The position numbers were made by a program, and so were the translations under genes. This document shows positions 1 through 64,000 of a stretch of DNA of 64,000 nt, one piece after another. The first letter of the stretch is position 1. Each line of letters opens with the position of its first letter. The stretch comes from Candidatus Aminicenantes bacterium (GTDB lineage: Bacteria; Acidobacteriota; Aminicenantia; Aminicenantales; Saccharicenantaceae). The stretch is from the NCBI GenBank assembly GCA_963807525.1, contig CAWECI010000008.1, positions 33,011 to 97,010 on the forward strand, read 5' to 3'. The notes beneath the pieces are model-generated. The model did no database searches. It was not told where the DNA came from and was given only the letters and a program-made list of their open reading frames with translations.

Positions 1-1
1 C

Positions 2-1036
2 CCCACGGGCCTTCGCGGGCTGGGCATCCTCGTCACCGAGGCCGTCCGCGGCGAGGGCGGCGTGCTGAGGAACCGGGCCGGCGAACGCTTCATGGAGCGC
101 TACTCGCCGAAGCTCCTCGATCTCGCGCCTCGCGACATCATCTCGCGGGCCATCGTCACCGAGATCCGGGAGGGCCGCGGCTTCGCCGGGGACGGCTCGG
201 CCGAGGACTATGTCGTCCTGGATGCCACCGCGCTCGGGAAGGAGACCCTGGCCTCCAAGCTGCCCGATATCACCGGCTTCTGCCGGACCTACCTCGGCCT
301 GGATCCGGCCGAGTCGCCCATCCCCGTTCTGCCGACGGCCCATTACGCCATGGGCGGCATCCCGACCGACGACCGCGGGCGGGTCGCCGGCTGGAACCCG
401 GGGGAGCTCTACCAGGGCCTTTATGCCGCGGGGGAATGCGCCTGCGTCTCCGTCCACGGGGCCAACCGCCTGGGCACGAACAGCCTCGTCGATCTGGTCG
501 TCTTCGGCCGGCGGGCCGGCGACCACATGGCGGAGTTCACGGCGGGCGGCGGCGGAGGGCCCCGAGGGCCGGACCGCGGGCCCGATCTGGCCCGCTATTG
601 GACGGACCGGCTGCGGCCGGGTCGCGGCGGTCCGGGGACGCCGGCGGAAGACCTGCGCTGGCAGATGGAGACGATCATGATGGAGAAGGTCGGGATCTTC
701 CGACGCGGGTTGACGCTGGCCGAGGCCGTCCAGGAGCTCGGCGCGCTTCGCCGGCTCTGGCGCGACTCGCGGCCCCGCGACGCCGCCCGGTCCTTCAACC
801 TCGAGCGCCTCGACCTCCTCGAGCTCGGCCATCTTCTCGATCTCGCCTACGTCACCGCCGCCTCGGCCCTGGCCCGGCTGGAAAGCCGGGGCTCCCACGC
901 GCGCGAGGATCATCCGGACCGCGACGATGCCCGCTGGCTGAGGCATACGCTGGCACGTCTCGACGGAGACCGGGTCATCCTCGGCGACCGGCCCGTCGAT
1001 CTGGGGCGATGGGCTCCCGCCCCGAGGGCTTATTGA
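2..1036 (+). CDS. sdhA: succinate dehydrogenase / fumarate reductase flavoprotein subunit, C-terminal part (5' end outside window)
   Basis: The frame is open back to nt 2 (..TEAVRGEGGVLRN..). Motifs HYAMGGIPTD and AAGECACVSVHGANRLGTNSL are typical of SdhA/FrdA. The Fe-S subunit gene starts 1 nt after its stop. Confidence 0.9.
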   Translation, partial: PTGLRGLGILVTEAVRGEGGVLRNRAGERFMERYSPKLLDLAPRDIISRAIVTEIREGRGFAGDGSAEDYVVLDATALGKETLASKLPDITGFCRTYLGLDPAESPIPVLPTAHYAMGGIPTDDRGRVAGWNPGELYQGLYAAGECACVSVHGANRLGTNSLVDLVVFGRRAGDHMAEFTAGGGGGPRGPDRGPDLARYWTDRLRPGRGGPGTPAEDLRWQMETIMMEKVGIFRRGLTLAEAVQELGALRRLWRDSRPRDAARSFNLERLDLLELGHLLDLAYVTAASALARLESRGSHAREDHPDRDDARWLRHTLARLDGDRVILGDRPVDLGRWAPAPRAY

Positions 1037-1037
1037 C

Positions 1038-1811
1038 ATGACCATCCGGCTCGAGATCCTTCGCCGGCCGCCGGGGCCCGGCCGGGCCTGGACGGCCAGA
1101 CTCGCCATCGAGGCCCGGGCCGACGAGCGGCTTCTCGACGTCCTCGTCCGCGTCCAGCGGCGGGTCGACCCGACGCTCGTGTTCCGCAAGAGCTGCGGCC
1201 ACGGGGTCTGCGGCTCGGACGCCATGGTCATCAACGGCCGGGAACGGTTGGCCTGTCAGACGCTGGTCAAAGAGGTGGCGCCCGAGGAGGGGGCTGTCGT
1301 CACGGTCGAGCCGCTGCGAAGCCTCGGGGTCCTGCGGGATCTCATCGTCGATCAGGAACCGTTCTTCCGCCGCTATCGGGAGGTCAAGCCGTACCTGATC
1401 GCGGCGGAGGCCGGGAGCGAACCTCAGGCCGGACCGCGGGAGCGTCTCCAGAGCCCGCAGCAGCGCCAAGCGATCGACGACGCGACGAACTGCATCCTCT
1501 GCGCCGCTTGCTTCTCGGCCTGTCCGGTCGTCCGCGAAGTGAATCCTCGGTTCCTCGGTCCGGCGGCTATCGTCCAGGCCAGCCGATTCGTCGAGGACAG
1601 CCGGGACCGGGGCTTGGAGGACCGGCTGGGTCCTCTGGACCGGCCCGACGGGGTCTGGCCGTGCGAGAACAGGTACGAATGCACCAGGGTCTGCCCCCGG
1701 GGGATCCACGTCACGAAGCTCATCAACCTGACCAAGCGGCGGCTCATCGAGTTCAAGAAGGCCCGGCCGGCCCGGCATGAGCCGGCTCCAGCTGGCACGG
1801 TTCTTGGATAG
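1038..1811 (+). CDS. sdhB: succinate dehydrogenase / fumarate reductase iron-sulfur subunit
   Basis: Cluster-ligand motifs CGHGVCGSDAMVINGRERLAC, CILCAACFSACP and CTRVCPRGI. Position directly after sdhA. Confidence 0.9.
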   Translation: MTIRLEILRRPPGPGRAWTARLAIEARADERLLDVLVRVQRRVDPTLVFRKSCGHGVCGSDAMVINGRERLACQTLVKEVAPEEGAVVTVEPLRSLGVLRDLIVDQEPFFRRYREVKPYLIAAEAGSEPQAGPRERLQSPQQRQAIDDATNCILCAACFSACPVVREVNPRFLGPAAIVQASRFVEDSRDRGLEDRLGPLDRPDGVWPCENRYECTRVCPRGIHVTKLINLTKRRLIEFKKARPARHEPAPAGTVLG

Positions 1812-1834
1812 TTGAGACAGAGAAGGGGGGTTAT

Positions 1835-3301
1835 ATGAACGCAAGAAGTTCGAGGTCTTTCATTTTGGCTGTATGCATACAATTGTGCATATCATTTCTC
1901 GGCACGGCATCCGCCCAGTCCGGGAATGCGACCCAAGCCCAGAGGCACGCGCTGATGGCCGAGATCAGCGACGCTTTCGAATCCGCGGCCGACAAGGTCA
2001 GCGATTTCGTCGTGCCTATATTCGCCGAGCAGGTCGTCAAGACCCCGGCCCAAGGGTTTCCGGATGATCCCTTCCGGGAGTTCTTTGGCAACGACTTCTT
2101 CAAGCGCTTCTTCGGGGCCACGCCGCAGCCCCAGGCGAGGACCGTGCGCAGCCTCGGGTCGGGGGTCATCGTCTCTCCGGACGGTCACATCCTGACGAAC
2201 AACCACGTCGTCGAGGGCGCCGACAAGCTGACGGTCATCCTCCAGGACAAGCGGCGGCTCCAGGCCAAGGTCATCGGGACGGATCCGCTGACCGACGTTG
2301 CGGTGATCAAGATCGACGCCGTCGGCCTGCCGACCGCCGTCCTGGGCGACTCCGACGCCGTCCGGGTCGGCCAGTGGGTCATCGCCGTGGGCAATCCCTT
2401 CGCCCTGCTGAGGACCGTGACCCACGGCATCATCAGCGCCACGGGCCGGTCGTCGGTCGGCCTGGCGACCTACGAGGACTTCATCCAGACAGACGCCCCG
2501 ATCAATCCCGGCAACAGCGGCGGGGCCTTGGCCGATCTCGACGGCAACGTCGTCGGCATCAACTCGGCCATTTCCAGCCCCTCGGGCGGGAACGTCGGCG
2601 TGGGATTCGCCATCCCGATCAACATGGCCCGGGCCGTCATGAACGAGCTGATCGCCAAGGGCCGGGTCATCCGGGGCTTCCTCGGCGTGACCGCCCAGGA
2701 CATCGACCAGTCGCTTGTCGGTCCGCTCAAGCTCAAGGACGCCGGCGGAGCCCTGGTCAGCGAGGTCAGCCCGGATACGCCCGCCGCGCGGGCCGACATC
2801 AAGCCGGGCGACGTCATCGTCGAATTCGACGGGAAGAAGGTCGACTCGAGCCGGGAGCTCAGCAACATGGCCGCCCAGGCGGCCCCGGGGAGCCGGGTCA
2901 AGATCGGGCTCCTCCGGGACGGCGAAAGGCTCGATGTCACCGCCACGCTCGGCGAGCGCTCCGAGGGCAAGGCGCAGACCAAGCCGGTCAAGCCGGGCGA
3001 GGGGCGGGGCCCGACGGCCGAGAAGCTCGGCCTTGCCATCCAGACCCTGAGCGCCGATATCGCCAAAGAGCTGGGTTACTCCGGGGACAAGGGCGCCCTG
3101 ATCACCGACGTCACGCCGGGCGGCGCGGGGGACGACGCCGACCTCAAGGCGGGCGACTTGATTAAGGAGGTCAACCGCGTCCGCGTCGCCACGGCCCAAG
3201 ACTTCGAGACCATCGTCCGGGCCGCCAAGAGCGGCGAGACGCTGGCCCTTCTGGTGCGACGAGGCCAGGACAGCTTCTTCGTCGCCGTGAAGATCCCGTA
3301 G
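1835..3301 (+). CDS. periplasmic HtrA/DegP-family (Do) serine endopeptidase with two PDZ domains
   Basis: N-terminal signal peptide. GSGVIVSPDGHILTNNHVV (His region) and INPGNSGGAL (Ser region). Two PDZ-like segments (GVTAQDI.. and GLAIQTL..). GGGGGG-type SD before the ATG. Confidence 0.9.
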   Translation: MNARSSRSFILAVCIQLCISFLGTASAQSGNATQAQRHALMAEISDAFESAADKVSDFVVPIFAEQVVKTPAQGFPDDPFREFFGNDFFKRFFGATPQPQARTVRSLGSGVIVSPDGHILTNNHVVEGADKLTVILQDKRRLQAKVIGTDPLTDVAVIKIDAVGLPTAVLGDSDAVRVGQWVIAVGNPFALLRTVTHGIISATGRSSVGLATYEDFIQTDAPINPGNSGGALADLDGNVVGINSAISSPSGGNVGVGFAIPINMARAVMNELIAKGRVIRGFLGVTAQDIDQSLVGPLKLKDAGGALVSEVSPDTPAARADIKPGDVIVEFDGKKVDSSRELSNMAAQAAPGSRVKIGLLRDGERLDVTATLGERSEGKAQTKPVKPGEGRGPTAEKLGLAIQTLSADIAKELGYSGDKGALITDVTPGGAGDDADLKAGDLIKEVNRVRVATAQDFETIVRAAKSGETLALLVRRGQDSFFVAVKIP

Positions 3302-3304
3302 GGT

Positions 3305-4048
3305 TCAGCGCTGCTTGAGCGTCTCGAGGATGGCCGCTGCGACGGGCCCGTAGCCGCTCTTCAGGCGGTGTCCTCCGGGCAGCTGGAGGCAATGGACCCG
3401 ATGGGGGTCGAGCTTAGTGCAGATCTGGTCGTCGTCCCCTTCGCCATAGGCGCAGAGGATCTTGATGCCGGCCGGGATCTTCTCGATCTCCGGGATGGTG
3501 GGCAGGGTGTTCTTCCGCGGGCCGGCGCCTACCCAGTCGAGGACGTGGAACTCGAATTCCGCCGATGAGGAGGGCCCCAGGAGGGCGATCAGGACCACCT
3601 GGGCCTGGAGGTCCTCCGGCAGACGGGTCATCATGAACGGCAGGGTGTCCGCGCCGAGGGAATAGCCGATCAGGACCACCCGGGTCTTGCGCCAGGCCGC
3701 GAGATAATGGCGCAGGATCCGAGTCAGGTCCAGACCCGTTTCATCCGGCGTCTTGGGCTTCCAGAAATACTTGAGGGCGTTGAGGCCGATCACGGCGACG
3801 CCGCTGTTCGACAGGTCTTGGGACAGGCCTCGGTCCGGCAGGGCCCATCCGCCATCGCCGGTGACCAGGACTGCCAGGACGTCGGTGGTGCCGAAGGCGG
3901 CCGGGACCTCGACGAGGGGCAGGTCTCTCACGGCCGGGAGTCCGGCCTGATCCGTGGCCGGAGGCGTCCCGGCGCCGGGACCGGCGGCCGCGCCCAGGGC
4001 GGTCAGAATAAAAAGAACGATGACGACAGACAAACGGCGGGCGCTCAT
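3305..4048 (-). CDS. AcvB/VirJ-family alpha/beta hydrolase (putative aminoacyl-phosphatidylglycerol hydrolase), secreted
   Basis: Signal peptide MSARRLSVVIVLFILTALGAAA. TGDGGW and GYSLGAD motifs as in VirJ/AcvB. The ATG at 4048 overlaps the upstream stop (ATGA). The ORF-track start 4135 lies inside the upstream gene. Confidence 0.8.
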   Translation of the reverse strand: MSARRLSVVIVLFILTALGAAAGPGAGTPPATDQAGLPAVRDLPLVEVPAAFGTTDVLAVLVTGDGGWALPDRGLSQDLSNSGVAVIGLNALKYFWKPKTPDETGLDLTRILRHYLAAWRKTRVVLIGYSLGADTLPFMMTRLPEDLQAQVVLIALLGPSSSAEFEFHVLDWVGAGPRKNTLPTIPEIEKIPAGIKILCAYGEGDDDQICTKLDPHRVHCLQLPGGHRLKSGYGPVAAAILETLKQR

Positions 4049-5052
4049 GATCCGGCGCTCCCTTGCGTGATCTTGGCCTTCGTCGAGGCCAGCGACAGTC
4101 CGGTCCGGCCCAGGGCCAGGAGTCCCAGGCCCCAAAGCGGCGCCGACAGAAGCACAAAAACGACGACGGAGAAGCCGGCCGCGACCGTCTTATCCACGCC
4201 AAAGAGGGCCAGGCCCAGGACGCAGAACACTTGGTACAGGCCGAGGTTGCCCGGCGCCCCCGGGATGACCGTGCCGAAACGGACGATCAGGAAGACCGCC
4301 CCGGCGATCCAGAACGAGAGGCGCAGTCCATAAGCGATCATGATGAACCAGAACGAGAAGGCCTGGAAAGCGACGACCGGCAACGAGAGCAGGAAGGCGG
4401 CGGCCGAGACGCGGGTCAGGCCGATCAGGCGAAGCCCGTCCTGGAGTTGCCGCACATTCGAGGCGATCCAGCGGGACGCGGCCGAGCGGGGCCTGTCGGG
4501 GCGGTCGGGACGCGGCTCGCGGGCCCTGCGGACCACAAGAAAGAAGGTCAGGGCCGTCAACCCGATGATGGCCAGGCCGAAAATATTGCCGGCCGCGATC
4601 AGCCTGCGCGGCAGAGGCACTCGGATGGCCGTCAGGCCCAGGCCGGCCGCGAGCCAGATGCCATCGAAGAGACGTTCCAGGGCCATCGACGGCACGACGG
4701 AGACCAAGGGGGCGGCCAGCCAGCGGGCGACGGGATAGGCCCGGACGACTTCGCCGATATGAAAGGGCGCGACCTCGTTGAGGAAGAGGCCGGCGTAGAC
4801 GGCCTGGGTCGCCCGCATCACGGACAGGTCGCCGACCGGTTTGAGGAGCAGGCGCCAGCGGACCGCCTGGAGGACATAAGCGATGACGTCGGCCAGGATG
4901 CCGATGACGACCCAACGCCAGTCGAGCCCGGCCACGTGCTTCAGGAGCTTGGCCCAGGCGACGTCGTGGAAGACCCAGGCCAGCCCGGCGACAGCCGCGA
5001 GGTAGGCGGCCGTGCGGCCGAGCGTCCGGCCGAGCCCAGGCTTCTTGGTCAT
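4045..5052 (-). CDS. polytopic membrane protein of the lysylphosphatidylglycerol-synthase TM-region (UPF0104, MprF flippase-like) family
   Basis: Only the last 335 codons of the 587-aa track ORF look real (MTKKPGLGRTLG.. with 8 or so hydrophobic helices, RWRLLL motif). ATG 5052 overlaps the stop of the upstream gene (ATGA). The upstream part of the ORF is an Arg/Pro-rich out-of-frame read of the MprF gene. Confidence 0.75.
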   Translation of the reverse strand: MTKKPGLGRTLGRTAAYLAAVAGLAWVFHDVAWAKLLKHVAGLDWRWVVIGILADVIAYVLQAVRWRLLLKPVGDLSVMRATQAVYAGLFLNEVAPFHIGEVVRAYPVARWLAAPLVSVVPSMALERLFDGIWLAAGLGLTAIRVPLPRRLIAAGNIFGLAIIGLTALTFFLVVRRAREPRPDRPDRPRSAASRWIASNVRQLQDGLRLIGLTRVSAAAFLLSLPVVAFQAFSFWFIMIAYGLRLSFWIAGAVFLIVRFGTVIPGAPGNLGLYQVFCVLGLALFGVDKTVAAGFSVVVFVLLSAPLWGLGLLALGRTGLSLASTKAKITQGSAGS

Positions 5053-6803
5053 TTGGCCACGACCCCCGAGCTCAGGCCCGAGATCCGGAGAAGGGCGATG
5101 GCCATCCGCGGCAGCTCGAAGACGTTCCGGTACATCGTGTAGCGGGGCTCCCAGTGCGTCGCGAACTTGGCCTTGTAGTCCGACAGGCCCTCGTAGCTGA
5201 AAATGAAGTTCAGGCGCTGCAGGAAGTACTGGACGGCCCTCTCCTCGGCCCCCGACTCCTCCCCGGTCAGGAAGCCGGACAGAGGCGCCAGCCCGAGGCT
5301 GAACCGGCGGAACCCGTTCTCCTTTTGCTTCTCGAAGAGCTTGATGAAAAGGCTGTCCATGATGCCCGGCGGCGCGTCCCGGCAATGGCGCATCAGGTCG
5401 ATGGTCGTCTCGCCCGGGGCGTAGGACCGGACGATGTTGACGAACGCGAGGACTTGACCGTCCGGCCCCAGGGCGGCGAAAACCGGGGTCGGCCGGACCT
5501 CGGCCTCGGAAAAGACCCCGACCGTGAAGCCTCTTTCCCGGCGGCCCGGGATGCGCAGCCAATCGTCCGAGACCTCGCGCAGGCGGGCCAAAACCTCGTC
5601 CGGGATGGGCGGCTCGTAAAAGACCGCCCGCAGACCGGTCTTGTCGAACTGGTTGAGGGCGTGGCGGATGTGTTTCATCGACCTGCCGCCCAGGTCGAAG
5701 GCGTCGAAGTCGACGATGGCGTCCTCGCCGATCTTCATCTTCTTGAAGCCGGCCTGGCGGTACAACGGCAGGAAATCGGGCAGGACCTGGTAGAAGGCCA
5801 GCCGCCAATCGTTGTCTTCGCAGAACGCCGCGAACGAGCGGATGAGCCCCGGCAATTCCTCCTCCGGGCCGACGGGGTCGGCCAGGGTCACCGCGAAGGC
5901 GCGCGACACTCGATAAGCGATGAAGGAGGCGCCGGATTCGGAGAAGAAGAAGGCCTTGTCATGCGCCAGCTTGAACGGGTCGAGCGCGGACCGGCCGTGC
6001 GACTCCAGGATCCGGGCGGCCTCGGCCCGCTCTTCGGGCAGGGTCCGGAGCCTGTAGAAGACCGGCCGGAAGAGCGAGTAGAGCACAAAGAGCAGGGCCG
6101 TGACGGAGACGAGGTCGAGCGAATCCAGGAACCAGACCGCGAAACGCGTCTGCGGGACGAGGAAGGGATCCTGGACAAAGACCAGGGCGGAGAGCGTCCG
6201 GCGGACGCCGTCCGCGAAGCTGAAGGTGATGCCGAAGTCCCGCTTTTCCAGGAGCCAGAAGCCTACGGCGCCGTAGAGGAGCGTGACGGCGAGGGCGATC
6301 CCGAGCGGGATCAGCGTGGTCCGAAGGTCCGGCAGGCTGCTCTTGACCCGGAAGTTCTTCCGGGCCAGGAACAGGACGATCATCAGGACGAGCGAGAGCG
6401 TGGCCTCCTCGTAATCCAGACCCTTGGTCAGGTGGAAGACGACCGAGAGCCCGGCCAGGATCATCACCAGGACGAAGGCCCGCTTCTTGCGCTTGAGGAT
6501 GTTCAGCGAGGACACGGCCAGGGCGAAGCCGATGAGGAGGGACAGGAAGCGGGACAGGTGCACGAACGAGAGGGGGAAGATCCCCCCCAGAACGGTCATG
6601 CGCGTGGGCAGGGATCGGCTCGCCGCGGAGATGATGTTGACGATGCCGCTGCCGAGGGTGATAAGCCCCACGGCCCGCACGACGATCCGATGCGACAGCC
6701 GCCGGCGAGCCCCTCGAGGAGCGGGCCGGTCCCCCTCCCCGGCTTCGGTCCTCGGGAATTCGCTCGTGCGCGCGCTCGTCATGGCGTCGGGCGGCGGCAG
6801 CAA
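5049..6803 (-). CDS. mprF: aminoacyl-phosphatidylglycerol synthase (MprF synthase half: about 6 TM helices plus cytosolic tRNA-dependent transferase domain)
   Basis: N-terminal hydrophobic helices, then a C-terminal domain resembling the MprF/LysX transferase domain (FIAYRVSRAFAVTLADPVGP.., YKAKFATHWEPRY). Start uncertain: TTG 6803 or ATG 6782. Confidence 0.8.
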   Translation of the reverse strand: MLPPPDAMTSARTSEFPRTEAGEGDRPAPRGARRRLSHRIVVRAVGLITLGSGIVNIISAASRSLPTRMTVLGGIFPLSFVHLSRFLSLLIGFALAVSSLNILKRKKRAFVLVMILAGLSVVFHLTKGLDYEEATLSLVLMIVLFLARKNFRVKSSLPDLRTTLIPLGIALAVTLLYGAVGFWLLEKRDFGITFSFADGVRRTLSALVFVQDPFLVPQTRFAVWFLDSLDLVSVTALLFVLYSLFRPVFYRLRTLPEERAEAARILESHGRSALDPFKLAHDKAFFFSESGASFIAYRVSRAFAVTLADPVGPEEELPGLIRSFAAFCEDNDWRLAFYQVLPDFLPLYRQAGFKKMKIGEDAIVDFDAFDLGGRSMKHIRHALNQFDKTGLRAVFYEPPIPDEVLARLREVSDDWLRIPGRRERGFTVGVFSEAEVRPTPVFAALGPDGQVLAFVNIVRSYAPGETTIDLMRHCRDAPPGIMDSLFIKLFEKQKENGFRRFSLGLAPLSGFLTGEESGAEERAVQYFLQRLNFIFSYEGLSDYKAKFATHWEPRYTMYRNVFELPRMAIALLRISGLSSGVVAK

Positions 6804-6813
6804 AGGCCGGAAG

Positions 6814-8601
6814 CTACAGCTTCTCCATGGCGCCGATCCCGACGTCGGCCGGGTCCACGTCCACGAAGACGACCCTGTTCCCGCCGGCCCTGTAGAGTAC
6901 GATCACATGCGTGGCCCCGCCCCCGGTCAAGGTCCCGGTCCAACGTCCGATATTCACGGTGTCGGCCGCAAAAGAGCCCGTCAGGCCGGCGTTGCCGTCG
7001 ATCACGCCGGAAGCGTTGACGTCCATCGTGCCGGTCAGCGCCCCGCCGGCCGCCAGGGTCCGCCCCAGCCAATCGTTCTCGCCAACGCTTGAGACGAACT
7101 CGAAGCTGACCGCGTAGTCGCCGGCCAGGTCTCCCGCCGACTGCGGCACGATCTGGCCCGTCGATACGGCCAGGGCGTCATAATCGAGGAACAGCGCGCC
7201 GCCGCCCCCGGCCGGATCGTTCGGGTCGGCGAGGTCGATGGCCGGGTCGACGAGGAAGACCCGCAGGGAGGCGAGGCTGGCCAGCTGGTCGACGGACGCG
7301 GGCAGATCGAGAGTCCCCACCCCGTTCCCGTTGATCGAATAGCGGGCCTGGCCGGCGATCGACGTCGACGTGATGAAGTTGGCGTTGTTGAGATCGGCAC
7401 GGCCGGTCGCGAAATTGCCCGCGCCGTCGGCCGCGAATTGGCCGGCATAGGCGAGAGATCCATAAGCCGTCCCCCCGGCTCCGGCCAGGGCGAAATTCCC
7501 CGTCAGGGACGCGTTCGAGAACGTCCCGCCCAGGCCGGCGTCGCCTTGCCCGAACAGGCTGCCGGCCGTCACGAACGACGGGGAATCCGCTTCGAGCAGC
7601 CGCAGGACCCGGCCTTGGACGGCGTAATAGACGTAGCTCACGCCGACGCTCAGATCGAGCGTGCCCCGGCCGAAGGCGTCCGGGGCCGTGACCGACCCGG
7701 TGACCGCAGAAGACGTTGTGATGCCGGCGTCGTTCTCGAAGTAGGTGCCGGCGGTCACGCTGCCGCTGGAAGCGGTCATCGAGAGAACGCCGCCGCGGGC
7801 GATCGGCAGCTGGATGGAGAGGTCCTCGCCCTGGGACGTGAAGGCGAACGGCCCGCTGATGGCCGCGGGGTCGAGGGCGCTCGCGGACTGGAGGTCCAGG
7901 CTGCCGCTCGAGGTGGCCGCGCCATCGAACTGCATGATGAGCGCGTGTCCGGCCGAGACCACGGTGATGCTGAACGTCTCGACCCCCTTCTGGGGCAGGT
8001 CCGAGTTGCTCACGCTGAGGTTGATGCTGCCCCGGCCGTCCGGCCCGACCGCATAGGTGCCGGCGAGGCTGTCGGGGCCGGCTTGGCGGGAGGGATCGGC
8101 ATAGTCCTGCTCGCCCCCGGTGATCAGGCCGGCGCCGTCGGCGACGAGGGTGCCGGCGGCAGCGTAGCCGCCGGTCTCGTTCTGTCCCTGGACCGCAAAG
8201 ACATAGGTCCCGCTGAGCAGGCCGTTCGAGCCGACCGGGACGACGGAGACGACGAGGCTGTCCTGGGCCGTGGCGTCCGCGGCCGCCGTGGCGACAACGG
8301 TCACCGTGCCGGCCGTCGCCGGGGCGGTGTAGACCGTCGAAGCCCCGCTCGCGGTGTGGGCGGGCGTGAACGTGCCGCACGACCCGCCGGAGCAGGACCA
8401 ATCGACGCCGGCGTCCGAGGAATCATTGCTGACCGCCGCCGTCAGGCTCACCGATTGGCCGCCGGTGACGACGCTCGGCACGGTGATCAGGGAAACGATG
8501 ACCTGTTCATGGTTCCGGGAGCAGCCGGAAGCAAGGACCAGGACGAGCGCCAGAGCGGCGAACCCCGAAAGAACGGCTATGGTCCGGCCACGGACTTTCA
8601 T
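6814..8601 (-). CDS. lipoprotein, N-terminal Ig-like domain plus Gly/Ala/Ser/Thr-rich beta-rich body; function unknown
   Basis: Signal peptide with lipobox LASGC. Long uninterrupted ORF with high third-position GC. The antisense and out-of-frame ORFs here are Arg/Pro junk. Confidence 0.7.
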   Translation of the reverse strand: MKVRGRTIAVLSGFAALALVLVLASGCSRNHEQVIVSLITVPSVVTGGQSVSLTAAVSNDSSDAGVDWSCSGGSCGTFTPAHTASGASTVYTAPATAGTVTVVATAAADATAQDSLVVSVVPVGSNGLLSGTYVFAVQGQNETGGYAAAGTLVADGAGLITGGEQDYADPSRQAGPDSLAGTYAVGPDGRGSINLSVSNSDLPQKGVETFSITVVSAGHALIMQFDGAATSSGSLDLQSASALDPAAISGPFAFTSQGEDLSIQLPIARGGVLSMTASSGSVTAGTYFENDAGITTSSAVTGSVTAPDAFGRGTLDLSVGVSYVYYAVQGRVLRLLEADSPSFVTAGSLFGQGDAGLGGTFSNASLTGNFALAGAGGTAYGSLAYAGQFAADGAGNFATGRADLNNANFITSTSIAGQARYSINGNGVGTLDLPASVDQLASLASLRVFLVDPAIDLADPNDPAGGGGALFLDYDALAVSTGQIVPQSAGDLAGDYAVSFEFVSSVGENDWLGRTLAAGGALTGTMDVNASGVIDGNAGLTGSFAADTVNIGRWTGTLTGGGATHVIVLYRAGGNRVVFVDVDPADVGIGAMEKL

Positions 8602-8630
8602 GGGAGCCTCCTTTTGTCTTCTATTCTACT

Positions 8631-9818
8631 CTATTTCCGGCGCGGATTCCCCTGCGGTTTGGACGGAGCGGACCGCTTGACCTGCTCCGCTTCGCGCTGG
8701 TGCCGCTGAGCCATCTGCTGGCGTTCGGCCTGGTGCTGCTTTTGCTGCTCGGCCGCCTGGGCCCGGTGCTGCTGGTCGATCCGGGCCTGCTCTGCCTGGC
8801 TCTGGATGTTGCGTTTTTCCTGCGCCTGGCGGCGGGCCAGGTCCTGCTGCTCCTGGGCCTGGCTGCGCTGGAGCAAAGTCTGTTCTTGGGCCTGCCTCTT
8901 TCGAATGGCAGACTCGGGGGATGCGGCCCGGGCCCCCTGAGGAGGCTCATAGATCCGAGCCGTCCCCATCTGTTGACGGGCTTCCTCGGGGGTCAGCGCC
9001 TGCCTCGGCCGGGCCTGGCGATCCTCCCGGAACGCGGGCCTATAGAACATGGCCTGGTTGCCGGAAATGCGCGGGCCGCCGGGACGGTCGGCATTGGCAA
9101 GCGTATAGCGGGTGACCTGGCGCCCGGTGAAGCGCTGGATGGAATTCACGTCGATCCCTTCATTGATCATCCGGCCGCCCCGGAATTCGTAGCGGTTCTG
9201 GAACCGGGTCCGGTTGGCGACCGTCGCGTTGCGCTCATAGGGAAGGCAGTAGCGCCGGAGGTTGCGGTCCAGGAAGTGGGGCCCGTTGACGAACACCCAG
9301 AAATTCAGCGGCAGCCCCAGGGCATAGGCGTCGAAGTCAATGCCCATCCCGAAGGCGATCCCGGGCGGGATCGGCGCCCAGCCGCAGTAAAGGTCCGAGG
9401 ACCGCCAGAAGACCCAGGCCGGGCCCCACTCCGTGCCGGGCGCCCAGAACCAGCCGCAGCCGTCGTCCCAGCCCCAGCGGCCATAATGAAAGGGCATCCA
9501 GCCCCAGTCATAGTCGGAGTCCCAGCACCAGCCGTAGTCGGACCAGATCCAATGCCCGTCCGCGTACGGTCTCCAGCCATAGCCCATATGCCTTGGGCAC
9601 CAGACATAGCCGTAACGGTCCAGGGTGATCCATGAGCCATAGGGGGCCAGGTAATCATAGCAATAGCCGATATCGAGCCCTGCGCCAAAGCCCTGCGGCG
9701 CACCCGGGATCGGGCCACCCGGCCCGGCTTGCGGATAGCTCGCCGCGATGCAGAACGACGATAAGGCCGCCAGCGCGGCCATAAAGACCAGGCTCGAGAC
9801 GAGGCGAACGGATTTCAT
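8631..9818 (-). CDS. secreted Trp/Tyr/Gly-rich protein (resembles WXXGXW-repeat / DUF6600-type proteins) with Gln/Arg/Glu-rich C-terminal tail
   Basis: ATG 9818 is preceded by AGGAGG. Signal peptide MKSVRLVSSLVFMAALAALS. The track start 9851 is a TTG lying inside the sigma54 -12 box. Confidence 0.75.
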   Translation of the reverse strand: MKSVRLVSSLVFMAALAALSSFCIAASYPQAGPGGPIPGAPQGFGAGLDIGYCYDYLAPYGSWITLDRYGYVWCPRHMGYGWRPYADGHWIWSDYGWCWDSDYDWGWMPFHYGRWGWDDGCGWFWAPGTEWGPAWVFWRSSDLYCGWAPIPPGIAFGMGIDFDAYALGLPLNFWVFVNGPHFLDRNLRRYCLPYERNATVANRTRFQNRYEFRGGRMINEGIDVNSIQRFTGRQVTRYTLANADRPGGPRISGNQAMFYRPAFREDRQARPRQALTPEEARQQMGTARIYEPPQGARAASPESAIRKRQAQEQTLLQRSQAQEQQDLARRQAQEKRNIQSQAEQARIDQQHRAQAAEQQKQHQAERQQMAQRHQREAEQVKRSAPSKPQGNPRRK

Positions 9819-9846
9819 GGTCGACCTCCTTCGTGTCCAAAAAAGA

Positions 9847-9862
9847 TGCAAACTCTATGCCA
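9847..9862 (-). promoter_or_regulatory. sigma54 (RpoN) -24/-12 promoter for the 9818..3305 minus-strand gene string
   Basis: The minus strand reads TGGCAT-AGAGT-TTGCA (GG and GC separated by 10 nt). The predicted TSS is about 18 nt upstream of ATG 9818, leaving just the AGGAGG SD in the leader. Confidence 0.7.
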
Positions 9863-9921
9863 TCTGGGAGGACCCAGTTAGACCCGAAGGCGGGTGCCGA
9901 TCGGCCCGGCGCTTCCTGTCC

Positions 9922-9938
9922 GGCAGGATAATCCCGCC
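9922..9938. promoter_or_regulatory. 17-bp imperfect palindrome, candidate shared activator (bEBP) or IHF-type site
   Basis: GGCAGGAT-A-ATCCCGCC pairs 7 of 8 positions. It is centred at about 9930, roughly equidistant (about 95 bp) from both predicted sigma54 start sites. Confidence 0.3.
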
Positions 9939-9999
9939 TTGAAATGGGCCATTCCGGACTGAGGGCGAGACCCGACAGGGGAGGTCCATCGGACGCCCT

Positions 10000-10015
10000 T
10001 GGCATGGAGATTGCA
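10000..10015 (+). promoter_or_regulatory. sigma54 (RpoN) -24/-12 promoter for the 10045 and 10660 genes
   Basis: TGGCAT-GGAGA-TTGCA with canonical GG-N10-GC spacing. The predicted TSS is about 20 nt before ATG 10045, and the GAGGGAGG SD lies in between. Confidence 0.7.
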
Positions 10016-10044
10016 TAATCTTATATGAACGAGGGAGGTGCATT

Positions 10045-10626
10045 ATGAAGATCTTCAAATCGGTCTTTCTGGCTCTTCTTCTGTGCGCGGCCGTCGCCTT
10101 TCCCCAGACCAAAGACCTGGGCATGGGGGCGTTTGAGAACGAGCACGGACCCATCCTGCTGGCCGTCGATGCCGCCCTGGTCGACTTCCAGCTCAGCAGC
10201 CCGTACGTCATGTTCGTCATGTACATGGCCTCCAATGACCACAACAAGGACATCGTCGTCAGCCGGAACACGATCGTCATGGTCTACAACGGGCAGGAGT
10301 ACAAGCTGCCGACCGTCAAGGAGCTCCGCGACAATTACAAGGGCGAGATCCATGACCTCGATTTCTATCGCCATCTCGGCAAGGAAGGCATCATCGCCAC
10401 CTGGGCCCGCTTCTACAATTTTCCCGACGGAGGGGATTTCTTCCCGCCTCTAACGATGCGCAGCCAGGTGGCCAGGGACGAAGGGTCCATGTACAGCTTC
10501 ACCGGCTTCCGGACCAAGCTGTATTTCAAGAACCCGGGCTTCAAGAAGGGAGACAAGGTGACCTTCAAGGTCTGGGACAAGAATGATCCCAAGATCAGCA
10601 ATACGATCGACGCCGTCCTCGACTAG
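10045..10626 (+). CDS. secreted hypothetical protein
   Basis: Strong SD, signal peptide MKIFKSVFLALLLCAAVAFPQ, good coding periodicity. No family recognised. Confidence 0.7.
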   Translation: MKIFKSVFLALLLCAAVAFPQTKDLGMGAFENEHGPILLAVDAALVDFQLSSPYVMFVMYMASNDHNKDIVVSRNTIVMVYNGQEYKLPTVKELRDNYKGEIHDLDFYRHLGKEGIIATWARFYNFPDGGDFFPPLTMRSQVARDEGSMYSFTGFRTKLYFKNPGFKKGDKVTFKVWDKNDPKISNTIDAVLD

Positions 10627-10659
10627 AGGCGGGATTCGATCAATCAAAAGGAGGTTTTC

Positions 10660-11040
10660 ATGAGATCCAAGATGATGGCGGCTGCGGGTGTTTTCATCAT
10701 CGCGCTCGCGGTGACCTCGGCCCTCGCTCAAGGCCCCTCGCTCCGGGCCACGATCGACTTCCAGTTCACCGTCGGCACCAAGATGTTCCCGGCGGGGACG
10801 TATACGTTCATCAAGGAAGACCCCGCCGATGTGTTCCGGGTGACCGGCGATAAGCACGAAGCCGTCGCTCCGGTCTTGACCCGGGTCGCGAGCATGATGC
10901 CGACCCTGGATGCGGTGGTGTTCGACGTCGTCGGTGACAAGTACGTCCTCGCGGAGATCTGGATCCCCGGCGATGACGGCTACGTGGTCGCCACGACCAA
11001 AGCCAAGCACACACACAAGATCGTAAAAGTCGGCATGTAA
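10660..11040 (+). CDS. secreted hypothetical protein (small beta-rich)
   Basis: AAGGAGG SD. Signal peptide ..IIALAVTSALAQG. Followed by a strong terminator hairpin. Confidence 0.7.
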   Translation: MRSKMMAAAGVFIIALAVTSALAQGPSLRATIDFQFTVGTKMFPAGTYTFIKEDPADVFRVTGDKHEAVAPVLTRVASMMPTLDAVVFDVVGDKYVLAEIWIPGDDGYVVATTKAKHTHKIVKVGM

Positions 11041-11053
11041 GTCCTGACCGCCA

Positions 11054-11081
11054 GGCCCGGGCGGCGCCGTCCGCCCGGGCC
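11054..11081 (+). terminator. GC-rich stem-loop, probable intrinsic terminator of the 10045-11040 unit
   Basis: GGCCCGGGCGG-CGCCGT-CCGCCCGGGCC is a perfect 11-bp stem with a 6-nt loop, 14 nt after the stop. The downstream tract is not U-rich. Confidence 0.5.
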
Positions 11082-11281
11082 ATTCCGATCCCCAAGGCCG
11101 GCGAACGGCAGGTTATTCCCCGAGGCCCCGATCGTAACGCCCGTAGAGCGGCCGGGATCGGGCTCTTTCCCACCTGTCCTTCCCGTCATCCCCATTTAAA
11201 TTCCTGGTCCGGGTGAAACATTCTGGCCGAACTTACGTCTAAATGTATGGAAACGAAAACAGGCTTTAGATGGAGGATATC

Positions 11282-11431
11282 ATGAAGATCAGAACGAAAC
11301 TGGCCATCCTGCTGGTCGCGGTCATACTCTCGCTCGCGGGCATCAATGCCATCGCCGGCGCCCTGTCGGTCGACAAGATCGCGGCGGCCGCGACCCCCTC
11401 GACGGAGGTCGGCGTCACCCTCGTCGGCTAA
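11282..11431 (+). CDS. 49-aa small hydrophobic / secreted peptide (not in the ORF track)
   Basis: GGAGGA lies 4 nt before the ATG. MKIRTKLAILLVAVILSLAGINAIAGALSVDKIAAAATPSTEVGVTLVG. It sits in an otherwise empty 460-nt gap with a lower-GC upstream region. Confidence 0.45.
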   Translation: MKIRTKLAILLVAVILSLAGINAIAGALSVDKIAAAATPSTEVGVTLVG

Positions 11432-11457
11432 GCCCGGCCCGCTTCCCGGGACCGGGT

Positions 11458-11486
11458 TTGACCGGGCTCATCCGCCCGGCTATCAT
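11458..11486 (+). promoter_or_regulatory. sigma70-type promoter for the DUF1801 gene
   Basis: TTGACC-17 nt-TATCAT, ending 18 nt before GTG 11504. Confidence 0.45.
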
Positions 11487-11503
11487 GGTCCCGGAAGGCG
11501 CCC

Positions 11504-11908
11504 GTGAGAAGCCGGAAGACCGCACCCCGAACGATCGACGACTACATCGCCGGGTTCCCCGGAGAGATCCAGGAACAGTTACAGTGCCTGCGCGCCGCGA
11601 TCAAGGCCGCGGCGCCGGCGGCCGAGGAACGCATCAGCTACCGGATGCCGGCGTTCTATCTCCGCGAGAACCTCGTCTATTTCGCGGCCTTCAAGGACCA
11701 CATCGGCTTCTTCCCGACGTCGAGCGGGGTGGCCGCCTTCGAGGCCGAGCTCGGCCCGTACAGGATCTCGAAGGGAACGATCCGGTTTCCCCTCGACCGG
11801 CCCCTGCCGCTGAAGCTCGTCGCCAAGATCGTCAAGTTCCGCGCCGCCGAGAACCTCGCCCGGACCGTCGGGAAGTCTGTTGATTCCCGCCTGGCGAAGC
11901 GCTCATGA
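11504..11908 (+). CDS. DUF1801 (YdhG-like) domain protein
   Basis: TIDDYIAGFP..ISYRMPAFYL..LVYFAAFKDHIGFFP..GKGTIRFPLD is the pattern typical of the YdhG/DUF1801 family. GTG start. Confidence 0.8.
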   Translation: MRSRKTAPRTIDDYIAGFPGEIQEQLQCLRAAIKAAAPAAEERISYRMPAFYLRENLVYFAAFKDHIGFFPTSSGVAAFEAELGPYRISKGTIRFPLDRPLPLKLVAKIVKFRAAENLARTVGKSVDSRLAKRS

Positions 11909-12066
11909 TCGGGCCGATCGGACGAGGCGTTCAGTTCTTCCTCGTCCGGCCATAGCGGACGCGCGGTACCAGAGGGGCTTGTTCCCCGGAGTCCTCCGTC
12001 TCGGCTGGCCCGAACTCCGCCATTCCTGTATAATCATCGTCGCTGAGGAAGGGGGCGGAGGCATCA

Positions 12067-12819
12067 ATGCGCGTGATCGTCGTCGTGCCAACCTACAACG
12101 AGGCGGCCAACCTTCCCCCGATGGCCGCGGCTCTTTTGGCCCTGCCTGTGGCCGGCCTGCGCCTCCTCATCGTCGACGACGGATCTCCCGACGGGACGGG
12201 CCAATTGGCCGACGATCTGGCCGCCCGCTCGGCGGGACGGATCGCCGTCCTGCACCGCCGCGGATCGCGCGGACTGGGCCGCGCCTACCGGGACGGATTT
12301 CGGTGGGCACTCGAGAACGGCGCCGACGCCATCGTCCAGATGGACGCCGACTTCTCTCATCCCCCGTCCGACGTCACCCGCCTGCTCGAGCGGCTCGCCG
12401 AAAGCGACGTCGCCGTTGGATCGCGCTACACGGCGGGCGGAAGCGTCGCCGACGATTGGGGGGCCGGACGCAGGACCCTGAGCCGCTCGGCCAACGCCTA
12501 CGCCCGAGCGATCCTAGGGCTCCGAACACGGGACGCCACGGCCGGCTTCAAGGCTTGGCGGCGGACGGCCCTCGAGGCCGTGGACCTCGACCGCATCCGT
12601 TCGAGAGGCTATCTGTCACAAGTCGAGATGGCCTATGTCAGCGAGCGTCTCGGTCTTCGCATCTCCGAGGTCCCCATCCGCTTCGAAGAGCGCCGCACGG
12701 GCCGTTCGAAGATGAGCCTCAAGGTCAAGCTCGAGGCCGCCCTGGGCATCGTCGGCGTCTGGCGGCGGCACCGGCGTATCCGTCCGATCATGGGCCCCGC
12801 GGACGGGACAAAGGCGTGA
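12067..12819 (+). CDS. polyprenol-phosphate mannose synthase-like GT2 glycosyltransferase
   Basis: VVVPTYNEAANL, IVDDGSPDGT and QMDADFSHPP are motifs of the Ppm1/DPM1-type GT2 family. A TGTATAAT box lies about 35 nt upstream (12027-12034). Confidence 0.85.
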   Translation: MRVIVVVPTYNEAANLPPMAAALLALPVAGLRLLIVDDGSPDGTGQLADDLAARSAGRIAVLHRRGSRGLGRAYRDGFRWALENGADAIVQMDADFSHPPSDVTRLLERLAESDVAVGSRYTAGGSVADDWGAGRRTLSRSANAYARAILGLRTRDATAGFKAWRRTALEAVDLDRIRSRGYLSQVEMAYVSERLGLRISEVPIRFEERRTGRSKMSLKVKLEAALGIVGVWRRHRRIRPIMGPADGTKA

Positions 12820-13978
12820 AGAGGCATCTCGCTGCCGCGATCCTCGGCCTGTCGGTCGCCGTCGCGGTCCTGATGGCGATCCTGAGGCCGGTCCCCCACG
12901 GTCACCGCTACGATCTGGCCATTCAGCTGACCTTGGGCCTGTTGCTGATCGCGCTCTTCCTCAAGGTCCCCCGGCGCCGGCTGTTCTCCAAGCCCGTGCT
13001 GGCCGCGGTCTTCGTCATCGGCCTGACGCTGGGCGTCAACAACCTGGCCAGGATCAAGCCGGGTTCGGAGATCGTCCGGTACTATGGCACGGTCTTCGAA
13101 GCGCTGGACACTGGCCGGAATCCCTACGCGGCCGGCACGATCTTCCATATGGACGAGAATGGGACCGCGGTCTACGGCAATTTCAACTACCCCCCGGCCG
13201 AGATCTATCCCTATTATTGGGCCTATAAGATCACGGGCCGATGGGACAGCTCCGTCCTCACGGGCACGATGCTCCTGCTCAACGCGCTCGGCTGCGTCAT
13301 GCTGCTCCTGACGTTCCCCGGGACCCGGGCGGTCGAGCTGGCGGCCTTCTTCCCGTTCTTCATGCTGGGGGAGATCCGGACCAATCCGTCCCTGACCTTC
13401 CTCGTCACGGCCGGCCTTGTCGCGCTCATGGTCGGGAAAGGAGACGTCCGAGCCGGATCGGGCCCATCACGATCGCCCTCCTGTTCGGCCTTGGGCTCAT
13501 GACCAAGTTCCTGGTGTGGCCCCTCATGGCCGCCTACTACTGGAACAGGTTCGATCCGAAGAGACCCGCCTCGCTGGGCCCCATCGCCGGCGGCGGAGGG
13601 CTGGCCTTGGGGACTTCGCTCCTGCTCATGGCCCCGTTCGGCGTCATGGCGGTCGTCAAGGAGGCCTTCCTGTTCAACGTCAGCCTGGCTCAGCGGGCCG
13701 GCCTGACGACGTTCTATCCCAACGTCCTATCGGGGCCTCTGCGAGCCCTGAGCGCGGGGACGATCTACCCCGTCGTCGCCCTGCTGGTCATGGCCGGCGC
13801 GGTCCTCGTCGCCCCCCGGCTCCGCCTCTTCCCGGCCCTGTTGACGGCGGCGTCCGCGTTCCTGTTGGCGGCCCCCACTCCCGAGCCGCAGTTCCTGCCC
13901 ATCGTTCTCTTCCTGGCTCTCGCGGCCCGATGCCTGGAGCGGGAAGAAGGGGCCATCCCCGCGGGCGAAGGGACCTAG
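12816..13978 (+). pseudogene. polytopic membrane protein (possible GT-C-type glycosyltransferase partner of Ppm1), interrupted by a 1-nt frame break near 13430-13460
   Basis: GTG 12816 overlaps the ppm stop (GTGA). The hydrophobic protein reads in frame 0 up to ..TAGLVALMVGKG and continues in frame 2 as ..RIGPITIALLFGLGLMTKFLVWPL. The span length of 1163 nt equals 3n-1. Confidence 0.6.
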
Positions 13979-14802
13979 GCAAGGTCATGCTCGTCCGGCT
14001 CGCCGGCCGGACCGCGAAGGGCCAGGATCTCGGAGGCGATCTCCTCGATCGGCTTGTTGGTCACGGTCATGACCGTCCAGCCCGCGTGCTGGGCATAGAG
14101 CTGGCGGGCCTGCATGAGCTCGATGCGGATGAATTCGGGGTCGGCGTAATCCGGCCCGGCCGCGCCTTTGAGGTATTCCGAGCGCGTCCGCCGCAGCTCG
14201 GCCAGCTCCCGGGCGTTCGTGTCCAGGCAGAAGATCCGGTTCGGCGGGACCTTGTCGAGGACGGCCGGCGGCGCCTGGTTCATCACGATCGGGACATTGG
14301 CCACGTACCAGCCTTTGAACGCCAGGTAGATGCTGAGCGGCGTCTTGAACGTCCGGGACACGCCGAGCAGGACGATCTCCGCTTTCCGGATGTCCTCGAG
14401 CCGTTGGCCGTCGTCGTGCCGGAGCGCGAATTCCATGGTCTCGATGCGCCGGAAGTAGGCCCTGTTCAGCTGGGCGAATACGCCCGGTCTCTCGGCGGGC
14501 GAAGCGGCCAAGGTCTCGGTTAGCCGGGCCAGGAGCGGTCCCATCAGGTCGATCGTCTCCACGTCGTGCTCACGGCCGAACCGGATCATGGCGTTCCGGA
14601 CGGTCTGGGTGACGATCGTGTGGACGATGAAGCCCTTGGCCGCGGCCGCCTCCTGGACGACCTGGATCACCCGTTTCTCGGTCCGGACGTTCGACCGGAC
14701 GACGATGTCCACCTCCGCGCCGGGGAACTGGGCCAGGGCGGCCCTCAGGATACGCTCCGCGGTGCGCCCCGTGCCGTCGGACACGACATAGATCTTGTTC
14801 AC
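13975..14802 (-). CDS. ppsR: pyruvate,phosphate dikinase / PEP synthase regulatory protein (bifunctional kinase-pyrophosphorylase, DUF299)
   Basis: YVVSDGTGRTAE at the N-terminus and LLGVSRTFKTPLSIYLA (P-loop-like) are typical of PpsR/PDRP. Confidence 0.8.
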   Translation of the reverse strand: MNKIYVVSDGTGRTAERILRAALAQFPGAEVDIVVRSNVRTEKRVIQVVQEAAAAKGFIVHTIVTQTVRNAMIRFGREHDVETIDLMGPLLARLTETLAASPAERPGVFAQLNRAYFRRIETMEFALRHDDGQRLEDIRKAEIVLLGVSRTFKTPLSIYLAFKGWYVANVPIVMNQAPPAVLDKVPPNRIFCLDTNARELAELRRTRSEYLKGAAGPDYADPEFIRIELMQARQLYAQHAGWTVMTVTNKPIEEIASEILALRGPAGEPDEHDLA

Positions 14803-14875
14803 CAGGCCTAAGATAGTCTTCCCCGCCGGGGGGAGTCAAACGACGGGCGGACGCTGTCCCCTCGGGGACCGGACT

Positions 14876-16099
14876 TCAGGCGACAACCTCGACGCCGAGC
14901 GGGAACTTGGACAGATGCTCGCAGCCGCCGGCCTGAATGACGATGGGGTTCTCGTATCGGAAGCCGATGGCCTCTTCCGGGCAGGCGTACTGCATGGCGC
15001 AGATGACCACCTCGTTCTCGCGATAGCGATGGTCGGGATTGGTCCAGTACGGGAAGGGGCCGTCGTTCATGCCGATCCGCCACTCGTCGCCCATCAATCC
15101 GATGCCGTGCTCGAAGCCAGGGACCATGTAGTCGGCGAAGCCCCGGCTCTCGGCGAAGCCGATCATCCGCTCGGCCAGTTCCGAGGGGCTGATGCCGGCC
15201 CGGTAGGTCTTCAGGGTCAGGGCCACGATGTCGATGAAGTTGCGGGCGTGCCAGAGCTGCCGGTCGGTGGCAGGGGCGATGAGATAATTGTGCGAATGGT
15301 CGCCCAGTCCCAGCATGAACATGGCGTGGATGTCGACCATGAGCGGCTCGCCGGCCCGGAGCTCGCGGCGCGTGGCCGGGGTGCAGGCCCCGCCCGTGAG
15401 TCCGGCCCGGTAGCCCGAGGCGATCTCGTTGCCGCCGGTGAACGACCATTCCCACTCGCTCCCGGCCCGGCGCATGGCCAGCGCCGCGAGGCCCGCGATC
15501 TCGGTCTCGGTCCGGCCTTTCCAGCCACCGTCGCGCAGGGCGCCGAAGACCGCCTGGTGCCCGACGTCGACGATCCGCGAGGCTTCGCGGAAGCGGGCGA
15601 TCGTGCCGGGGTCCTTGACGAGCGACAGCCGGTCGACGAGATCATGGGCGTTGACGAGCTCGCAGCCGGCCAGGGCGTCGCGAAAGCGCTCGAACTCATA
15701 GTGGGTCAGGTTGCCCTCGGGCAGGTAATTCGACATGCCGCTCTCGATGCCGACGCGGCCCTTCCGGCCTTTGAGCAGGTCCTTGATAAAGTCGGAAATG
15801 AGCTCGATCTGGTCCTGGCCGCCCATCGGGGCGAAGCCGAAGACGCGGTCCTCGCCGACCCAGGACTCGTCGGCGACGCGGGCGGCGTCGATGACGAAGG
15901 TGAAGGCGGCCGGCAGTCCCTGGGACGGCACCACGACGAAGCTCCGCCAGGGGCAGAACGCGTCGAGGACCCAGGACAGGGTCCGCAGGCGGGAGCCGAG
16001 GTAAACGTCGATCCCGGCCCGGCCCATGTCCGCTTGCAGGGCCCGGACGCGGCCGGGGTGGTCGATGAAATAGGGGCTGGCCGGGTCGATGGGCTTCAC
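14876..16099 (-). CDS. M24-family metallopeptidase (Xaa-Pro aminopeptidase / creatinase-like)
   Basis: An N-terminal creatinase-like domain plus a pita-bread domain (..LMVDIHAMFMLGLGDHSHNY.., ..FEHGIGL..). Confidence 0.8.
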   Translation of the reverse strand: MKPIDPASPYFIDHPGRVRALQADMGRAGIDVYLGSRLRTLSWVLDAFCPWRSFVVVPSQGLPAAFTFVIDAARVADESWVGEDRVFGFAPMGGQDQIELISDFIKDLLKGRKGRVGIESGMSNYLPEGNLTHYEFERFRDALAGCELVNAHDLVDRLSLVKDPGTIARFREASRIVDVGHQAVFGALRDGGWKGRTETEIAGLAALAMRRAGSEWEWSFTGGNEIASGYRAGLTGGACTPATRRELRAGEPLMVDIHAMFMLGLGDHSHNYLIAPATDRQLWHARNFIDIVALTLKTYRAGISPSELAERMIGFAESRGFADYMVPGFEHGIGLMGDEWRIGMNDGPFPYWTNPDHRYRENEVVICAMQYACPEEAIGFRYENPIVIQAGGCEHLSKFPLGVEVVA

Positions 16100-16109
16100 G
16101 CGGGCCTCG

Positions 16110-16507
16110 TCAATAGACCGCCGGGATGCCGGCCAGGACCTTGTTGAGCCGGTCGGCGATCGCGGCCAGCTTGAGCGCCTTGATCATGTTGCCTTTGAGC
16201 CGGAGCTGGCCGGTCATCAGAGCCTTCTGCGACCCCAGCTCGGCCCGCGAGATCTGGGCGAAGACGTCGTAGGTGCCGGTGATGCGGAACTCCGCATCCG
16301 GCGGCTCTCCGGTGCCCAGCGCGATCTCGGCCAGGGCCCCGTCCTCGAAGCGGAAGAGCAGGTACTTGCTTCCGCCGCCGGGGCAGTCGAGGTAGATGTT
16401 CGACATCGACGAGGTGACGTGGTTCATCTTCTCGGGGGTCAGCTCGGCCTTGAGGCGCTTCTCGGCCTCGGCCCGCCATTCCTCGGTGAGATATTGGAGT
16501 GGGGCAT
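16110..16507 (-). CDS. SCP2 sterol-carrier-like domain protein; N-terminus disrupted by a 1-nt frame break right after the start codon
   Basis: The body (track ORF 16110..16427) ends ..LMTGQLRLKGNMIKALKL, which is SCP2-like. The same frame continues upstream as APLQYLTEEWRAEAEKRLKAELTPEK without any start codon. A perfect AAAGGAG-N6-ATG sits at 16520..16505, one base out of frame across a CCCC run. Confidence 0.7.
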
Positions 16508-16540
16508 GGGATGCTCCTTTCGGTGAGTTCCGCAGAGAAC

Positions 16541-16569
16541 GATATAGACCAGGGCGCGGGCCGTGTCAA
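16541..16569 (-). promoter_or_regulatory. sigma70-type promoter for the SCP2 / M24 / ppsR string
   Basis: The minus strand reads TTGACA-17 nt-TATATC, about 35 nt upstream of ATG 16507. Confidence 0.5.
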
Positions 16570-16619
16570 TCCGAAGCGACGCTAGGGCTTTTTCGCGTTC
16601 GTCGGCGTCCTCCCGGTCG

Positions 16620-19359
16620 TTACCGAGAACGGATGAGCCGCACCGGGCCGAAGAGGCCGGAATCGGCGAATTCGCCGTAGCTGTTGTTGATCAGGTTGGC
16701 CACCCGGACGCGGATCTCGTTCGGGCCGGGGCGAAGGGCCGCGCCGATCTCGAACACGTGCGGGCCCCAGAGCCGCGCGCCGCAGCTTCGGCCGTTGACC
16801 CAAACCTCGGCCGCGTGGGCGACGCGGCCGAGGTCGAGGCGCATGTCCGGTTCGGGCTGGTCGACGGCGACCGTCTTGACGTAGTCCAGGAGTCCGCTGA
16901 ACTTCTTGAGGCCCCAGGCCGACCAATCTTCGAGCGGCTTCTCGACGCCCTTCATGAAGGCGGCCGGCGGGACGGACGGGAATTCCATGACCGGCTGGAT
17001 GGCCGGATCGAAGGTGACCATCCAGGGCCCCTCGACGGCGGCGACGACATCGAGCTCGGGCCGACGCTCGGGAGGGCCGGCGAGCGCCTGGCTCCGAGGA
17101 TCGAAGACCAGCCAGTAAGCTTCATAAGGCTTGAACACCAGGGCCAGGGTGCTCCCCTCGGCGCCGTCCGTCGAGGGCACGGGGCGGACCCGGCCCGTTT
17201 CGCAGTCCCAGATCGAGGCGGCGCCGTGCGCGTCCCGCACGGAAAGTCTCGCCCGATTGCCAGCCGTCGGCGTTGTTCACCAGCCAGTAGAAGTCGCGGC
17301 CGTCGATGCGGCGGTGGTGACGGAGCATCGGGAAGTCCCCCGACCGGAACGTCACCTGGCGTTCAAGACCGACCGGCTCGGGACCCGCGGCCCACAGGGT
17401 CTTGAGCCCACCGCCCCCGACAGCCGTGAAGGCCGGCTGCGCGCGCAACGAATCCATCAGTTCCTTCATCAGGGCATCGCCGACGCCGTGCTCGGCCGAC
17501 GCCGCCGGCAGCTCGCCCAGAGCATAGACGCGGCCCCCGGCCTTGGCGAACAGCACCATCTTGCGGGCCGTTTCGAGGGGCAGGATGTCGAGCGGGGGCA
17601 GGACCAGCGTCCGAAAGACGAAGGGGCCCCGGACCAGCGCCCCCGCCTTGACGCCCATCTCGCGGAGGTAGAAGCGATCGCCGACAAGGAACTCGATCCC
17701 CCGCGCCGTGAGGTCGTCGATCGCCTGGGAATAGGCCTTGTCGATCGCGTTGATCCTCTTGCCGGCCTCGCCCGTCTCGGGAAAGGACCACATGCTGACG
17801 TCCAGGAGCCCCGCGTCGGCCTGGATCCAGGCCGATTCGATCGGATTGTAGAGCAGGACGTCGGGCACGGCGTGCCCCATGGAGTTGATGAAGCTCGCCC
17901 GCCGGACGAAATCCGTCCACAGGTGGAGATAAGGGAACATCGGGTTCTCGGCGTACCAATCGGGCGGCCACGGATTGCCGGCGAGCTTGCGGGTCGTGAA
18001 CACGCCGTGGGGGATGACGTGGCTCATGCCCCAGGCGGTCACGGCGTTGGCGGCCTGCTTGAGAAAAGGCGGGTTGAACGTGCCCCACGGGGTCCCCTCG
18101 AACGCGCCCGCGCCCATGAGCTCGGTCGTCGCCCGGACGTCCCCGAACTCGGCCACCGACTCGGTCTCCTTGAAGTCGTGCACGCGGAGCGGCTTGCGGC
18201 CGAGGCAGTCCTGGCCCGGCATGGTCACGCTGCGCAGCATCTTGAGATGATCGCCGACGGCCGAGACCTCCGGTTGCAGGCCCTCTTCCCAGAAATGGAT
18301 GGTCGTGTACATGCCGTGCCGTTCATGCCAATCGGTCACGGCCCGGTACGTCTCGGCGTAGATGTCGGAGACGAGGTCGAACCATTCCCAGCGGGCCCGG
18401 GCGAATACGCCCTCGGCGTCCCGGTCGACCGCGAGCGGCAGCCAGAGCCGGATGTCGCGGCCGTAGCGCTCCCGGTAGCGTTCGTCCAGGGTCGCGGACC
18501 AGGCCAGGCCCCAGCCGTAATCGCCTTCGTTGTCGATGAAATCGCCGGGAACGGAGCGGCCCAGCTTGTCCCCGAGGCGGCGGGCATAGGGCTCGAGCGC
18601 CGTTTCGATGAACTTGGGCCCCAGCCGGGCGTCGAGGTAGTTGACGTCCGAGCCGTCGGCGCCCGGGTGGCTGTAGGTGTTGAAGACGTAGACGCGCCAG
18701 GTCCCGCCGGCAGGGGCTGTCCAGGAAAAGGGCTCGCCGCCGCCGAGGACCCGAAGTGTCCGGCTGAGGATCAGGGATCCCGGGCCCCTCTCGGCCGCGA
18801 CGACAAAGAACGAGGCCGGGACCCGGATGTCCGATCCGCCCGGGGCTTCGAACGTCGTCCAGCTCAGGGACACGGCTTTGAGCTCCGGGTTGGCCTTGAG
18901 GATGCGGCCGTTGGCCCGAAAGCTCGGCCACCAGTATTCGTCGCAATAGCCGAGGTAGGCCCGGCGGGCCTCGGCCTCTCTGAGGGCGCCGTCGAACGAC
19001 GCGAACCAGGGGTCGCCCAGCCATTCCGAGTCGGGAAGATCGGGCGTGCCGACCATGGACCGCCGGGCATGGGCATACCCCGGGTTGAAGCGCTGGCTGA
19101 GCAGGACCCGCGACATCCCGGCCATCTTGGCCGGATCGAGGGGCTCGTCCCAGAACCAGAAGATGAAGGGGGCATAGATCATGTCCGGGTCCACGAACGA
19201 GGCCCGGAGCGTCTCGAACGGGACCGTGATCCTGGCCCCCCGATTCGCGGGCCGGGCCGGAGCGGGAGGTCCGGGCTTCGTGCAGGACGGAGAGAGGGCC
19301 AGCACGCTGACGAGGAGCGCGAGGCCAAGGAACCGCGAATGGACCGGGATTCTCGACAT
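16620..19359 (-). pseudogene. large lipoprotein glycoside-hydrolase-like protein with C-terminal jelly-roll / GH2-sugar-binding-like domain (GH106-like?), one frame break near 17241
   Basis: AAGGAGG-N5-ATG at 19359. The signal ends in LSPSC. The upstream segment ends ..FYWLVNNADGWQSGETF and continues one base out of frame as VRDAHGAASIWDCETGRV.. to ..VWVNGRSCGARLWGPHVFEI..RVANLINN. The span length equals 3n+1. Confidence 0.65.
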
Positions 19360-19387
19360 GGCTGCCTCCTTCATGCCGCCGGAACGA

Positions 19388-20326
19388 TCAAGCCGAAGGT
19401 CCGCCCTTCCGGCCGTACAGATCCGTGTGAAGATATTTCAGTCCGGAGTCGACCATCAGCGTGACCACGGTCGCGCCAGGTCCCAGCCGTTCGGCCAGCT
19501 TGACCGCGGCGAGAACGTTCGCGCCCGACGAGATCCCGCCGAACAGGGCCTCCTCGCGGGCCAGCCGCCTGGCCATGTCCTTGGCCTCGGCCGTGGAGAC
19601 GGCGACGATGTCATCCACCAAGTCCGGGTCCCAGAGCGGCGGCGTGTAGCCGATCCCGACCCCTTCGATCTTGTGCGGTCCCGCGGACCCGCCGCTCAGG
19701 ACCGGCGATTCGGCCGGCTCCACGGCCGCGATCCGCAGGCCGGGCTTATGGCGCTTGAGGGCGGTCGCAACGCCGCGGAGAGAGGCCGCCGTGCCCACGG
19801 CGTGAACGAAGGCATCGACCTCGCCGGACGTCTGGCTCCAGATCTCCTCGCCGAGAGGAAAATAGCCCGCGATGCTATCGATGTTCCGCAGCTGGTCGGT
19901 CCAGAACGTGTGCGGTTCCCGGCTCAGCTCGCGGGCGGCCTCGACCATGTCCAGGATGAGCGTCTTGGTGGTCAGTCCCCCCTCGCTGGGGACGAGGGTC
20001 AGCTCGGCGCCGAGCGCGGCCATCTGATCCAGCTTCTCCCGGCTGAAAGCGTCCGAGGTGACGATCCGAAGGCGGTAACCTTTGGCCGCGCAAACGAGGG
20101 CCAGGGAGGCCCCGGTGCTGCCGCCGGTGTATTCGACGACCGTGTCGCCCGGCTTCAGACGGCCGTCCGCTTCGGCCTTGGAAATGACGGCCGCGGCCAT
20201 CCGGTCCTTGAGACTGCCGGTGGGGTTCTCCCATTCGAGCTTGACCAGCACCTTCGCGTGACCCGGAGGAACGATCTTGTTGAGGCGGACGAGGGACGTC
20301 CTCCCGATCGCTTCGAGGATGTTCAT
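19388..20326 (-). CDS. cysteine synthase-family PLP-dependent enzyme (CysK/CysM/CBS-like)
   Basis: LEWENPTGSLKDR (PLP lysine region), GGSTGASLA, GVGTAASLRG. The SD GAGGGAG favours ATG 20326 over 20341. Confidence 0.8.
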   Translation of the reverse strand: MNILEAIGRTSLVRLNKIVPPGHAKVLVKLEWENPTGSLKDRMAAAVISKAEADGRLKPGDTVVEYTGGSTGASLALVCAAKGYRLRIVTSDAFSREKLDQMAALGAELTLVPSEGGLTTKTLILDMVEAARELSREPHTFWTDQLRNIDSIAGYFPLGEEIWSQTSGEVDAFVHAVGTAASLRGVATALKRHKPGLRIAAVEPAESPVLSGGSAGPHKIEGVGIGYTPPLWDPDLVDDIVAVSTAEAKDMARRLAREEALFGGISSGANVLAAVKLAERLGPGATVVTLMVDSGLKYLHTDLYGRKGGPSA

Positions 20327-20460
20327 GGGCCTCTCCCTCATGGTCCCGAGGATGGGCGAAGTCTAGCACGGCCCGCCGTCCGTTGTCACGATGCCGCGGC
20401 GGGCGGCGTATTATAATAGGAACGCCCTCCCGGCGGGCCGGGAGTTCAAGAGGAGTCGCT

Positions 20461-21846
20461 ATGATCCGTCGTCTCTATGCCTTGGCTCTGATCGGGGTCG
20501 CCCTGGCCGGCGCGGCGTTCGCTGCGCATCCGGATCCGGTCCCCGCCGTCTCTCTTGAGGACCGCATCACGGGTTACATCGCCCCCTATGTGCGAACCAA
20601 TAACTTTAGCGGAGTCATCCTGGTCACCAAGGACGGCCGCCCGCTCTTCCGCCGCGGATACGGCTATGCCGTGCGGGAATTCGATGTTCCCGTGACGCCT
20701 GAGACCAGATTCCAGATCGCTTCGGTCTCGAAGTCGTTCACGGCGGCGGCGATCATGCTGCTCGAACAGCGGGGCCGGCTCCGGACGTCCGATCCGGTCG
20801 CCCGCATCCTCCCCGGCTATCCGAATGGGGAACGGATCACCCTCCATCATCTCTTGACCCATACGTCGGGGATCCCGAACGTGAACGGGTTCCCCGATTA
20901 CGACACGAAGTCCCGGTTTCCGCAGGGTCTCGGCGAAATCCTGTCCTGGTTCAAGGACCGGCCTCTCGATTTCGAGCCGGGAACGCGATATGCCTACAGC
21001 AACTCGAACTACAACGTCTTGGCCGCGGTCATCGAGCGGGTCTCGGGACGCTCCTACGGAGCGTTCATGGCCGAGAACATTTTTGACCCTCTTGGCCTGC
21101 GGGACACGGCTCATCATGGCGACGCCCAGGCGGTCATTCCCCGGCTGGCCGCGGGCTACGCGCCCGCGGGTGGCGACGGCCTCGAGCGGGCGCCTTATCT
21201 CGACTGGTCGATCAAGACCGGCAACGGGTCGATCTTCTCGACGGCCGACGATCTGGCTAAGTGGGACGAAGCGCTCTATGGCGATACGCTCTTGAACGGG
21301 ATATCGCGCGAGAAGATGTTCACGGAGCAGGCCGCCGGCGTCGGCTACGGATGGTTCGTCCGGAAGGGCGCCCGCCGCTCACTGGCATCGAACGGGCGAG
21401 CCCCCGGGTTCTCAGCCAGCGTCGAGCGGTTCCCGGACGAACGGGTCTGCGTCGTCGTTCTCTCGAACCTTTACTCGAGCCTCAGCCAGAGCATGGCCGG
21501 CGACATCGCCGCGATCGTCTTCGGCGAGGACCGCCAGCCCCTGATCCCCGCGACCCCGGTGGTCGTCCCCGCGGCGGAAATGGACCGCTATCTCGGCCGC
21601 TTCGCGTTCGGGCAGGACTTCTCCTTCAATCCCGGAGTCTCCATAGAGATCAAGCGCGACGGCCCGTGGCTCGTCATGGCCGCCGGGGGAGCGACAGGAA
21701 CGACCTATCTCATTCCCGCTGGAAACGGGCGGTTCATCGACCGGGCCTATGGGGGCATCGTATCGTTTGACAAGACTCCCGGCACAAAGGCCGCCTTCCT
21801 GGTCTGGAACTTCGGCCGGGATTTTCAGGCCAACCGGGTCCGCTAA
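20461..21846 (+). CDS. secreted serine hydrolase of the beta-lactamase / PBP class-C fold
   Basis: Signal peptide MIRRLYALALIGVALAGAAFA. SxxK motif in FQIASVSKSFTAAAIM. A YSNSNY motif. Confidence 0.8.
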   Translation: MIRRLYALALIGVALAGAAFAAHPDPVPAVSLEDRITGYIAPYVRTNNFSGVILVTKDGRPLFRRGYGYAVREFDVPVTPETRFQIASVSKSFTAAAIMLLEQRGRLRTSDPVARILPGYPNGERITLHHLLTHTSGIPNVNGFPDYDTKSRFPQGLGEILSWFKDRPLDFEPGTRYAYSNSNYNVLAAVIERVSGRSYGAFMAENIFDPLGLRDTAHHGDAQAVIPRLAAGYAPAGGDGLERAPYLDWSIKTGNGSIFSTADDLAKWDEALYGDTLLNGISREKMFTEQAAGVGYGWFVRKGARRSLASNGRAPGFSASVERFPDERVCVVVLSNLYSSLSQSMAGDIAAIVFGEDRQPLIPATPVVVPAAEMDRYLGRFAFGQDFSFNPGVSIEIKRDGPWLVMAAGGATGTTYLIPAGNGRFIDRAYGGIVSFDKTPGTKAAFLVWNFGRDFQANRVR

Positions 21847-21893
21847 AACCTGATCCAGGCGGACCCCCGCCGTTTTCTGGCCCTAAGGACCCT

Positions 21894-21909
21894 TGGCACG
21901 TCGCTTGCT
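21894..21909 (+). promoter_or_regulatory. sigma54 (RpoN) -24/-12 promoter
   Basis: TGGCACG-TCGC-TTGCT is a full match to the TGGCACG-N4-TTGCW consensus. It lies in the intergenic space about 100 nt upstream of the unlisted small ORF at 22007. Confidence 0.65.
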
Positions 21910-22006
21910 TATCCTCAATGGAAGAGCTATTTCTGCGCCCACCCTCTTCGTGGCGGTGGTCGGTTCTTTGGCCCGGGGCCGCGGCTAGAGACAGGAAAAG
22001 GGGAAG

Positions 22007-22165
22007 ATGATGAAGCTATCCAAACAGAAAGGCCGGCTTCTGCTCGGGATCTGGCTCGTCCTCATGGGGCTCGTCCAGCTGCTGGATCTCAGCTTCGTGG
22101 GCCTGCGCCCGATCATGGGCGTGCTGGCGATCGCCGCCGGGATCCTGGTCGCGCTCCACGAGTGA
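22007..22165 (+). CDS. 52-aa two-helix small membrane protein (not in the ORF track)
   Basis: MMKLSKQKGRLLLGIWLVLMGLVQLLDLSFVGLRPIMGVLAIAAGILVALHE. A purine-rich GGGGAAG lies before the ATG. The competing antisense track ORF 21985..22326 is Ser/Arg/Pro junk. Confidence 0.45.
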   Translation: MMKLSKQKGRLLLGIWLVLMGLVQLLDLSFVGLRPIMGVLAIAAGILVALHE

Positions 22166-22189
22166 ACGGCCGGGCCGCCGGGTTCGCGC

Positions 22190-22555
22190 TCAGGCGCCGC
22201 GGGGCGCTCGCTCCAGATATTCTTTGAGGACGACGGCGCTGTTGCGCCGCTCGTCTTTCGCGGCGTAGACGAATGTGACCGGCCGCTTCTCTTGCCGGAT
22301 CCGGGCCCGCAGCCGCTCGATCTCATCCTCGTTGCGGCGCAGCTCGGTCATGTACCGGCGCCGGAACTCCGGCCACTTCTCCGGGTCGTGGCTGTACCAC
22401 TTTCGAAGCGCTTGGCTGGGCGCGATATCCCGGAACCACTCGTCGACGGCCGCCTTGTCCTTGGTCAGGCCGCGCGGCCAGAGCCGCTCGACGAGCAGCC
22501 GGAGGCCGTCCTCCTTGGACGGGGCTTCGTAAGCGCGCTTGAGACGGATGGGCAT
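22190..22555 (-). CDS. DUF488 domain protein
   Basis: MPIRLKRAYE..DGLRLLVERLWPRGL.K....DEW..D.APS..LRKW..H are typical DUF488 signatures. ATG 22555 has a GGGGAGG SD. The track start 22768 adds an implausible Arg/Gly-rich extension. Confidence 0.8.
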   Translation of the reverse strand: MPIRLKRAYEAPSKEDGLRLLVERLWPRGLTKDKAAVDEWFRDIAPSQALRKWYSHDPEKWPEFRRRYMTELRRNEDEIERLRARIRQEKRPVTFVYAAKDERRNSAVVLKEYLERAPRGA

Positions 22556-22745
22556 GTTCCCCTCCCCTTTTCCGGACCTGAACGCGCAGGTCCTTTCGGG
22601 CCCTCTATTTTCATTATAGCAGGGGGTCCGTCTATCCTCCCCTGAAGGACGCCATCCTGCCCCTCGGGACAAGGCGGGCCGGAAGAGCTGCTGTCCTCTT
22701 CGCCCCTCCCTGAGCCGCCCCGAAGCGGCCCCTGGATCATCTGGC

Positions 22746-23654
22746 ATGTTTGTTGCTTTTCCCTTCATTGAAGGAGACTGGGGAGTTCACGACTTGCGCG
22801 GCTCAGGCGGAGAATGGTCGGCCAAGAGGAGGTTCGGGCTGGCCGTGCTGTCGGCCGGGGTCCTGATGGTGGCCATAGCCCGGCCTCTTCCCAGCGCCGA
22901 AACCCGGGCCGGGGCGGCCGGGCCCGGTCTCACGGAGCATATCGGGGCTCTCATCCCCGCGGACATCCTGGCCGTCGACGATCAAGGCCGAACGGTCAGG
23001 CTGGCCGATCTCCTGGACCGGCCGGCCGTCCTGACGCTTGTGTACTACACCTGCGAGCATATCTGCCCGCTCGTTCTCGGAGCGCTGGGCCAGCTCGCGT
23101 CCGACATGCCGCTCCGGCCCGGCGCCGATTACCGGCTGATCACGCTGAGCTTCGACGCCTCCGATACGCGGGCCGAAGCGGCTGCCGCCAGGCTCAATTA
23201 CACCAAGCCCCTGGGCCCCAAGCTGCCGGCGGACGCCTGGTCGTTCCTGACGGCCTCGACCGAGGACATCGCCCGCCTGACGGGCGCGCTCGGCTTTCGC
23301 TTCGAGCCGGACGTCCACGGCTTCATCCATCCGTCCGTCCTCGTGATCCTCGGGCCGGGCGGGCGGATCGCGGGCTACGTCCATGTGACCCGGACGGCTT
23401 ACGGGGTGGGCTACCCGGTGACGTTCTCGCCGATGGCGATCGCCGCGGACCTGCAAAGGGCCGGCGCGGCGGAGCCGGCGGGTCCCGATCCGGCTCCCCT
23501 GCTGTTCTGCTATCCCCATGAGCCCCCGGCCCACGCCAAGTTCTATGGCCTGATGACGGCCATGGGAGTGGGCACGCTCGTCCTCCTGGCCGCCTTCTTC
23601 GTTTACATGTCCGTTCTATGGAAGCGCCCGCGGCCGGGCGCGGGAGGCGCCTGA
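22746..23654 (+). CDS. SCO1/SenC-family copper chaperone (thioredoxin fold) with C-terminal TM helix
   Basis: The CEHICP (CxxxC) motif in LTLVYYTCEHICPLVLGAL, and a downstream His in FIHPS. It is directly coupled (TGATG) to ctaD. The exact start is uncertain. Confidence 0.75.
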   Translation: MFVAFPFIEGDWGVHDLRGSGGEWSAKRRFGLAVLSAGVLMVAIARPLPSAETRAGAAGPGLTEHIGALIPADILAVDDQGRTVRLADLLDRPAVLTLVYYTCEHICPLVLGALGQLASDMPLRPGADYRLITLSFDASDTRAEAAAARLNYTKPLGPKLPADAWSFLTASTEDIARLTGALGFRFEPDVHGFIHPSVLVILGPGGRIAGYVHVTRTAYGVGYPVTFSPMAIAADLQRAGAAEPAGPDPAPLLFCYPHEPPAHAKFYGLMTAMGVGTLVLLAAFFVYMSVLWKRPRPGAGGA

Positions 23655-25273
23655 TGCCCGACCAACCCCCGCCCGGGGTCCGGACCGAGCCGCCCTACTG
23701 GGTCGACACTGGCCGCTATCACGGCCTAGCCGCCTGGATGATGTCGACCGACCATAAGCGCATCGGCATCATGTACCTGGTCGCGTTGCTCTCCTTCTTC
23801 TCCGTCGGCGTCTTCCTCGGCTTCCTGATGCGCCTGAACCTCCTCGCGCCCGGAGCGTTCATCAAAGCCCAGACTTACAACGAGCTTTTCACCATGCACG
23901 GCCTCATCCAGATCTTCCTGTTCATCATTCCCGGCGTGCCGGTGGCCTTCGGCAACTTCTTCCTGCCCATCCTCATCGGGGCGAAGGACATGGCCTTCCC
24001 GCGGCTCAACCGGCTGTCGTGGTGGCTCTACGTCGCCGGGGCCTTCATCGTCCTCCTCTCGCTCGTCATCCAGGGCAGGCCGCCGGACACGGGCTGGACC
24101 TTCTACGCCCCGTATAGCATCCGCACGGCGACCAGCGTCAGTGTGGCCGTCTTCGGCGTCTTCGTCCTGGGCTTCTCCTCGATCCTGACGGGCCTCAACT
24201 TCGTCACCACCATCCACCGGCTGCGGGCCCGGGGCATGGGCTGGTTCCACATGCCCGCCTTCTGCTGGACGCTCTACGCCACCGGCTGGGTCCAGATGCT
24301 GGCGACCCCGGTCCTGGCCATCACCCTGGTCTTCCTCGTCCTCAGCCGGGTCTTCGGCATCGGCTTCTTCGATCCGGCCCGGGGCGGCGACCCCATCCTC
24401 TTCGAGCATCTCTTCTGGACCTATTCCCACCCGGCCGTCTACATCATGCTCCTGCCGGCCATGGGCATCATCAGCGAGGTCATGCCGGTGTTCTCCCGCA
24501 AGTCCCTGTACGGCTACGTCGCCGTGGCCATGTCCGCCCTGGGCATCGCCATCGTCGGCTACGCGGTCTGGGGGCACCACATGTTCACCAGCGGCATGAG
24601 CGACACGGCCCGGGTGATCTTCTCGTTCCTGACGTTCCTCGTGGCGGTGCCGAGCGGGGTCAAGGTCTTCAACTGGATCTCGACCCTCTACAAGGGATCG
24701 ATCAAGCTCGACGCGCCGCTCATCTTCGCGCTGTCGTTCATCTTCCTGTTCTCGATCGGCGGCCTGACGGGCCTCATCATCGGCTCGCTGGCCCCCAACC
24801 TCCACGTCCACGGCACCTACTTCATCGTCGCCCACTTCCACTACGTCATGTTCGGCGGGGCCGGCTTCGCCATCCTGGCGGCCCTCCATTACTGGTTCCC
24901 CAAGATGTTCGGCCGGATGTACAACGAGCGGCGGGCCAAGCTCGGCTGGCTGTTCCTGTTCGTCGGCTTCCAGTTCCTCTATTTCAGCATGTTCATCCTG
25001 GGCTACAAGGGCATGCCCCGGCGCTATTTCGACTATCCGCCGGAGTTCCGCACGCTCAACATCGTCTCCACGGTCGGGTCCTGGATCCTGGTCACCGGCC
25101 TGATCATCATCGCGGTCAACCTGCTGCGCTCCCTGCGCCACGGCCCGCCGGCCCCCGCCGACCCGTGGGGAGGCAAGACCTTGGAATGGCGCATTCCCTC
25201 GCCGCCGGCGGCCGAGAACTTCCGGACCCCGCCGGTCATCCCGGACACGCCCTACGACTATGGGCCGGAGTGA
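23654..25273 (+). CDS. ctaD: heme-copper (aa3/caa3-type) cytochrome c oxidase subunit I
   Basis: 12-helix pattern with WFFGHPEVY-equivalent region (LFWTYSHPAVYIMLLP) and HHMF. Intact over 539 codons. Confidence 0.9.
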   Translation: MPDQPPPGVRTEPPYWVDTGRYHGLAAWMMSTDHKRIGIMYLVALLSFFSVGVFLGFLMRLNLLAPGAFIKAQTYNELFTMHGLIQIFLFIIPGVPVAFGNFFLPILIGAKDMAFPRLNRLSWWLYVAGAFIVLLSLVIQGRPPDTGWTFYAPYSIRTATSVSVAVFGVFVLGFSSILTGLNFVTTIHRLRARGMGWFHMPAFCWTLYATGWVQMLATPVLAITLVFLVLSRVFGIGFFDPARGGDPILFEHLFWTYSHPAVYIMLLPAMGIISEVMPVFSRKSLYGYVAVAMSALGIAIVGYAVWGHHMFTSGMSDTARVIFSFLTFLVAVPSGVKVFNWISTLYKGSIKLDAPLIFALSFIFLFSIGGLTGLIIGSLAPNLHVHGTYFIVAHFHYVMFGGAGFAILAALHYWFPKMFGRMYNERRAKLGWLFLFVGFQFLYFSMFILGYKGMPRRYFDYPPEFRTLNIVSTVGSWILVTGLIIIAVNLLRSLRHGPPAPADPWGGKTLEWRIPSPPAAENFRTPPVIPDTPYDYGPE

Positions 25274-25277
25274 GGCC

Positions 25278-25916
25278 ATGGACGAGACCCGGACCCCGAT
25301 CCTGACCGGCGCCGCCGGACGGGAGGGCGTCGACGAGCTCGGCAAGAGGACCGGGATGTGGTTCTTCCTCTTCACCGAGCTCCTCTTCTTCGGCGGCATG
25401 TTCCTCCTGTACTCGATCTACCGCTACAAGTTCGCGGCGGATTTCCATCGCGCGGCGGCCGACGAGAACCTGGTCCTGGGTTCGGTCAACACGGCCATCC
25501 TCCTGACCAGCAGCCTGGCCATGGTCCTGGCCGTCGCCGCGGTCCGCCGCGGCCAGATCAGGCGGTCCCTCGGATTCCAGCGGGCGACGATCTCGCTCGG
25601 GACCGTGTTCCTCGTCATCAAGGGGATCGAGTGGGGGGCCAAGATCGCCCGGGGCATCTATCCGAACGGGCCGACGCTCCTGTCCTTGGGCCAGGGCGAG
25701 ATCCTCTTCTTCGGCCTCTACTTCACGATGACCGGCCTCCATGCCCTCCACGTGCCTCATCGGCATCATGGTCATCGCCTTCATGATCCGCTTCACCAAG
25801 CGGGGGCGTCATCGGACCCGACCGTTATGCCCGGCTGGAGAACACCGGACTCTACTGGCATTTCGTGGACATCGTCTGGGTCTATCTCTTTCCGCTTGTT
25901 CTATCTGATCACATAG
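25278..25916 (+). pseudogene. ctaE: cytochrome c oxidase subunit III, with 2-3 single-base frame breaks in the last 170 nt
   Basis: The conserved sequence is only recovered by hopping frames: ..YFTMTGLHALHV / [17 protein letters not shown] / [30 protein letters not shown] / FYLIT. Breaks lie near 25755, 25802-25807 (G5 run) and 25898. Confidence 0.75.
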
Positions 25917-25926
25917 GAGGACGCCC

Positions 25927-26237
25927 ATGACGGGACCGGCGCCCGGACGGAGGCCTGACGAAACGGCCCTCGCGCCGACCGGGACCTATGTCGCGGTCTG
26001 GGCCGCCCTCCTCGTTCTTCCTCGGCCTGACCATCGTCGTGGCCAAGGTCCGCCTGGCGCCGTTCGGCGCCGCGGCCAACCTGCTGATCGCCACGATCAA
26101 GGCCGGGCTCGTCCTGACCTGTCTTCATGCATCTCCGGTCGGAGGGCCGGTTCCTGAAGATCATGCTGGGCGTCGCGCTCGCGGCCTTGACCCTGATCAT
26201 CATGCTGACGTTCAGCGACGTCCTGTTCCGGAGGTAG
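25927..26237 (+). pseudogene. ctaF: small cytochrome c oxidase subunit IV-like membrane protein, two frame breaks
   Basis: AGGAGG-N6-ATG. MTGPAP..YVAVWAALLVL / LGLTIVVAKVRLAPFGAAANLLIATIKAGLVLT / FMHLRSEGRFLKIMLGVALAALTLIIMLTFSDVLFRR. Breaks lie near 26017-26020 and 26120-26123. Span length equals 3n+2. Confidence 0.6.
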
Positions 26238-26241
26238 ACGG

Positions 26242-27147
26242 ATGTTCCCGGGGGCGGCGGTATCGACGGGCAAGGTCGACAGCGCCTTCTTCTTCATCGT
26301 GGCCTCGTCGGCGACTGCTGCTCCTCCTCGTGACGGCCGATGATGATCATCTTCGTCGTGCGCTACGGCCACCGGCGCCGGCCGCATCCCCAGCCCGTGA
26401 AGGACAACGTGGCGTTGGAGATCGTCTGGACGGTCATCCCGCTCGGCCCTGGTCATGGTCATGTTCTATTTCGGCTACGTCGATTTCGAGTTCATCCGCA
26501 ATCCGCCCGCCGGGGCGATGCCGGTCCAGGTCACGGCGAGGCAGTGGTCGTGGCTCTTCCGCTATGCCAATGGGCGCGAAGACGACGTCCTGCGCGTGCC
26601 CCTCGGCCGGCCGGTCGCGCTGAGCATGACCTCGGTGGACGTCCTCCACTGCCTGTACATCCCGGCTTTCAGGATCAAGGAGGATTGCGTGCCCGGCATG
26701 ACCACGCACCTCTGGTTCGACGCCGACGCGGCCGGGACCTATGAGATCTTCTGCACCGAGTACTGCGGCGTCGGCCACTCGCACATGAGAAGCCAGTGCA
26801 TCGTCATGCCGGCGGCGGATTTCGACAAGTGGTACGCCGCGCCTGAGGAGGCCGGACTGGCGGCCGCGGGGCTCAAGATACTCAAGAGCAAGGGCTGCCT
26901 CGGCTGTCATTCGATCGACGGGTCGCGGAAGGTCGGCCCGACCTTCAAAAGCCTGATCGGGCTTCAACAGGCGGTTACGGCGGCCAGCCGGGCCAGGACG
27001 GTCACGGTGGACGCCGAATACGTCAGGCAATACGTCCTCCGGCCGAACGTCGACGTCGTCAAGGGCTATCAGCCCATCATGCCCAATATCCCGGTGACGA
27101 ATGAAGACCTGGACGCGATCATCGGCTATCTGGAGACCCTCAGATGA
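26242..27147 (+). pseudogene. ctaC: cytochrome c oxidase subunit II with fused C-terminal cytochrome c domain (caa3 type), three frame breaks in the N-terminal TM region
   Basis: MFPGAAVSTGKVDSAFFFIVASS / LLLLLVTA / MMIIFVVRYGHRRR..ALEIVWTVIPLG / LVMVMFYFGY.. . Then an intact cupredoxin domain with the CuA site (HCLYIPAF, FCTEYCGVGHSHM) and the heme c motif CLGCH. Confidence 0.8.
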
Positions 27148-27983
27148 GATTCCTGGCTCTCTGCAAGCCGGTCCTGGCCGGCCTCGCCGCGGCGGCCGCC
27201 GCGGCCGGCTATCTCGTCGTGGCGCCGCACCGGCCGGCCGGCGCCGTCTGGGCGGGACTGGGCACGCTACTGCTGGCCGCCGGGGCCGCAGCGCTCAACC
27301 AATATCAGGAGCGCGAGATCGATCGCCGCATGGACCGGACGAGGGACCGGCCCATCCCCTCGGGCTTGGTCCGTCCCGAGCTGGCCCTGGTCTTTTCGGC
27401 CCTCCTCCTTGGCGCCGGCCTGGTCGTCCTGAGCCGCGGCGGGACCCGGCCGGTCCTGCTGGGAGCTCTGGCCGCGGCCTGGTACAACGGGGTCTACACG
27501 CCTCTCAAGAGGATAAGCCCGATGGCCGTGGTCCCGGGCTCGCTCTCCGGAGCCCTGGCGCCGGCCGTGGGCGCGGCCTTTGCCGGGGCCCGCTTCGACG
27601 ACCCCCGGGTGCTCTTGCTGGCGCTGCTCCTGTTCATTTGGCAGATCCCTCATTTCTGGCTCATCGTCCTCGACCGGGTCCGGGAGTTCCGCGAGGCCGG
27701 CCTGCCCAACCTGCTCGACGTCCTGTCGGAGACGCAGGCCCGGCGTGTCGTCGTTCATTGGGTCCTGGGGACGGCGGCCGCGTCGCTCGTCGTCGCCGGC
27801 TGGGGCGCGGTCGTCTTCCCGGCCACGCGCTGGGCCGTGCTGGCGCTGTCGCTCTGGCTGGCCGGCCGGGCCCTCTGGTTCCGCGCCTCGCCCCTGCGCC
27901 TCGAGCGGTCCCTGTTCCGGACCATGAACATCCATATGGCCATGCTGCTTCTCGCCATCGCCGTCGACAGGCTGTTCCTGTGA
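27144..27983 (+). CDS. ctaB: protoheme IX farnesyltransferase (heme O synthase)
   Basis: UbiA-type motif NQYQEREIDRRMDRTRDRPIPSG, polytopic. ATGA overlap with ctaC. Confidence 0.85.
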   Translation: MRFLALCKPVLAGLAAAAAAAGYLVVAPHRPAGAVWAGLGTLLLAAGAAALNQYQEREIDRRMDRTRDRPIPSGLVRPELALVFSALLLGAGLVVLSRGGTRPVLLGALAAAWYNGVYTPLKRISPMAVVPGSLSGALAPAVGAAFAGARFDDPRVLLLALLLFIWQIPHFWLIVLDRVREFREAGLPNLLDVLSETQARRVVVHWVLGTAAASLVVAGWGAVVFPATRWAVLALSLWLAGRALWFRASPLRLERSLFRTMNIHMAMLLLAIAVDRLFL

Positions 27984-28008
27984 GCGGCGAGGAAACGAGG
28001 CCCTGATC

Positions 28009-28230
28009 ATGAGGGTCGCGATCGACCGCGACCAGTGCATCTCCTGCGGGGCGTGTTACGGGGAATGCCCCCAGGTCTTCGAAGAGAACGGCGACGACTC
28101 CTGGAGCCAGGTCACGGGGCCTTATCGCGTGGACGGGAACATCGCCGTCGGCGAGATCCCCGCGGATCTCGAAACCTGCGCCAAGAACGGGGCCGATGTC
28201 TGCCCCGTCTCCATCATCCACCTCGGCTGA
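28009..28230 (+). CDS. small single-cluster ferredoxin
   Basis: The CISCGAC..ECP and ..CPVSII pattern in a 73-aa acidic protein. Confidence 0.8.
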   Translation: MRVAIDRDQCISCGACYGECPQVFEENGDDSWSQVTGPYRVDGNIAVGEIPADLETCAKNGADVCPVSIIHLG

Positions 28231-28323
28231 GGGCCAAACCCCCTTCCGCGCGGGACCCTGCGGCGCTCCCGCCGGGCAGGCCTGACGGCGGGTCAGCCCG
28301 GCGCCGGGCCGCGGCCCGGACCG

Positions 28324-28914
28324 TCAGTACCGGAGCCGGTTCCCGCGGCGGGACGGCGGATACTGGTCCAGCATCTGGCCCAGGATCTTTTCGAGCTCGC
28401 GGTCGCTGAAATTGTGCCTGGCCGGACCGCCGTAATAATAATCGTAGAGGGCCTTGTCGGCCACGCCGCGCCAGACAAGCTCGTGGGTCTTGGCGTCGAC
28501 AAAGTCCAAGACCAGCGTTCCCTGGGTGTAGGCATAATCATCGGTGGCACCCAGGTACGGCCAGTAATAGCCCCAGCGGGGCCCGTACCAGTACCCCCAG
28601 CCCGTGATGTCGACGCGCTCCTTGAAGCCGACATAGTAATTGATCAGGATATCCGGGTTCTCCTTGGCCGGGGTCAGGCCTTTGTCGGCCAGGATCTCAT
28701 TGGTGACATCTTGGATGCGCTTGCCCAGCAGCGGGTTGCGATCGACGGCTCCCCGGGCGGTGTCCGGCATCTTCTCCGGCTTGGCCATCCAATCGAACGT
28801 CTTGTAGGTCGTGAACGGCGCTCTCCGGTCGAAATCCTCGCTGACTTGGATCGTCGAGCAGCCGACCAGGACGAGCAGGGACGCGGCACAGACTGCCAAA
28901 ATAGTTCTTCTCAT
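28324..28914 (-). CDS. DUF4136-like lipoprotein
   Basis: Lipobox LLVLVGCS. Tyr/Trp-rich middle and the ..LVLDFVDAKTHELVWRG.. motif typical of DUF4136. Confidence 0.7.
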   Translation of the reverse strand: MRRTILAVCAASLLVLVGCSTIQVSEDFDRRAPFTTYKTFDWMAKPEKMPDTARGAVDRNPLLGKRIQDVTNEILADKGLTPAKENPDILINYYVGFKERVDITGWGYWYGPRWGYYWPYLGATDDYAYTQGTLVLDFVDAKTHELVWRGVADKALYDYYYGGPARHNFSDRELEKILGQMLDQYPPSRRGNRLRY

Positions 28915-29012
28915 GTCTCCCCCCTTACGATATCCATTGTAGGCCCTCGGCGGCCGGTCCGCAAACGCCGGAGCTGGGGTCGGCCGCCGGATTGTGCTAG
29001 AATGACGCCGCT

Positions 29013-29366
29013 GTGTTCGAGCATCGGAACGAGCCGCTCCTGCCTCTCCGGCACTTCTGGCGCCGCCAGGTCGTCCATATCCTCATCGGCCTGGGGATCA
29101 TCGCCGCCTCGCTCGGTCTGGGGGTGACCGGCTATCACGTCTTCGAGAACCTGCCCGTCCTCGATGCCCTGGTCAACGCCTCGATGATCCTGGGCGGGAT
29201 GGGGCCGGTCAACCCGATCCTGACCCCCGCCGGCAAGATCTTCGCCTCGTTCTACGCCCTCTATTCCGGCATCGTCTTCCTCGTCGTCGTGGGCGTCATG
29301 ATGGCGCCCCTGATCCACCGCCTGCTCCACCGGCTGCACCTCGACGAGAAGCGGCCGCACGCCTGA
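29013..29366 (+). CDS. small integral membrane protein (three hydrophobic segments), unknown function
   Basis: GTG start located about 10 nt after a TGCTAGAAT extended -10-like box (28996-29003). Hydrophobic helices VHILIGLGIIAASLGLGV and IFASFYALYSGIVFLVVVGVMM. Confidence 0.55.
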   Translation: MFEHRNEPLLPLRHFWRRQVVHILIGLGIIAASLGLGVTGYHVFENLPVLDALVNASMILGGMGPVNPILTPAGKIFASFYALYSGIVFLVVVGVMMAPLIHRLLHRLHLDEKRPHA

Positions 29367-29378
29367 TCCTCCCCGGGC

Positions 29379-30341
29379 TCAAGGGATCAGGACGATCTTG
29401 CCGTAGGCCGGGCTCTCCATGATCGTATGATGGGCCCGGGGCGCTTCAGCCAGGGGCATCTCCTCGCCAACGACCGGACGAAGCGCGCCCTGGCGGAGGC
29501 CGGCCTCGAGCGCGGCGAAGATCTCGGCCTTTTCACTGTCGGTCGTTTTGTAAAGCGTCAGGCCGAGGATCGTCGCCTGGCTCCACATGATGTCCCGCGG
29601 CGTGATCTCGACGCGGCCGCGGCTGCCGATAATGACCAGGCGGCCGCCGGGGGCCAGGACCTGGAGGTCCCTGTCGAGGTTGACGTTGGCCAGCATCTCC
29701 AGGAGGACATGGACGCCCCGGTTACCGGTCAGGGCGGGCAGCTGATCGAGATAGCCGGGCGTCCGGTGATCAAGGACGTGATCGGCCCCCTGCTCCCGGA
29801 CGAGCCTCCGGCCGCGCTCGCTCCCGGCCGTCCCGATGACGGTCAGGCCGGCGGCATGGGCGAGTTGGACGGCGGCCGTGCCCACCCCGCCCGAGGCCCC
29901 GTGGACAAGGACCGTCTCGGCCAGCCGCGCCTGGGCCCGCTTGAAGAGGGCCCGGTAGGCGGTGCCGTACGGGATGTAGATGCCGGCCCCCTGGCTGAAG
30001 GTCACGTTCTCCGGCAGCGGATGGACCTGTCCCTCGTCGCACAAGGCCAGCTCGGCGTAGGCGCCCGAGATCGTCCCGGACGTATAGACGCGGTCGCCAG
30101 CCTTGACCCGGGTGACGCCTTCGCCGGCCGACTCTACGAGGCCGCCGGCGTCCGAGCCGGGCGTGAACGGCAGCACCGGCCGCCGGCCGTAGGCGCCTGA
30201 CCTCGAGTAGGCGTCCGTCGGATTGACGCCCGCGGCCTTGACCCTGACCACGACCTGCCCAGGTCCCGGGCGCGGATCGGCGGTCTCGGCCAGCGTCATG
30301 ACCTCCGGCGGGCCGAATTCGTGGACACGGATCGCTTTCAT
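29379..30341 (-). CDS. zinc-type NADPH:quinone oxidoreductase (MDR superfamily, Qor-like)
   Basis: MKAIRVHEFGPPEVM.., GVNPTD.., the VLVHGASGGVGTAAVQLA Rossmann motif, and ..HHTIMESPAYGKIVLIP at the C-terminus. Confidence 0.85.
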   Translation of the reverse strand: MKAIRVHEFGPPEVMTLAETADPRPGPGQVVVRVKAAGVNPTDAYSRSGAYGRRPVLPFTPGSDAGGLVESAGEGVTRVKAGDRVYTSGTISGAYAELALCDEGQVHPLPENVTFSQGAGIYIPYGTAYRALFKRAQARLAETVLVHGASGGVGTAAVQLAHAAGLTVIGTAGSERGRRLVREQGADHVLDHRTPGYLDQLPALTGNRGVHVLLEMLANVNLDRDLQVLAPGGRLVIIGSRGRVEITPRDIMWSQATILGLTLYKTTDSEKAEIFAALEAGLRQGALRPVVGEEMPLAEAPRAHHTIMESPAYGKIVLIP

Positions 30342-30409
30342 GGCTCCCCCCTTTTCGTATTCGCCCGATGAGGGCGTCAGGTCCGGGCGGTCCTGCGGCC
30401 CTGTGGGCG

Positions 30410-30640
30410 TCAGGCCGGCGGCGGACCCGCCGGCGGAGGCGGCGCGGACGGGGGCTGAGGTCGCCGCCGCCTCGACACGGCGATAAGGATGATGCCCGCG
30501 ACGACCGCGATGGCGCCATAGATCGCCCAGTGGATATCCCCGGTCATGAAACTTCCTGGAAGGACGTTGACGCCCTGCAGGATCCAGACGGCGCCAAGGA
30601 TGATGAGCAGGATGCCGATGACGGTGATCAGGGCTCTCAT
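30410..30640 (-). CDS. 76-aa two-helix membrane protein with Pro-rich tail
   Basis: MRALITVIGILLIILGAVWILQG..AIYGAIAVVAGIILIAV. A TATAAT box lies on the minus strand at 30679-30684, and there is a GAAGGGGGG SD. Confidence 0.5.
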   Translation of the reverse strand: MRALITVIGILLIILGAVWILQGVNVLPGSFMTGDIHWAIYGAIAVVAGIILIAVSRRRRPQPPSAPPPPAGPPPA

Positions 30641-30749
30641 GATCCCCCCTTCAGAGGCCGCTAGCCGAACCCTCCTCTATTATAGCGGAAACAGCCGTCT
30701 TGACAGGCACCGACGGGGCGAATTATCTTTCGCGGGACGGGAGGACAAC

Positions 30750-32570
30750 ATGAGAACGACCGCCCTGGCCCTGGTCGCCATCGTAACTTTCGCGGCCGCC
30801 GCCGCGGCCGCCGAGATCCATGTCGCCGTGACCGGCAGGGACTCGAACCCGGGGACCGCGGCCGCGCCGCTGCGGACGATCCAGCGCGCGGCGGATCTCT
30901 CCCGGCCCGGCGATATCATCACCGTGCACGCCGGCGTCTACCGCGAACGGGTCCATCCGCCCGTCGGCGGCATCTCGGAGACGCGGCGGATCACCTATCA
31001 GGCCGCGCCCGGCGAAAGGGTCGAGATCAAGGGGTCCGAGATCGTCAAGGATTGGGTCCCGGTCCGGGACGGGGTTTGGAAGGCCGTCATCCCCAACTCC
31101 TTCTTCGGCGCCTTCAATCCCTACGCCGACCTCATCCGCGGCGATTGGTTCGAGCCCAAGGGCCGGGCCCATCACACCGGGGCCGTCTACCTCGACGGCG
31201 AGTGGCTGACCGAGGCGGCCCAGCTGGACGACGTGCTCAAGCCCGCGGGTCCGTCGCCGCTGTGGTTCGGCCGGGTCGACACGGACGCGACCACGCTCTG
31301 GGCCCAATTCGGGGCTATCGACCCGCAGGCCCATCTGATCGAGATCAATGTCCGCCCGACCGTGTTCTTCCCGGACAAGACCGGCGTCGACTACATCACG
31401 GTCCGCGGCTTCATCCTGCGGCAGGCGGCCACGAATTGGGCCCCGCCGACGGCCGGCCAGCCCGGCCTCATCGGGCCGCACTGGAGCAAGGGCTGGATCA
31501 TCGAGAAGAACGTCATCAGCCACTCGGTCTGCTCGGGCGTCTCGCTCGGCAAGTACGGGGACGATTTCGACAACACCTCGAAGGACACCGCCGAGGGCTA
31601 CGTCAAGACGATCGAGCGGGCCCTGGCCCACGGCTGGCACCAGGGCACGGTCGGGGGCCACATCGTCCGCGACAATGTCATCTCCCACTGCGAGCAGGCC
31701 GGGATCGTCGGCAGCCTGGGCGCGGCCTTCAGCGTCATCACCGGCAATACCATCCACGACATCCATGTCCGGCAGCTGTTCACCGGGGCGGAGATGGCCG
31801 GCATCAAGCTCCACGCCGCGATCGACGTCGTCATCGGCGGCAACCACATCTACCGGACCGTCCGGGGGCTGTGGCTCGACTGGATGGCCCAGGGCACGCG
31901 GGTGACCGGCAATCTCTTTCACGACAACCTGAACGAGGACCTGTTCGTCGAGGTGGACCACGGGCCGTTCCTGGTGGACAACAACGTCTTCCTGTCGCCG
32001 AAGACCCTGCTCTCGGTCTCCCAGGGCGGGGCCTATGTCCACAACCTCATCGCCGGGGCCATCCAAAGCATCGCCTTTGACGCCCGGCAGACCCCGTTCC
32101 TCAAGGCCCACTCGACCGACCTCTCGGGGATGCACGACAACCCCTTCGGCGACGACAAGTACTTCAACAACCTGTTCATCGGCCCGGCCGATCTGAGCCT
32201 CTACGACCAGGCGCCCTTAGCGGTGAAGATGGACGGCAACGTGTTCCTGGAGGGGGCCAAGCCGTCGATCCGCGAACCCGGTCCGGTCGTGAGGCCGGCC
32301 TATGATCCCGGCCTGAAGCTGGTCGAAAAAGCGGACGGCTTCTATCTACGACTCAAGCTGGACGAGCCGCTCGACGGCAGAACGCGCCGCTTGGTCACGA
32401 CGGAGCTTCTGGGAACGGCCACGATCCCGGACCTGCCCTACGAGCAGGCCGATGGTCAGCCGGTCCGGATCGACATCGACCATCTGGGAAAGGCGCGGGA
32501 TCCGGGGCACCCGACGCCCGGCCCGTTCGAGAGGCTCAGGACGGGACAGCTCGAGCTGAAGCTCCGCTAG
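30750..32570 (+). CDS. secreted right-handed parallel beta-helix (pectate-lyase fold) protein
   Basis: ATG 30750 has a GGGAGGA SD and a signal peptide. IHVAVTGRDSNPGTAAAPLRTIQRAADLSRPGDIITVHAGVYRE is the classic N-terminal cap of beta-helix enzymes. Repeated ..GN.I.. rungs. Confidence 0.75.
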   Translation: MRTTALALVAIVTFAAAAAAAEIHVAVTGRDSNPGTAAAPLRTIQRAADLSRPGDIITVHAGVYRERVHPPVGGISETRRITYQAAPGERVEIKGSEIVKDWVPVRDGVWKAVIPNSFFGAFNPYADLIRGDWFEPKGRAHHTGAVYLDGEWLTEAAQLDDVLKPAGPSPLWFGRVDTDATTLWAQFGAIDPQAHLIEINVRPTVFFPDKTGVDYITVRGFILRQAATNWAPPTAGQPGLIGPHWSKGWIIEKNVISHSVCSGVSLGKYGDDFDNTSKDTAEGYVKTIERALAHGWHQGTVGGHIVRDNVISHCEQAGIVGSLGAAFSVITGNTIHDIHVRQLFTGAEMAGIKLHAAIDVVIGGNHIYRTVRGLWLDWMAQGTRVTGNLFHDNLNEDLFVEVDHGPFLVDNNVFLSPKTLLSVSQGGAYVHNLIAGAIQSIAFDARQTPFLKAHSTDLSGMHDNPFGDDKYFNNLFIGPADLSLYDQAPLAVKMDGNVFLEGAKPSIREPGPVVRPAYDPGLKLVEKADGFYLRLKLDEPLDGRTRRLVTTELLGTATIPDLPYEQADGQPVRIDIDHLGKARDPGHPTPGPFERLRTGQLELKLR

Positions 32571-32595
32571 CGGAGGCGAGAGCGAAGGCCCTTCC

Positions 32596-32973
32596 CTACT
32601 TCTTGACCTCGACCAGGTCGGCCCCGCAGGAGCACTTGCCCGGCTTCTGGCTGATCGTGCCGCAGGCGCACGAAGGACCGCAGCCACACATGTATTTGCC
32701 GACTGTTTTGAAGGTCTGCTCCTTGCCGCCGATGACAAGCACCGCCGTTCCCGCGCCGACGGACTTGACCTTGGCCTTGACCAGCGGCTGGCCGCAGGCG
32801 CAGGTCCCGGGCTGGCGCGACAAGGTCTGGCAATCGCATCCCGCTCCGCAGCCGCAGGCAAAGATCTCGTCTCCGGGCTTGAGGACCAAGCGGCTCCGGT
32901 CCTGAGCCATGAGCAGCACGGCCGCCCCAACGGCGATGAGGATGCCGAGAACCGCGAAAGACGTTCTCTTCAT
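32596..32973 (-). CDS. membrane-anchored or secreted protein with two copies of a 6-Cys motif
   Basis: Signal/anchor MKRTSFAVLGILIAVGAAVLLMA. Then ACGCGAGCDCQTLSRQPGTCACGQPLV and MCGCGPSCACGTISQKPGKCSCGADLV. Confidence 0.65.
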   Translation of the reverse strand: MKRTSFAVLGILIAVGAAVLLMAQDRSRLVLKPGDEIFACGCGAGCDCQTLSRQPGTCACGQPLVKAKVKSVGAGTAVLVIGGKEQTFKTVGKYMCGCGPSCACGTISQKPGKCSCGADLVEVKK

Positions 32974-33060
32974 GTCTTCCCCCTTGATGATCAGATGTCC
33001 TATCCGATCTCCATCGTACCACCTCCCGGCCTGAGCTCAAAGCCCGGTCAAAGAGCCCCG

Positions 33061-33089
33061 TTGACTCGGGCCCGGCAAACGGCTAGTCT
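33061..33089 (+). promoter_or_regulatory. sigma70-type promoter for the 33126-35422 pair
   Basis: TTGACT-17 nt-TAGTCT, then a GAGGAGG SD before ATG 33126. Confidence 0.4.
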
Positions 33090-33125
33090 TGAAAGCTCAC
33101 CGGCTGCACCGAGGAGGCGCACCAG

Positions 33126-33647
33126 ATGATCCAATCCGTCATCAAGATCCTCAAGGTCCTCAACTCCGAGACGCATCCCTCCCAGATCTCGCTGGGGCTG
33201 TGCCTCTCGGTCATCGTCGCCTTTACGCCGAAGTTCAGCGTCCACAACGTCATCATCTATCTCCTGATCCTGTTCTTCCGCATCAACCTGTCGGCCTTCC
33301 TGCTCGGCGGCTTCCTCTTCGCCGGCGTGGGCTATCTCCTCGATCCGGTCTTCCACCGGATCGGCCTGGCCGTCCTGACGGCTCCCTGGCTCGAGCGCAT
33401 TTGGACCGCCTTCTACAACGCGACCATGCCCCGGGTCGAGGGCTTCAACAACACCGTGGTCATGGGCAGCCTCCTGGCCGCGCTGGTCCTGTTCGGGCCG
33501 CTCTACATCCTCTTCAACAAGACCATTCTCTATTACCGCAAGCACGTCTACGCCCGCGTCCAGAAGCTCAAGATCATGAAGGCCATCAAGGCCAACGACT
33601 TCTATCAAAGATACCAAAGCCTCAAGGACTGGGGAGGCCTGTCATGA
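33126..33647 (+). CDS. small polytopic membrane protein (resembles the TIGR03546 / DUF2062-like family)
   Basis: MIQSVIKILKVLNSETHP.QISLG...G.. is an N-terminus typical of that family. ATGA overlap with the next gene. Confidence 0.6.
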   Translation: MIQSVIKILKVLNSETHPSQISLGLCLSVIVAFTPKFSVHNVIIYLLILFFRINLSAFLLGGFLFAGVGYLLDPVFHRIGLAVLTAPWLERIWTAFYNATMPRVEGFNNTVVMGSLLAALVLFGPLYILFNKTILYYRKHVYARVQKLKIMKAIKANDFYQRYQSLKDWGGLS

Positions 33648-35422
33648 AGGCGCCGGCGAAGACCGGTCAGGCCGCGACCGCCCCCCAAAGATCGAAACTC
33701 GTCCGCTGGCAGGGACTCCTCATCTTCGTCATCCTGGCCGTCCTCGTGGCCGGTTTCTGGATCCTCTTTATCGACCGGATCGCCGAGCGGACGATCGAGA
33801 GGACGGGCACGGCCCTCGTCGGCGCCAAGGTCGAGCTCGACCGGGCCGATGTCTCCTTCTCCCCGCTGGGCCTGACCCTGCTCGGCCTCAAGGTCACCAA
33901 TCCCGACGCGCCCATGACGAACGCCTTCGAGGTCGGCCGGATCGCCTTCCACCTGGACGGCCCGAATGCCTTGCGGCACAAGATCATCATCGAGGAGATG
34001 AGCGTCGAGAGCGTGCGGCTCAACACGCCGCGGCAGACCTCGGGGGCCGTGGCCGCGGCCACAGGCAAGACCCCGCTCGAGCAGCTGGCCGAGCTGCCCT
34101 CGTTCGTCATCCCCAACGTCAAGGAGGTCTTCGAACAGGAGAAGAACGGCCTCCGGTCGGTCCAGCTTCTGACCGGGGCCGCGGCCGACGGCCAGGTCCT
34201 ACGGGCCCGCTGGGAGGCCCGGCTCAAGGAGCTCCAGGCCGCCGCGGACGTCGACAAGTACCAGAAACAGTACGAGGCCCTCAAGGCCAAGACCGGCAAG
34301 GCCTCGATCGGCAACCTCCTCGGCGGGGCCAAGGACGTCATCGCCCTTCAGAAGCAGGTCCGCGACGACATCAAGACCGTGACCGAGGCCAAGAAGGCCT
34401 TCGCCGCCGACCTCACGACCCTGAAGAAGGCGGCCACGGACACGCCGGCGGCGGTCCGCGACGACGCCCAGCGCCTGCTCGACAAGTACGCCCTCACGCC
34501 GTCCGGCCTGGCCAACATGAGTCGGGCCCTGTTCGGCCCCAAGATCGCGGCCAACGTCCGGTCGGCCCTCCAGTGGAACGAGCGGCTGGCCCCCTTCATC
34601 GATCGGGTCAAGGAGAAGATCCGCGGCCAAGAGGTCGTCAAGCCGCTCCGGGCCAAGGGCCGCGACGTCCGGTTCCGCGAGGACCATCCCTTGCCGGACT
34701 TCCTGGCCCGCTTGTCCAAGGTATCGGTCAGCCTGCCGCAGGGCGATTTCGCCGGCAGGATCGAGAACATGACCTCGGACCAGGACATCCTCGGGCAGCC
34801 GCTGAAGTTCTCGTTCTCGGCCGCGAACCTCAAAGGGCTTCGGTCGGCCTCCCTGCAGGGCACGTTCGACCGCGTTCGCCCAGACGCGCATAGGGACGTC
34901 CTGAACCTGAGCCTCCGCGGCTACGAAGCGAAGGACGTCAAGCTCGTCGAAAGCAAGACCCTGCCCGTCTCGCTCAAACAGGGGCTGGCCGACCTGGATG
35001 TCAGCGCCACCGTCGAAAAGGGCCGCCTCGCGGCCCGGATCGTCGCGGGCGTGAGCGGCGCGCGGCTGGCGGTCGAAAAGCTCGAGAGACGGGACGGGCT
35101 GGCGGGGCGGGTGGACGACGCCATCCGGAGCGCCCTGAGCGGGATCTCGAGCCTTAACCTGACGGCGGAGATCTCGGGGACGCCGGACGACTTCGATCTG
35201 AAGGTCCGCTCCGACCTCGACGACGTGCTGAAGGGCGCGGTGAGCGCTCTCGTCCGCGGCGAGATGGCCGGGTTCGAAAAGGGCCTCACGGATGCGATCA
35301 ATGGCCAGGTCGCGGCCCCGCTCGAAAAGCTGGGCCTCGGGATCAAAGGCCTGGACACGGTCGGGCTCGGTCTCGACGGCCTCGACAAGCGGTTGGGAGA
35401 CCTGCTCAAGAAGCTGAAGTGA
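33644..35422 (+). CDS. N-terminally anchored AsmA-like / TIGR03545-like protein
   Basis: A single N-terminal TM helix (WQGLLIFVILAVLVAGFWILF) then a long soluble domain. This is the usual partner gene of the preceding family. The track ORF start 33089 is an out-of-frame read-through. Confidence 0.6.
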   Translation: MKAPAKTGQAATAPQRSKLVRWQGLLIFVILAVLVAGFWILFIDRIAERTIERTGTALVGAKVELDRADVSFSPLGLTLLGLKVTNPDAPMTNAFEVGRIAFHLDGPNALRHKIIIEEMSVESVRLNTPRQTSGAVAAATGKTPLEQLAELPSFVIPNVKEVFEQEKNGLRSVQLLTGAAADGQVLRARWEARLKELQAAADVDKYQKQYEALKAKTGKASIGNLLGGAKDVIALQKQVRDDIKTVTEAKKAFAADLTTLKKAATDTPAAVRDDAQRLLDKYALTPSGLANMSRALFGPKIAANVRSALQWNERLAPFIDRVKEKIRGQEVVKPLRAKGRDVRFREDHPLPDFLARLSKVSVSLPQGDFAGRIENMTSDQDILGQPLKFSFSAANLKGLRSASLQGTFDRVRPDAHRDVLNLSLRGYEAKDVKLVESKTLPVSLKQGLADLDVSATVEKGRLAARIVAGVSGARLAVEKLERRDGLAGRVDDAIRSALSGISSLNLTAEISGTPDDFDLKVRSDLDDVLKGAVSALVRGEMAGFEKGLTDAINGQVAAPLEKLGLGIKGLDTVGLGLDGLDKRLGDLLKKLK

Positions 35423-36836
35423 TCCTGATCGCGACCGCTTCCCGGGCGGCCAGACGTGTTCGCAGGGCGTCGGGCACGGCCACGCGGATCCTGTCCCCGG
35501 CTTGTCTATGGCTGAGGGCCGTGGACGTGGCCAGCTCGGTGACCCGGAGCTTGCCCTTGAGGCCGGTCTTGATATCAAGGACCGCGGGCAGGGTCTGTTC
35601 GCCCTCGCCCGTCAGATAGATCGCAAAGACGGTGTCCTCGCCTTTGGCCGTGTAGGCGATCGATCCCTCCTGGTAGGGCTCGACCGGCCGCGTGCCGTAG
35701 ATCGCTTCCCCGTTGGCGGCCAGCCAGCGTCCTATCTTCTCGAAGCGGTCGTACACCGCCGGTTCGAACTCCCCCCGGCCGTTCGGTCCGACGCCGAGCA
35801 GGAGGTTGCCCCCTTTGGCCACGATCTTGACCAGGAGGTGAATGAGCTCACGGCTGGACTTGTATTGATCGTTGGGCACCCAGCCCCAGGCGTTGCCCAT
35901 GGTGATGCAGCTTTCCCAGGGCACGGCCAGGGGCTTGTCGGGCGTCTTCTGCTCGGGAGTGAGATAGTTCTCGTACTCGCCTTGGACCCAGCGGTCGACG
36001 ACGAGCAGGCCGGGATTGGCCCTGCGGGCCCGCTCGGCGATGGCCTTCATATCGATGTCGAGGTCATAGGGATATTTGCAGAACTCGGCCACCTTCGGCG
36101 TCACGGCCGCCTTGGGCATGACCCAGCAGCCGTCCAGCCAGAGGATGTCGACCGGCCCGTAGTCCTCGGTGATCTCGGCGATCTGGTTGTGCGTGTACTC
36201 GACGAACCGGCGCCAGCGGTCCGGGTGTTTGGTGATGTCGTAATTCGGGTTCCGGTCCTTGGGCGGATAGGCCGGCCACCAGAAATAGGGCGAGGTCCAG
36301 TCGGGCTTGGAGAAGTAGGCTCCGACGGCCAGGCCTTCCTTCCGGCAGGCGTCCAGGACCTCCTTGGACACGTTGGCCTTGGCGTTCGTCGAGAAGGGAC
36401 AGCCCGGATCCGTGACCTTGAAGTCCGTGTACTTGGTGTCGAAGAGGCAGAACCCGTCGTGATGCTTGGTGCTGGTGATCAGGTACTTGGCCCCCGAGCT
36501 CTTGAAGCCCCGGGCCCACCTCGCGGGATCGAAGTTCACGGGGTTGAAGCGCGCCTTGGTGCCGCGATAGTTCGCGGCGTATTGGCAATAATCGTCGAAG
36601 CCGGGCCGGGTGACCCAGTCCTCGGGGCAAAGCCCCCAGGATTCGACCGTCCCGAGCTCGGAATAAAGCCCCATGTGGATGAGCAGCCCGAATTTGTAGC
36701 CCTGCCAGCGCTCGAGGCTGGCCCGGACGGCCGGCTCCCGCGGCCAGACGTAGGTTGTTTCGTCGGTCTGGGCCAGCGCCGGGACGACCGCGAGCAGGAT
36801 GCCCGCGACGATGAGCGGCCCCAGGGATCTTCTCAT
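35406..36836 (-). CDS. alpha-L-fucosidase (GH29), secreted
   Basis: ..RWQGYKFGLLIHMGLYS.., ..AKYLITSTKHHDGFCLFDTKYTDF.. are GH29 signatures. Signal peptide from ATG 36836 with a GGAGGC SD. Confidence 0.85.
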   Translation of the reverse strand: MRRSLGPLIVAGILLAVVPALAQTDETTYVWPREPAVRASLERWQGYKFGLLIHMGLYSELGTVESWGLCPEDWVTRPGFDDYCQYAANYRGTKARFNPVNFDPARWARGFKSSGAKYLITSTKHHDGFCLFDTKYTDFKVTDPGCPFSTNAKANVSKEVLDACRKEGLAVGAYFSKPDWTSPYFWWPAYPPKDRNPNYDITKHPDRWRRFVEYTHNQIAEITEDYGPVDILWLDGCWVMPKAAVTPKVAEFCKYPYDLDIDMKAIAERARRANPGLLVVDRWVQGEYENYLTPEQKTPDKPLAVPWESCITMGNAWGWVPNDQYKSSRELIHLLVKIVAKGGNLLLGVGPNGRGEFEPAVYDRFEKIGRWLAANGEAIYGTRPVEPYQEGSIAYTAKGEDTVFAIYLTGEGEQTLPAVLDIKTGLKGKLRVTELATSTALSHRQAGDRIRVAVPDALRTRLAAREAVAIRITSAS

Positions 36837-36867
36837 GCTTGCCTCCGGCCGATGGCGGCCAGACGGC

Positions 36868-36896
36868 ATGATATTCCGGGCCCGGACCACCGTCAA
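36868..36896 (-). promoter_or_regulatory. sigma70-type promoter for the fucosidase gene
   Basis: The minus strand reads TTGACG-17 nt-TATCAT. The track start 36896 lies within the -35 box, which supports ATG 36836 as the true start. Confidence 0.5.
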
Positions 36897-36940
36897 CCCG
36901 ACCCGGGCGACCGTTTGATTTCGGAGGCCAAAAGTGGGAT

Positions 36941-37675
36941 ATGTTGAGCATGAGCGAACACAAGCAACCGGACCCTTCGCGGCTTCAGGACCGGCTGGAT
37001 ATCCGCCTGCCTCTCATCGGCTTCTATGACGCGCCCGACCCGGCTCTGTTCGGAGCGCTGGTCGAGCCCGGGCCGGGGCAGTGCGTGTTTTGCGCTTACG
37101 AGGCGTGGCTCGAGGGCAAGACGCTCCACCTGACCAAGGAGCGCTACGGCTGCGGCGGGGCCGGGAGCTCCCTCTTCGGCCTCCAGACCCGGCCGAAGGA
37201 CGAGTTCATCAAGTTCCTGGCCGACGACGAGGGCCTCAAGGCCTCCCACGCCCTCATGGAGAAATGGCTCGAGGTCCGCCGGAGCTACCGGGCCGAGAAC
37301 GCCCACCTCTTCATCGGGCCGCTGCGGGAGAGCGCCTGGCCGTTCGCCAGGACGGTCACGTTCCTGATCAACCCCGACCAGCTCGCCGCCCTGGCCGTCG
37401 GCGCCCAGTACCGGGCCGCGCCCGACGATCCGCCGCCCGTCATCGCGCCTTTCGGATCGGGCTGCTCGCAGCTCGTGCCCTTCCCGGACCTGTCGATCGC
37501 CCAGGCCTCGATCGGCTCGACCGACATCGCCATGCGCCAGCACCTCCCGCCGAACATCATGACCTTTGTCGTGACCCGGAAGATGTTCGAGGAGCTCTGC
37601 ACTCTGGACGAGCGCAGTTTCCTTTACAAGCCGTTCCTGGAGCGCCTCAAGAAAGCCCGGGGCGGACGCCTCTGA
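36941..37675 (+). CDS. DUF169 domain protein
   Basis: About 240 aa with ..CGG.G..L.. and ..APFGSGCSQL.. features reminiscent of DUF169 (COG2043). Confidence 0.65.
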   Translation: MLSMSEHKQPDPSRLQDRLDIRLPLIGFYDAPDPALFGALVEPGPGQCVFCAYEAWLEGKTLHLTKERYGCGGAGSSLFGLQTRPKDEFIKFLADDEGLKASHALMEKWLEVRRSYRAENAHLFIGPLRESAWPFARTVTFLINPDQLAALAVGAQYRAAPDDPPPVIAPFGSGCSQLVPFPDLSIAQASIGSTDIAMRQHLPPNIMTFVVTRKMFEELCTLDERSFLYKPFLERLKKARGGRL

Positions 37676-37681
37676 GCCCTC

Positions 37682-38932
37682 ATGAAGAGGATCGCGCTCA
37701 CGCTTCTCGCCGTCCTGGCGGCCGGTCCCCTGGCCGCCCAGGAGGCTCCCGCGACGACGCAGACAGGCCGGGAATACCCGTTCATTCTCAGGGACGATCC
37801 GGCCCGGCTTTTTACGATGCGCCAGCTCGACCAGGACTTCCTCAGCGGTTATCGGCTCTTCGCCGACCTCGTCAGCCGGGACCTCAGCCCGGCCGTCAGC
37901 TATATCCTCCAAGGCGTCTTCGATTATTGCTTCTTCAAGACCCTGACCCACGAGGAGGCCCACCGGTCGATCCTCGTCGGCGAGGACATCGGCGCGGTGG
38001 CCCACGTTTTCCCCTTCGAGAAGAGGACCGGCTACGTGGACGGCGTCACCGACGCCACGCTGCAGAACCTGCGGGACACGGCGTTTCCGACCTTCATCCG
38101 GCTCCACACGGCCGGCTTCGAATCGGACTACATGCTGGCGACGCGGGAAGAGACGCTGATGTCCTTCGGGGACGAGAGCCCTCGGAACCTCATCGTCGAA
38201 TACCTGCTCCGCAAGGTGTCTCTGGTGCGCTACTTCACCGAGGGCCTGCTCCACCACGACACCGACGGCCCCGAGGAGGCGAACGAGCTCGAGCGGGACA
38301 TCGTCGGCAACGACCTCTACGGCGCCATCCGCCACCTCTTCAGGCCGACCATGATCTATGCCCGGTACACGCGCCTGGCCGATCTGACCGATCCGGAACG
38401 GCGGTACCTGCGCCGGGTCGAGTGGCGGACCTTTCTGAATCTCGTCAACCCCAACGTCGTCGGGATGAGCGGATTCCGGCTGTCGGAGGATCTGCGCGTC
38501 AACGTCGGCTTGGGGCACTGCCTGGGTCCGTTCGGCGATTTCATCGACGAAAAGGTCTGGCTGGCCTATCGCCGCCAGGTGAAGGTGAGCGCCTATCTCC
38601 GGGAGTTCGAGAACCTCGGCCACTGGTTCCTCGGGGCCGGGGTCGGCGTTCTGGATTATCCGGTGACCAGGCGCGTGGCCGTGTCGGCCATGGTCCATTA
38701 CTGGAACCAGCCGCTCAATCTGAGCTTCACGGAAACGTCCGGGCGGGCGGGCGGGGCCGTCGATGTGACCGGACGCTACAAGTTCCCGCTACGGCCCGGC
38801 GGCCGGGTCGACGACGTTTCGCTGGACATCGGCTTGATCTACAAGAGCGCCGGCTTTCTGCCCGAAGAGCTAGCCATGGACCGGCACTTCGGCCTCCGGT
38901 GCGGCCTGACCTTGGGCTTCCGGGGACGCTGA
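37682..38932 (+). CDS. secreted / outer-membrane hypothetical protein carrying an HExxH motif
   Basis: Signal peptide MKRIALTLLAVLAAGPLAAQ. LTHEEAHRSIL. The C-terminal third has an alternating beta-strand pattern. Confidence 0.6.
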   Translation: MKRIALTLLAVLAAGPLAAQEAPATTQTGREYPFILRDDPARLFTMRQLDQDFLSGYRLFADLVSRDLSPAVSYILQGVFDYCFFKTLTHEEAHRSILVGEDIGAVAHVFPFEKRTGYVDGVTDATLQNLRDTAFPTFIRLHTAGFESDYMLATREETLMSFGDESPRNLIVEYLLRKVSLVRYFTEGLLHHDTDGPEEANELERDIVGNDLYGAIRHLFRPTMIYARYTRLADLTDPERRYLRRVEWRTFLNLVNPNVVGMSGFRLSEDLRVNVGLGHCLGPFGDFIDEKVWLAYRRQVKVSAYLREFENLGHWFLGAGVGVLDYPVTRRVAVSAMVHYWNQPLNLSFTETSGRAGGAVDVTGRYKFPLRPGGRVDDVSLDIGLIYKSAGFLPEELAMDRHFGLRCGLTLGFRGR

Positions 38933-38975
38933 GGGGCGATCCGTTCGCGGCCTGGCAGACCGGACCGCCGACGAG

Positions 38976-40106
38976 CTACTTCAGCGTCGAGAGCAGCTCT
39001 CCCAGCGCGGCCGTCATGGCCCCGGGATACCGGTCCCGGTCGCGGACATGGAAGAGGTATCGGTCCCGCGAGCGGGGGTCCGGCGACCATTCGGTGATGC
39101 CGTCGGCCCCGCATCTCACCCGGACCGGATCGAACGTGAAAACGGGAAGCGAGAGACCGGCCGCGTGGAAGAAGCCGGCCGTCGACCACATGTTCCGGAG
39201 GCGGCTCCCCTGCCGTTCGAGCAGAGGCCGGTCCGGAGGGCCCTCGAGCGTCCGCAGCCAGCTCGGTCGCAGAGCGTCCGCTTCGGCCTGGTCGGCCCGG
39301 TCCGACTCCCCCTGCTTGAGCATGAAAGCGAAGTAGTTCTGCAGCCGCGGCGACAGGCGGGTGAAGAGGTCCTTCTGCAGGAACTGGTAATAGGTGCCGA
39401 ACTCGCCGGAAGCGAAGGGACCGCCTCCCCCGGGCGCGACCTCGAAGCACGGACACCAGTATACCGGACAGGGCAGTTCGAAGATCGCCGCGTATGAGAT
39501 CGGATCCAGGCCCACGTTGTACTCGAGACGCGCCGCCTTGGCCTTGTCCGGCGTGCCCGAGCCGGAATTCATATAGATCCCGGCGCACTTGGCGGCGAAG
39601 AGCTTCGGATCGAGCCGCCCGGCCAGGGCCACGTCGCGGGCCGAGCCGACGATCGAGATCGCGACCGGCCGGGTCGACTTACTCAGGATCTCCAACAGGG
39701 ACCGCGCCCCCACCGTATCCGGCTGGTTTTCCGGCCTCCCGGCCTCTGCTGGGTCGAAACGCCGCGGCGAGCCAGTGAGGACGGGCACCGCGAGTCCCGT
39801 GATCCTGGCCAGCTGGGCCACGGCCTGGACGTCGGGATCCGCGGCCAGCCCCGCGGGAGGATGGTCGATCAGGACCGCCAGGAGCTCGAAGCGGCCCTGG
39901 GCGGCGAAGGCGAACACCGTGGCCAGGTCGAAATGATCATCGGGATCGGCATGGGGGCGGAAAAGGTCCGTGGCATGGATGAGACCGATCTTCGGGTTCG
40001 GGCCGGCGCCCTCGGCCCGGGCCGGTCCGAAAGCCTCTCCCCAGCAGGCCGCGGCGGCGCCTGCGGCTGCCGTTCCCAAAAAGCTTCGACGCGTCAGCTC
40101 GCTCAT
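38976..40106 (-). CDS. Tat-signal protein with nucleoside-hydrolase-like fold (DPDD motif)
   Basis: MSELTRRSFLGTAAAGAAAA twin-arginine signal and HADPDDHFDL. Only the last 377 codons of the 1477-aa track ORF are real; the rest is antisense to the tricorn-like gene. Confidence 0.6.
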   Translation of the reverse strand: MSELTRRSFLGTAAAGAAAACWGEAFGPARAEGAGPNPKIGLIHATDLFRPHADPDDHFDLATVFAFAAQGRFELLAVLIDHPPAGLAADPDVQAVAQLARITGLAVPVLTGSPRRFDPAEAGRPENQPDTVGARSLLEILSKSTRPVAISIVGSARDVALAGRLDPKLFAAKCAGIYMNSGSGTPDKAKAARLEYNVGLDPISYAAIFELPCPVYWCPCFEVAPGGGGPFASGEFGTYYQFLQKDLFTRLSPRLQNYFAFMLKQGESDRADQAEADALRPSWLRTLEGPPDRPLLERQGSRLRNMWSTAGFFHAAGLSLPVFTFDPVRVRCGADGITEWSPDPRSRDRYLFHVRDRDRYPGAMTAALGELLSTLK

Positions 40107-40112
40107 GGCCGG

Positions 40113-40139
40113 ATTATACACTGCCCTTGGGTGTATAAT
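40113..40139. promoter_or_regulatory. 9-bp inverted repeat carrying two back-to-back TGTATAAT (extended -10-like) boxes for the divergent genes
   Basis: ATTATACAC-N9-GTGTATAAT. The minus-strand box ends 7 nt before ATG 40106 (a leaderless arrangement). The plus-strand box lies about 95 nt before ATG 40233. Confidence 0.45.
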
Positions 40140-40232
40140 CTTTGAAATGAATATCCGGCAGCGAAACCAAAGGCCGTCCCTCTTCGTCTTATAGATTATA
40201 TGGCCGTCGAATTTTACCCTCAGGAGGAATCC

Positions 40233-43200
40233 ATGCCGAAAGCCCGCCGTATCGCTCTGCGATCGATCGCCCTGGCCCTTCTTCTCCCCGCCATCCTGGC
40301 CGCGGCCCTGCCGCTCGCGGCCCAGGACCATCCGCTGTGGCTGAGATACCCCGCCGTCTCGCCCGACGGCGCGACCATCGCCTTCTGCTACAAGGGCGAC
40401 ATCTATCGGGTCGCGGCCGCCGGTGGCCAGGCCGTCCCGCTGACGATCAGCGAGGCCTACGACTACGCCCCCGTCTGGAGCCACGACGGGAAGTGGATCG
40501 CCTTCGCTTCGGACCGGTACGGCAATTTCGATGTCTTCGTCATGCCGTCCCAAGGCGGCGAAGCCAGGCGCCTGACCTTCCATTCGGCGGCCGATGTCCC
40601 CAGCAGCTTCACGGCCGACGACAGGGCCGTTCTCTTCAGCTCGGCCCGCCAGGATACGGCGGCCAACGTCCAGTTCCCGATGGGCACGTTCCCCGAGCTC
40701 TACAGCGTCCCGGTCACGGGCGGCGAGGCGGCCCTCGTCCTGACCCAGCCGGCCATCGCGGCCGTCGTCAACAAGGCCGGGGACAAGATCCTCTATCACG
40801 ACCAGAAAGGATACGAGAGCGACTGGCGCAAGCACCACACCTCGGCCATCACCCGCGATATCTGGGTCTACGACCTGAAGGCCAAGAAGAACACCCAGCT
40901 GACGACCTTCAAGGGCGAGGACCGCAACCCGGTCTTCGACGCGAACGGCGACGACTTCTACTATCTGAGCGAGCGGCCCGGCTCGTTCAACGTCTATAAG
41001 AGCTCGGTCCGCAAGCCGGACGCGGCCACGGCCGTGACGGCGTTCGCCAAGAACCCGGTGCGCTTCCTGACCCGGGCCGACAACGGCCTGCTCTGCTTCG
41101 GCTACGACGGCGAGATCTACACCAAGTCCGGCGTCGCCGAGCCCCAGCGCGTCGACATCCGCATCGCCGAGGACGGCCGCCAGGTGCTCGAGCGGCCCCT
41201 GCCCGTCGGCGGCGGCATCACCGAGATGCGCCTCGCGCCGAGCGGCAAAGAAGTCGCCTATGTCTTCCGCGGCGAGATCTTCGTCGGCAGCGTCGAGGGC
41301 GGCCTGGCCAAGCGCGTGACCAACACGCCCGGCCAGGAGCGCAGCGTCAGCTTCAGCCCCGACGGCCGGTCGCTCGTCTACGCGGCCGAGCGCGACAACA
41401 ACTGGAACATCTATACCGCCTCGATCGTCCGCAAGGAGGAGCCTTACTTCTACGCTTCGACGGTCCTCAAAGAGGAACCGGTCATCGCCACGGCGGCCGA
41501 GGAGTTCCAGCCGGAGTTCTCGCCCGACGGCAAGGAGGTCGCCTACCTGGAGGACCGCGTTCTCCTGAAGGTCGTCAACCTGGCCTCCAAAGAGACCCGC
41601 AAGATCCTGCCCGCCGAATACAACTATTCCTACTCCGACGGTGACCAGGCCTACCGGTGGAGCCCGGACGGCAAGTGGTTCCTGGTCCAGTTCGCTTTCA
41701 CCCGCATCTTCACGCCCCAGGTCGGCCTGGTCTCGAGCGACGGCAAGGGCCAGGTCGTCGACCTGACCAAGAATGGCTTCGGCGCCTTCAACCCCCGCTG
41801 GGCCCTGGACGGGACGATGATGGTCTACGCCTGCACGCGGGAAGGGGCCGTCAACACCGACGGCAGCTCCGTCGAGCTCGACGTCTACGGCACCTTCTTC
41901 ACCCGGGCCGCCTACGACCGGTTCCGCCTGTCCAAGGAGGAGTTCGCCCTGCTCAAGGAACAGGAGGACAAGACCAAAGAGGACAAGGACAAGGCCGACA
42001 AGGACAAGCCCAAGGACAAGACCGCGGCCGTCAAGCCGGCGGAGCCGAAGAAGGACCTCGTCTTCGAGCTCGAGGGCATCGAGCGGCGCAAAGTCCGGCT
42101 GACCATCCACTCGGCCGACATCGCCGACATGGCCCTGTCCAAGACCGGCGAGAAGCTCTACTATCTGGCCCGTTTCGAAAAGGGCTATGACCTGTGGACG
42201 ACCGAGACCCGGACCCGCGACACCAGGCTCCTGGCCAAGCTGGGGGCCAACCAGACGGGCATGGAGATGACGGCCGACGGCAAGTCGCTCTTCGTCTTCG
42301 TCGACGGCCGGGTGCTCAAGATCGACCCGGAGAGCGGCAAGTCGGAGCCCTTGGCGATCGGCGGCGAGATGGTCCTCGATCAGGCCTCCGAGAAAGCCTA
42401 CATGTACGACCACATGTGGCGCCAGATGAAGCAGAAGCTGCTCGTGGCCGATCTCTACGGCGCCGATTGGGACGGCTATTATGGCGTTTACAAGAAGTTC
42501 CTGCCTTACATTAACAACAATTACGACTACGCCGAGATGGTCTCGGAGCTCCTGGGCGAGATGAACGTTTCCCATACCGGCTGCTATTATTCGCCGCAGC
42601 GCCAACAGACGGCCGACGCCACGGCTTCGCTGGGCCTGTTCATGGATTACGACTACGCGGGCCCCGGCCTCAAGGTGGCCGAGGTCCTGGCCGGCGGGCC
42701 GCTCGACAAGGCCGAGCTCAAGATCCGGGCCGGCCACGTCATCGAGAAGATCGACGGCCAGGCCCTGGACCGCACGGTCGACCACTACAAGCTCCTCAGC
42801 CGCAAGGCCGGCCAGCCGACATTGCTGTCCGTTCTGGACCCGGCCACGGGCGCCCGCTGGGAGGAGGCCGTCAAGCCCATCTCGCTCGGCGAGGAGGGCA
42901 ATCTTTGGTATCAGCGCTGGGTCCGCAACCGCCGGGCCGAGGTCGATCGCCTGTCCGGCGGCAAGATCGGCTATGTCCACGTCCGGAGCATGAGCGACTC
43001 GAGCTACCGGGTGGTCATCGAGGAGGTCCTGGGGTTGAGCATCGACAAGGAGGCCCTGATCGTCGACACCCGTTTCAACGGCGGCGGCAACCTCCACGAC
43101 ACCCTGGCCGATTTCCTGGCCGGCAAGAAAGTCTTCGACATCGTGCCCCGCGGCCAACTGGTCGGCGTCGAGCCCTTGAACAAGTGGATCAAGCCGTCCC

Positions 43201-43511
43201 TCGTCCTGATGGGCGAGTGCAACTATTCCGACGCCCACCTCTTCCCGGTCGAGTACAAGGTCCGCGGCATCGGTCCGACCTTGGGCATGCCCGTGCCCGG
43301 CACGGGGACGTTCGTCTGGTGGGAGTCGCAGATCGACCCGACCCTGCGCTTCGGCATCCCCCAAGGCGGCTGGCGGACGCCCGACGGCAAGCTCTGTGAG
43401 AACAACCAACTCGAGCCCGACATCCGGGTCAAGAACGACCCCGACGTCATGTCGGCCGGGCGCGACCAGCAGATCGAGGCCGCGGTCAAGGAGCTGCTGA
43501 AGAAGAAGTGA
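40233..43511 (+). CDS. tricorn-like protease: TolB-type beta-propellers + PDZ + S41 peptidase domain, secreted
   Basis: AGGAGG SD, signal peptide, LRYPAVSPDG..IAF...GDIY.. repeated propeller motifs, and a C-terminal ..LIVDTRFNGGGN.. S41 serine region. Confidence 0.85.
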   Translation: MPKARRIALRSIALALLLPAILAAALPLAAQDHPLWLRYPAVSPDGATIAFCYKGDIYRVAAAGGQAVPLTISEAYDYAPVWSHDGKWIAFASDRYGNFDVFVMPSQGGEARRLTFHSAADVPSSFTADDRAVLFSSARQDTAANVQFPMGTFPELYSVPVTGGEAALVLTQPAIAAVVNKAGDKILYHDQKGYESDWRKHHTSAITRDIWVYDLKAKKNTQLTTFKGEDRNPVFDANGDDFYYLSERPGSFNVYKSSVRKPDAATAVTAFAKNPVRFLTRADNGLLCFGYDGEIYTKSGVAEPQRVDIRIAEDGRQVLERPLPVGGGITEMRLAPSGKEVAYVFRGEIFVGSVEGGLAKRVTNTPGQERSVSFSPDGRSLVYAAERDNNWNIYTASIVRKEEPYFYASTVLKEEPVIATAAEEFQPEFSPDGKEVAYLEDRVLLKVVNLASKETRKILPAEYNYSYSDGDQAYRWSPDGKWFLVQFAFTRIFTPQVGLVSSDGKGQVVDLTKNGFGAFNPRWALDGTMMVYACTREGAVNTDGSSVELDVYGTFFTRAAYDRFRLSKEEFALLKEQEDKTKEDKDKADKDKPKDKTAAVKPAEPKKDLVFELEGIERRKVRLTIHSADIADMALSKTGEKLYYLARFEKGYDLWTTETRTRDTRLLAKLGANQTGMEMTADGKSLFVFVDGRVLKIDPESGKSEPLAIGGEMVLDQASEKAYMYDHMWRQMKQKLLVADLYGADWDGYYGVYKKFLPYINNNYDYAEMVSELLGEMNVSHTGCYYSPQRQQTADATASLGLFMDYDYAGPGLKVAEVLAGGPLDKAELKIRAGHVIEKIDGQALDRTVDHYKLLSRKAGQPTLLSVLDPATGARWEEAVKPISLGEEGNLWYQRWVRNRRAEVDRLSGGKIGYVHVRSMSDSSYRVVIEEVLGLSIDKEALIVDTRFNGGGNLHDTLADFLAGKKVFDIVPRGQLVGVEPLNKWIKPSLVLMGECNYSDAHLFPVEYKVRGIGPTLGMPVPGTGTFVWWESQIDPTLRFGIPQGGWRTPDGKLCENNQLEPDIRVKNDPDVMSAGRDQQIEAAVKELLKKK

Positions 43512-43515
43512 GCCC

Positions 43516-45354
43516 CTATTTGAGCAGGATCAGCGAATAGGTGTCGGCGACGAGGATCGTCGAGCCCAGCAGGGCCAGGCTCTGCGCTTCGCCCGGCGTA
43601 TCGTAGGCGGCGACGAGCCGCGGCGCCCGGGGATCGGAGACGTCGATCCTCTTGACGCCGGCCAGGCCGTCGGCGACGAGGGCGAAAGGGCCGTCCAGGA
43701 CGACGGCGCTCGAGAAATCGCCCGAGGCGACCGTGGCCAAGACCTTCGCGGCGCCCGGGTCCTTGATGTCCACGATGATGAGCCCCTCGGCGCCCGAGGC
43801 CACATAGGCGAGACCGCCGCGGACGGCGAGCCCGGTCGGCTCTCCAGCGATCTTGACGGCGCCGATCTCGGCCGGGGCTTCCGGCTTCCTGACGTCGAGG
43901 ACGTGCAGGCCCGAATCGCTGTTGGCGAGGACCACGCGGTCCCCCGACACGGCCAGACCGTAGGTGAACCCGGGGAGCTTGAACGAACCGATGACCTTGG
44001 GCGCGGAGGGATCGCCGACGTCGAGCGCGTAGAAGCCGAAATTGTCGGCCGTGAGATAAGCGGTCTTCCCGGCGACGACGAGGGTGCGCGGAATGCCTTC
44101 CTGGAACGTCAGCGGCCGGACCGCCTTCATCTTGGCCGGGTCGGCGGCGTCGAAGACCCGGATCGACCAGCGGTCGGTGACATAAACGAAATTCCCGTTG
44201 ACCGCGATCCCTTGAACGCCGCGGAAGATGTTCGTCGCCCCGACGAGAGCGGGCCGGGCTGGGTCGGCGGCGCTCACGGCCAGGACGCCGGAGAGCTCGC
44301 CGACGGCGAAGGCGGTGCGGTCGCGGCCGCAAACGGCCACGATGGAGCTCGGGGCCGGAAGATAACCGACGACCGCCGGCTTACGGGGCTCGGCCAGGTC
44401 GACAAAGAAGAGGCCCGAAAAATAATCGACCACGACCGCCCTGGACCCGGCCCCGACGACGCGCCAGCCCTCGTTGTACATGGTGTACTTGTTGGTCGAA
44501 AGGAGCGCCGGGGCGGCCGGCTTGGAGATATCGAAGACTTGATAGCCGCCGTCATAAAGACTGCCGGCGAGAAGCAGTCGGCCGTCCACGGCGACGCTGT
44601 GGGCATATCCCGAGGCCGTGAGGGAGGCGCCGAGCTTCGGCGCCGCGGCGGAGCCGACATCGATGACCTTGATACCGCCGGAGCCGTCGGCGAGATACGC
44701 GGTGCGCCCGCTGAGCGCGACGGCCTCCGTCGTGCCGTCGGTGTCCAGGCTCCCGACCGGGGCCGGCCGGGCCGGGTCGGCGACGTCGAGGATCTGCAGG
44801 CCGGCGCTGCCGTCGGCCAGGAACGCGGTCGTACCCGCCAGGGCCAGCCCGGTCGCCTGGCCGGGCGAATCCCATGCCCCGGCGATCCGGGGAGCCGCGG
44901 GATCGGTGATGTCGACGGCCAGCACGCCGTCGGGGCCGTCGGCTACGAAAGCGGTTGCCCCGGAGACGAGGACGTCCCGGGCCTCGCCGGGGGTGTCGAG
45001 GAGGCTGAGCAAGACCGGCGTCTTGGAGTCGCCGACATCGATCAGGGCCAGCCCTTTGTCGCCGGCCGCGACGAGGGCGATCCGGCCGGCCAAGGCCACG
45101 GCCAGCCCGCCGCCAAGATGGAGCGTCGACAGCGTCTCGGGGTTCTTGGGGTCGGACAGGTCCAGGATCATCAGGCCGTCGAGAAAGGCGCAATAGCCCC
45201 GGTCGGCGCGGATCTCGATGTCGTGGGCCTTGGTCCAGAGCGCCGAGCCGAGAAAGGCCAGGCGCCCTTCCTCCGGCAGGCCCCGGGCCGGGCCGGCGGC
45301 CAGGACGAGCATGAGGATCGGCCAGAGCCATGGGCGGGTCTTGGGCGTGGGCAT
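43516..45354 (-). CDS. LVIVD-repeat beta-propeller protein, secreted
   Basis: About a dozen repeats of the ..A.G..GL.I.DVSDP..P.. type. Confidence 0.8.
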   Translation of the reverse strand: MPTPKTRPWLWPILMLVLAAGPARGLPEEGRLAFLGSALWTKAHDIEIRADRGYCAFLDGLMILDLSDPKNPETLSTLHLGGGLAVALAGRIALVAAGDKGLALIDVGDSKTPVLLSLLDTPGEARDVLVSGATAFVADGPDGVLAVDITDPAAPRIAGAWDSPGQATGLALAGTTAFLADGSAGLQILDVADPARPAPVGSLDTDGTTEAVALSGRTAYLADGSGGIKVIDVGSAAAPKLGASLTASGYAHSVAVDGRLLLAGSLYDGGYQVFDISKPAAPALLSTNKYTMYNEGWRVVGAGSRAVVVDYFSGLFFVDLAEPRKPAVVGYLPAPSSIVAVCGRDRTAFAVGELSGVLAVSAADPARPALVGATNIFRGVQGIAVNGNFVYVTDRWSIRVFDAADPAKMKAVRPLTFQEGIPRTLVVAGKTAYLTADNFGFYALDVGDPSAPKVIGSFKLPGFTYGLAVSGDRVVLANSDSGLHVLDVRKPEAPAEIGAVKIAGEPTGLAVRGGLAYVASGAEGLIIVDIKDPGAAKVLATVASGDFSSAVVLDGPFALVADGLAGVKRIDVSDPRAPRLVAAYDTPGEAQSLALLGSTILVADTYSLILLK

Positions 45355-45374
45355 AGAGGCCTCCGCGAGCGCGG

Positions 45375-46266
45375 TTAGATCAAGACATCATCGAGCCAGC
45401 CGAGCTTGACGAGCTCGATCTTGGCGGGATCCGATCGTCCCGATCCCGTATCTCGTGTCCGCGAGCTGGATGTGCTTGGGGACCGGCGGGATCTCCTGGT
45501 CGGGCCCCAGCTCGATCCGCCGCTTGGCCATGATCAGCCGGAGGCCGACGGAATCCACGGCCACGGGGTCCCGGCCGACGATGAGGCCCTTGTAGTTCCA
45601 GACGTAGCGGCGGCTGAAATTGTGGGGGCCCCGGCCGTGGAACTGCGGCGTCAGGGCGCAGAGGACGTTCAGGCGCGTCTTGCCCTTGACCTGGGGTAGA
45701 AGGAAGTTCGATCCGAGCGAAGCGCAGCTGTCGGGGTGATGGGCCTCCTGGGACTCGGCGAACATGATGTAGTTCTTGATGCAGCCCGACATGCCGGCCA
45801 GGTAATGGGTCCGGACCGGACGGGCGTTGATCAGGGCCGTCGCCCGCAGGAAAAGCGGGTTCGTCCGGACGGTGTGGTCGTCGAGACCGACGTTGGCTTC
45901 GGCGACGCCGGCGTCGAGGACGCGGCGCTTGAGGGCCTTTTCGACCGGGGCGGGCGTCGGCAGGAACGACCAGACGTTGGTCTTGATGCCGACGACGTCC
46001 TCTGGCTTGACCAGTTGCTTGAAGGCCCCGACCGGATCGGCCGCGTCGAGGAGCTTCACGACCGCCTCGTCCAGCATCTGCTGGATGACCGCTTCGTTGA
46101 AGGCGCTGTTCGCGTCGAGGGCGTCGGGATGGCGGATGAGGACGACCCGGGTCTTCCCTCCCGCGGGCCCCGCAGCGGTCTGGCCGAAAGCCGCGGACGC
46201 TCCGAGAGCGGCGGCGGCGGTTCCCCAAATGAAGTCGCGACGGGTCATGGGCACTGTCATGGTCAC
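45375..46266 (-). CDS. Tat-signal DUF362 domain protein; C-terminal 20 codons displaced by a 1-nt frame break near 45435
   Basis: MTRRDFIWGTAAAALGASA Tat signal. DUF362-like body. The track ORF ends ..GIGTIGSRQDRARQARLAR. Skipping one base gives GIGTSDPAKIELVKLGWLDDVLI-stop (TAA at 45377..45375), the usual DUF362 C-terminus. Confidence 0.75.
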
Positions 46267-47171
46267 CTCTTCGGAGCGGACCCCTGGATAGCGGCGGCGG
46301 CGAGCCGCTCGGCGTATTCCTTCGACGGGGCTTCGAATACGGCCGCGAGCAGGGCCCCGCTCGAGTGCAGGGACACCCAGCCCTTGCGTTCCGTCCGGGC
46401 CGTCCCGCCGGCGTCCGCCCCGGGCAGGAACGCCGCGCGGAACGATCGGGCGGCGGCCTCGGATCCGGTCGCCCCGGGGTACTGGACGAGAAGCAGCTTG
46501 GCCGAGCCGCCGCGCCCGTCGTCGTATTCAGCGAACACGCAGGCCGTCTTCTCGTCGAGGTTCAGGATGTTCTCGGAGGAAACATAATACCGGTTGCTGA
46601 GATGGACGTTATTGTGAAAGTAGGCCGTCCGCTCGGCTTTCAGGCCGTCCGCGGGCAGCAGCCCGAGCATGCCGGGGCGAGGCCCGTCGGGGCCGAGAAG
46701 AGGGGCGGCGGCTTTTCCCAAGGCCAGCACCGCGGCCTCCGCCTTATCCTCGTTCCCGGCCACGGTGACCGAGACGAAATAACGGCCGCGCCAGAAGCGG
46801 AGGAGACCGGGCCCGTACTCGGAATCCTGGCCGATCCCGGCCCCGGGATCCTGCCGGTCGCAGGAGAACATGCCGAAGGCCTCGGCCGGCGAGCCCATGT
46901 CATAGATATCGAGGACGAGCTCGTCCCCGGCCGGGTTGGCGTACTTGCGGACGAAAACCTCCCGGAAGTCGAAGGCCAGGTAAACCTCGGCCCCGCCGTC
47001 CATGTAGCCGTAGAGGGTCTTCCGGTCGTAGACCGCGTCCTCGCCCGAGGCCTTCCACTCGAGGATCTGTCGGGGGATCTTGGGGCCGAATTCCTTGGGG
47101 TTCACGGCGCCTCCGGCAAGGGAGATCAAAACTAGAACGGCCGCGGGGGCCGGCCAAACAACAGATCGCAT
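46263..47171 (-). CDS. secreted hypothetical protein (DUF6599-like), first gene of the DUF362 / LVIVD string
   Basis: Signal peptide MRSVVWPAPAAVLVLISLAGGA from ATG 47171. ATGA overlap with the next gene. The track start 47186 lies inside the -10 box. Confidence 0.6.
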   Translation of the reverse strand: MRSVVWPAPAAVLVLISLAGGAVNPKEFGPKIPRQILEWKASGEDAVYDRKTLYGYMDGGAEVYLAFDFREVFVRKYANPAGDELVLDIYDMGSPAEAFGMFSCDRQDPGAGIGQDSEYGPGLLRFWRGRYFVSVTVAGNEDKAEAAVLALGKAAAPLLGPDGPRPGMLGLLPADGLKAERTAYFHNNVHLSNRYYVSSENILNLDEKTACVFAEYDDGRGGSAKLLLVQYPGATGSEAAARSFRAAFLPGADAGGTARTERKGWVSLHSSGALLAAVFEAPSKEYAERLAAAAIQGSAPKR

Positions 47172-47181
47172 AGCGAAAATA

Positions 47182-47211
47182 ACCATAGCGGAAGGACGGA
47201 CGGCCTGTCAA
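47182..47211 (-). promoter_or_regulatory. sigma70-type promoter giving a near-leaderless mRNA
   Basis: The minus strand reads TTGACA-18 nt-TATGGT, then 10 nt to ATG 47171. Confidence 0.45.
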
Positions 47212-47280
47212 ATGGATCCGGGTCGCGCGACGAACCGGGTCGCAGCCCGAACAGCCGGTCCCCGCATGCGCGGCCTGATA

Positions 47281-47439
47281 TCAGTTGATCTTGCGGCGGA
47301 AGGAGGCCCGGGCCTCGCGCCAAGCCCTTTTTCGGGCTTCCTCGTAGACGGGGACAAGCTCACCCCTCTTGAGCAGAGCGAGGAACAGGAGCGCGTAATC
47401 CCAGGTGCTGTCCTTTAGACGTCTTACTGTTTTTGCCAT
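47281..47439 (-). CDS. 52-aa basic helical small protein (not in the ORF track)
   Basis: MAKTVRRLKDSTWDYALLFLALLKRGELVPVYEEARKRAWREARASFRRKIN. It lies immediately downstream of a sigma54-type promoter. There is no SD, so the call is tentative. Confidence 0.35.
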   Translation of the reverse strand: MAKTVRRLKDSTWDYALLFLALLKRGELVPVYEEARKRAWREARASFRRKIN

Positions 47440-47454
47440 GGTATCTACCGATAT

Positions 47455-47470
47455 AGCAAAAAATATGCCA
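47455..47470 (-). promoter_or_regulatory. sigma54 (RpoN) -24/-12 promoter
   Basis: The minus strand reads TGGCAT-ATTTT-TTGCT with canonical spacing. The predicted TSS is only about 5 nt before ATG 47439. Confidence 0.6.
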
Positions 47471-47616
47471 TCCCGGCGGCCGGCCCCCCTCGGGGCGCAT
47501 CCCTGGGCCGTCTGATACTCCCCGGCCTGACGGCCCCGGTCTCCTCCGGGACAAGAACATCGTCCCGACCGGCAGGAACCGGGCTGTAAGGCTCTTTTAC
47601 GAGGCCGGAGTCGGGT

Positions 47617-48048
47617 TCAAGCCTTCTTCGGGTAGGTGTAGCTGACCATCCAGCCGACGCCGAACTTATCCGTCAAGCTGCCGTAATAGTCGCCCCAGGG
47701 CTGATCGGCGATCGGCATCTCGACCTGGCCGCCCGCCGCCAAGGCTTTGAAGATCCGGCCGGCTTCGTCCTTGCTGTCGGCTTGAACGGAGATGTAGGCG
47801 TTGTTGCCCGTCACGAGCTTCCTCCCCAGCGACTCCGGAACGTCGCTGGCCATGAGCACATCGGTCCCGACCGGCAGGGCGACGTGCATAAGCTTGTCCC
47901 GGTCCCGCGCCCCGAGCGGCGCGCCAGGCATGGGCATGTCCTTGAAGCGGACCAGGGCGCTGAAATCGCCGCCGAAGACGCCCTTGTAGAACTTGAGGGC
48001 GTCCTCCGCGTTGCCCGCAAAATTGAGATAGATATTGAGTTTGGTCAT
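47617..48048 (-). CDS. VOC / glyoxalase-fold protein (PhnB-like)
   Basis: ..YLNFAGNAEDALKFYKGVFGG.. and ..PWGDYYGSLTDKFGVGWMV.. are typical PhnB-like signatures. Confidence 0.8.
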   Translation of the reverse strand: MTKLNIYLNFAGNAEDALKFYKGVFGGDFSALVRFKDMPMPGAPLGARDRDKLMHVALPVGTDVLMASDVPESLGRKLVTGNNAYISVQADSKDEAGRIFKALAAGGQVEMPIADQPWGDYYGSLTDKFGVGWMVSYTYPKKA

Positions 48049-48091
48049 CGACCCCCCTTTCGAAAATAATGGCCTGGACGGCCTGCGGAGC

Positions 48092-49009
48092 CTAGCCCCG
48101 GAAGGCCTTTTCCAATTCGTTGAGATCGAGCTTTTTCATCTTGAGGAACGCCTCGGTGACCCGTTCGACCTTGTTCGGATCGGGATCGCGGAGCATTTGG
48201 GCAAGCCGCTGGGGCGCGATCTGCCAGGAGACGCCGAACCGGTCCTTGAGCCAGCCGCACATGCCCTCCTGGCCTCCGGCGGACGTAAGCTTGGCCCAGA
48301 ACCGGTCGATCTCCTTCTGGCTTTCGCAGGGCCGCAGGAACGACACGGCCTCGTTGAAGCCGAACTGATGGTCGAGCGCGCTGTCCATGGCCGCGAAACC
48401 CAGGCCCTCGAGCGTGAAGGCCGCATGCTTGATCGAGCCGGCCCGGTCCGGCTCTTCGCCCTGGCCGTACCGGAGAATGTCGCCGATCCCCGAATCCCCG
48501 AACACGGAGGCATAGAAACGGATCGCTTCTTCCGCCTTCCCGGCCTGCGGTCCGACGTACATGAGCGTTGGCACGATCTTCTGGCGGATCTCGCGCCCCC
48601 CCATGGCCATCACCTGCCAGGACAGGCCGTAGCGGTCCGCGGTCCAGCCGTACCGTTCGCTGAAAGGATAGGCGCCCAGATCCATCAAAGGCCCGCCCCC
48701 GGCGGCCAGCCGGTCCCAGAGGGCATCGACCTCCCCGGGCGTCTTGCAAGCGATCAGGAAGGACACGGACGGGTTGAACTTGAACAAAGGGCCGCCGTTG
48801 ATGCCGACGAAATCCTGTCCCGCCAGCTGGAACGGGAGGCTCATGGCCGTGCCCTCCGGCAGGCCGTGGATCTCGAAGCCGGCCTTGGTGGCCCGGATCG
48901 GATCTCCCACCCCGGAGTTCTTGAAGAGGGTGGCATAGAAGGCCGCCGCCTCCTCGGCTTGGCGGTCAAACCACAAGTTCGGAACAAGCTTGCAGGCCGG
49001 ATATGTCAT
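48092..49009 (-). CDS. tandem-duplicated VOC-fold protein (3-demethylubiquinone-9 3-methyltransferase-like domain x2)
   Basis: Two halves, each with ..AEEA..FY..F.. and ..D.FG.SWQ.. motifs. ATG 49009 has a GGGGAG SD; the track start 49015 is TTG. Confidence 0.8.
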   Translation of the reverse strand: MTYPACKLVPNLWFDRQAEEAAAFYATLFKNSGVGDPIRATKAGFEIHGLPEGTAMSLPFQLAGQDFVGINGGPLFKFNPSVSFLIACKTPGEVDALWDRLAAGGGPLMDLGAYPFSERYGWTADRYGLSWQVMAMGGREIRQKIVPTLMYVGPQAGKAEEAIRFYASVFGDSGIGDILRYGQGEEPDRAGSIKHAAFTLEGLGFAAMDSALDHQFGFNEAVSFLRPCESQKEIDRFWAKLTSAGGQEGMCGWLKDRFGVSWQIAPQRLAQMLRDPDPNKVERVTEAFLKMKKLDLNELEKAFRG

Positions 49010-49032
49010 GACCAATCTCCCCTTAAGGTATC

Positions 49033-49048
49033 ATCAAGAAACGTGCCA
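49033..49048 (-). promoter_or_regulatory. possible sigma54-type promoter with a degenerate -12 box
   Basis: The minus strand reads TGGCACG-TTTC-TTGAT. The -24 half is perfect, but the -12 has GA instead of GC. It is correctly placed about 25 nt before ATG 49009. Confidence 0.3.
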
Positions 49049-49199
49049 AAATCAGCGCTGACTGAGGGGAGAGCAGCGGCTCAGGGCCTCCGGGCCGCGG
49101 CCGGCCCGGGCCTCAAAAGCTCGCAAAGATGGAACTCGGCCCGGACATCGGATCCCGGCCGCACGAGGACGGCCGGGGGGGTCGCCGGGGCGGCGCCGG

Positions 49200-49856
49200 C
49201 TAGGCTGGCGGGAGCGGCGCCGGCTTTCGCCCTGCGATGAACGACGCGCCAAAGGCCCCCGCGCCGACGACGAGCAGCACCAGCGCCGGGACGATCAGGA
49301 TCCCTTTCGCCCCGGACGACGGCTTCGGCAGGACATAGCTCACGATCTTGCGCGAGGCGTCCCATTTCGCCCCGGTGGCCTTGGCCGGCAGGAACAGCCG
49401 GCTGTTGCCCCGGAGGCTGCCCGCGTCTCCCTGGCCGGCTTCCGTGAAGTAGAGGGTCCCCTTGTCCTCGTCGAGGTTGCTGAAGCTCTCGCCGGGGCTG
49501 ACGTCGATCTCCCAGTGGTTGCCCAGGTTCCTGGCCGCGCCGAGCTGCCGGATGGTGAAGGTCAGCGTCCGCGACGAATCGTCCCAGTCGGCCTTCCGTT
49601 GGACGACCTCGACCGCGGCCCGGTTCGAGGCCAGGTCGCGCAGGAAGAGATAGAGGTTGCTGACGCTCGACCGCAGGCTCTGGTACTTCTCCATGGGCAG
49701 GGTCAGCTTCAGGACGAGGTCGAGGTCCCCGACGGGAGAAAGCGTGTACGTCCCGTCGAAACTGATCTCCTGGGCCCGGGCCGCCGGCGCGGCGAGCAGG
49801 AGGACCAGCGCCGCAGCCCCGATGACCGTCGTTCTCAGGAAGTGGCTGTGTCTCAT
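49200..49856 (-). CDS. secreted protein with C-terminal TM anchor, unknown function
   Basis: AAGGAG SD before ATG 49856. Signal peptide ..LVLLLAAPAARAQ. C-terminal helix GILIVPALVLLVVGAGAFGASFI. Confidence 0.55.
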   Translation of the reverse strand: MRHSHFLRTTVIGAAALVLLLAAPAARAQEISFDGTYTLSPVGDLDLVLKLTLPMEKYQSLRSSVSNLYLFLRDLASNRAAVEVVQRKADWDDSSRTLTFTIRQLGAARNLGNHWEIDVSPGESFSNLDEDKGTLYFTEAGQGDAGSLRGNSRLFLPAKATGAKWDASRKIVSYVLPKPSSGAKGILIVPALVLLVVGAGAFGASFIAGRKPAPLPPA

Positions 49857-49876
49857 GGTTCGTCTCCTTGCCCGCG

Positions 49877-51466
49877 TCACTGCCGCACCAGGACGAGGTT
49901 CGCGGTGATGCCCATGGCGTTGGCGAACTGCCCCCGCAGCCCGCCGGATACGACCTGGAGGGCCAGCCGGTAGGGCAGGCCCTGGGCCGGCATGACCATG
50001 CCGTCGATCGAGATCTGGGCCTGCTGGCAGACGGCCTGGATGGCGGCGCCATCAAAGGTGCCCTGGAACGGGTTCTGTTCCCGGACCTGGTGCGCCATGC
50101 CGTCCTGGCCCGTCTGCTGGTAGGCGAAGACGAAGACGAGCCGGACCTGGCCGCCCTGCTGGGCTATCTGGCAGACACCGGTCTGGGATTGGCCGTTCGG
50201 CAGGGTGATCTGGCAGCCCCAATTCCCGGTCAAAGAGCCTCCGGGGTTCGGGGCCGCCTGGCCGTATCCCTGCTGGACGGGGGCTCCCCGGCCGGCCGGG
50301 GCCCCTCGTTCCGCGATCTCCATGATGCCCCATTTCTCGAGGATGTCGGCCGGCAGCGGATCGAGCTCGGGATTGCCGACGCCGGCCACCCAGAAGGCCC
50401 GGACATCGACGATGTTGAAGCGCCCGGTCTTCATGATCCCGTCCCAGGTCTTCGACGCGCTCTTGACGGCCTCCTCGAAGCTCATGCTCTGCGCGTACCC
50501 GTCCCCGACGCCGGTGGCCTCGACGGGCAGGATACCGCCCTTGGGCAGGCGGGCCGCGGGGAAGCAGTGGCCGTCCATGCTCACGAGCAGCGGCTCGATG
50601 TTGACCGAGTTCATGAGCGCCGCCATCAAGATGGCCAGGTCGATGCACGTCCCGCTCCGCTTCTCGATGGTGTCGCGCGGGAACTGGAGGCTCTGGACCG
50701 ACTTGATGTCGTAGGACATATTCGGGTCTTGGATGTTCGAGGGATGCTGGTAGCTGATGTGGATCGTCCGCATCATCTCGTAGAGCTGCCGGAGGACGGC
50801 GACGCAGTCGTCGTTGCTGCTCGAGGCGCCCAACCCGCCGGCCTTCTTGTTGGCCAACGAGGCCAGGCGGCCGACGACGGCGTCGTCGCTGCGCGAGACC
50901 CAGGCCGCGAACAAGGGATAATTGGTGTCCTCGTCCTGGTAGGCCCCGGTCCTTTCTTCGGCGGTCATGTCGGAGAAAAAGAACTCGTACCGGCTCATGA
51001 CGGTCACCCGGCGCGAGTCGGTGAACGTCTGCTTCTTGCCGCCGGCGTCGGTGTACTCATATTCGACATACAGGTCGGCCGGGGCCCGGCTGGTCAGGCG
51101 GGCCGTCTGGGCCGTGAAGATCGGGTAGTAGAGATCCACGACCGTCTGGCCGGGGTCCACGGCCGGGACCTGGTGCCAGTTGCTCCAGTCGGACTCGGCG
51201 TACTCGGACACGCGGTAATGGACGCGCAGGTTCGACAAGCGCCCGCGGGTGGTGTTGTGGAAGACCGACTTGGCCAGCCACATCGGCACCGGGCAATCCC
51301 GCGAACCATAGGCCTTGTAGGCGCCGCCGATGACCCGGTCCTTGAACTTCAGGTCGAACGCGACCTCGCCGCCGGCCTTCGGTCCCAGCAGCAGGCCCAG
51401 GATGCCCAGGATGAGACCCAGGCCGAAAAGGGCGCCGCCGACGATCTTGAGGGTGGCCGGCTTCAT
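49877..51466 (-). CDS. N-terminally anchored transglutaminase-like (papain-fold Cys) domain protein
   Basis: TM helix IVGGALFGLGLILGILGLLLG. ..EKRSGTCIDLAILMAALMNS.. resembles the transglutaminase-core Cys region. Confidence 0.6.
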   Translation of the reverse strand: MKPATLKIVGGALFGLGLILGILGLLLGPKAGGEVAFDLKFKDRVIGGAYKAYGSRDCPVPMWLAKSVFHNTTRGRLSNLRVHYRVSEYAESDWSNWHQVPAVDPGQTVVDLYYPIFTAQTARLTSRAPADLYVEYEYTDAGGKKQTFTDSRRVTVMSRYEFFFSDMTAEERTGAYQDEDTNYPLFAAWVSRSDDAVVGRLASLANKKAGGLGASSSNDDCVAVLRQLYEMMRTIHISYQHPSNIQDPNMSYDIKSVQSLQFPRDTIEKRSGTCIDLAILMAALMNSVNIEPLLVSMDGHCFPAARLPKGGILPVEATGVGDGYAQSMSFEEAVKSASKTWDGIMKTGRFNIVDVRAFWVAGVGNPELDPLPADILEKWGIMEIAERGAPAGRGAPVQQGYGQAAPNPGGSLTGNWGCQITLPNGQSQTGVCQIAQQGGQVRLVFVFAYQQTGQDGMAHQVREQNPFQGTFDGAAIQAVCQQAQISIDGMVMPAQGLPYRLALQVVSGGLRGQFANAMGITANLVLVRQ

Positions 51467-51621
51467 GGCCGGACTCCGGAAAGGACAAAAGAAAAGAGAC
51501 CCAGCGGTGAACCCATGGGAAGGCCTCCTTGGAAGATTGGCCCTATCATCGTCAAGTGACCGGGGCTTGTCAAGGGCCGTCGGGACCTAGAGAGGAGCCC
51601 GAAAAGGGACCGTCGCCGGGC

Positions 51622-51649
51622 TTGACACCGGAGTCGGACGTGCTATAGT
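51622..51649 (+). promoter_or_regulatory. near-consensus sigma70 promoter of the RiPP-like cassette
   Basis: TTGACA-16 nt-TATAGT in a GC-rich intergenic region, about 70 nt upstream of ATG 51723. Confidence 0.55.
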
Positions 51650-51722
51650 TCAGCCATCTTGTCTGCCGTCAGGGGCGGCGGATCCGTCGCCCGCCAACTG
51701 ACGGACATGGAGGTGCAGCGCC

Positions 51723-51878
51723 ATGGAAGACCGCGATCGTCCCAAGGATCTCCAAGAGCCCGAGACCGGGAAACGATCCTACGACCCGCCCGAGGCGAAT
51801 GTCATCCCCGTCAAGCTCGAGGACCGGGTCCTCGGCTGCAATTTCTCCACGATCAGCGTTTGCGAGCTGACGGAGTAG
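51723..51878 (+). CDS. 51-aa candidate RiPP precursor peptide (not in the ORF track)
   Basis: GGAGGTG lies 7 nt before the ATG. MEDRDRPKDLQEPETGKRSYDPPEANVIPVKLEDRVLGCNFSTISVCELTE has an acidic leader-like N-terminus and a Cys-containing C-terminus. It sits directly upstream of PqqD and rSAM/SPASM genes. The overlapping 77-aa track ORF (51659..51892) is an Arg-rich wrong-frame read. Confidence 0.6.
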   Translation: MEDRDRPKDLQEPETGKRSYDPPEANVIPVKLEDRVLGCNFSTISVCELTE

Positions 51879-51893
51879 GATCGGCTCTCTAGC

Positions 51894-51937
51894 GGAAGCC
51901 CGGGCTTCCCTCCTCCGTGATCCCGCCCGTCGCGGGA
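51894..51937 (+). terminator. two intercistronic stem-loops (possible partial terminator / attenuator between precursor and enzymes)
   Basis: The perfect 16-nt palindrome GGAAGCCCGGGCTTCC (51894-51909) and TCCCGC-CCGTC-GCGGGA (51921-51937), within the 90-nt gap. Confidence 0.35.
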
Positions 51938-51968
51938 GAGGTTGAGGTTCGCCTGGACATCCAAAGGC

Positions 51969-52235
51969 ATGAAGAGAAACCAGGATTGCGTGCTCAGGGA
52001 CATCGGCGGCCAAGCCCTGCTCGTCCCGGTCGGGGCCAAAGTCAAGGACATGAACGCCCTGATCACGCTCAACCCGACGGGCCGCCGCGTCTGGGAGCTT
52101 CTGGCCGAGGACCGGACGCCGGAAGCCCTGATCGAGAGGATCACGGCCGAATTCGAGGCCGATCCGGCAAGGGTCCAAGCCGATGTCCGGGCCTTTCTCG
52201 AGCGTCTCGAACAGCTGGGATTGGTCGAGCCGTGA
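51969..52235 (+). CDS. PqqD-family peptide chaperone (RiPP recognition element)
   Basis: 88 aa: ..ALLVPVG....MNALITLNPTGRRVWELLAEDRTPEALIERITAEFEADPARVQADVRAFLERLEQLGLV is the typical PqqD/RRE pattern. ATG 51969 is preferred to TTG 51942. Confidence 0.8.
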   Translation: MKRNQDCVLRDIGGQALLVPVGAKVKDMNALITLNPTGRRVWELLAEDRTPEALIERITAEFEADPARVQADVRAFLERLEQLGLVEP

Positions 52236-53314
52236 GCGCCACGCCGCTCGAATACGGTCCCCTCGTCCGGGACATGCTCGGCCGGGCGGCCGCCGTCCGG
52301 CAGCCGGCCCACGGCACCTTCGAGCTGACCGGCCGATGCAATCTCGCCTGCCGCATGTGCTATGTCCGCCAGGCCCCGGGCGACAGGGCGGCGGCGGCAG
52401 CCGAGCTTCCCGCTTCGGCCTGGCTGGATCTGGCCGGCCAGGCCGTCGACGACGGCATGGTCTTCCTCCTTCTCACGGGCGGGGAGGTCCTCCTGCGCCG
52501 GGACTTCTTCGAGATCTACGAACCCCTGACCCGCCTGGGGCTCGTCCTGGCCCTCTTCACCAACGGCACCCTGATCACGCGAGACGTGGCGGCCAGGCTG
52601 AGCGAGGCGCCCCCCAGCCGGACCGAGATCACCCTTTACGGCGCCACCGCCTCGACGTTCGAGGCCGTCACCGGCGTGCCGGGCAGTTACGCAGCCTGCG
52701 TGGCCGGTATCGAAGCGCTTCTCGCCCGGCGGGTCCCGCTCGGGCTCAAAACCACGCTCACCCGGCGTAACGCCGTCGAGCTCGAGGCCATGCGGGCCAT
52801 GGCGCGCGACTGGGGCGTGCCGTTCTCGGCCAGCTGCTTGCTGGCGAAGCGGCCCGACCGGGGGCCGTCGGAGATCGACGAGTGCCGTCTCTCCCCGGCC
52901 GATTGTATCGCGCTCGAAGCCACGGACCGTGCCTCGGCCGACGATTGGGCCGAGGTGGCCCTCAAGGGCCCCGCCGCGCCGGCCCACGGCAATTTCTATT
53001 GCCGTTCGGGCCGGGCCGCCTTCGTCATCGGCCCGTCGGGAGAGATGAACGTCTGCTCGCTCCTGCCTCGCCCGGGAGCCCGGCCGCTCGGATCGGGCTT
53101 TGCCGAGGCCTGGAGGCAGGTGGGCCGTTTCGTCGAGACCGCGCCTCCACCGGCCGAGGCGTGCCGCGCCTGCGAGGCCCTTCCCTACTGCGGGCGCTGC
53201 CCGGCCTGGTCGATGATGGAAACGGGAACACTGACCGAGCCTGTCCCCTATCTCTGCAGCATCGCCCGGGCCCGGCTCGAGCGCCATGGCCATCCGAAGG
53301 GGACGGCGGGCTAG
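52232..53314 (+). CDS. radical SAM enzyme with C-terminal SPASM domain (peptide maturase)
   Basis: The GTG overlaps the PqqD stop (GTGA). CNLACRMC (CX3CX2C). GGEVLL. Seven-Cys SPASM pattern C-X12-G-X4-C ... CRACEALPYCGRC ... C. Confidence 0.85.
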   Translation: MSATPLEYGPLVRDMLGRAAAVRQPAHGTFELTGRCNLACRMCYVRQAPGDRAAAAAELPASAWLDLAGQAVDDGMVFLLLTGGEVLLRRDFFEIYEPLTRLGLVLALFTNGTLITRDVAARLSEAPPSRTEITLYGATASTFEAVTGVPGSYAACVAGIEALLARRVPLGLKTTLTRRNAVELEAMRAMARDWGVPFSASCLLAKRPDRGPSEIDECRLSPADCIALEATDRASADDWAEVALKGPAAPAHGNFYCRSGRAAFVIGPSGEMNVCSLLPRPGARPLGSGFAEAWRQVGRFVETAPPPAEACRACEALPYCGRCPAWSMMETGTLTEPVPYLCSIARARLERHGHPKGTAG

Positions 53315-55116
53315 CTTTTCATTCTCGATTCGCGCAGCTGGGCCACATAGAGCGCTCTGCCGGCGTCGACCCCCAATTGCCTCAGGCCGTGTTCCATGGG
53401 CGTCGTGTAGCCCCGGCCGGACCGGCGCGGCCCGAGCGCCAGCACGCCGCAGAAGGCGTGGCCCAGCGTCCGCGAGGTCGTCAGAGGGACTAGGAAAGAG
53501 AACGCCGAGCCCTCGGGCATCGACGCGAGCCGTCCCTGCCGCAGGCCCTCACCGGTCGCTTCGTCGACGGGAAGCCGCCGCGGCAATCCGGCCTGGGCCG
53601 GAGTCTCCTGGGCCAACATCAGGCTTCCGTCCGCCGCGGGCGTGTAGGCGGCCGCCGAGGCCAGGTCGAGCTGCCCGGCGACGGCGCGGACGAGCGTGTC
53701 CATCATATCGGGCGGCGAGAGAAGGGCCTGGACCTCGAGATTGAGCAGGCCGCAGGTCTCGGCAAAGCTGACCTCCTCCGGCTTCATCTTGCGGTCCACG
53801 AACCTCTGGATGCGTTGCCGCAGGGGGTTAAAGGCGGCCACGGGGAAGGCCGCGGTCGCGGCAACGGCCAGCAGCCGGGACACATTGCCGAAGATCTTGC
53901 CGACCAGGGTCGTCAGCACGGCCAGGATGGCGGCGCTCATCACGGTCAGGGCGGCCGTGAGCGTGCTGTACACGAGCGACCTGTTGATGACGATATCGAT
54001 ATCCCACAGACGATGCTTCAGGAGGGCCAGGCCGAGCGCGACGGCCATCAGGGCGTAAGGGATCTGATAGCCCACGACGCTGATCTGCCAGAGGATGAAC
54101 ACCAGGACGGCCGAAGCGTGCGACGGACCCGCTCCCCCGCCGTTGACCACAAGGGACGCGACCTGGGAGACGGCGTAGCCTGCCACGACGGAGGCCAGCG
54201 CGATGACGAACCACTTGATCTGCTCCCGTTGGGCCGGCGTCGAGACGCGCCGGTAGCGGCGCATCTGAGAGACGAACATGGCCACGATCATGAGGAGGTA
54301 GGCGGCGAGCGTGGCCCCCGGGGCCCAGTTGACCGGCCGGGCCGCGGCCCAGAACCACTGGGCCACGGTCCACGCCCAGACGATCGCGACCAGGACGCGG
54401 CCGCCGCGGGGCACCCATCTCCCGTCCGGGTACAGGAAGCCCAGGAAGGTGAAGGCCGCGGCGAAGCCGGTCGGAACGAGCGCGGCGGCCAATCCCTGCC
54501 AGGGCGACGGGTCGACGGCCAGGAGCTGCACGCTGCTCGTCGCGGCCGCGCTGAAGGTGACCAGGGCGATAGAGGCGAAATAAGTCAACGCCGTGCCCCG
54601 GCCCCGGGAGATGATCAGGAACGAGACGGCCAGGTAAACCAGCAGGACGATGATGTCGAGGATCAGCATCTCGTTGATGATGACGTCCATGCCGACGCCG
54701 AGGGCAGATAACCGGTCGGCGATGGAGCCGGGCTCGGGGGAGCGGATCACCTCGACGGCGCGGGGCGCGGCCGTTCCCGTCCGGACGGACAGGCTTGCGG
54801 GCGTGCCCGTCCAGCCGTTGACCCGGTCGAAGAGCTGGGCCGCGGTCGGGTCCTTCTCGAGGGCCCGGCCGTCGACGGCGACCAGGACATCGCCGGGGAG
54901 AATGCCGGCCTTGGCCGAGGGAGTCCCCGGCGCGATCTCGGTGAGAACGACTTCGCCGGCGGCATTGATGCCGAATGAAACGCCGCCGAGGGACACGATG
55001 TGCTGCCGCCTGTAGGCGGCCGGGACCGCGACGACGATCAGGACGACCGTCAGCGCGACGATGACCAGGCGCGCCGCGCGCAGGAGCTTCAGCGGGAGGG
55101 TCGTCAGGGGGGTCAT
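53311..55116 (-). CDS. PDZ domain - polytopic (about 8 TM) - C-terminal GAF-like sensor-type membrane protein without recognisable output domain
   Basis: N-terminal anchor and PDZ (..PSAKAGILPGDVLVAVDG..), then multiple hydrophobic helices, then a soluble C-terminal domain. Confidence 0.65.
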   Translation of the reverse strand: MTPLTTLPLKLLRAARLVIVALTVVLIVVAVPAAYRRQHIVSLGGVSFGINAAGEVVLTEIAPGTPSAKAGILPGDVLVAVDGRALEKDPTAAQLFDRVNGWTGTPASLSVRTGTAAPRAVEVIRSPEPGSIADRLSALGVGMDVIINEMLILDIIVLLVYLAVSFLIISRGRGTALTYFASIALVTFSAAATSSVQLLAVDPSPWQGLAAALVPTGFAAAFTFLGFLYPDGRWVPRGGRVLVAIVWAWTVAQWFWAAARPVNWAPGATLAAYLLMIVAMFVSQMRRYRRVSTPAQREQIKWFVIALASVVAGYAVSQVASLVVNGGGAGPSHASAVLVFILWQISVVGYQIPYALMAVALGLALLKHRLWDIDIVINRSLVYSTLTAALTVMSAAILAVLTTLVGKIFGNVSRLLAVAATAAFPVAAFNPLRQRIQRFVDRKMKPEEVSFAETCGLLNLEVQALLSPPDMMDTLVRAVAGQLDLASAAAYTPAADGSLMLAQETPAQAGLPRRLPVDEATGEGLRQGRLASMPEGSAFSFLVPLTTSRTLGHAFCGVLALGPRRSGRGYTTPMEHGLRQLGVDAGRALYVAQLRESRMKS

Positions 55117-55682
55117 TTCGAACTCGCCTTGGGGGATCTCAGACGGGCCACGGCCTCCGTGGCCGCCTTGGCCACGTCCTGGCTCGCGTGCTTCTCGAGC
55201 TTCTCCAGGGCTGGGAGGGCCCGCTTATCGCCGAGGAGGCCCAGCGTCGAGGCGGCCGCTTCGAGGAAGGGATCGCTCCCGCCGCGGGCCAGGGCCTCGA
55301 GGACGGCGTCGACGGTCTTCGTCCCGCCGATCAGTACCAGGGCCGACGAGGCCTGTTCCCGGACGGCGGCATAATCGTCCTTCAAAGCGGCGATCAAGGG
55401 CTTGACCGCCCGTTCGTCCCGGATGCGGCCCAGAACGACCGCGGCGCCCTCGCGCCCGAGATAGACCTGGTCCCGGCCCAGGACGGCGATGACCGCCCAC
55501 ACGGCCGGCCGGCCGATCTTCACCAGCTCGGCCCGGGCCGTCTCCCGTTCGGCGTCGTCCAGGCTGTGGAGCATGGCGCAGTATTTTTCGACGTCGGCGG
55601 TCTGCCGGGCCGAACCATCCGAGGGCATCGAGGCAACGGAAAGGAGCGTCAAGGCCGCCATCAGCCAGACCCGAACCTGCAT
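55113..55682 (-). CDS. secreted HEAT-repeat protein
   Basis: ATG 55682 has a GGGGAGGG SD and a signal peptide. Repeats of the ..AV.PLI.AL.D....VR..A..AL type. Confidence 0.7.
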   Translation of the reverse strand: MQVRVWLMAALTLLSVASMPSDGSARQTADVEKYCAMLHSLDDAERETARAELVKIGRPAVWAVIAVLGRDQVYLGREGAAVVLGRIRDERAVKPLIAALKDDYAAVREQASSALVLIGGTKTVDAVLEALARGGSDPFLEAAASTLGLLGDKRALPALEKLEKHASQDVAKAATEAVARLRSPKASSK

Positions 55683-55715
55683 GGCCGTCCCTCCCCAAGG
55701 GGTCATTTGGTGATG

Positions 55716-55745
55716 ATGCTAGCTTTGGGCGGGACGCAATGTCAA
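55716..55745 (-). promoter_or_regulatory. sigma70-type promoter for the HEAT / PDZ-membrane pair
   Basis: The minus strand reads TTGACA-18 nt-TAGCAT, about 35 nt before ATG 55682. Confidence 0.45.
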
Positions 55746-55854
55746 GGGCTCTCTCGCCCCGTCAGGCCGCGGTCCGGCGGGCGCTTTCGGAGGTCGGCGT
55801 TGGCTGGGGGTGTGGTGACATGCCAGATACAGCTGATCGCGGCAGCGCCCCCTT

Positions 55855-57702
55855 TCATCGAACAAGAGCCGTCGTCTCAAAAACCGGCAGCTTTTCGAAC
55901 CAATGGAGCCGGGTCCTGGTCCGCTTCCGCCAGTTGAACAGGTCGAGCACCTTCTTCTTCATCTCGGGGGGCATCTTGGCGAAGCCGGTATAATCCCCCC
56001 AGCCGTTGGAAATGGCCACGGCCGCCTGATACTCCCGGACGCCGAATTCCGTGAAATCGAAATGCGTGACCGGCTCCCAGTTGCAGGACCACAGGGCGTT
56101 CCGGTAATTCGGGAAGAGGCCATAGGGCCACGCCTCGGGGTCGCAGTGCGTGTCTTGGTACGTCCCGTCCGCGACCAGGGCGTACGGCGGCTTGGCGATC
56201 CACTTGTTGACCCCGATGCAGTCCGAGGCCAGGAAGGCCAGGCTGCGTCCGGACTGTCTGTTATAAGCGTGGACTTCGGCGGCGAGGTCCCGGACGAGAC
56301 GCATCATGGCCCGGTCCGCGTAGCCCGGGACCTTCTCCGAGCCCAGGCTGCCCGTGTCGACATGGAACGTTTCGTCCCAGACGAAGGCGTCCAGGTCGCC
56401 GCCGTATTCGCGCGACAAGGCCTTGATGTATTGAAGGAAGAAGGACCGGACGGCCGGATGGAGGGGGTTCTGACAGTAGGTCTTCCCTCTCGTGTCCGGC
56501 CCGACCCAGCCGCCCCAATAGAGGACGCGGTCCGGCTGGAAAATGCCGGCCAGGCCGTCGCCGGCGCTCATCCCGTCACCGAAATAGAGAGCGACGCGGA
56601 AGCCGCGCGAGGTGGCGTAGCGGATCCGCTTATGCATATCGTCAAGAGTCATGGCCACGGGCACGCTCGCCGGGAAGTCCTTCTTGACGTTGGGATAATT
56701 GGAGAAGGCCGTCCAGCGCGGATCGAGCCGGCCGGTCGCTGGGTCGAACGTGTAGCGGCCGACGAAATCGTACCAGCCGTGGAGCGCCAGCAGGACGCGG
56801 CCCCGGTCGGCCGCCGGGAGGGCGGCTTCCAGTGCGTCGATATCCTCGTACCAGCCGCGCCCGCCCGAGCTCAAGTAATCGTAGTCGACCATGGCGATAT
56901 CGTGGATCCAGGCCGGACCGGGCGGGATCTCGGCCAGGGCCAGGTCGTAGAATTGGGCGATCGCGGCGTCGGCCTCGCCCCGATGGAAGACCAGCGAGAC
57001 CACCCGTCGCTCCAGGTCGTTCTCGAGCCCGACGGACTTCGGATAGGTCCATTCGAGCGAGTCCCTCTTGAAGACCGCCGAATAATAGGGATCGGTCATC
57101 ACGGTGCAGCGGTCGGACGGCAACACGGTTTGAAATGTCGCCATGGGGATGGCCAGAGAGAGCACAGCCGAGGGAGCCACTCCGGCGAACCGGTAGACGG
57201 CGGCTTCCCCCGAAGCCAAGGCCGCACCGACCCCGTTCTTCAGCGGGAGCCAGGTCTCATCCGGGAGCGCGACCGGGCCGAGGGACAGGCTGACCGTGAG
57301 GTCATCGGGCAGCCGCGAGCGCGAGCGGAGGGTGACCTCCCGGCTGAAAACCGCGGCCTCTCGCCCGGGGCCGAGCCGGTAGACGATCTCGACCCCCAGC
57401 GCCAGTTCTTTCAGGTCATAGACGAACTGGATCGCATTCTCGCCGGAGGCCGAACGGAGGGGCGCCGTGAGAGGGAAGCGGCGGCCGCCGCAGGACACGT
57501 CGCCGGCGCCTTTGCGGCTGGCCGTTTCGATGCGGCCGCGGCCCGAGGCGATCGAAAGAACGGAGCCGTCGGACCCGACGCGGACCCGAAAATCGCCGCT
57601 GACCAGGGTCTTCGTGGGCCGCAGCGAACATGACGCCCAGATAACGAGCCCGCCGGCAACAAGCAGTGCGGCCGGCCGGACCGTCTTCGATCTTTTGAGC
57701 AT
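55855..57702 (-). CDS. lipoprotein / secreted hypothetical, possibly TIM-barrel glycoside-hydrolase-like
   Basis: Signal with ..VIWASCS. Long uninterrupted ORF. No family firmly recognised. Confidence 0.55.
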   Translation of the reverse strand: MLKRSKTVRPAALLVAGGLVIWASCSLRPTKTLVSGDFRVRVGSDGSVLSIASGRGRIETASRKGAGDVSCGGRRFPLTAPLRSASGENAIQFVYDLKELALGVEIVYRLGPGREAAVFSREVTLRSRSRLPDDLTVSLSLGPVALPDETWLPLKNGVGAALASGEAAVYRFAGVAPSAVLSLAIPMATFQTVLPSDRCTVMTDPYYSAVFKRDSLEWTYPKSVGLENDLERRVVSLVFHRGEADAAIAQFYDLALAEIPPGPAWIHDIAMVDYDYLSSGGRGWYEDIDALEAALPAADRGRVLLALHGWYDFVGRYTFDPATGRLDPRWTAFSNYPNVKKDFPASVPVAMTLDDMHKRIRYATSRGFRVALYFGDGMSAGDGLAGIFQPDRVLYWGGWVGPDTRGKTYCQNPLHPAVRSFFLQYIKALSREYGGDLDAFVWDETFHVDTGSLGSEKVPGYADRAMMRLVRDLAAEVHAYNRQSGRSLAFLASDCIGVNKWIAKPPYALVADGTYQDTHCDPEAWPYGLFPNYRNALWSCNWEPVTHFDFTEFGVREYQAAVAISNGWGDYTGFAKMPPEMKKKVLDLFNWRKRTRTRLHWFEKLPVFETTALVR

Positions 57703-57721
57703 GGCAGCCTCTCCTGTCCCT

Positions 57722-58579
57722 TCAGCGCAAGGCCCGGATGGCCCTAAACGTTTTCTCCATATCCGCCGGGACCGAGGGGTCGGCCTTGGAGAGCCAGCCG
57801 ATCAGGCGATCGCCCCCGGCATAGAATGTCACTCGCGTATAGGGGCGCGCCAGGCCGGCGTCGTTCACGGGGAGCTTCAGCCGGACCCGGATCGCGTTCT
57901 CGAGGTGACGGGCCAACCCTTCCTTCCATTCCTGCCAGGTCATGTAATCGAGATCGTCGGCGGCGAGCAGGCGCGCGAGCTCGGTGCGGCACTTCCGCAC
58001 AAGCACGCCGTCCCCGGCCCCGAGGGCGTCGAACATGGCGGCGTAGGCCGCGACGAACCGGACGTCCGTATACGGGAAAGGATGTTGAAGCTCCCAGGAA
58101 TAGTCCTTTTTCTCCATGGCCTGCCGGTAGATGCCAAGCTCCCCTTTGAGTTTTGGCTCGACCGTAGCTCCTTGAGCGCAATGCACGAATTCGTGGAGGA
58201 TGAAAACGAATCCGTCGGCCTGGTCGAACACCTCCGGCGTGACGACGCAGGCCGACGCTCCGTCCAACGCCTCGAGCGGGAAAGCGGCCCGGATGCCCTT
58301 TGGGATGGGGAAGGGCTCGGGGACCGTTTTCGAGAGGACATAGGTCCGCGCCGTCTCATCCGGGACGAAGATCCGGAGGGTCTTGTCTTTGGCCACGGCG
58401 ACCGGATAGAGCGTGGCGAAGACGGGATGGATATCGCGGATCGTTTCGCGCAAGCTGAAGAGCCGGTTCAGGGGACCGATCTCCGGCTCGACGGCTCCGG
58501 CCGCCCGCCCGGCCCCGCCGGGCAAGCCTAGGGCCAAGACCAGAAAGGACACCGTCAGAAGGGCTTTTCTACCGGGCAT
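57722..58579 (-). CDS. secreted hypothetical protein with HExxH motif (putative metallopeptidase)
   Basis: AAGGAG-N5-ATG at 58579, signal peptide, FILHEFVHCAQG. Confidence 0.55.
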   Translation of the reverse strand: MPGRKALLTVSFLVLALGLPGGAGRAAGAVEPEIGPLNRLFSLRETIRDIHPVFATLYPVAVAKDKTLRIFVPDETARTYVLSKTVPEPFPIPKGIRAAFPLEALDGASACVVTPEVFDQADGFVFILHEFVHCAQGATVEPKLKGELGIYRQAMEKKDYSWELQHPFPYTDVRFVAAYAAMFDALGAGDGVLVRKCRTELARLLAADDLDYMTWQEWKEGLARHLENAIRVRLKLPVNDAGLARPYTRVTFYAGGDRLIGWLSKADPSVPADMEKTFRAIRALR

Positions 58580-58599
58580 GTCTGCTCCTTTCGGGACAC

Positions 58600-59433
58600 T
58601 CAATAGCGGACCTCGGTCTCGACCACGAAGAACTTGTAGTCGCTGTACCGGATCTCCGTTTGCGAGGCCCTATGGATCCCCATCCGCGAATCATAATCCT
58701 CGTGGACGGTGAGCTCGGACAGGAAGCGGATGCCGTTCTTCTCGACCCCGTAGACGCCGACGATGGAGATCCTGGGCGTCGCGTCGTGCCCGATCGACCG
58801 GGCCATCCTCCGGACCGCCTCGAGATCGCTGATCGAGCGCTGGTCCCATTCGATCTTGACGATGGCGAAGTCCTTTTCCCTGACCCAGACCTTCCCGTAG
58901 AGCAGGTTGGGCTCAGGAGAGCCCGACGGTTGGGCTTCGATCACAAAGGCCTTCTCTTTGTCGACCTGGTCCTCGCCCAGGTAACGATAGACATGCCGCG
59001 ACTGCCAGTATTCGCTCAGCAGGCCGAGCGGCCCGAAGACCAGGTACCGGTGTTTATAGAGCTTTGTCTTGAGCGGGGCGTCCGGCTCGTGCCGCGGGCG
59101 TCCATTCTCCTTGAGCAGGACCCGCTTCTCCTCGATCGAGTCGCCCTTCCGGACGAGCTGATAATCGTATTCGAGGGCCACGCGCGTCGTGCGGCCGGAT
59201 CCCCCGAGGCTGAAGAGCTTGATGGGCGGATCGAACTGGCGCTCATCGATCTGTTCTCGGCAGACGAAATATAACGACATCCTCTCCAGCCGGTCGCAGT
59301 AGGCCCGCGTCTTCTCCAGGATCCGCGGGAGCTGATCGGCGGGCTGCACCGTCTGTTTCGCCGGGACGGGTGCCCGCAGCAGAAGGAATAGGAGAAGCCC
59401 CAAGCCCGCGATGATCTTGGGATCTTTGAACAC
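58600..59433 (-). CDS. secreted hypothetical protein (LolA-like-sized beta-rich)
   Basis: GTG start with a GAAAGGGG SD, signal peptide, no recognised motif. Confidence 0.55.
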   Translation of the reverse strand: MFKDPKIIAGLGLLLFLLLRAPVPAKQTVQPADQLPRILEKTRAYCDRLERMSLYFVCREQIDERQFDPPIKLFSLGGSGRTTRVALEYDYQLVRKGDSIEEKRVLLKENGRPRHEPDAPLKTKLYKHRYLVFGPLGLLSEYWQSRHVYRYLGEDQVDKEKAFVIEAQPSGSPEPNLLYGKVWVREKDFAIVKIEWDQRSISDLEAVRRMARSIGHDATPRISIVGVYGVEKNGIRFLSELTVHEDYDSRMGIHRASQTEIRYSDYKFFVVETEVRY

Positions 59434-59456
59434 TCAGGCCCCTTTCTCGCTCGATC

Positions 59457-59485
59457 AGAATAAGGCCTGGCCGGGGAGGTGTCAA
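59457..59485 (-). promoter_or_regulatory. sigma70-type promoter for the 59433-55855 string
   Basis: The minus strand reads TTGACA-17 nt-TATTCT, about 24 nt before GTG 59433. Confidence 0.5.
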
Positions 59486-59542
59486 GGAAGGTCCCGGTCC
59501 GGGTTCAGATGCGGTCGAAGTCAGGAAAAGGAACCCTGAGCG

Positions 59543-61402
59543 TCAGCGGGCCTTGAGAGGCAGGACGATCTTGGAGGGATGGCGACGGTCCCGTTCGACC
59601 CGGATGGTCGGCGCCTTGGCCCGGCCAGCCGGATATTCGGCAAAATTGTCCTTGTCCGCGCCGGCCACGGCGATCCGGATACGATGTCCCTTCCGGACCA
59701 GGGCGGAAGTCGCCCACAGGTCGAACGTCAGGTCGACGATCTTCCCGGGGGCCATCCCTTCGGCATCGCGGCGCTCGAATGTCCGGTAGGGGCCGAAGAT
59801 CACATAGGGCGGCTGGCCGTGCGAGACCTTCCGGCAGACAGCCCTGATCTCGCCCTCGGTGATATAGGTCACTCGTCCCGTTTCGTCGACGTCCTCGAGG
59901 TAGGCAAAGAACGCGCCATCGGTCGCATCCGAGCTCGCGTAGAGGGTTACGAGGGGATGCCCCGTGATCTCCATATCCCTTTCAAGGGCAGGGCCCGTAT
60001 AGACGAGCAGCTTCCGGTCCTCGGCCGCCCGGTCGGGATAGACGACGTCGCCGCCACCGATATTGGTGTGCCAGCGGTTGGCGGCGCCGGTCGTCGCACT
60101 GTAGTCGACCGTGTAGCTGTCCCCGTCCTGTCCATCCGCGGGCGCCCGCGTCGTCAGCGTCCCTTGGGGCCCGAAATAGAGGGTCGTGGCCTGGAATCCG
60201 GGCGGCGGCCAGACTTCGGTCTCGGTCCAGGTCCCCGCGCCAAGGGTGTAATAGCGGATGCGGGAGATCGCTCGGGGCGGAGCCGCCGGCTTCAGGCGCT
60301 CGTCGAAGAACCGGATCATCTCGGCCCGCTGGGTCTCGGGGCTGGGCCGGACCGCCTGCTCCTGCGGGTTGAACGGGTCCGTGTCGCAGAGGCCGCCATG
60401 GCTCCAGGGACCGATGACGACATCCTGAGGGTTGGGGAGGGTCCGGAACCGGGCCAGGGCGCCCTCTACGGTGGCGGCGTCCAGCCAGCCGACGCGGATG
60501 AACAGGGGCGTTCTCAGGGCCGCGATCTCCCGGACATGGCCCGAGGGATTGGCCAGCCTGGAAAGGTCCCGGATCCCTGAGGGTCCGAAGGGGTCGTCCC
60601 GGAATTCCAGGCCTCTGGCCGCCGCGGCGACCTGGACGTTGGCCCGATGCTGAGCCACGGCTTCCGCCATGAGGACCCGGTCGGGGTCGTCGTCGACGGG
60701 CTTGACGCCGCGGACGTTCGTCTTCAACTCCTCGCATTTCTCGCGGGAAGCTCCGGCCAGGGCGCAGATGTCGTCGGCGTCCATGGCTTCGATCATCCGG
60801 CCCCACATATCGGTGTAGAAATCGAGAAAAAGACCGCCGGGGTAAGCCAAGTGATCGAGATAATTGAAATCGTTGAACAGCGGCGCGGCCGCGGCGACGG
60901 CGGGGCGTCGGGCCACCAGGAGCATTTCCGCCGCATTGCCCACGTAAGACACGCCATAGGACCCGATCTTCCCGTTCGACCAGGGCTGGGCGACGATCCA
61001 ATCGGCGATCTCGCCGTAGTCGGCGACCTCGTCGGCGGTCATCTCGTAGGCCCGGCTGCCGAACGAGGCGCCCGTGCCGCGGGCGTCGACGAGGACCAGC
61101 GCGTAGCCCGCGTCGTTGAAGATCTGGGCGGTTCGGAAATTCGAATCCAGCTCCGGCTCGCGGCGGATCCTGTCCTGGGCCCGCCAGTAACGTGTCGCGG
61201 TCATCAGGGCGGGGATCCTTTGATCCAGGCCGAGGCCCTCGGGAAGCCAGACGTCGACGGCGATGCGAACGCCATCGCGCATCGGCACGTAGAGCGAACG
61301 GAGCCGGGGGAAAGAGGACGTCGCGGCCGCGACGGGAAGCCGGAGCAGAAGCCCGAGGATCAACAGCCCCGCGATCTGAACGGACGTCCGGCGGTTGGCC
61401 AT
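59543..61402 (-). CDS. CocE/NonD-family (S15, X-Pro dipeptidyl-peptidase-like) hydrolase, secreted
   Basis: ..VPMRDGVRIAVDVWLP.., ..VLVDARGTGASFG.., ..GSYGVSYVGNAAEM.. (nucleophile Ser). Only the last 619 codons of the 825-aa track ORF are real. Confidence 0.8.
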   Translation of the reverse strand: MANRRTSVQIAGLLILGLLLRLPVAAATSSFPRLRSLYVPMRDGVRIAVDVWLPEGLGLDQRIPALMTATRYWRAQDRIRREPELDSNFRTAQIFNDAGYALVLVDARGTGASFGSRAYEMTADEVADYGEIADWIVAQPWSNGKIGSYGVSYVGNAAEMLLVARRPAVAAAAPLFNDFNYLDHLAYPGGLFLDFYTDMWGRMIEAMDADDICALAGASREKCEELKTNVRGVKPVDDDPDRVLMAEAVAQHRANVQVAAAARGLEFRDDPFGPSGIRDLSRLANPSGHVREIAALRTPLFIRVGWLDAATVEGALARFRTLPNPQDVVIGPWSHGGLCDTDPFNPQEQAVRPSPETQRAEMIRFFDERLKPAAPPRAISRIRYYTLGAGTWTETEVWPPPGFQATTLYFGPQGTLTTRAPADGQDGDSYTVDYSATTGAANRWHTNIGGGDVVYPDRAAEDRKLLVYTGPALERDMEITGHPLVTLYASSDATDGAFFAYLEDVDETGRVTYITEGEIRAVCRKVSHGQPPYVIFGPYRTFERRDAEGMAPGKIVDLTFDLWATSALVRKGHRIRIAVAGADKDNFAEYPAGRAKAPTIRVERDRRHPSKIVLPLKAR

Positions 61403-62397
61403 CAGGGTCTTCCCCCTGCCCCGAGCTCGGCCTGGCAGCGGAACATCTCGGCCACGGCCCCGGGGTCCAGGCCGGCGAAAATGCTGTTGCAGGAAGAGAT
61501 CATGAAGCGGCCGCCGGGAGAGCCCTGCGCCAAGCAGCGGCTGACCTCGGCGCGGACGGCCTCCAGGTCCGGGCGGCCCAGCACGCGGACATCGACGTTC
61601 CCGACGAGAACGAGGTCCCGGCCGAATTCGCGCTTGATCTTGGCCAGGTCCATTCCGGCGGCCGGCTCGAGGCCGTGGACGCCCGCGAAACCGGCCTCGA
61701 TGGCCAGCGGCAGGAGGGCCGCGATGTTGCCGTCGCTGTGCCAGATGACGGGCGCCCCGGCTTCTTCGACGATCCGGCGGTGATAGGGCCAGACCAGCAG
61801 CCGCCACAGGCCCGGCGAGATCATCGGTCCGTCCTTGGACCCGGCGTCGTCGCCGAGCACCAGGACCTCGGCCCCCCGGCGGACGGCCTCCCGGAAGAGG
61901 GCCAGGCACCAGTCGGTCCGGGCCGCCAGGAGCTTCTCGACGAAGCCCGAATCGTCGGCCAGGCGCAAGAAGAAATTCGGCAGGCCCATCGACAGATAGG
62001 CCGCCGTGAAGGGGCCGCAATGGGAGCCGTACATCGGGACATGGTGGGGATAGCGCGCCTTGACGGCGGCGATGCGGCCGGCGTCGAAACAGGCAGCGGC
62101 CCGCTCGAGCGGCGGGCTGAACCGGGCTAGGTCCGCCTCGGAATCGACAGCCCCGGCGCTGTAAAAGCCCCCGCTCCAGATCCTCCCGAACTCGTCGACG
62201 CCGTCGCGCCCGCCGAGTCCGCCGAGCTCGGTCGAGGTCGGCATCAGGATGGCGTCCTGGCCGAGGCCGGCATAGGCATCGACCGGATCGCCGTACCCGA
62301 GTTCACGCCACAGGGCGTCGATCCAGACCTCGAACCGGGGCACCCGGTCGGGGATCCGGCCGGCGAGTGCCGCCTGGACACGTTCCCTGGACGTCAT
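61402..62397 (-). CDS. uroporphyrinogen-decarboxylase (URO-D) fold protein (MtaA/CmuA-like)
   Basis: MTSRERVQAALAGRIPDRVP.. N-terminus and ..PVIWHSDGN.. are typical of the URO-D-like family. Confidence 0.7.
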   Translation of the reverse strand: MTSRERVQAALAGRIPDRVPRFEVWIDALWRELGYGDPVDAYAGLGQDAILMPTSTELGGLGGRDGVDEFGRIWSGGFYSAGAVDSEADLARFSPPLERAAACFDAGRIAAVKARYPHHVPMYGSHCGPFTAAYLSMGLPNFFLRLADDSGFVEKLLAARTDWCLALFREAVRRGAEVLVLGDDAGSKDGPMISPGLWRLLVWPYHRRIVEEAGAPVIWHSDGNIAALLPLAIEAGFAGVHGLEPAAGMDLAKIKREFGRDLVLVGNVDVRVLGRPDLEAVRAEVSRCLAQGSPGGRFMISSCNSIFAGLDPGAVAEMFRCQAELGAGGRP

Positions 62398-62425
62398 GAC
62401 CTTCCCCTTTGCCGCGATCGCGCGA

Positions 62426-63649
62426 TCAGACCTTCCTCAGTGTCTTGAGGAAGGCCGGGTCCACATCCACGCCCAGGCCCGGCTTTTCGGACAGGACGAT
62501 CATCCCGTCCTTGATATCGAAGCCGCCCACCACGGGATCGGAGGTGTGCTCTTCGTTCCCGTCGAGATCGGAGAACACGATGTTGTTTTGCGAGGCCACG
62601 CAGTGGGCGGCGGCCGTCAGGGCGACCCGGCTCTCGTTCATGCAGCCGACCATGCAGCGGATGTTCGCGCTGTCCGCGATGTGGGCGATGCGGACGGATC
62701 TCGCGATGCCGCCCGCCTTCATGAGCTTGATGTTGATGTACCGGCAGGCCTCGGCCTTGATGAGCTTCAGCGCGTCCTCGGGCTGGAAGACCGCCTCGTC
62801 GGCCATGATCGGGATCGGGCTCTGGTCGTCGACCGCCTTGAGGCCGGCGATATCCGAGGCGACGACCGGCTGTTCCGCGAACTGGATCCGGAACTTCTCC
62901 ATCCGCCTCAACGCCGAGATGGCCTGGGGCACGGTCCAGCCCTGGTTGGCATCGATCCGGATATTGGCGGCCGGGCCGATGGCGGCGCGGACCGCCTCCA
63001 CCCGGGCCACGTCCGTGTCGGGGTCCTGCCCGACCTTGACCTTGATCGTGCGGAATCCCCTGGCCGCGAACCCGTGGGCCTTGGCGGCCATGGCGTCCGG
63101 CGTGTCGAGGCTGACCGTCCGGTCGGTCTCGAACGTGGTCCGGTCGCCGCCGAGGAGCCTGAAGACAGGCAGCCCGGCCAGCTTCCCGACGATGTCGTAG
63201 AGGGCCATGTCGTAGGCCGCGGCCACGCTCGGCGCGGAGTGGACGAACGGGCCGAACGAATGAACGAGGCTCTCGATGGCGGTCGCTTCGCGGCCGACCA
63301 CGAGCTGGCGCAAGTCGCGGGCCGCGGCCGCGCCCTGAGCCTGCGTTTCGCCGGTGATCGGGAGTGCGGGGCAGGCCTCGCCGATGCCCGTGACCCCGGC
63401 GTCCGTGTGGATGTAGATGAGGATGTCGTTGGCGGCCGTGATCGTGCCGATGGCGATCGTGAACGGCTGCTTGAGCGCCAGGTCCATGAGATAGATGTCG
63501 ACGCCGGTGATCTTGACACCCTTGTAGGGAGCGGCCTTGTCCTGGCCCCCTCCCCGGGCCGAAGCCGTGACGGCCGCGGCCCGGCCGAACGCGGGCCCCA
63601 CGAGGACGCCCAGGCCCATGGCCTTCAGGAAATCTTTTCTGGTGAGCAC
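62426..63649 (-). CDS. dipeptide (L-Ala-D/L-Glu-type) epimerase of the enolase superfamily, with an N-terminal export-type signal
   Basis: ..FRTIKVKVG.., ..IRIDANQGW.., ..IEQP-like FAEQP.., ..IMADE.., ..INIKLMKAGG.. are MR/MLE-subgroup motifs. The N-terminus MLTRKDFLKAMGLGVLVGPAFGRAAAVTASA is Tat-like (RK rather than RR). Confidence 0.8.
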   Translation of the reverse strand: MLTRKDFLKAMGLGVLVGPAFGRAAAVTASARGGGQDKAAPYKGVKITGVDIYLMDLALKQPFTIAIGTITAANDILIYIHTDAGVTGIGEACPALPITGETQAQGAAAARDLRQLVVGREATAIESLVHSFGPFVHSAPSVAAAYDMALYDIVGKLAGLPVFRLLGGDRTTFETDRTVSLDTPDAMAAKAHGFAARGFRTIKVKVGQDPDTDVARVEAVRAAIGPAANIRIDANQGWTVPQAISALRRMEKFRIQFAEQPVVASDIAGLKAVDDQSPIPIMADEAVFQPEDALKLIKAEACRYINIKLMKAGGIARSVRIAHIADSANIRCMVGCMNESRVALTAAAHCVASQNNIVFSDLDGNEEHTSDPVVGGFDIKDGMIVLSEKPGLGVDVDPAFLKTLRKV

Positions 63650-63653
63650 GGGG

Positions 63654-64000
63654 TCACCCCACTTTGACGGCTTTGGTCTCCCGTTTGCCCTGGAGGAGCA
63701 CGAAGTGCGTGACCTTGCCCGCGGCGTCCCTCACGAAGGTGACCTCGAAGCCGACGCTCTTCAGGAAGAACTTGGTCTCGGATTCCGCGAGCAGGCGCAC
63801 CTTCGGCTGGTTCGGGAGTTGGACGAAGAGGCCGTCCCCCTCGTGCGTGATCGAGAAAACGACAGGGGCCCCCTCGAGCTTGTACTGGCCCTGGTAGGCG
63901 TCCAGGACGGCCGCGGGCACGGGAACGGCCGTCTTTTCCTTGGGCGGCTCGACAGTTTCGCCAAAGAGGATCTTGGCCAGCGCGTCGCTGATCTCCTGGG
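63654..64000 (-). CDS. C-terminal part of a serine hydrolase with DUF3471-like domain (5' end outside window)
   Basis: The frame is open to the window edge (..QEISDALAKILFGETVEPPKEKTAVPVPAAVLDAYQGQYKLEG..FVQLPNQPKVRLLAESETKFFLK..). This resembles the C-terminal lipocalin-like domain of beta-lactamase-family hydrolases. Confidence 0.6.
   Translation of the reverse strand, partial: QEISDALAKILFGETVEPPKEKTAVPVPAAVLDAYQGQYKLEGAPVVFSITHEGDGLFVQLPNQPKVRLLAESETKFFLKSVGFEVTFVRDAAGKVTHFVLLQGKRETKAVKVG

What the first reader, a model, noticed from the sequence alone, without database searches (positions are those of the whole stretch)
9847..10015. Two divergent sigma54 promoters 138 bp apart with a 17-bp palindrome exactly midway
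The minus strand carries TGGCAT-AGAGT-TTGCA (9862..9847). The plus strand carries TGGCAT-GGAGA-TTGCA (10000..10015). Both fit the RpoN consensus TGGCAC-N5-TTGCW with correct GG-N10-GC spacing.

Each predicts a leader of about 18-20 nt that holds only a strong SD before the first ATG (9818 and 10045).

The near-palindrome GGCAGGAT-A-ATCCCGCC (9922-9938) is centred about 95 bp from both predicted start sites. That is the distance at which enhancer-binding proteins or IHF usually act. A perfect GCCGATCGGC palindrome (9896-9905) and two AGACCCGA(C)AGG direct copies (9880, 9968) also lie in this region.

The arrangement suggests one activator firing two envelope or secreted-protein units in opposite directions.
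Basis: partly seen in the sequence, partly recalled or inferred. Interest (0 to 1): 0.6.

Follow-up and report, generated by a model that had tools for sequence, protein, structure and literature searches.

The report
Divergent sigma-54 promoters sharing one enhancer
Two back-to-back sigma-54 promoters in an uncultured Aminicenantes bacterium look real and conserved, with one conserved palindrome between them as the likely activator site; they drive cell-envelope genes, which is an ordinary kind of bacterial switch in a little-studied lineage.

Summary

- **Genome-wide signal.** TGGCAY-N5-TTGCW occurs 31 times in this 3.86-Mb genome, against 0-4 for any other spacer length. 28 of the 31 sit just upstream of an SD plus ORF.
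- **Machinery.** The genome has an intact rpoN and eight enhancer-binding proteins (bEBPs). None lies in the window.
- **Conservation.** Six same-genus genomes keep both boxes almost unchanged while the DNA around them is scrambled.
- **The palindrome.** The conserved element overlaps it: ATCCTGTC-N-GACAGGAT, at 9913-9929 in the window.
- **Spacing.** The conserved palindrome lies 78-82 bp from the plus-strand -24 box in all seven genomes. It lies 59-159 bp from the minus-strand box, so it is not a fixed midpoint.
- **TGTCC core.** This core is the most enriched 5-mer upstream of the genome's sigma-54 promoters.
- **Genes driven.** The minus promoter heads DUF6600, a lipoprotein, split MprF and an AcvB/VirJ hydrolase. 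The plus promoter heads two secreted proteins of unknown function.

Verdict: two genuine divergent sigma-54 promoters with a probable enhancer. Sharing of that enhancer is plausible but unproven, and the activator is not identified. This is a new member of a known kind, of modest interest.

The parts
9847..9862 (-). Sigma-54 promoter, -24/-12 boxes TGGCATAGAGTTTGCA. Predicted start about 9836, leader about 18 nt.
   Evidence: Read. An exact 16-mer is kept in 6 of 7 same-genus genomes, with one change in the seventh. PWM score 20.7 bits.
10000..10015 (+). Sigma-54 promoter, -24/-12 boxes TGGCATGGAGATTGCA. Predicted start about 10026, leader about 19 nt.
   Evidence: Read. Kept as TGGCAY-N5-TTGCW in all 7 genomes. 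PWM score 28.1 bits. 24 of 30 loci of this gene family in relatives carry the consensus upstream.
9913..9929 (.). Conserved 17-bp palindrome TTCCTGTC-C-GGCAGGAT (genus consensus ATCCTGTC-N-GACAGGAT). Putative enhancer (UAS) for a bEBP.
   Evidence: Conserved in 7 of 7 genomes. Centre-to-plus -24 T distance is 79, 79, 81, 82, 78, 79 and 79 bp. Unique in the genome at 2 mismatches or fewer apart from one coding hit. Contains TGTCC, the top 5-mer upstream of this genome's sigma-54 promoters.
9931..9938 (.). Possibly a third half-site in this genome only.
   Evidence: Not conserved in relatives. The palindrome is no better than shuffles.
8631..9818 (-). First gene of the minus unit: secreted DUF6600 protein, 395 aa.
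   Evidence: PF20245, E = 1.4e-32. 5 of 6 DUF6600 paralogues in the genome sit behind an exact sigma-54 consensus.
3305..8601 (-). Rest of the probable minus operon: 595-aa lipoprotein (6814-8601), MprF synthase half (5049-6803), LPG_synthase_TM (4045-5052) and VirJ/AcvB hydrolase (3305-4135).
   Evidence: Pfam hits. Gaps are 29 and 10 nt plus overlaps. Synteny in G005 and G002. In G001 the promoter directly precedes MprF.
10045..10626 (+). First gene of the plus unit: secreted 193-aa protein with no known family.
   Evidence: No Pfam or NCBIfam hit. AF2 model at pLDDT 78.5 is a beta-sandwich with no PDB match at E < 1e-3.
10660..11040 (+). Second gene of the plus unit: secreted 126-aa protein of unknown family.
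   Evidence: 33-nt gap with its own SD. Gene pair conserved in G005 and G002.
11054..11081 (+). GC-rich hairpin (GGCCCGGGCGG / CCGCCCGGGCC) after the 126-aa gene. Likely end of the plus unit.
   Evidence: Read. It has no T-run, so the terminator scan did not list it.

Best explanation
The 226-bp spacer between 9818 and 10045 holds two genuine, divergent RpoN (sigma-54) promoters.

**What each promoter does**
- E-sigma54 should bind each -24/-12 box as a closed complex and stay silent until an ATP-hydrolysing bEBP remodels it.
- Each promoter gives a leader of about 18-19 nt that carries only an SD.
- The minus promoter drives an envelope operon: DUF6600 protein, lipoprotein, split MprF aminoacyl-phosphatidylglycerol synthase, and AcvB/VirJ-type hydrolase.
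- The plus promoter drives two secreted proteins of unknown function.

**The enhancer**
- The activator most likely binds as a dimer (assembling into the active oligomer) to the conserved palindrome ATCCTGTC-N-GACAGGAT at 9913-9929.
- That site is about -105 from the plus start, roughly ten helical turns, and reaches the promoter by DNA looping.
- The same bound activator probably also serves the minus promoter from the other side. The distance there is about -85 in this genome and up to about -185 in relatives.
- The activator is encoded elsewhere in the genome and is not identified.

**Shown versus inferred**
- Shown: the motifs, their genome-wide non-randomness, their conservation, the fixed spacing to the plus promoter, and the presence of rpoN and bEBPs.
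- Inferred: actual transcription starts, that a bEBP binds the palindrome, and that it serves both promoters.
For: **Promoters**
- The boxes are at the stated coordinates.
- The consensus is 31-fold spacer-specific and 28 of 31 sites precede an SD plus ORF.
- PWM control: 36 real hits against 2 in reversed sequence at 20 bits or more.
- rpoN is intact, has the RpoN box, and sits in an rpoN-hpf-ptsN cluster. Eight bEBPs are present.
- There is no sigma-70-like promoter and no Rfam hit in the spacer.
- Both boxes are invariant or nearly so in 7 same-genus genomes, while the DNA between the minus box and the palindrome is unalignable.

**Enhancer**
- The palindrome is conserved in 7 of 7 genomes at 78-82 bp from the plus -24 T.
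- It is the only conserved element between the two promoters.
- TGTCC/GGACA is found at -114..-40 in 18 of 28 sigma-54 promoters. The comparison values are 15% of 685 control upstream regions and a mean of 3.2 for 5-mers of the same composition.
- Its half-sites TGTC/GACA are those of a characterised bEBP site, GlrR TGTCN10GACA (PMC3045617).

**Regulon logic**
- 5 of 6 DUF6600 paralogues and 2 of 2 paralogues of the 193-aa gene in this genome have the consensus.
- The link extends across the phylum for DUF6600, in 8-11 of 29 loci.
- This fits the proposal that sigma-54 controls the bacterial exterior (PMC3162934).
Against: - There are no transcript data.
- No bEBP lies within the 64-kb window or within 6 kb of the locus in two relatives.
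- The distance from palindrome to minus promoter varies from 59 to 159 bp with no helical phase. Sharing is therefore not backed by spacing.
- The palindrome occurs only once per genome, so no regulon supports it as a binding motif.
- Within this genome alone the palindrome has two mismatches and is not above shuffles.
- The minus box has A rather than the usual G after TGGCAT, and it scores lower.
- The PWM was built from this genome's own hits, so it is partly circular.
Confidence: 0.6

Rival explanations
1. Both promoters are real, but the palindrome is the enhancer of the plus promoter only. The minus promoter is then activated independently: by a different bEBP at a poorly conserved site, by a site inside the neighbouring coding DNA, or by an activator acting from solution.
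For: Spacing to the plus promoter is fixed at 78-82 bp, while spacing to the minus promoter ranges from 59 to 159 bp without phase. The first gene behind the minus promoter changes between species: DUF6600, lipoprotein or MprF. That suggests the two sides evolve separately.
Against: No other conserved block exists between the minus promoter and the palindrome. bEBPs are known to work at variable distances and in either orientation (established knowledge). The two promoters and the palindrome are inherited together in all 7 genomes.
Confidence: 0.25
2. The promoters are real, but the palindrome is the operator of an ordinary non-bEBP transcription factor or an architectural protein. That protein would modulate looping or block the activator, and would not be the enhancer itself.
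For: There is a single copy per genome, as for a local repressor. No bEBP could be assigned. Phylogenetic profiles gave only weak leads.
Against: The position at about -105, strictly spaced from a sigma-54 promoter, is the classic UAS position. The TGTCC core recurs upstream of most other sigma-54 promoters of this genome. No regulator gene of any kind is adjacent.
Confidence: 0.1
3. The -24/-12 matches are chance or non-functional look-alikes, and the genes are transcribed from unrecognised sigma-70-type promoters.
For: There is no experimental start site. Sigma-54 holoenzyme is known to bind many sites that are transcriptionally silent (established knowledge; compare PMC3844500, listed).
Against: Spacer-length specificity is 31 against 0-4. 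28 of 31 sites are correctly placed before genes. Both 16-mers are near-perfectly conserved inside otherwise scrambled DNA. No sigma-70-like site was found.
Confidence: 0.04

Closest known systems
E. coli zraP <> zraSR intergenic region (ZraR/HydG)
   Same: Two divergent sigma-54 transcription units share one spacer that the activator binds at inverted repeats, and the output is a periplasmic envelope-stress protein. The spacer is listed as an RpoN target between divergent zraP and zraSR in PMC8743547. The details of ZraR binding are from my own knowledge.
   Different: In E. coli the activator and its kinase are encoded in one of the two units, so the system is autoregulated. Here no bEBP or kinase is in either unit or in the 64-kb window. 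The site sequence is unrelated, and there is a single 17-bp palindrome rather than several sites.
E. coli hyc / hyp divergent operons with FhlA upstream sites
   Same: One bEBP activates sigma-54 promoters that point in opposite directions from a common control region (my own knowledge, not tested here).
   Different: Those are formate-hydrogenlyase genes with different site sequences, IHF is involved, and FhlA is encoded at the end of hyp. None of this is seen here.
GlrR (QseF/YfhA) enhancer at glmY: TGTC-N10-GACA
   Same: The half-sites are the same, TGTC and GACA in inverted orientation, more than 100 bp upstream of a sigma-54 promoter (PMC3045617).
   Different: The arm spacing is 1 nt here against 10 nt. 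There is one copy instead of three. The phylum and the target are different. This is a resemblance of half-sites only.
Sigma-54 as 'central controller of the bacterial exterior' (Francke et al. 2011, PMC3162934)
   Same: The targets here are secreted proteins, a lipoprotein and membrane-lipid modification. Most of the genome's 31 consensus sites precede signal-peptide proteins.
   Different: That survey did not cover Aminicenantes. I found no paper on DUF6600 and no primary study linking RpoN to aminoacyl-phosphatidylglycerol synthesis; the one full-text hit was a general review that I did not open.
lpiA-acvB/atvA (MprF homologue plus lysyl-PG hydrolase) operons of Rhizobiales
   Same: The gene pairing is the same: an aminoacyl-PG synthase followed by a VirJ/AcvB hydrolase.
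   Different: Those operons are described as acid-induced, and I know of no sigma-54 link for them (own knowledge). Here MprF is split into two genes and sits behind a sigma-54 promoter.

Membership tests
Sigma-54 (RpoN)-dependent promoter | GG-N10-GC core matching TGGCAC-N5-TTGCW | tested here: met
   Both sites match all 11 specified positions of TGGCAY-N5-TTGCW.
Sigma-54 (RpoN)-dependent promoter | The motif is non-random in this genome and correctly placed before genes | tested here: met
   31 hits with a 5-nt spacer against 0-4 for other spacers. 28 of 31 lie upstream of an SD plus ORF. 36 real hits against 2 control hits at 20 bits or more.
Sigma-54 (RpoN)-dependent promoter | The organism encodes RpoN | tested here: met
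   PF04552 hit of 203 bits. The ORF is 495 aa, has the ARRTVAKYR RpoN box and is followed by hpf and ptsN.
Sigma-54 (RpoN)-dependent promoter | The organism encodes AAA+ enhancer-binding activators with a GAFTGA loop | tested here: met
   Eight PF00158 proteins carry GAFTGA, GSFTGA or GAFTDA. One of them is frame-shifted.
Sigma-54 (RpoN)-dependent promoter | Transcription starts about 12 nt after the -12 C and depends on rpoN and a bEBP | not testable with these tools
Divergent sigma-54 promoter pair with a shared enhancer (zraP-zraSR / hyc-hyp type) | Two sigma-54 promoters in opposite orientation in one spacer | tested here: met
   The boxes are at 9862..9847 and 10000..10015. The pair is conserved in 7 genomes.
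Divergent sigma-54 promoter pair with a shared enhancer (zraP-zraSR / hyc-hyp type) | An activator-binding inverted repeat between the promoters that serves both | tested here: inconclusive
   One conserved palindrome lies between them. Its spacing is fixed only to the plus promoter. Binding and dual use were not tested.
Divergent sigma-54 promoter pair with a shared enhancer (zraP-zraSR / hyc-hyp type) | The cognate bEBP is encoded in or beside one of the two units | tested here: not met
   There is no PF00158 hit on the window's stretch of contig C8. There is none within 6 kb in L033 or L034.
GlrR-type enhancer (TGTC-N10-GACA) | Inverted TGTC/GACA half-sites separated by 10 nt, in several copies | tested here: not met
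   The half-sites are present, but the spacing is 1 nt and there is a single copy.

The most novel reading that the evidence does not exclude
The locus is a self-contained accessory 'envelope-charge' module. It comprises a split MprF, an AcvB hydrolase, DUF6600 and unknown secreted proteins, and only a subset of Aminicenantes species carries it. Both of its arms would be switched by one trans-encoded activator through a single 17-bp enhancer. Beyond this locus, TGTCC-core enhancers and DUF6600 genes would define a sigma-54 envelope regulon that runs across Acidobacteriota. That would be the first regulatory handle on DUF6600 and the first sigma-54 control of membrane-lipid aminoacylation.
Probability: 0.3. 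Interest if true: 0.5.

Novelty: new member of a known kind. Interest (0 to 1): 0.35.

Why it matters
Divergent sigma-54 promoters that share an enhancer are textbook architecture, so the structure itself is not new.

What is useful is the following:
- **A first regulatory map for an uncultured lineage.** In Aminicenantes there are about 30 clean sigma-54 promoters, nearly all before secreted or envelope proteins.
- **A handle on DUF6600.** This widespread family of unknown function emerges as a recurrent sigma-54 target, both in this genome (5 of 6 paralogues) and across Acidobacteriota.
- **A possible new regulatory link.** An MprF/AcvB lipid-aminoacylation operon sits behind a sigma-54 promoter. 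I found no paper describing such control.
- **A testable prediction.** The precisely spaced palindrome gives a sharp, cheap reporter and EMSA experiment.

Tried and rejected
- **Rfam and sigma-70.** The Rfam scan of 8000-12000 gave nothing. The sigma-70 scan found no site in the spacer.
- **A regulon for the palindrome.** At 2 mismatches or fewer the only other hit in the genome is inside coding DNA. None of the 3-mismatch hits lies beside a convincing sigma-54 site.
  - TCCTGTCCNNCAGGA in 61 relatives is no commoner than its reversed control. Away from this locus it sits in unrelated, mostly coding contexts.
- **Assigning the activator.** No bEBP is near the locus.
  - A chimeric query of the eight bEBP C-termini showed that six are universal in the genus. 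The C25-type and C9-type bEBPs correlate only loosely with presence of the locus, and the locus-bearing genomes are probably one clade.
  - A TTCCTGTC half-site beside the C25 bEBP looked promising but is absent from its orthologous spacers, so I rejected it.
- **Function of the 193-aa protein.** There is no Pfam or NCBIfam hit. The AF2 beta-sandwich has no PDB match at E < 1e-3.
- **IHF site.** I saw no WATCAR-N4-TTR between the palindrome and the plus promoter by eye. I did not test this further.
- **A strict sigma-54-to-MprF link.** In G008 and G033, MprF lies elsewhere without the consensus.

Full report
**Observation**

The two boxes are exactly as described. The minus strand reads TGGCATAGAGTTTGCA at 9862..9847 and the plus strand reads TGGCATGGAGATTGCA at 10000..10015. 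The first ATGs are at 9818 and 10045, each behind a strong SD. Taking the C of the -12 GC as -12, the starts fall at about 9836 and 10026, which gives leaders of 18 and 19 nt.

The window is contig C8:33011-97010 of a 3.86-Mb, 65% G+C genome in 43 contigs, about 85% complete. Relatives carry the title Candidatus Aminicenantes.

**Is it more than chance?**

- TGGCAY-N5-TTGCW occurs 31 times on both strands of the genome. The same two half-motifs with spacers of 1-4 or 6-11 nt occur 0-4 times each.
- 28 of the 31 lie 16-166 nt upstream of an SD plus ORF, mostly signal-peptide proteins. Twelve of these lie 26-33 nt from the ATG, like the two sites here.
- A PWM built from these hits, and therefore partly circular, finds 36 sites at 20 bits or more against 2 in reversed sequence. 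The two sites score 28.1 and 20.7 bits.
- The genome has an intact 495-aa rpoN with the RpoN box, in an rpoN-hpf-ptsN cluster.
- It has eight bEBPs with GAFTGA-type loops: seven of the response-regulator type and one GAF-like. None is in the window.
- The spacer holds no sigma-70-like promoter and no Rfam match.

**Conservation**

Six other species of the same genus (G001, G002, G005, G008, G010, G025) have the orthologous 193-aa gene at 70-77% identity. I aligned their upstream regions and then located the motifs directly.

- The minus-side 16-mer is identical in six of the seven genomes, with one change in G008.
- The plus-side box is TGGCAY-N5-TTGCW in all seven.
- The DNA between the minus box and the palindrome cannot be aligned and varies from 50 to 150 bp.
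- The only other conserved element is a 17-bp palindrome, ATCCTGTC-N-GACAGGAT. In the window it is TTCCTGTCCGGCAGGAT at 9913-9929.
- Its centre lies 79, 79, 81, 82, 78, 79 and 79 bp from the T of the plus TGGCA.
- It lies 59, 159, 158, 139, 113, 88 and 94 bp from the minus one.

Its other arm (ATCCCGCC) is different in every relative, and 25% of shuffles of the spacer give one as good. GCCGATCGGC and the AGACCCGA repeats are likewise not conserved.

**Is the palindrome an enhancer?**

- Its position, about -105 from the plus start and strictly kept, is the classic UAS position.
- Its core, TGTCC, is the most frequent of all 512 strand-collapsed 5-mers in the -114..-40 interval of the 28 non-redundant sigma-54 promoters, occurring in 18 of 28. 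Same-composition 5-mers average 3.2. A control interval gives 1 of 28. Of 685 upstream regions of other genes, 15% carry it.
- Three of the 18 come from an unrelated terminator-like hairpin repeat.
- TGTC/GACA are also the half-sites of the GlrR enhancer TGTCN10GACA (PMC3045617), but the arm spacing differs.
- The full palindrome is unique. Other near matches in this genome and in 60 relatives are in coding or unrelated DNA and are no commoner than a reversed control. The regulator therefore looks local, yet no regulator gene is adjacent.

**Genes served**

The minus side carries the following genes:
- a DUF6600 protein (8631-9818),
- a 595-aa lipoprotein,
- an MprF synthase half (PF09924),
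- LPG_synthase_TM (PF03706),
- a VirJ/AcvB hydrolase (PF06057).

These genes are separated by 29 and 10 nt or overlap, and they converge on a DegP gene. This order holds in G005 and G002.

The first gene behind the promoter is not fixed. It is the lipoprotein in G025 and MprF itself in G001. In G008 it is DUF6600, with MprF 24 kb away.

MprF occurs in only 9 of 61 relatives, namely the seven locus-bearing genomes plus two others. The whole module is therefore accessory.

The plus side carries a 193-aa and a 126-aa secreted protein with no family. The AF2 model of the first is a beta-sandwich with no PDB match. The unit ends at a GC-rich hairpin.

**Wider pattern**

- Five of six DUF6600 paralogues and both paralogues of the 193-aa gene in this genome sit behind the exact consensus.
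- In 29 DUF6600 loci from other Acidobacteriota, 8 carry the exact consensus upstream on the gene's strand, and 3 more carry a relaxed one.
- 24 of 30 loci of the 193-aa family carry it.
- This fits the view of sigma-54 as controller of the cell exterior (PMC3162934).
- I found no paper on DUF6600, none on sigma-54 in Aminicenantes, and no primary study linking RpoN to aminoacyl-PG synthesis; the one full-text hit was a general review that I did not open.

**Activator**

I queried 18 genomes with a chimera of the eight bEBP C-termini.
- Six bEBPs are universal in the genus.
- The C25-type is present at 77% identity or more in 5 of 6 locus-bearing genomes and in one genome without the locus. 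It appears at 61-68% identity in G008 and G006.
- The C9-type is in 5 of 6 locus-bearing genomes and in 3 of 11 without the locus.
- These are weak leads, because the locus-bearing genomes are probably one clade.
- A TTCCTGTC half-site beside the C25 bEBP is not conserved, so I dropped it.

**Verdict**

There are two real divergent sigma-54 promoters (about 0.9). The conserved palindrome at 9913-9929 is the probable enhancer of the plus promoter (about 0.6) and possibly of both (about 0.4). The architecture is known, from E. coli zraP-zraSR and hyc-hyp, but here the activator is not encoded at the locus. This is a new member of a known kind, and the interest is modest.

Noticed in passing
G000 genome, e.g. 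C9:220572-220600 and C8:154150-154176 (outside the window; none inside it): The palindromic core GGGACNGTCCC occurs 175 times, where I estimate about 15 by base composition. It is mostly in pairs 16-17 nt apart: AGAGGGACWGTCCCC-N4-GGGGACWGTCCC followed by T-runs. This looks like a genome-wide family of conserved-sequence terminator or REP-like hairpins.
   Followed up: partly
Genome-wide; window examples at 22742 (+) and 47470 (-): TGTCC/GGACA is the top 5-mer at -114..-40 from the -24 box, in 18 of 28 sigma-54 promoters against 15% of controls. It often occurs as two inverted copies 14-32 nt apart. This suggests one master activator or closely related ones.
   Followed up: partly
G000:C24:56288-56481 (outside the window): A second divergent pair of sigma-54-like boxes lies 163 bp apart, both with TTGCC at -12. 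It sits between a 146-aa gene on the plus strand and a membrane-anchored 206-aa gene on the minus strand; neither was scanned against Pfam. A CCCTGTCAGGG palindrome lies between the boxes.
   Followed up: no
L059, L060, L063, L067, L068, L073, L075, L083 (DUF6600 loci of other Acidobacteriota): DUF6600 genes across the phylum often have an exact sigma-54 consensus upstream on their own strand (8 of 29, plus 3 with a relaxed pattern). The family itself is in 70 of 81 sampled genomes.
   Followed up: partly
L085-L093 (G000:C25:64291-64400 and orthologues): A conserved TGGCAC-N5-TTGG box, with GG instead of GC at -12, lies between a response-regulator bEBP gene and the PAS hybrid kinase gene that follows it. 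It is kept in 7 genomes, with a variant in 2 more.
   Followed up: partly
window 3305-6803 and relatives: The split MprF plus AcvB/VirJ cluster is present in only 9 of 61 related genomes. Within the genus it co-occurs with the 193-aa gene orthologue, so the whole divergent module behaves as an accessory island.
   Followed up: partly
L032 and L036 (relatives): In some relatives the gene order is reversed (126-aa homologue first, then the 193-aa gene) and the sigma-54 box is absent directly upstream of the 193-aa gene. L035 shows a sigma-70-like TATAAT instead.
   Followed up: no
L041:8643-9200 and L042:8619-9176: A bEBP gene lies about 2.6 kb downstream of a distant homologue of the 193-aa gene (50% identity). 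A sigma-54 consensus follows that bEBP gene.
   Followed up: no
G000:C30:53732-55187: One of the eight bEBP genes is split by a frame shift inside the AAA+ domain. This is either an assembly error or a pseudogene. A sigma-54 box (C30:53605, minus) points away from it towards a 447-aa gene of unassigned function (not scanned).
   Followed up: no

Follow-up and report, generated by a model that had tools for sequence, protein, structure and literature searches.

The window, that is, the whole 64,000-nucleotide stretch of DNA that was analysed, contains a promoter-driven operon of three genes that encode a small precursor peptide, a PqqD-type RRE protein and a radical SAM (rSAM)/SPASM enzyme, all on the + strand. 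Upstream of the genes lies a σ70-type promoter (51622..51649), consisting of TTGACA, a 16-nt spacer, TATAGT and an extended −10 TG, which matches at 11 of 12 positions and is kept in two relatives (L082 and L084); the shuffled 2.4-kb region contained 0.1 ± 0.2 such sites. It is followed by a lineage-specific 5'-UTR hairpin (51666..51704), whose fold is by itself non-significant when compared with shuffles (z = −1.5), but whose outer stem varies in a compensatory fashion across the window, L082 and L084; a search for an Rfam match to this hairpin returned none. A Shine-Dalgarno sequence, GGAGG (51709..51713), is situated 9 nt 5' of the precursor ATG at 51723, and an element of the GGAGG/GGAG type is found at similar spacing upstream of the precursor genes in most clade members.

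The precursor gene (51723..51878) encodes 51 amino acids, MEDRDRPKDLQEPETGKRSYDPPEANVIPVKLEDRVLGCNFSTISVCELTE, and was also predicted by an independent gene caller on a public contig. The intergenic stretch that follows it (51870-51975) folds no better than its shuffles (z = −0.04). Next come the gene for an 88-residue PqqD-family RRE chaperone (51969..52235) and that for a 360-residue rSAM/SPASM maturase (52232..53314), which has a GTG start; the TGA stop of the former and the GTG start of the latter share four nucleotides (GTGA). The promoter, Shine-Dalgarno sequence, 51-codon ORF, PqqD protein and translationally coupled rSAM described in an earlier note on this DNA are thus all present where that note placed them, and the layout it proposed, of a peptide, a stand-alone RRE and an rSAM/SPASM enzyme, is borne out by domain matches and gene linkage.

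The precursor has no family match in Pfam or NCBIfam, its homologues are annotated publicly as "hypothetical protein", and phmmer with the 51-residue peptide alone against 1.84 billion representatives gave 10 matches, a single-sequence search being too insensitive here, whereas a profile search yielded 340 precursor-family peptides. The lack of a family match agrees with the earlier judgement that the peptide resembles no known precursor. Of the 33 close (tier-1) loci, approximately 30 have the peptide beside the enzymes, and in most tier-2 loci a related peptide is found downstream of the rSAM gene. Compared with L082, the precursor gene differs by 15 synonymous and five non-synonymous substitutions, and compared with L084 the non-synonymous changes all fall at codon 31 or earlier. 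These comparisons indicate that the small ORF is a genuine gene, since it recurs beside PqqD and rSAM and residues 32–51 have undergone exclusively synonymous changes among close relatives (whose rSAMs are 78–83% identical), and that the precursor core is under purifying selection. Conservation of a small ORF across homologous loci had been proposed as a check on the assignment, and the ORF is indeed retained in nearly all of them.

Two parts of the peptide stand out. The leader contains the motif Y20-D-P-P23 (51780..51791), of the Y-x-x-P type, and the predicted core is the 13-residue C39-NFSTISV-C47-ELTE (51837..51875) with its two Cys. Alignment A3 shows no variation at Y20, P23, R35, C39 or C47. 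The first Cys lies at Tyr+19 in 126 of 126 peptides and 122 of these contain exactly two Cys; the tier-1 exceptions are L009, L011/L015, L016 and L017, which have no Cys at Y+19 and two Cys further downstream. The 13-residue core pattern is common to 55 peptides. One peptide with this core, P0177, comes from the annotation of a Syntrophobacter fumaroxidans genome bin.

The PqqD protein matches Pfam PqqD (PF05402) at 67.8 bits (cut-off 23.4, E 1.1e-18). Its best NCBIfam matches are two lasso PqqD models, both below their cut-offs (46.2 vs 70 and 32.6 vs 80), and among solved structures the lasso RRE TbiB1 is nearest (3e-7). Mapping with tblastn places PqqD next to the rSAM in nearly all loci, and a natural PqqD-rSAM fusion occurs in P0090. 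A W/Y/LxxP recognition sequence is common to the RREs of lasso, PQQ and StsC sactipeptide systems (PMC12710340).

The rSAM enzyme is identical to the public protein P0001. It matches Pfam Radical_SAM at 55.7 bits (cut-off 29.5), and its C-terminal 141 residues match NCBIfam TIGR04085 at 31.5 bits, above the cut-off of 27; the Pfam SPASM model gave no match to the enzyme. The cluster motif CX3CX2C (C36/C40/C43; 52337..52360) and the SPASM region, C257-X12-G-X4-C275...C311-X2-C314-X5-C320-X2-C323...C342 (53000..53257), were both anticipated from the sequence, and the motif and all seven SPASM Cys (C257, C275, C311, C314, C320, C323 and C342) proved invariant in 57 homologues. The spacing within the SPASM region is CX2CX5CX2C here, whereas the canonical one is CX2CX5CX3C. 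The AlphaFold2 model (pLDDT 86) has as its nearest folds SkfB (8e-13), PqqE, BlsE and SuiB, with the epimerase EpeE also near, and the top sequence match is again SkfB (5e-17); by predicted fold and by sequence, the enzyme is judged nearest to the peptide-modifying rSAMs. CteB, a thioether synthase in which an auxiliary cluster binds the substrate Cys, was not among the best 50 fold matches. None of the named rSAM subfamilies in NCBIfam reaches its cut-off for this enzyme, the best matches (AhbD, MftC, ScmE, NirJ, PqqE and GeoRSP) all being far below theirs.

The cassette stands by itself in the window. The precursor is single copy, with no second copy in the 64 kb, and no homologues of the kinases, proteases, transporters or nucleotidyltransferases found at related loci occur across the 64 kb, which extends the earlier remark that the operon has no protease or transporter. 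Within ±8 kb, neither the window nor its close relatives contain an exporter, peptidase or immunity gene. The flanking transglutaminase-like, PDZ-membrane and HEAT proteins were considered as parts of the system and rejected, because they are absent from all other loci and their synteny is confined to the close lineage; the upstream transglutaminase-like protein, which is membrane-anchored, is syntenic in the window lineage only. A 601-residue ORF (36893-38698), considered as a paralogue of the PDZ protein, is unrelated to it.

Homologues of the rSAM enzyme number 1204 at E≤1e-10, and the cassette family was traced to at least 568 loci in species-representative genomes, with protein clusters numbering more than 1200; its carriers are uncultured, mostly anaerobic bacteria and some archaeal genome bins. 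Gene content, determined by tblastn mapping, shows that the majority of relatives carry an HPr-kinase-like gene and an S24 peptidase in addition, often with a PF14907 nucleotidyltransferase and in some cases with an ABC exporter, a set typical of exported, tailored RiPPs. Kinase-type loci include L028 and L007, the latter from Candidatus Competibacter phosphatis. The precursors of these accessory-bearing relatives end in Ser, and a C-terminal Ser/Thr is present in 42 of 44 peptides from kinase loci vs 9 of 25 elsewhere. Lasso kinases phosphorylate the C-terminal Ser of their precursor (PMC9266682), and the association seen here would parallel that activity.

The window itself falls in a clade that lacks the kinase and has a fixed 13-residue core. 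In sister loci whose contig extends past the rSAM gene, an ABC exporter lies directly downstream in most (L001, L003, L013, L027 and L033), and L003 and L013 additionally carry an S24 peptidase; in the window lineage, which has three genes only, the peptidase and exporter are also absent. In an NJ tree, cassettes bearing the kinase, peptidase and transferase are basal to the window clade, and we read the window cassette as having been reduced from a larger ancestral one. The ancestral set would have comprised precursor, PqqD, rSAM, HPr-kinase-like protein, S24 peptidase and nucleotidyltransferase, sometimes with an ABC exporter, and in the window lineage leader removal and export would have to be carried out by unlinked genes or be absent altogether. 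The earlier description of the locus as an uncharacterised system therefore stands in that it falls into no named family, but it is not an isolated system, being a pared-down representative of a cassette family that is very large.

The sequence features of RRE-dependent rSAM/SPASM RiPP systems in general are present at the locus: CX3CX2C, a seven-Cys SPASM domain, an adjacent PqqD and a co-encoded precursor. Among known systems of this kind, those for sactipeptides and ranthipeptides (SkfB, AlbA, StsB with StsC, PapB and CteB) likewise combine an RRE-dependent rSAM and auxiliary clusters with a Cys-containing core behind a leader. StsC, of the StsB system, is a discrete RRE that recognises a W/Y/LxxP-type sequence (PMC12710340), comparable to the Y-x-x-P of the window leader. 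The corresponding models, however, score far below their cut-offs on the window enzyme (StsB 59.6 vs 625 and AlbA 50.1 vs 850), the PapB and SkfB models lie outside its best 25 families and are matched in relatives only (49–73 vs 340 and 47–56 vs 300, respectively), and the window precursor differs in having just two Cys and a different leader. SCIFF peptides contain six Cys in about 45 residues, as against two in 51 here, and the SCIFF maturase model scores 13 on the C-terminus of the window enzyme (cut-off 425).

Lasso systems of the paeninodin and pseudomycoidin type may resemble the cassette in another respect, since its discrete PqqD is putatively of lasso type and its leader carries Y-x-x-P. 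At related loci the likeness extends to tailoring, with an HPr-kinase-like gene accompanied by a C-terminal Ser, an ABC exporter and a transferase of PF14907, the family to which we take PsmN to belong. The window peptide, in contrast, terminates in Glu, and kinase and transferase are both missing from the window. The operon, its flanks and the ORFs examined contain neither a lasso cyclase nor a B2 protease, the rSAM/SPASM enzyme being in their place, and there is no Asn-synthetase-like cyclase among the ten large window ORFs scanned.

The SynChlorMet cassette (ScmC/ScmD/ScmE/ScmF), which is reportedly defined by bioinformatics and uncharacterised, and to which no precursor is known to have been assigned, has in common with this family the combination of PqqD homologue, rSAM/SPASM and HPr-kinase-like protein. 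Its models score far below their cut-offs (ScmE 84.2 vs 400, ScmF 75.1 vs 400, ScmD 25.7 vs 100 and ScmC 26.9 vs 125), and it has two rSAMs where the present cassette has one; the window also has no ScmC-like gene. The GeoRSP models are similarly distant (rSAM 60.9 vs 400, PqqD 31.8 vs 100). Mycofactocin (MftABC) and PQQ (PqqADE) biosynthesis rely on the same triad of small peptide, PqqD-type RRE and rSAM/SPASM, and the MftC model TIGR03962 aligns over residues 25–337 of the window enzyme, although at 87.9 against a cut-off of 265. The window peptide ends in LTE and not in Gly-Val-Tyr, its core lacks Tyr, the downstream pathway genes are missing, and PqqE and PqqD score 66 (cut-off 381) and 23.6 (cut-off 46), respectively.

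Taken as a whole, the locus is probably a self-contained RiPP operon in which an RRE-guided rSAM/SPASM enzyme cross-links a two-Cys core, most plausibly through a thioether, a reading in which we have reasonable but not high confidence. The 51-residue peptide would consist of a leader of approximately 38 residues and the 13-residue core. The stand-alone, putatively lasso-type PqqD RRE would bind the leader at Y20-x-x-P23 and deliver the precursor to the translationally coupled rSAM/SPASM enzyme, and the fixed Tyr+19 distance between the recognition motif and C39 may serve to place this residue in the active site. The enzyme would then cleave SAM reductively and abstract a hydrogen atom from the core, forming one or two intramolecular cross-links that involve C39 and C47, most likely a thioether in which sulfur is bonded to carbon as in sactionines or ranthionines. 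The sequence data themselves establish the genes and their coupling, the conservation of the precursor and the selection on it, and the family assignment down to superfamily level. What is established for RRE-dependent rSAM maturases suggests that the RRE binds the leader and that the core undergoes radical chemistry, while it is residue conservation only that points to Cys as the reactive residue and to a thioether as the link. A bolder version, which we put forward tentatively and regard as unlikely, is that an rSAM/SPASM enzyme has taken over a lasso-type leader/RRE module to give a new RiPP class, whose two-Cys-loop chemistry is neither sactionine nor ranthionine and has no precedent among RiPPs so far.

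The same operon and RRE logic could also support chemistry that does not use the Cys residues, such as a C–C or C–O/N cross-link or an epimerisation, with the Cys pair forming a disulfide loop. The usual Cys-X7-Cys spacing of the cores suits such a loop, the window-clade core has a conserved aromatic and then [ST][ST] after C39 (F/Y/V at +2, S/T at +3 and +4), and the folds nearest to the enzyme include SuiB (Lys-Trp C–C), PqqE (C–C) and the epimerase EpeE. We nevertheless consider this unlikely, as the kinase-type cores, which are hypervariable, lack the aromatic/ST motif despite rSAMs that are ~60–68% identical to the window enzyme, and the Cys pair is the sole core feature common to the whole family. 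One form that non-Cys chemistry might take is a triceptide-like three-residue cyclophane on F41-S42-T43. The earlier note had raised the possibility that the product resembles a redox cofactor and is not an exported bacteriocin, and an intracellular molecule with a cofactor-like or signalling role, akin to mycofactocin or PQQ, would be in keeping with the gene-poor surroundings described above (no exporter, peptidase or immunity gene within ±8 kb), with a 13-residue core that is unusually conserved over many taxa, unlike the kinase-type cores, and with the nearly full-length alignment of the MftC model. We do not favour that possibility and judge a cofactor-like product improbable: the MftC and PqqE scores fall far short of their cut-offs, the peptide has neither a C-terminal Gly-Val-Tyr nor a Glu/Tyr pair, genes resembling MftD/E/F or PqqB/C are missing, and an ABC exporter lies directly downstream in most same-clade loci that extend past the rSAM, without cofactor-pathway genes.

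It is very improbable that the cassette is a non-functional evolutionary remnant left after the loss of kinase, peptidase and exporter. Such decay might be read from the basal position of the accessory-bearing cassettes in the NJ tree and the retention of three genes only by the window lineage, but the three ORFs are intact with all catalytic Cys conserved, the promoter and Shine-Dalgarno sequence are conserved, and changes in the core are purely synonymous across lineages with 78–83% identical rSAMs. The prospect that the rSAM acts on something other than a peptide, as an enzyme of the AhbD/NirJ haem-pathway type beside an incidental small ORF, arises from its best NCBIfam E-value, which is to AhbD haem b synthase (1.7e-30). 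That match spans residues 30–199 only, covering just the N-terminal rSAM core, and its score is low (106.6 vs 500), as is that of NirJ (80.7 vs 515). Membership of a non-peptide family was the outcome that the earlier note had set against its own proposal, and the enzyme falls into no such family; dozens of loci in many phyla link it to PqqD and a conserved peptide, which makes a non-peptide identity barely credible; the co-occurrence data effectively refute it.

The preferred reading, an RRE-guided rSAM/SPASM enzyme that would cross-link a two-Cys core, concerns a very common cassette family, large and widespread, which is yet unnamed and has no curated model or known product, and for which no describing paper was found among open-access papers and bioRxiv. 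Its precursors are now delineated by a distinct leader motif, a constant Tyr-to-Cys register and a pair of invariant Cys, and the window provides the minimal three-gene version of the cassette, which is ideal for heterologous expression. The related loci further suggest that the lasso tailoring set, a kinase acting on the C-terminal Ser and a nucleotidyltransferase, may be a portable module that can accompany an entirely different core-modifying enzyme, a point of relevance to the evolutionary assembly of RiPP pathways.

The cassette is a promoter-driven, translationally coupled operon with a conserved, selected precursor, a PqqD-type RiPP recognition element (RRE) and an intact radical SAM (rSAM)/SPASM enzyme, and every element of the layout described in the earlier note is present. 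The σ70-type promoter (51622–51649, + strand) consists of TTGACA, a 16-nt spacer and TATAGT with TG ahead of the −10, matching 11 of 12 consensus positions, where chance would supply 0.1 ± 0.2 sites of this quality (50 shuffles of the 2.4-kb region). A GGAGG Shine-Dalgarno sequence (51709–51713, +) lies upstream of the ATG at 51723 of the 51-codon precursor gene (51723–51878, +), which a gene caller likewise predicts on a public contig whose sequence matches this region exactly. The genes for the 88-aa PqqD-family protein (51969–52235, +; Pfam PqqD 67.8 bits, cut-off 23.4) and the 360-aa rSAM/SPASM enzyme (52232–53314, +) follow, the GTG start of the latter overlapping the TGA stop of the former (GTGA). 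No terminator-like site was found downstream of the rSAM gene, whose stop shares 4 nt with that of a convergent gene (53311–55116, −) for a polytopic 601-aa membrane protein carrying a PDZ domain at its N-terminus; a HEAT-repeat protein gene (55113–55706, −) comes next, and the synteny of this pair is confined to the window lineage. Divergent from the operon, a gene (49877–51466, −) with a promoter-like site (51573–51545, −; 10 of 12 positions) encodes a membrane-anchored 529-aa protein with a weak transglutaminase-like domain, and is probably unrelated to the operon, since its synteny does not extend beyond the close lineage (L082–L084) and other cassette loci do not have it.

A hairpin (51666–51704) in the precursor 5′-UTR has an outer stem that shows compensatory change across the lineage (window CGTCAG/CTGACG; CGTCC/GGACG and CATCAG/CTGATG in two close metagenomic relatives, L082 and L084 respectively); it has no Rfam match, is absent from clade members further away, and does not reach significance on folding energy alone. 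Two long antisense reading frames (51779–53293, −, 504 aa; 49868–51559, +, 563 aa) were rejected as 67%-GC artefacts overlapping real genes. The window, with a GC content of 66.9%, also encodes COX1, glycoside hydrolases and tricorn-type proteases.

The CX3CX2C motif (C36/C40/C43) and seven C-terminal cysteines of the rSAM (C257-X12-G-X4-C275, C311-X2-C314-X5-C320-X2-C323 and C342), which had been read as a complete SPASM domain, do not vary across 57 homologues. The last 141 residues score above the cut-off of the NCBIfam SPASM model TIGR04085 (31.5 bits against 27), the Pfam SPASM model does not match the window enzyme, and the final SPASM spacing is CX2C where CX3C is canonical. Two cysteines beyond the cluster motifs, C156 (52697–52699) and C218 (52883–52885), show family-wide conservation of 90% or more; C218 could supply the eighth (upstream) ligand to auxiliary cluster I, and C156 could act as a hydrogen-atom donor. 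No NCBIfam equivalog reached its cut-off for the window rSAM or for its close (tier-1) or more distant (tier-2) relatives, the window enzyme scoring 106.6 bits for AhbD (cut-off 500, N-terminal half covered only), 87.9 for MftC (265), 84.2 for ScmE (400), 66 for PqqE (381), 60.9 for GeoRSP (400), 59.6 for StsB (625) and 50.1 for AlbA (850). The nearest solved structures by sequence are SkfB (5e-17) and PqqE (1e-12), and an AlphaFold2 model (pLDDT 86, pTM 0.87) has a predicted fold nearest to SkfB, PqqE, BlsE and SuiB (TM up to 0.69), with MoaA, EpeE and anSME next. Given these sub-cut-off scores and nearest structures and folds, the enzyme is a generic peptide-type SPASM/twitch rSAM outside every named subfamily.

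Peptides were mapped in 80 genomic loci encoding rSAM relatives, and a homologous peptide is found immediately 5′ of PqqD in about 30 of 33 tier-1 loci, so that the small reading frame is indeed kept. In L082 and L084, with rSAMs 78–83% identical to that of the window, the operon lies within the same flanking synteny and retains the promoter hexamers and Shine-Dalgarno sequence. The window precursor differs from that of L082 by 15 synonymous and 5 non-synonymous codon changes, and from that of L084 by 11 and 14, every non-synonymous change in the latter falling at or before codon 31; residues 32–51 are identical in all three, even with 7 synonymous changes relative to L084 in codons 36–51. The earlier note had found the peptide unlike known precursors, and neither it nor its relatives match any Pfam or NCBIfam model; a profile built from 20 precursors and searched against 5.8 billion protein clusters retrieved 340 peptides, all unnamed or annotated "hypothetical protein" and none with a Pfam domain. 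The window carries a single precursor copy. Tandem copies occur in L006, L024 and L026 (three each) and L013, L019 and L032 (two each); the copies share near-identical leaders but differ in their cores, a pattern known from diversifying bacteriocin-like RiPPs.

In an alignment of 20 peptides Y20, P23, R35, C39 and C47 are invariant and E33/E34 nearly so, and in all 126 peptides compared the Tyr of a Y-x-x-P motif is followed exactly 19 residues later by the first Cys, 122 having exactly two Cys. Window-type cores (55 peptides, 28 unique cores) form a fixed 13-mer, C-[NLTVD]-[FYV]-[ST]-[ST]-x3-C-[GEN]-x3, most commonly CNFSTIK(N/V/Y)CGLTE and, in the window lineage, CNFSTISVCELTE. The 82 unique kinase-type cores are hypervariable, with C-x-K in 63, a C-terminal Ser in 74, a Cys–Cys spacing of mostly 6–9 residues (mode 7) and a tail of 6–8 residues. 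Tier-1 peptides of L009, L011/L015, L016 and L017 have no Cys at Y+19 and two Cys further downstream. Tier-2 peptides take the form K-x-Y-x-K-P-x-h-x-x-V-x-L-x-x-EEAVLAAC-K-T...C...C...GS, usually with three Cys, and their genes (L034–L080) lie downstream of the rSAM and upstream of the kinase-like gene (for example, L039 7071–7256 and L054 7052–7249).

When representative proteins were placed on every locus with tblastn, the usual order in both tiers was PqqD, rSAM, a P-loop protein of ~290 aa weakly resembling ScmC and HprK-related kinase B (E about 1e-6), an S24/S26-type peptidase (in some loci a fusion with a GNAT acetyltransferase), a PF14907 nucleotidyltransferase and, frequently, an ABC exporter. 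The kinase-like gene is present in L005–L008, L017, L019–L022, L024, L025, L028–L030, L032 and most of L034–L080; precursors end in Ser/Thr in 42 of 44 peptides from kinase-bearing loci and in 9 of 25 from loci in which no kinase was detected, a group that includes several truncated contigs. The L028 (Bipolaricaulota) protein contains H...GHAGVGKST...NDD, in keeping with the His-Lys-Asp-Asp motif described for lasso kinases, and this locus has a jacalin-like lectin gene (5272–5718; Pfam 1.6e-24) between precursor and PqqD. In a neighbour-joining rSAM tree the window groups with L082, L084, L003, L013, L033, L027, L002, L001, L004 and L031, all with the 13-mer core and none with the kinase; the cassettes that have kinase, peptidase and transferase branch basally, and the short form therefore looks derived. 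Within this clade an ABC exporter lies directly downstream in L001, L003, L013, L027 and L033, with an S24 peptidase as well in L003 and L013; neither occurs within ±8 kb in the window, L082 or L084, which bears out an operon lacking protease and transporter.

The window PqqD matches two lasso PqqD models best in NCBIfam, neither of them above cut-off, and its nearest solved structure is the lasso RRE TbiB1 (3e-7); judged by sequence, RRE and leader resemble those of lasso systems. The discrete lasso RRE model of RRE-Finder retrieved ~300 proteins co-occurring with rSAMs rather than lasso enzymes, which its authors counted as false positives (PMC7470986), and a W/Y/LxxP recognition sequence is common to lasso (FusE, McjB), PQQ (PqqD) and sactipeptide (StsC) RREs (2025 survey, PMC12710340). 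In lasso-peptide systems an HPr-kinase-like enzyme phosphorylates the precursor C-terminal Ser and a nucleotidyltransferase homologue decorates the phospho-Ser (PMC9266682). The related loci resemble these in a kinase-like gene tracking C-terminal Ser/Thr and in the PF14907 transferase, but join this tailoring set to an rSAM in place of a lasso cyclase. PqqD and rSAM are in frame in L004 (1703–3043) and L014 (5719–7041) and fused in the public protein P0090, which has both Pfam domains; such fusions support a functional partnership.

At least 1204 homologues of the window rSAM were found at E≤1e-10 (8000 candidates scored), the best 120 sharing 64–91% identity and the nearest named relatives being Acidobacteriota and Aminicenantes bins. 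In GTDB species-representative genomes, at least 568 loci encode a relative (568 of the first 600 matches listed); tier 1 spans 48–71% and tier 2 34–42% identity. Tier-1 bins comprise Desulfomonilaceae, Syntrophobacteraceae, Desulfobaccales, Planctomycetota, Chloroflexota, Nitrospirota, Acidobacteriota, Candidatus Competibacter, Methylococcaceae, WOR-3, Armatimonadota, Bipolaricaulota and a Methanobacteriota archaeon. Family cassettes in archaeal-labelled bins include L031 and P0015 (Methanobacteriota archaeon, Bathyarchaeia). The rSAM tree departs from taxonomy, which suggests horizontal transfer, with mis-binning possible.

In RRE-dependent rSAM maturases such as SuiB, CteB, PqqE/PqqD and MftC/MftB, the RRE binds the leader and presents the core for radical SAM chemistry. 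By analogy, the PqqD RRE would bind the Y-x-x-P segment and present the core to the rSAM, which would cleave SAM and take a hydrogen atom from the core. Conservation suggests that the fixed Tyr+19 register would put C39 into the active site, and that the two Cys are likely reaction partners, being the sole core feature common to enzymes 60–70% identical; a thioether (sactionine or ranthionine) would be the most economical chemistry. We regard a functional RiPP operon as very probable, recognition via Y-x-x-P and the RRE as probable, and the thioether as a tentative assignment; the combined account is moderately likely.

Chemistry away from the Cys, which would then form a disulfide loop, is unlikely: the F/Y-[ST]-[ST] conserved in the window clade resembles a cyclophane motif but is missing from kinase-type cores. 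An intracellular cofactor-like or signal product would fit the invariant core and lack of an exporter, yet sister loci have ABC exporters and cofactor-pathway genes are lacking, making it rather improbable. Purifying selection and conserved expression signals render a decayed remnant very improbable, and an rSAM acting on a non-peptide substrate is more improbable still, given its co-occurrence with PqqD and the peptide.

The observation in the earlier note is thus confirmed, and its reading as a peptide, RRE and rSAM/SPASM RiPP system is supported by the conserved precursor, the PqqD and rSAM/SPASM domains and the absence of a named subfamily. The kind of system, an RRE-dependent rSAM/SPASM RiPP, is already known, and generic genome-mining tools would presumably label the locus "ranthipeptide" or "RRE-containing". 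Neither the rSAM clade and precursor family nor the pairing of an rSAM with a leader, RRE and tailoring set of lasso type was found in Pfam, NCBIfam, PDB or the literature searched, which covered open-access papers and bioRxiv. The 42-aa precursor P0177, with core CNFSTIKVCGLTE, is annotated in a bin attributed to Syntrophobacter fumaroxidans, which is cultivable and could be an experimental host.

Follow-up and report, generated by a model that had tools for sequence, protein, structure and literature searches.

A 51-codon ORF in the window (the whole 64-kb stretch of DNA analysed here) is probably the precursor gene of a RiPP operon in which a radical-SAM (rSAM) enzyme would cross-link the core peptide, most likely through Cys thioethers. 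The operon comprises three genes, for the precursor, a PqqD-type recognition protein and a radical-SAM/SPASM enzyme, which are arranged together with the ribosome-binding site of the first gene as follows.

51709 to 51715, forward strand: Shine-Dalgarno site GGAGGTG, with a 7-nt gap to the ATG (51723)
51723 to 51878, forward strand: precursor ORF, which reads directly as the 51-aa peptide MEDRDRPKDLQEPETGKRSYDPPEANVIPVKLEDRVLGCNFSTISVCELTE
51969 to 52235, forward strand: discrete PqqD-family RiPP recognition element (RRE), 88 aa (PF05402, E = 1.1e-18, 67.8 bits vs 23.4)
52232 to 53314, forward strand: radical-SAM/SPASM maturase, 360 aa (PF04055, E = 9e-15)

The initial annotation had described the precursor ORF as unlisted, which was true of its own ORF track; public gene callers do predict the ORF, and the exact peptide is already in NCBI and JGI, annotated 'hypothetical protein'. 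Our analysis reproduced its coordinates, its translation and the GGAGGTG site 7 nt before the ATG, as well as the GC-rich third codon positions that had been likened to those of the neighbouring genes. The GC content of the ORF by codon position is 0.63/0.38/0.81, and the last of these values is similar to the GC3 of the PqqD gene (0.82) and the rSAM gene (0.88). No second copy of the precursor was found in the window.

The sequence has a GC content of 67%, and 113 ORFs that are 40 aa or longer overlap a 16-kb portion of it, so that a 51-codon frame alone is not significant and the case for the gene depends on conservation. Short ORFs being this plentiful, the peptide could in principle be no substrate at all: the ORF could be a chance frame, with either a 77-aa Arg-rich frame (51659 to 51892) or an antisense frame as the real gene, or it could be a regulatory upstream ORF. 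A search of 5.8 billion proteins returned 14 homologous protein clusters, 67-98% identical to the peptide, of which 13 are 51 aa or, in a single instance, 48 aa long, with no frameshift. In the alignment, LEDRVLGCN-STI-VCELTE is unchanged across 15 sequences; a single sequence departs at F41 and a single one at S45, and the N-terminal half of the precursor varies. In the DNA of five close lineages, codons 32-51 have a pN of 0.00 vs a pS of 0.07-0.56, and the leader pN in the same lineages is 0.10-0.33. The rival 77-aa frame, in contrast, is interrupted by stop codons in five relatives (L086, L087, L011, L014 and L042) and has a GC3 of 0.53, and the antisense ORFs share DNA with the PqqD and rSAM genes, both of which are supported by homology.

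The region upstream of the ORF contains two further elements.

51622 to 51649, forward strand: sigma-70-type promoter, TTGACA, 16 nt, (TG)TATAGT, matching at 11/12 positions, with an extended -10 TG
51653 to 51719, forward strand: 5'UTR stem-loop, the outer stem of which (CAUCUU) pairs with the Shine-Dalgarno site GGAGGU

Three promoter sites were found in the region vs 0.1 expected from shuffles. The promoter hexamers recur at equal distance upstream in 6/8 relatives (L082, L086, L087, L090, L006 and L011); the other two, L014 and L042, keep TTGACA and have a different -10 hexamer. A Shine-Dalgarno site of the GGAGG/GGAG type was present at about equal spacing in all homologues examined (8/8 relatives). 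The homologue clusters, the pN of 0.00, the stops in the rival frame and the conserved promoter together place the ORF beyond chance, and our results show that it is a real, strongly conserved gene under purifying selection. The check proposed with the initial annotation, namely which of the two frames is conserved in related genomes, thus came out in favour of the 51-aa frame, and the 77-aa frame had been correctly dismissed. Given also that purifying selection acts on the amino-acid sequence, that the leader motif is kept across phyla and that the cores are multi-copy and variable, it is extremely unlikely that the ORF encodes something other than a substrate.

The 5'UTR stem-loop has a minimum free energy of -34.2 kcal/mol (z = -1.81). 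In a consensus fold of 5 homologues, four pairs were changed on both sides, and the covariation score was reached by 1/500 shuffles. This modest support makes the stem-loop a possible translational control element. An Rfam scan of positions 51400 to 52100 gave no match. A candidate attenuator at 51876 to 51968, consisting of palindromes between the precursor and PqqD genes, was rejected, its folding being no better than that of shuffles (z = -0.51).

The PqqD gene starts 90 nt downstream of the precursor ORF, and the GTG start of the rSAM gene overlaps the PqqD stop by 4 nt. The best NCBIfam matches of the PqqD protein were lasso-type PqqD chaperones, all under their cutoffs. In the rSAM protein, the CX3CX2C motif (C36, C40 and C43) and a C-terminal set of Cys residues (C257, C275, C311, C314, C320, C323 and C342) show no change across 12 homologues. 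The enzyme thus has a full SPASM-type Cys set, as a peptide-modifying rSAM enzyme would. The best 25 of its 58 NCBIfam matches, which include AhbD (N-terminal half only), MftC, ScmE, PqqE, StsB and AlbA, were all below their curated cutoffs. By sequence, the nearest solved structures were SkfB (E = 1.9e-16) and PqqE (E = 2e-12), the likeness to SkfB being remote and confined to the core of the enzyme. An AlphaFold2 model from the 12-sequence alignment was too poor for use (mean pLDDT 49.6).

Homologues of the rSAM enzyme number more than 1,197; many of them are 63-91% identical to it, and they come from several phyla. A scan of one genome per species identified 376 relatives in many phyla, from which 80 loci were retrieved. 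In each of loci L001-L045, a small ORF with the same leader immediately precedes the PqqD and rSAM genes, and the enzyme is 42-73% identical to that of the window (at least 54% in all but four loci). The phyla represented include Acidobacteriota, Desulfobacterota-type deltaproteobacteria, Chloroflexota, Planctomycetota, Nitrospirota and Gammaproteobacteria, and Lamprocystis purpurea DSM 4197 is a cultured member of the family. These loci show that the association of the precursor with PqqD and rSAM extends across phyla. The peptide had initially been taken for the precursor of the neighbouring radical-SAM maturase, and this linkage, together with the shared leader and the hypervariable cores, bears that assignment out. 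A profile search with the peptide against 1.84 billion representatives returned 29 clusters at E ≤ 0.001, a count that understates the size of the family because short peptides score low. Scans of Pfam and NCBIfam with the window peptide found no curated family at E ≤ 1, and an NCBIfam scan of the peptides of ten relatives gave a single, chance-level match (TIGR04335, E = 0.024, 14 bits vs a cutoff of 99).

Comparison of 63 non-redundant precursors from the family shows a leader/core architecture for the window peptide, with the following parts.

51723 to 51836, forward strand: leader, codons 1-38, of which the N-terminal 19 residues are variable
51780 to 51836, forward strand: recognition motif Y20-G38, Y-x-P-P…V-x-L-E-[ED]-R-[VL]-L-G, kept across phyla
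51837 to 51878, forward strand: core CNFSTISVCELTE, codons 39-51 and stop (pN = 0.00 over codons 32-51)

The leader consensus of the 63 precursors is K-x-P-Y-E-P-P-K-A-T-F-V-P-L-K-L-E-E-R-L-L-G-C. Pro(-16) is invariant, Y(-19), K(-22) and E-E-R(-6..-4) are nearly so, and the spacing from Tyr(-19) to Cys(0) is 19 residues in 62/63 precursors. The cores, which range from 12 to 33 aa, are hypervariable. Exactly two Cys residues occur in 56/63 of them, mostly 7-10 residues apart, with the first Cys at the leader/core junction. Five loci have tandem copies of the precursor with differing cores (three copies in L009 and L035, two in L020, L027 and L034). The boundary was placed at G38|C39 because family-wide conservation breaks there, between a leader of fixed register and the variable tandem cores, and this break coincides with the split …RVLG | CNFSTISVCELTE that had been drawn from the window peptide. 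The leader itself, which had been characterised by its acidity, is instead defined by the fixed motif from Y20 to G38. In the clade of L017, L018 and L024, the junction Cys is absent and the C-terminus is C-G-C, so Cys39 is not universal.

A more distant group (group 2, L046-L080) has enzymes that are 34-41% identical to that of the window, and its precursor genes lie downstream of the enzyme genes. The leader of this group is K-K-P-Y-K-K-P-E-I-x-x-V-x-L-x-P-E-E-A-V-L-x-A-C-K, and the cores usually finish in G-S and mostly contain three Cys. The first part of the leader, K-K-P-Y-K-K-P-E-I-x-x-V-x-L, is similar to K-x-Y-x-K-P-x-L, the leader of freyrasin-type precursors, and may serve as a lead for the ranthipeptide reading discussed below.

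We propose that the operon would be transcribed from its own strong promoter, with translation possibly gated by the 5'UTR hairpin, which would mask the ribosome-binding site. The PqqD protein would bind the leader via the fixed motif Y20-x-P-P…V-x-L-E-D-R-V-L-G38 and present the 13-residue core to the radical-SAM enzyme. Using the SAM cluster and two auxiliary Fe-S clusters, the enzyme would then cross-link the core after hydrogen-atom abstraction, most likely forming one or two thioether bridges with Cys39 and Cys47 as the donors. The leader would subsequently be cut off and a small cyclic peptide released, through presumed cleavage and export steps.

We favour Cys-derived thioethers as the chemistry, at about even confidence, because Cys is the sole conserved core feature among relatives with enzymes that are 59-73% identical and the nearest characterised relatives of the enzyme include thioether synthases. 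The system shows the general features of rSAM-dependent RiPPs, namely a short precursor, an rSAM/SPASM enzyme with an RRE, a conserved leader and a variable core. Judged from sequence comparisons, it appears similar to known rSAM RiPP pathways and falls into none of the specific classes that we tested. Sactipeptides (SkfA/SkfB, SboA/AlbA, StsA/StsB) likewise rely on an rSAM/SPASM enzyme that acts, together with an RRE, on a short precursor containing core Cys donors; SkfB is the best solved-structure match of the window enzyme, and the StsB and AlbA models match it partially. In contrast to sactipeptides, the RRE of the window is a separate protein that is not fused to the enzyme, the enzyme scores far below the family models (StsB, 59.6 vs 625 bits; AlbA, 50.1 vs 850 bits), and the core has just two Cys in 13 residues, with an S-C-alpha linkage that is here hypothesised. 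Backbone C-alpha acceptors of the sactionine type are nevertheless slightly favoured over side-chain acceptors, as only the core Cys residues are conserved in relatives with enzymes that are 59-73% identical; this preference should be read as a prediction.

Side-chain acceptors would make the product a ranthipeptide, with thioethers from Cys39 S to Thr43 and from Cys47 S to Glu51, in a C-X3-acceptor arrangement like that of freyrasin. The initial annotation had noted that Thr43 and Glu51 each follow a Cys by four residues, and both of these spacings are indeed present in the window peptide. Thr or Ser occupies the Cys39 +4 position in almost every member of the CNF(S/T) clade, and the LTE sub-clade shows no variation at Glu51. 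As in the ranthipeptides freyrasin (PapA/PapB) and thermocellin (CteA/CteB), the C-X3-Thr and C-X3-Glu spacings are found in a short core, and modification would fall at its C-terminus. The pattern is partly conserved: in place of Thr43, some clade members have Ser and one, P0156, has His (CLFAHSIHCNLTE), and Glu51, kept only within the LTE sub-clade, is replaced by Gly or Arg (CGPNG/R) in a sister clade with enzymes that are 66-71% identical. Family-wide, the acceptor positions are hypervariable and the acceptor residues are unconserved in the sister clades, and the discrete RRE of the window is a further difference from the ranthipeptide systems. CteB was not detected among the PDB matches of the rSAM profile even at E ≤ 10, as compared with 1.9e-16 for SkfB, and no SCIFF or ranthipeptide model was among the best 25 of the 58 NCBIfam matches. 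On balance, we consider this pair of side-chain thioethers unlikely.

It is also possible, though not likely, that the enzyme carries out another modification, such as a Phe41-based cyclophane, a C-C or C-O cross-link or epimerisation, and that the Cys residues have another role, which could be a disulfide, metal binding or Fe-S cluster ligation. An aromatic residue (F/Y) at Cys1+2 is kept throughout the LTE/PN clade, and the nearest full-length NCBIfam match of the enzyme is the mycofactocin maturase, which performs C-C chemistry (87.9 bits). Furthermore, the clades that contain sactisynthases are polyfunctional (PMC10288494). However, in kinase-bearing relatives with enzymes that are 59-68% identical, the residue at Cys1+2 is mostly Lys (26/63) and sometimes another residue, so that the aromatic position is not a family-wide reactive residue, and Cys alone is conserved family-wide in the core. 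A Phe41 cyclophane is therefore less likely as the chemistry of the whole family, and Cys thioethers remain our preferred reading. More speculatively, the cross-link itself could be of a kind that has not yet been described.

The gene logic of the window, a small peptide with a PqqD-family chaperone and an rSAM/SPASM enzyme, is the same as that of the PQQ and mycofactocin trios (PqqA/D/E and MftA/B/C). The product could thus be an intracellular, cofactor-like molecule that is not secreted. The minimal trio has neither protease nor exporter in the operon, the invariant core and drifting leader of the clade would suit such a molecule, and MftC is the best full-length match of the enzyme, covering profile positions 11-327 of 339. 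The scores, however, are well under the mycofactocin (TIGR03962, 87.9 vs 265 bits) and PQQ (PqqE, 66 vs 381.35; PqqD, TIGR03859, 23.6 vs 46) cutoffs, and the peptide ends in CELTE rather than GVY and its core has no E-x3-Y. The wider family also differs from these trios in its hypervariable multi-copy cores and its exporters. Closely related enzymes occur with such cores, with ABC exporters and with leader-type peptidases, and because the cores of the relatives are hypervariable, multi-copy and exporter-linked, natural products fit better than a cofactor, which we regard as very unlikely.

Most loci of the wider family contain additional genes downstream of the enzyme.

Downstream of the enzyme, most loci: accessory P-loop protein of ~290 aa, with weak HprK_rel_B, HprK_rel_A and ScmC matches
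Downstream of the enzyme, most loci: accessory S24/S26-type peptidase of ~155 aa (PF00717), with a G-S-S-M motif
Downstream of the enzyme, most loci: accessory NTP_transf_5 protein of ~410 aa (PF14907)

A Ser or Thr at the C-terminus of the precursor was found in 39 loci and absent from 0 where the kinase is present, vs 1 and 16 where it is not (Fisher p = 4e-13, uncorrected for phylogeny). A neighbour-joining tree places at least three losses of the kinase, each accompanied by loss of the C-terminal Ser. In lasso peptides, the HPr-kinase-like enzymes PadeK and ThcoK act on the precursor by phosphorylating its C-terminal Ser, and the nucleotidyltransferase-like PsmN further decorates the phospho-Ser (PMC9266682). 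The wider family resembles these systems (paeninodin PadeK, pseudomycoidin PsmK/PsmN) in its HPr-kinase-like and NTP_transf_5 genes and in its Ser-ending precursors. It differs from lasso peptides in that the class-defining enzyme is a radical-SAM enzyme and not a lasso cyclase with a protease, and the clade of the window differs from the kinase-tailored lasso systems in that neither the kinase nor the C-terminal Ser has been retained.

The combination of an HprK-like protein, PqqD and an rSAM/SPASM enzyme is also found in the SynChlorMet (ScmC/D/E/F), GeoRSP and HPr-rel-A systems, which were described in silico (Haft). Matches to the SynChlorMet models (ScmE, 84.2 vs 400 bits; ScmF, 75.1 vs 400; ScmD, 25.7 vs 100) and the GeoRSP models (rSAM, 60.9 vs 400; PqqD, 31.8 vs 100) were low, and the accessory kinase-like protein gave weak cross-matches to ScmC (24-27 bits) and HprK_rel_B (27-38 bits). 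We regard the present family as separate from all three systems because every match is far under its curated cutoff. To our knowledge, these systems are experimentally uncharacterised.

The window belongs to a nested, kinase-less clade. No homologues of the kinase, the S24 peptidase or the NTP_transf_5 protein were found in the 64-kb window, nor was a protease or transporter homologous to those of the sister clades. A kinase gene together with a precursor that has a C-terminal Ser is a feature of 39 relatives; the window peptide ends in Glu. Cores of the clade read C-N-F-S-T-[IV]-x-x-C-[GE]-L-T-E, with the broader signature C-x-[FY]-x-x-x-x-x-C-x-L-T-E, and those of a sister group read C-N-F-S-[ST]-[YF]-R-x-C-G-P-N-[GR]. 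Within the window's clade, the core is invariant and the leader drifts. Such a pattern is unusual for antibiotic-type RiPPs and could reflect a different kind of function. An ORF of 152 aa at 53286 to 53744 (forward strand), considered as an S24 peptidase, was rejected as Arg-rich antisense noise over the neighbouring PDZ gene described below.

Deltaproteobacterial members of the clade keep the S24 peptidase after the rSAM gene (L003, L004 and L020), and some also have an orthologous ABC exporter (L001, L004, L038 and L044). These S24-type peptidases and ABC exporters make it probable that relatives process and export the product. The acidobacterial members of the clade, including the window, have neither the S24 peptidase nor the ABC exporter within reach. 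In this lineage, the candidates for a protease and an exporter are the products of the two flanking genes.

49877 to 51466, reverse strand: membrane-anchored transglutaminase-like (Cys-protease-fold) protein (PF04473, E = 1.9e-5; PF01841, E = 0.0022)
53311 to 55116, reverse strand: multi-pass membrane protein of 601 aa, PDZ domain near the N-terminus at about residues 45-140 (PDZ_6, E = 1.4e-8)

The transglutaminase-like gene is divergent from the precursor gene and adjoins it in close relatives; it is relocated but nearby in L014 and L102, and L006 and L011 showed no copy of it. By inference, its product is a candidate leader peptidase. The PDZ gene is convergent with the rSAM gene, with a 4-nt overlap, and is adjacent in every acidobacterial-type LTE locus of sufficient length. 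In a metagenome scan, 9/9 full-length PDZ orthologues (58-100% identical) adjoin an rSAM gene, and because all nine come from one clade, functional linkage is inseparable here from vertical synteny. The PDZ protein is a co-inherited neighbour, and its link to the operon may be one of vertical synteny only. The C-terminal tail of the precursor reads C-x-L-T-E, or T-E-V and T-E-L in L006 and L011, which have one residue (Val or Leu) beyond Glu51. A decidedly speculative idea is that the product of this clade is a dedicated ligand, a 13-mer cyclised by the rSAM enzyme whose invariant, free C-terminal tail would be read by the PDZ domain, so that the two would form a RiPP-plus-PDZ-receptor signalling pair and not an antibiotic system.

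The loci described here belong to a large family of modified-peptide clusters that is in no curated Pfam or NCBIfam model and in no paper of the searched literature. We found no paper with the leader and core motifs or the gene combination in that literature, which includes few subscription-journal papers, and the main text of the CSPP compendium paper (PMC10288494) makes no mention of the family. The present system is a well-defined lead for genome mining and not a conceptual surprise. It defines the substrate and the leader/core boundary for an rSAM peptide maturase family that occurs in at least 376 species-level genomes, and the fixed register of the leader offers a straightforward way to mine new cores by the hundred. 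From the way in which the kinase co-varies with the C-terminal Ser, it is predicted that a radical-SAM RiPP scaffold has taken over C-terminal phosphorylation of the lasso type. The three-gene version in the window is the smallest system in which the chemistry of the enzyme could be settled by co-expression.

The genes flanking the 51-aa precursor, PqqD and rSAM genes, and the 5'UTR of the precursor gene, were annotated within the window as follows.

49877..51466, minus strand: membrane-anchored transglutaminase-like (Cys-protease-fold) protein, divergent from the precursor gene
51573..51545, minus strand: promoter-like site for the transglutaminase-like gene
51653..51719: conserved 5'UTR stem-loop, between the promoter and the precursor start codon
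53311..55116, minus strand: gene in convergent orientation to the rSAM gene, encoding a multi-pass membrane protein of 601 aa whose N-terminal part is a PDZ domain

The gene for the PDZ protein overlaps the rSAM stop codon by 4 nt, and its product is encoded next to every acidobacterial LTE-type cluster that we have seen, at 58-100% identity (the window and the relative loci L006, L011, L014 and L094-L102). The precursors of L006 and L011 terminate in T-E-V and T-E-L, respectively, which resembles a class-I PDZ-binding C-terminus. Distant homologues of the transmembrane region of the PDZ protein (residues ~260-500; 26-39% identical) were also found on the soil metagenome contigs L107, L110, L109 and L118, where they form tandem arrays of 3-5 copies without a nearby rSAM gene.

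The transglutaminase-like gene lies on the opposite side of the cluster, still close by, in L014 and L102. Its product is a candidate leader protease, which may act in place of the S24 peptidase of the sister clades. In the 5'UTR stem-loop, the outer stem is formed between CAUCUU and GGAGGU, the latter being the Shine-Dalgarno site, so the structure may gate translation of the precursor. In 5 homologues, both partners have changed at 4 pairs, with z = -1.81, and no Rfam family matched the element.

Among the deltaproteobacterial LTE and PN clades, four loci carry an additional gene, 68-71% identical between loci.

about 5200..7500 in L001, L004, L038 and L044: orthologous fused ABC exporter of 598 aa, directly downstream of the cluster

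This finding implies that the product is exported in these clades; no counterpart of the exporter was found in the 64-kb window.

The family also includes divergent members. A gammaproteobacterial clade (L017, L018 and L024) carries the family leader, but in its cores the Cys at the leader/core junction is missing and the last three residues are C-G-C (…RLLGPGNFPGNGVPCGC); L017 is Lamprocystis purpurea DSM 4197, a cultured strain and a possible experimental entry point. In the distant sub-family L046-L080 (enzyme 34-41% identical), the precursor gene is located downstream of the enzyme gene, the leader reads K-K-P-Y-K-K-P-E-I-x-x-V-x-L-x-P-E-E-A-V-L, and the cores contain three Cys in most cases and usually end in G-S. 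In one homologue, P0089 (446 aa), PqqD and the rSAM enzyme are naturally fused into a single protein. Members binned as archaea (Bathyarchaeia, Thermosphaera and 'uncultured archaeon'; P0015, L028, L043) could reflect horizontal transfer or mis-binning.

Across the wider family (L008-L010, L015, L027-L041 and L046-L080), the HPr-kinase-like gene is found together with precursors that have a C-terminal Ser or Thr: the counts with and without such an end were 39 and 0 where the kinase was present, versus 1 and 16 where it was absent. The sole exception, L025, has a precursor ending in Ser and no kinase within reach. Kinase-bearing loci often also contain the S24 peptidase and NTP_transf_5 genes. 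Together, these associations predict that, in the wider family, a radical-SAM RiPP scaffold is phosphorylated or glycosylated at its C-terminus in the manner of lasso peptides.
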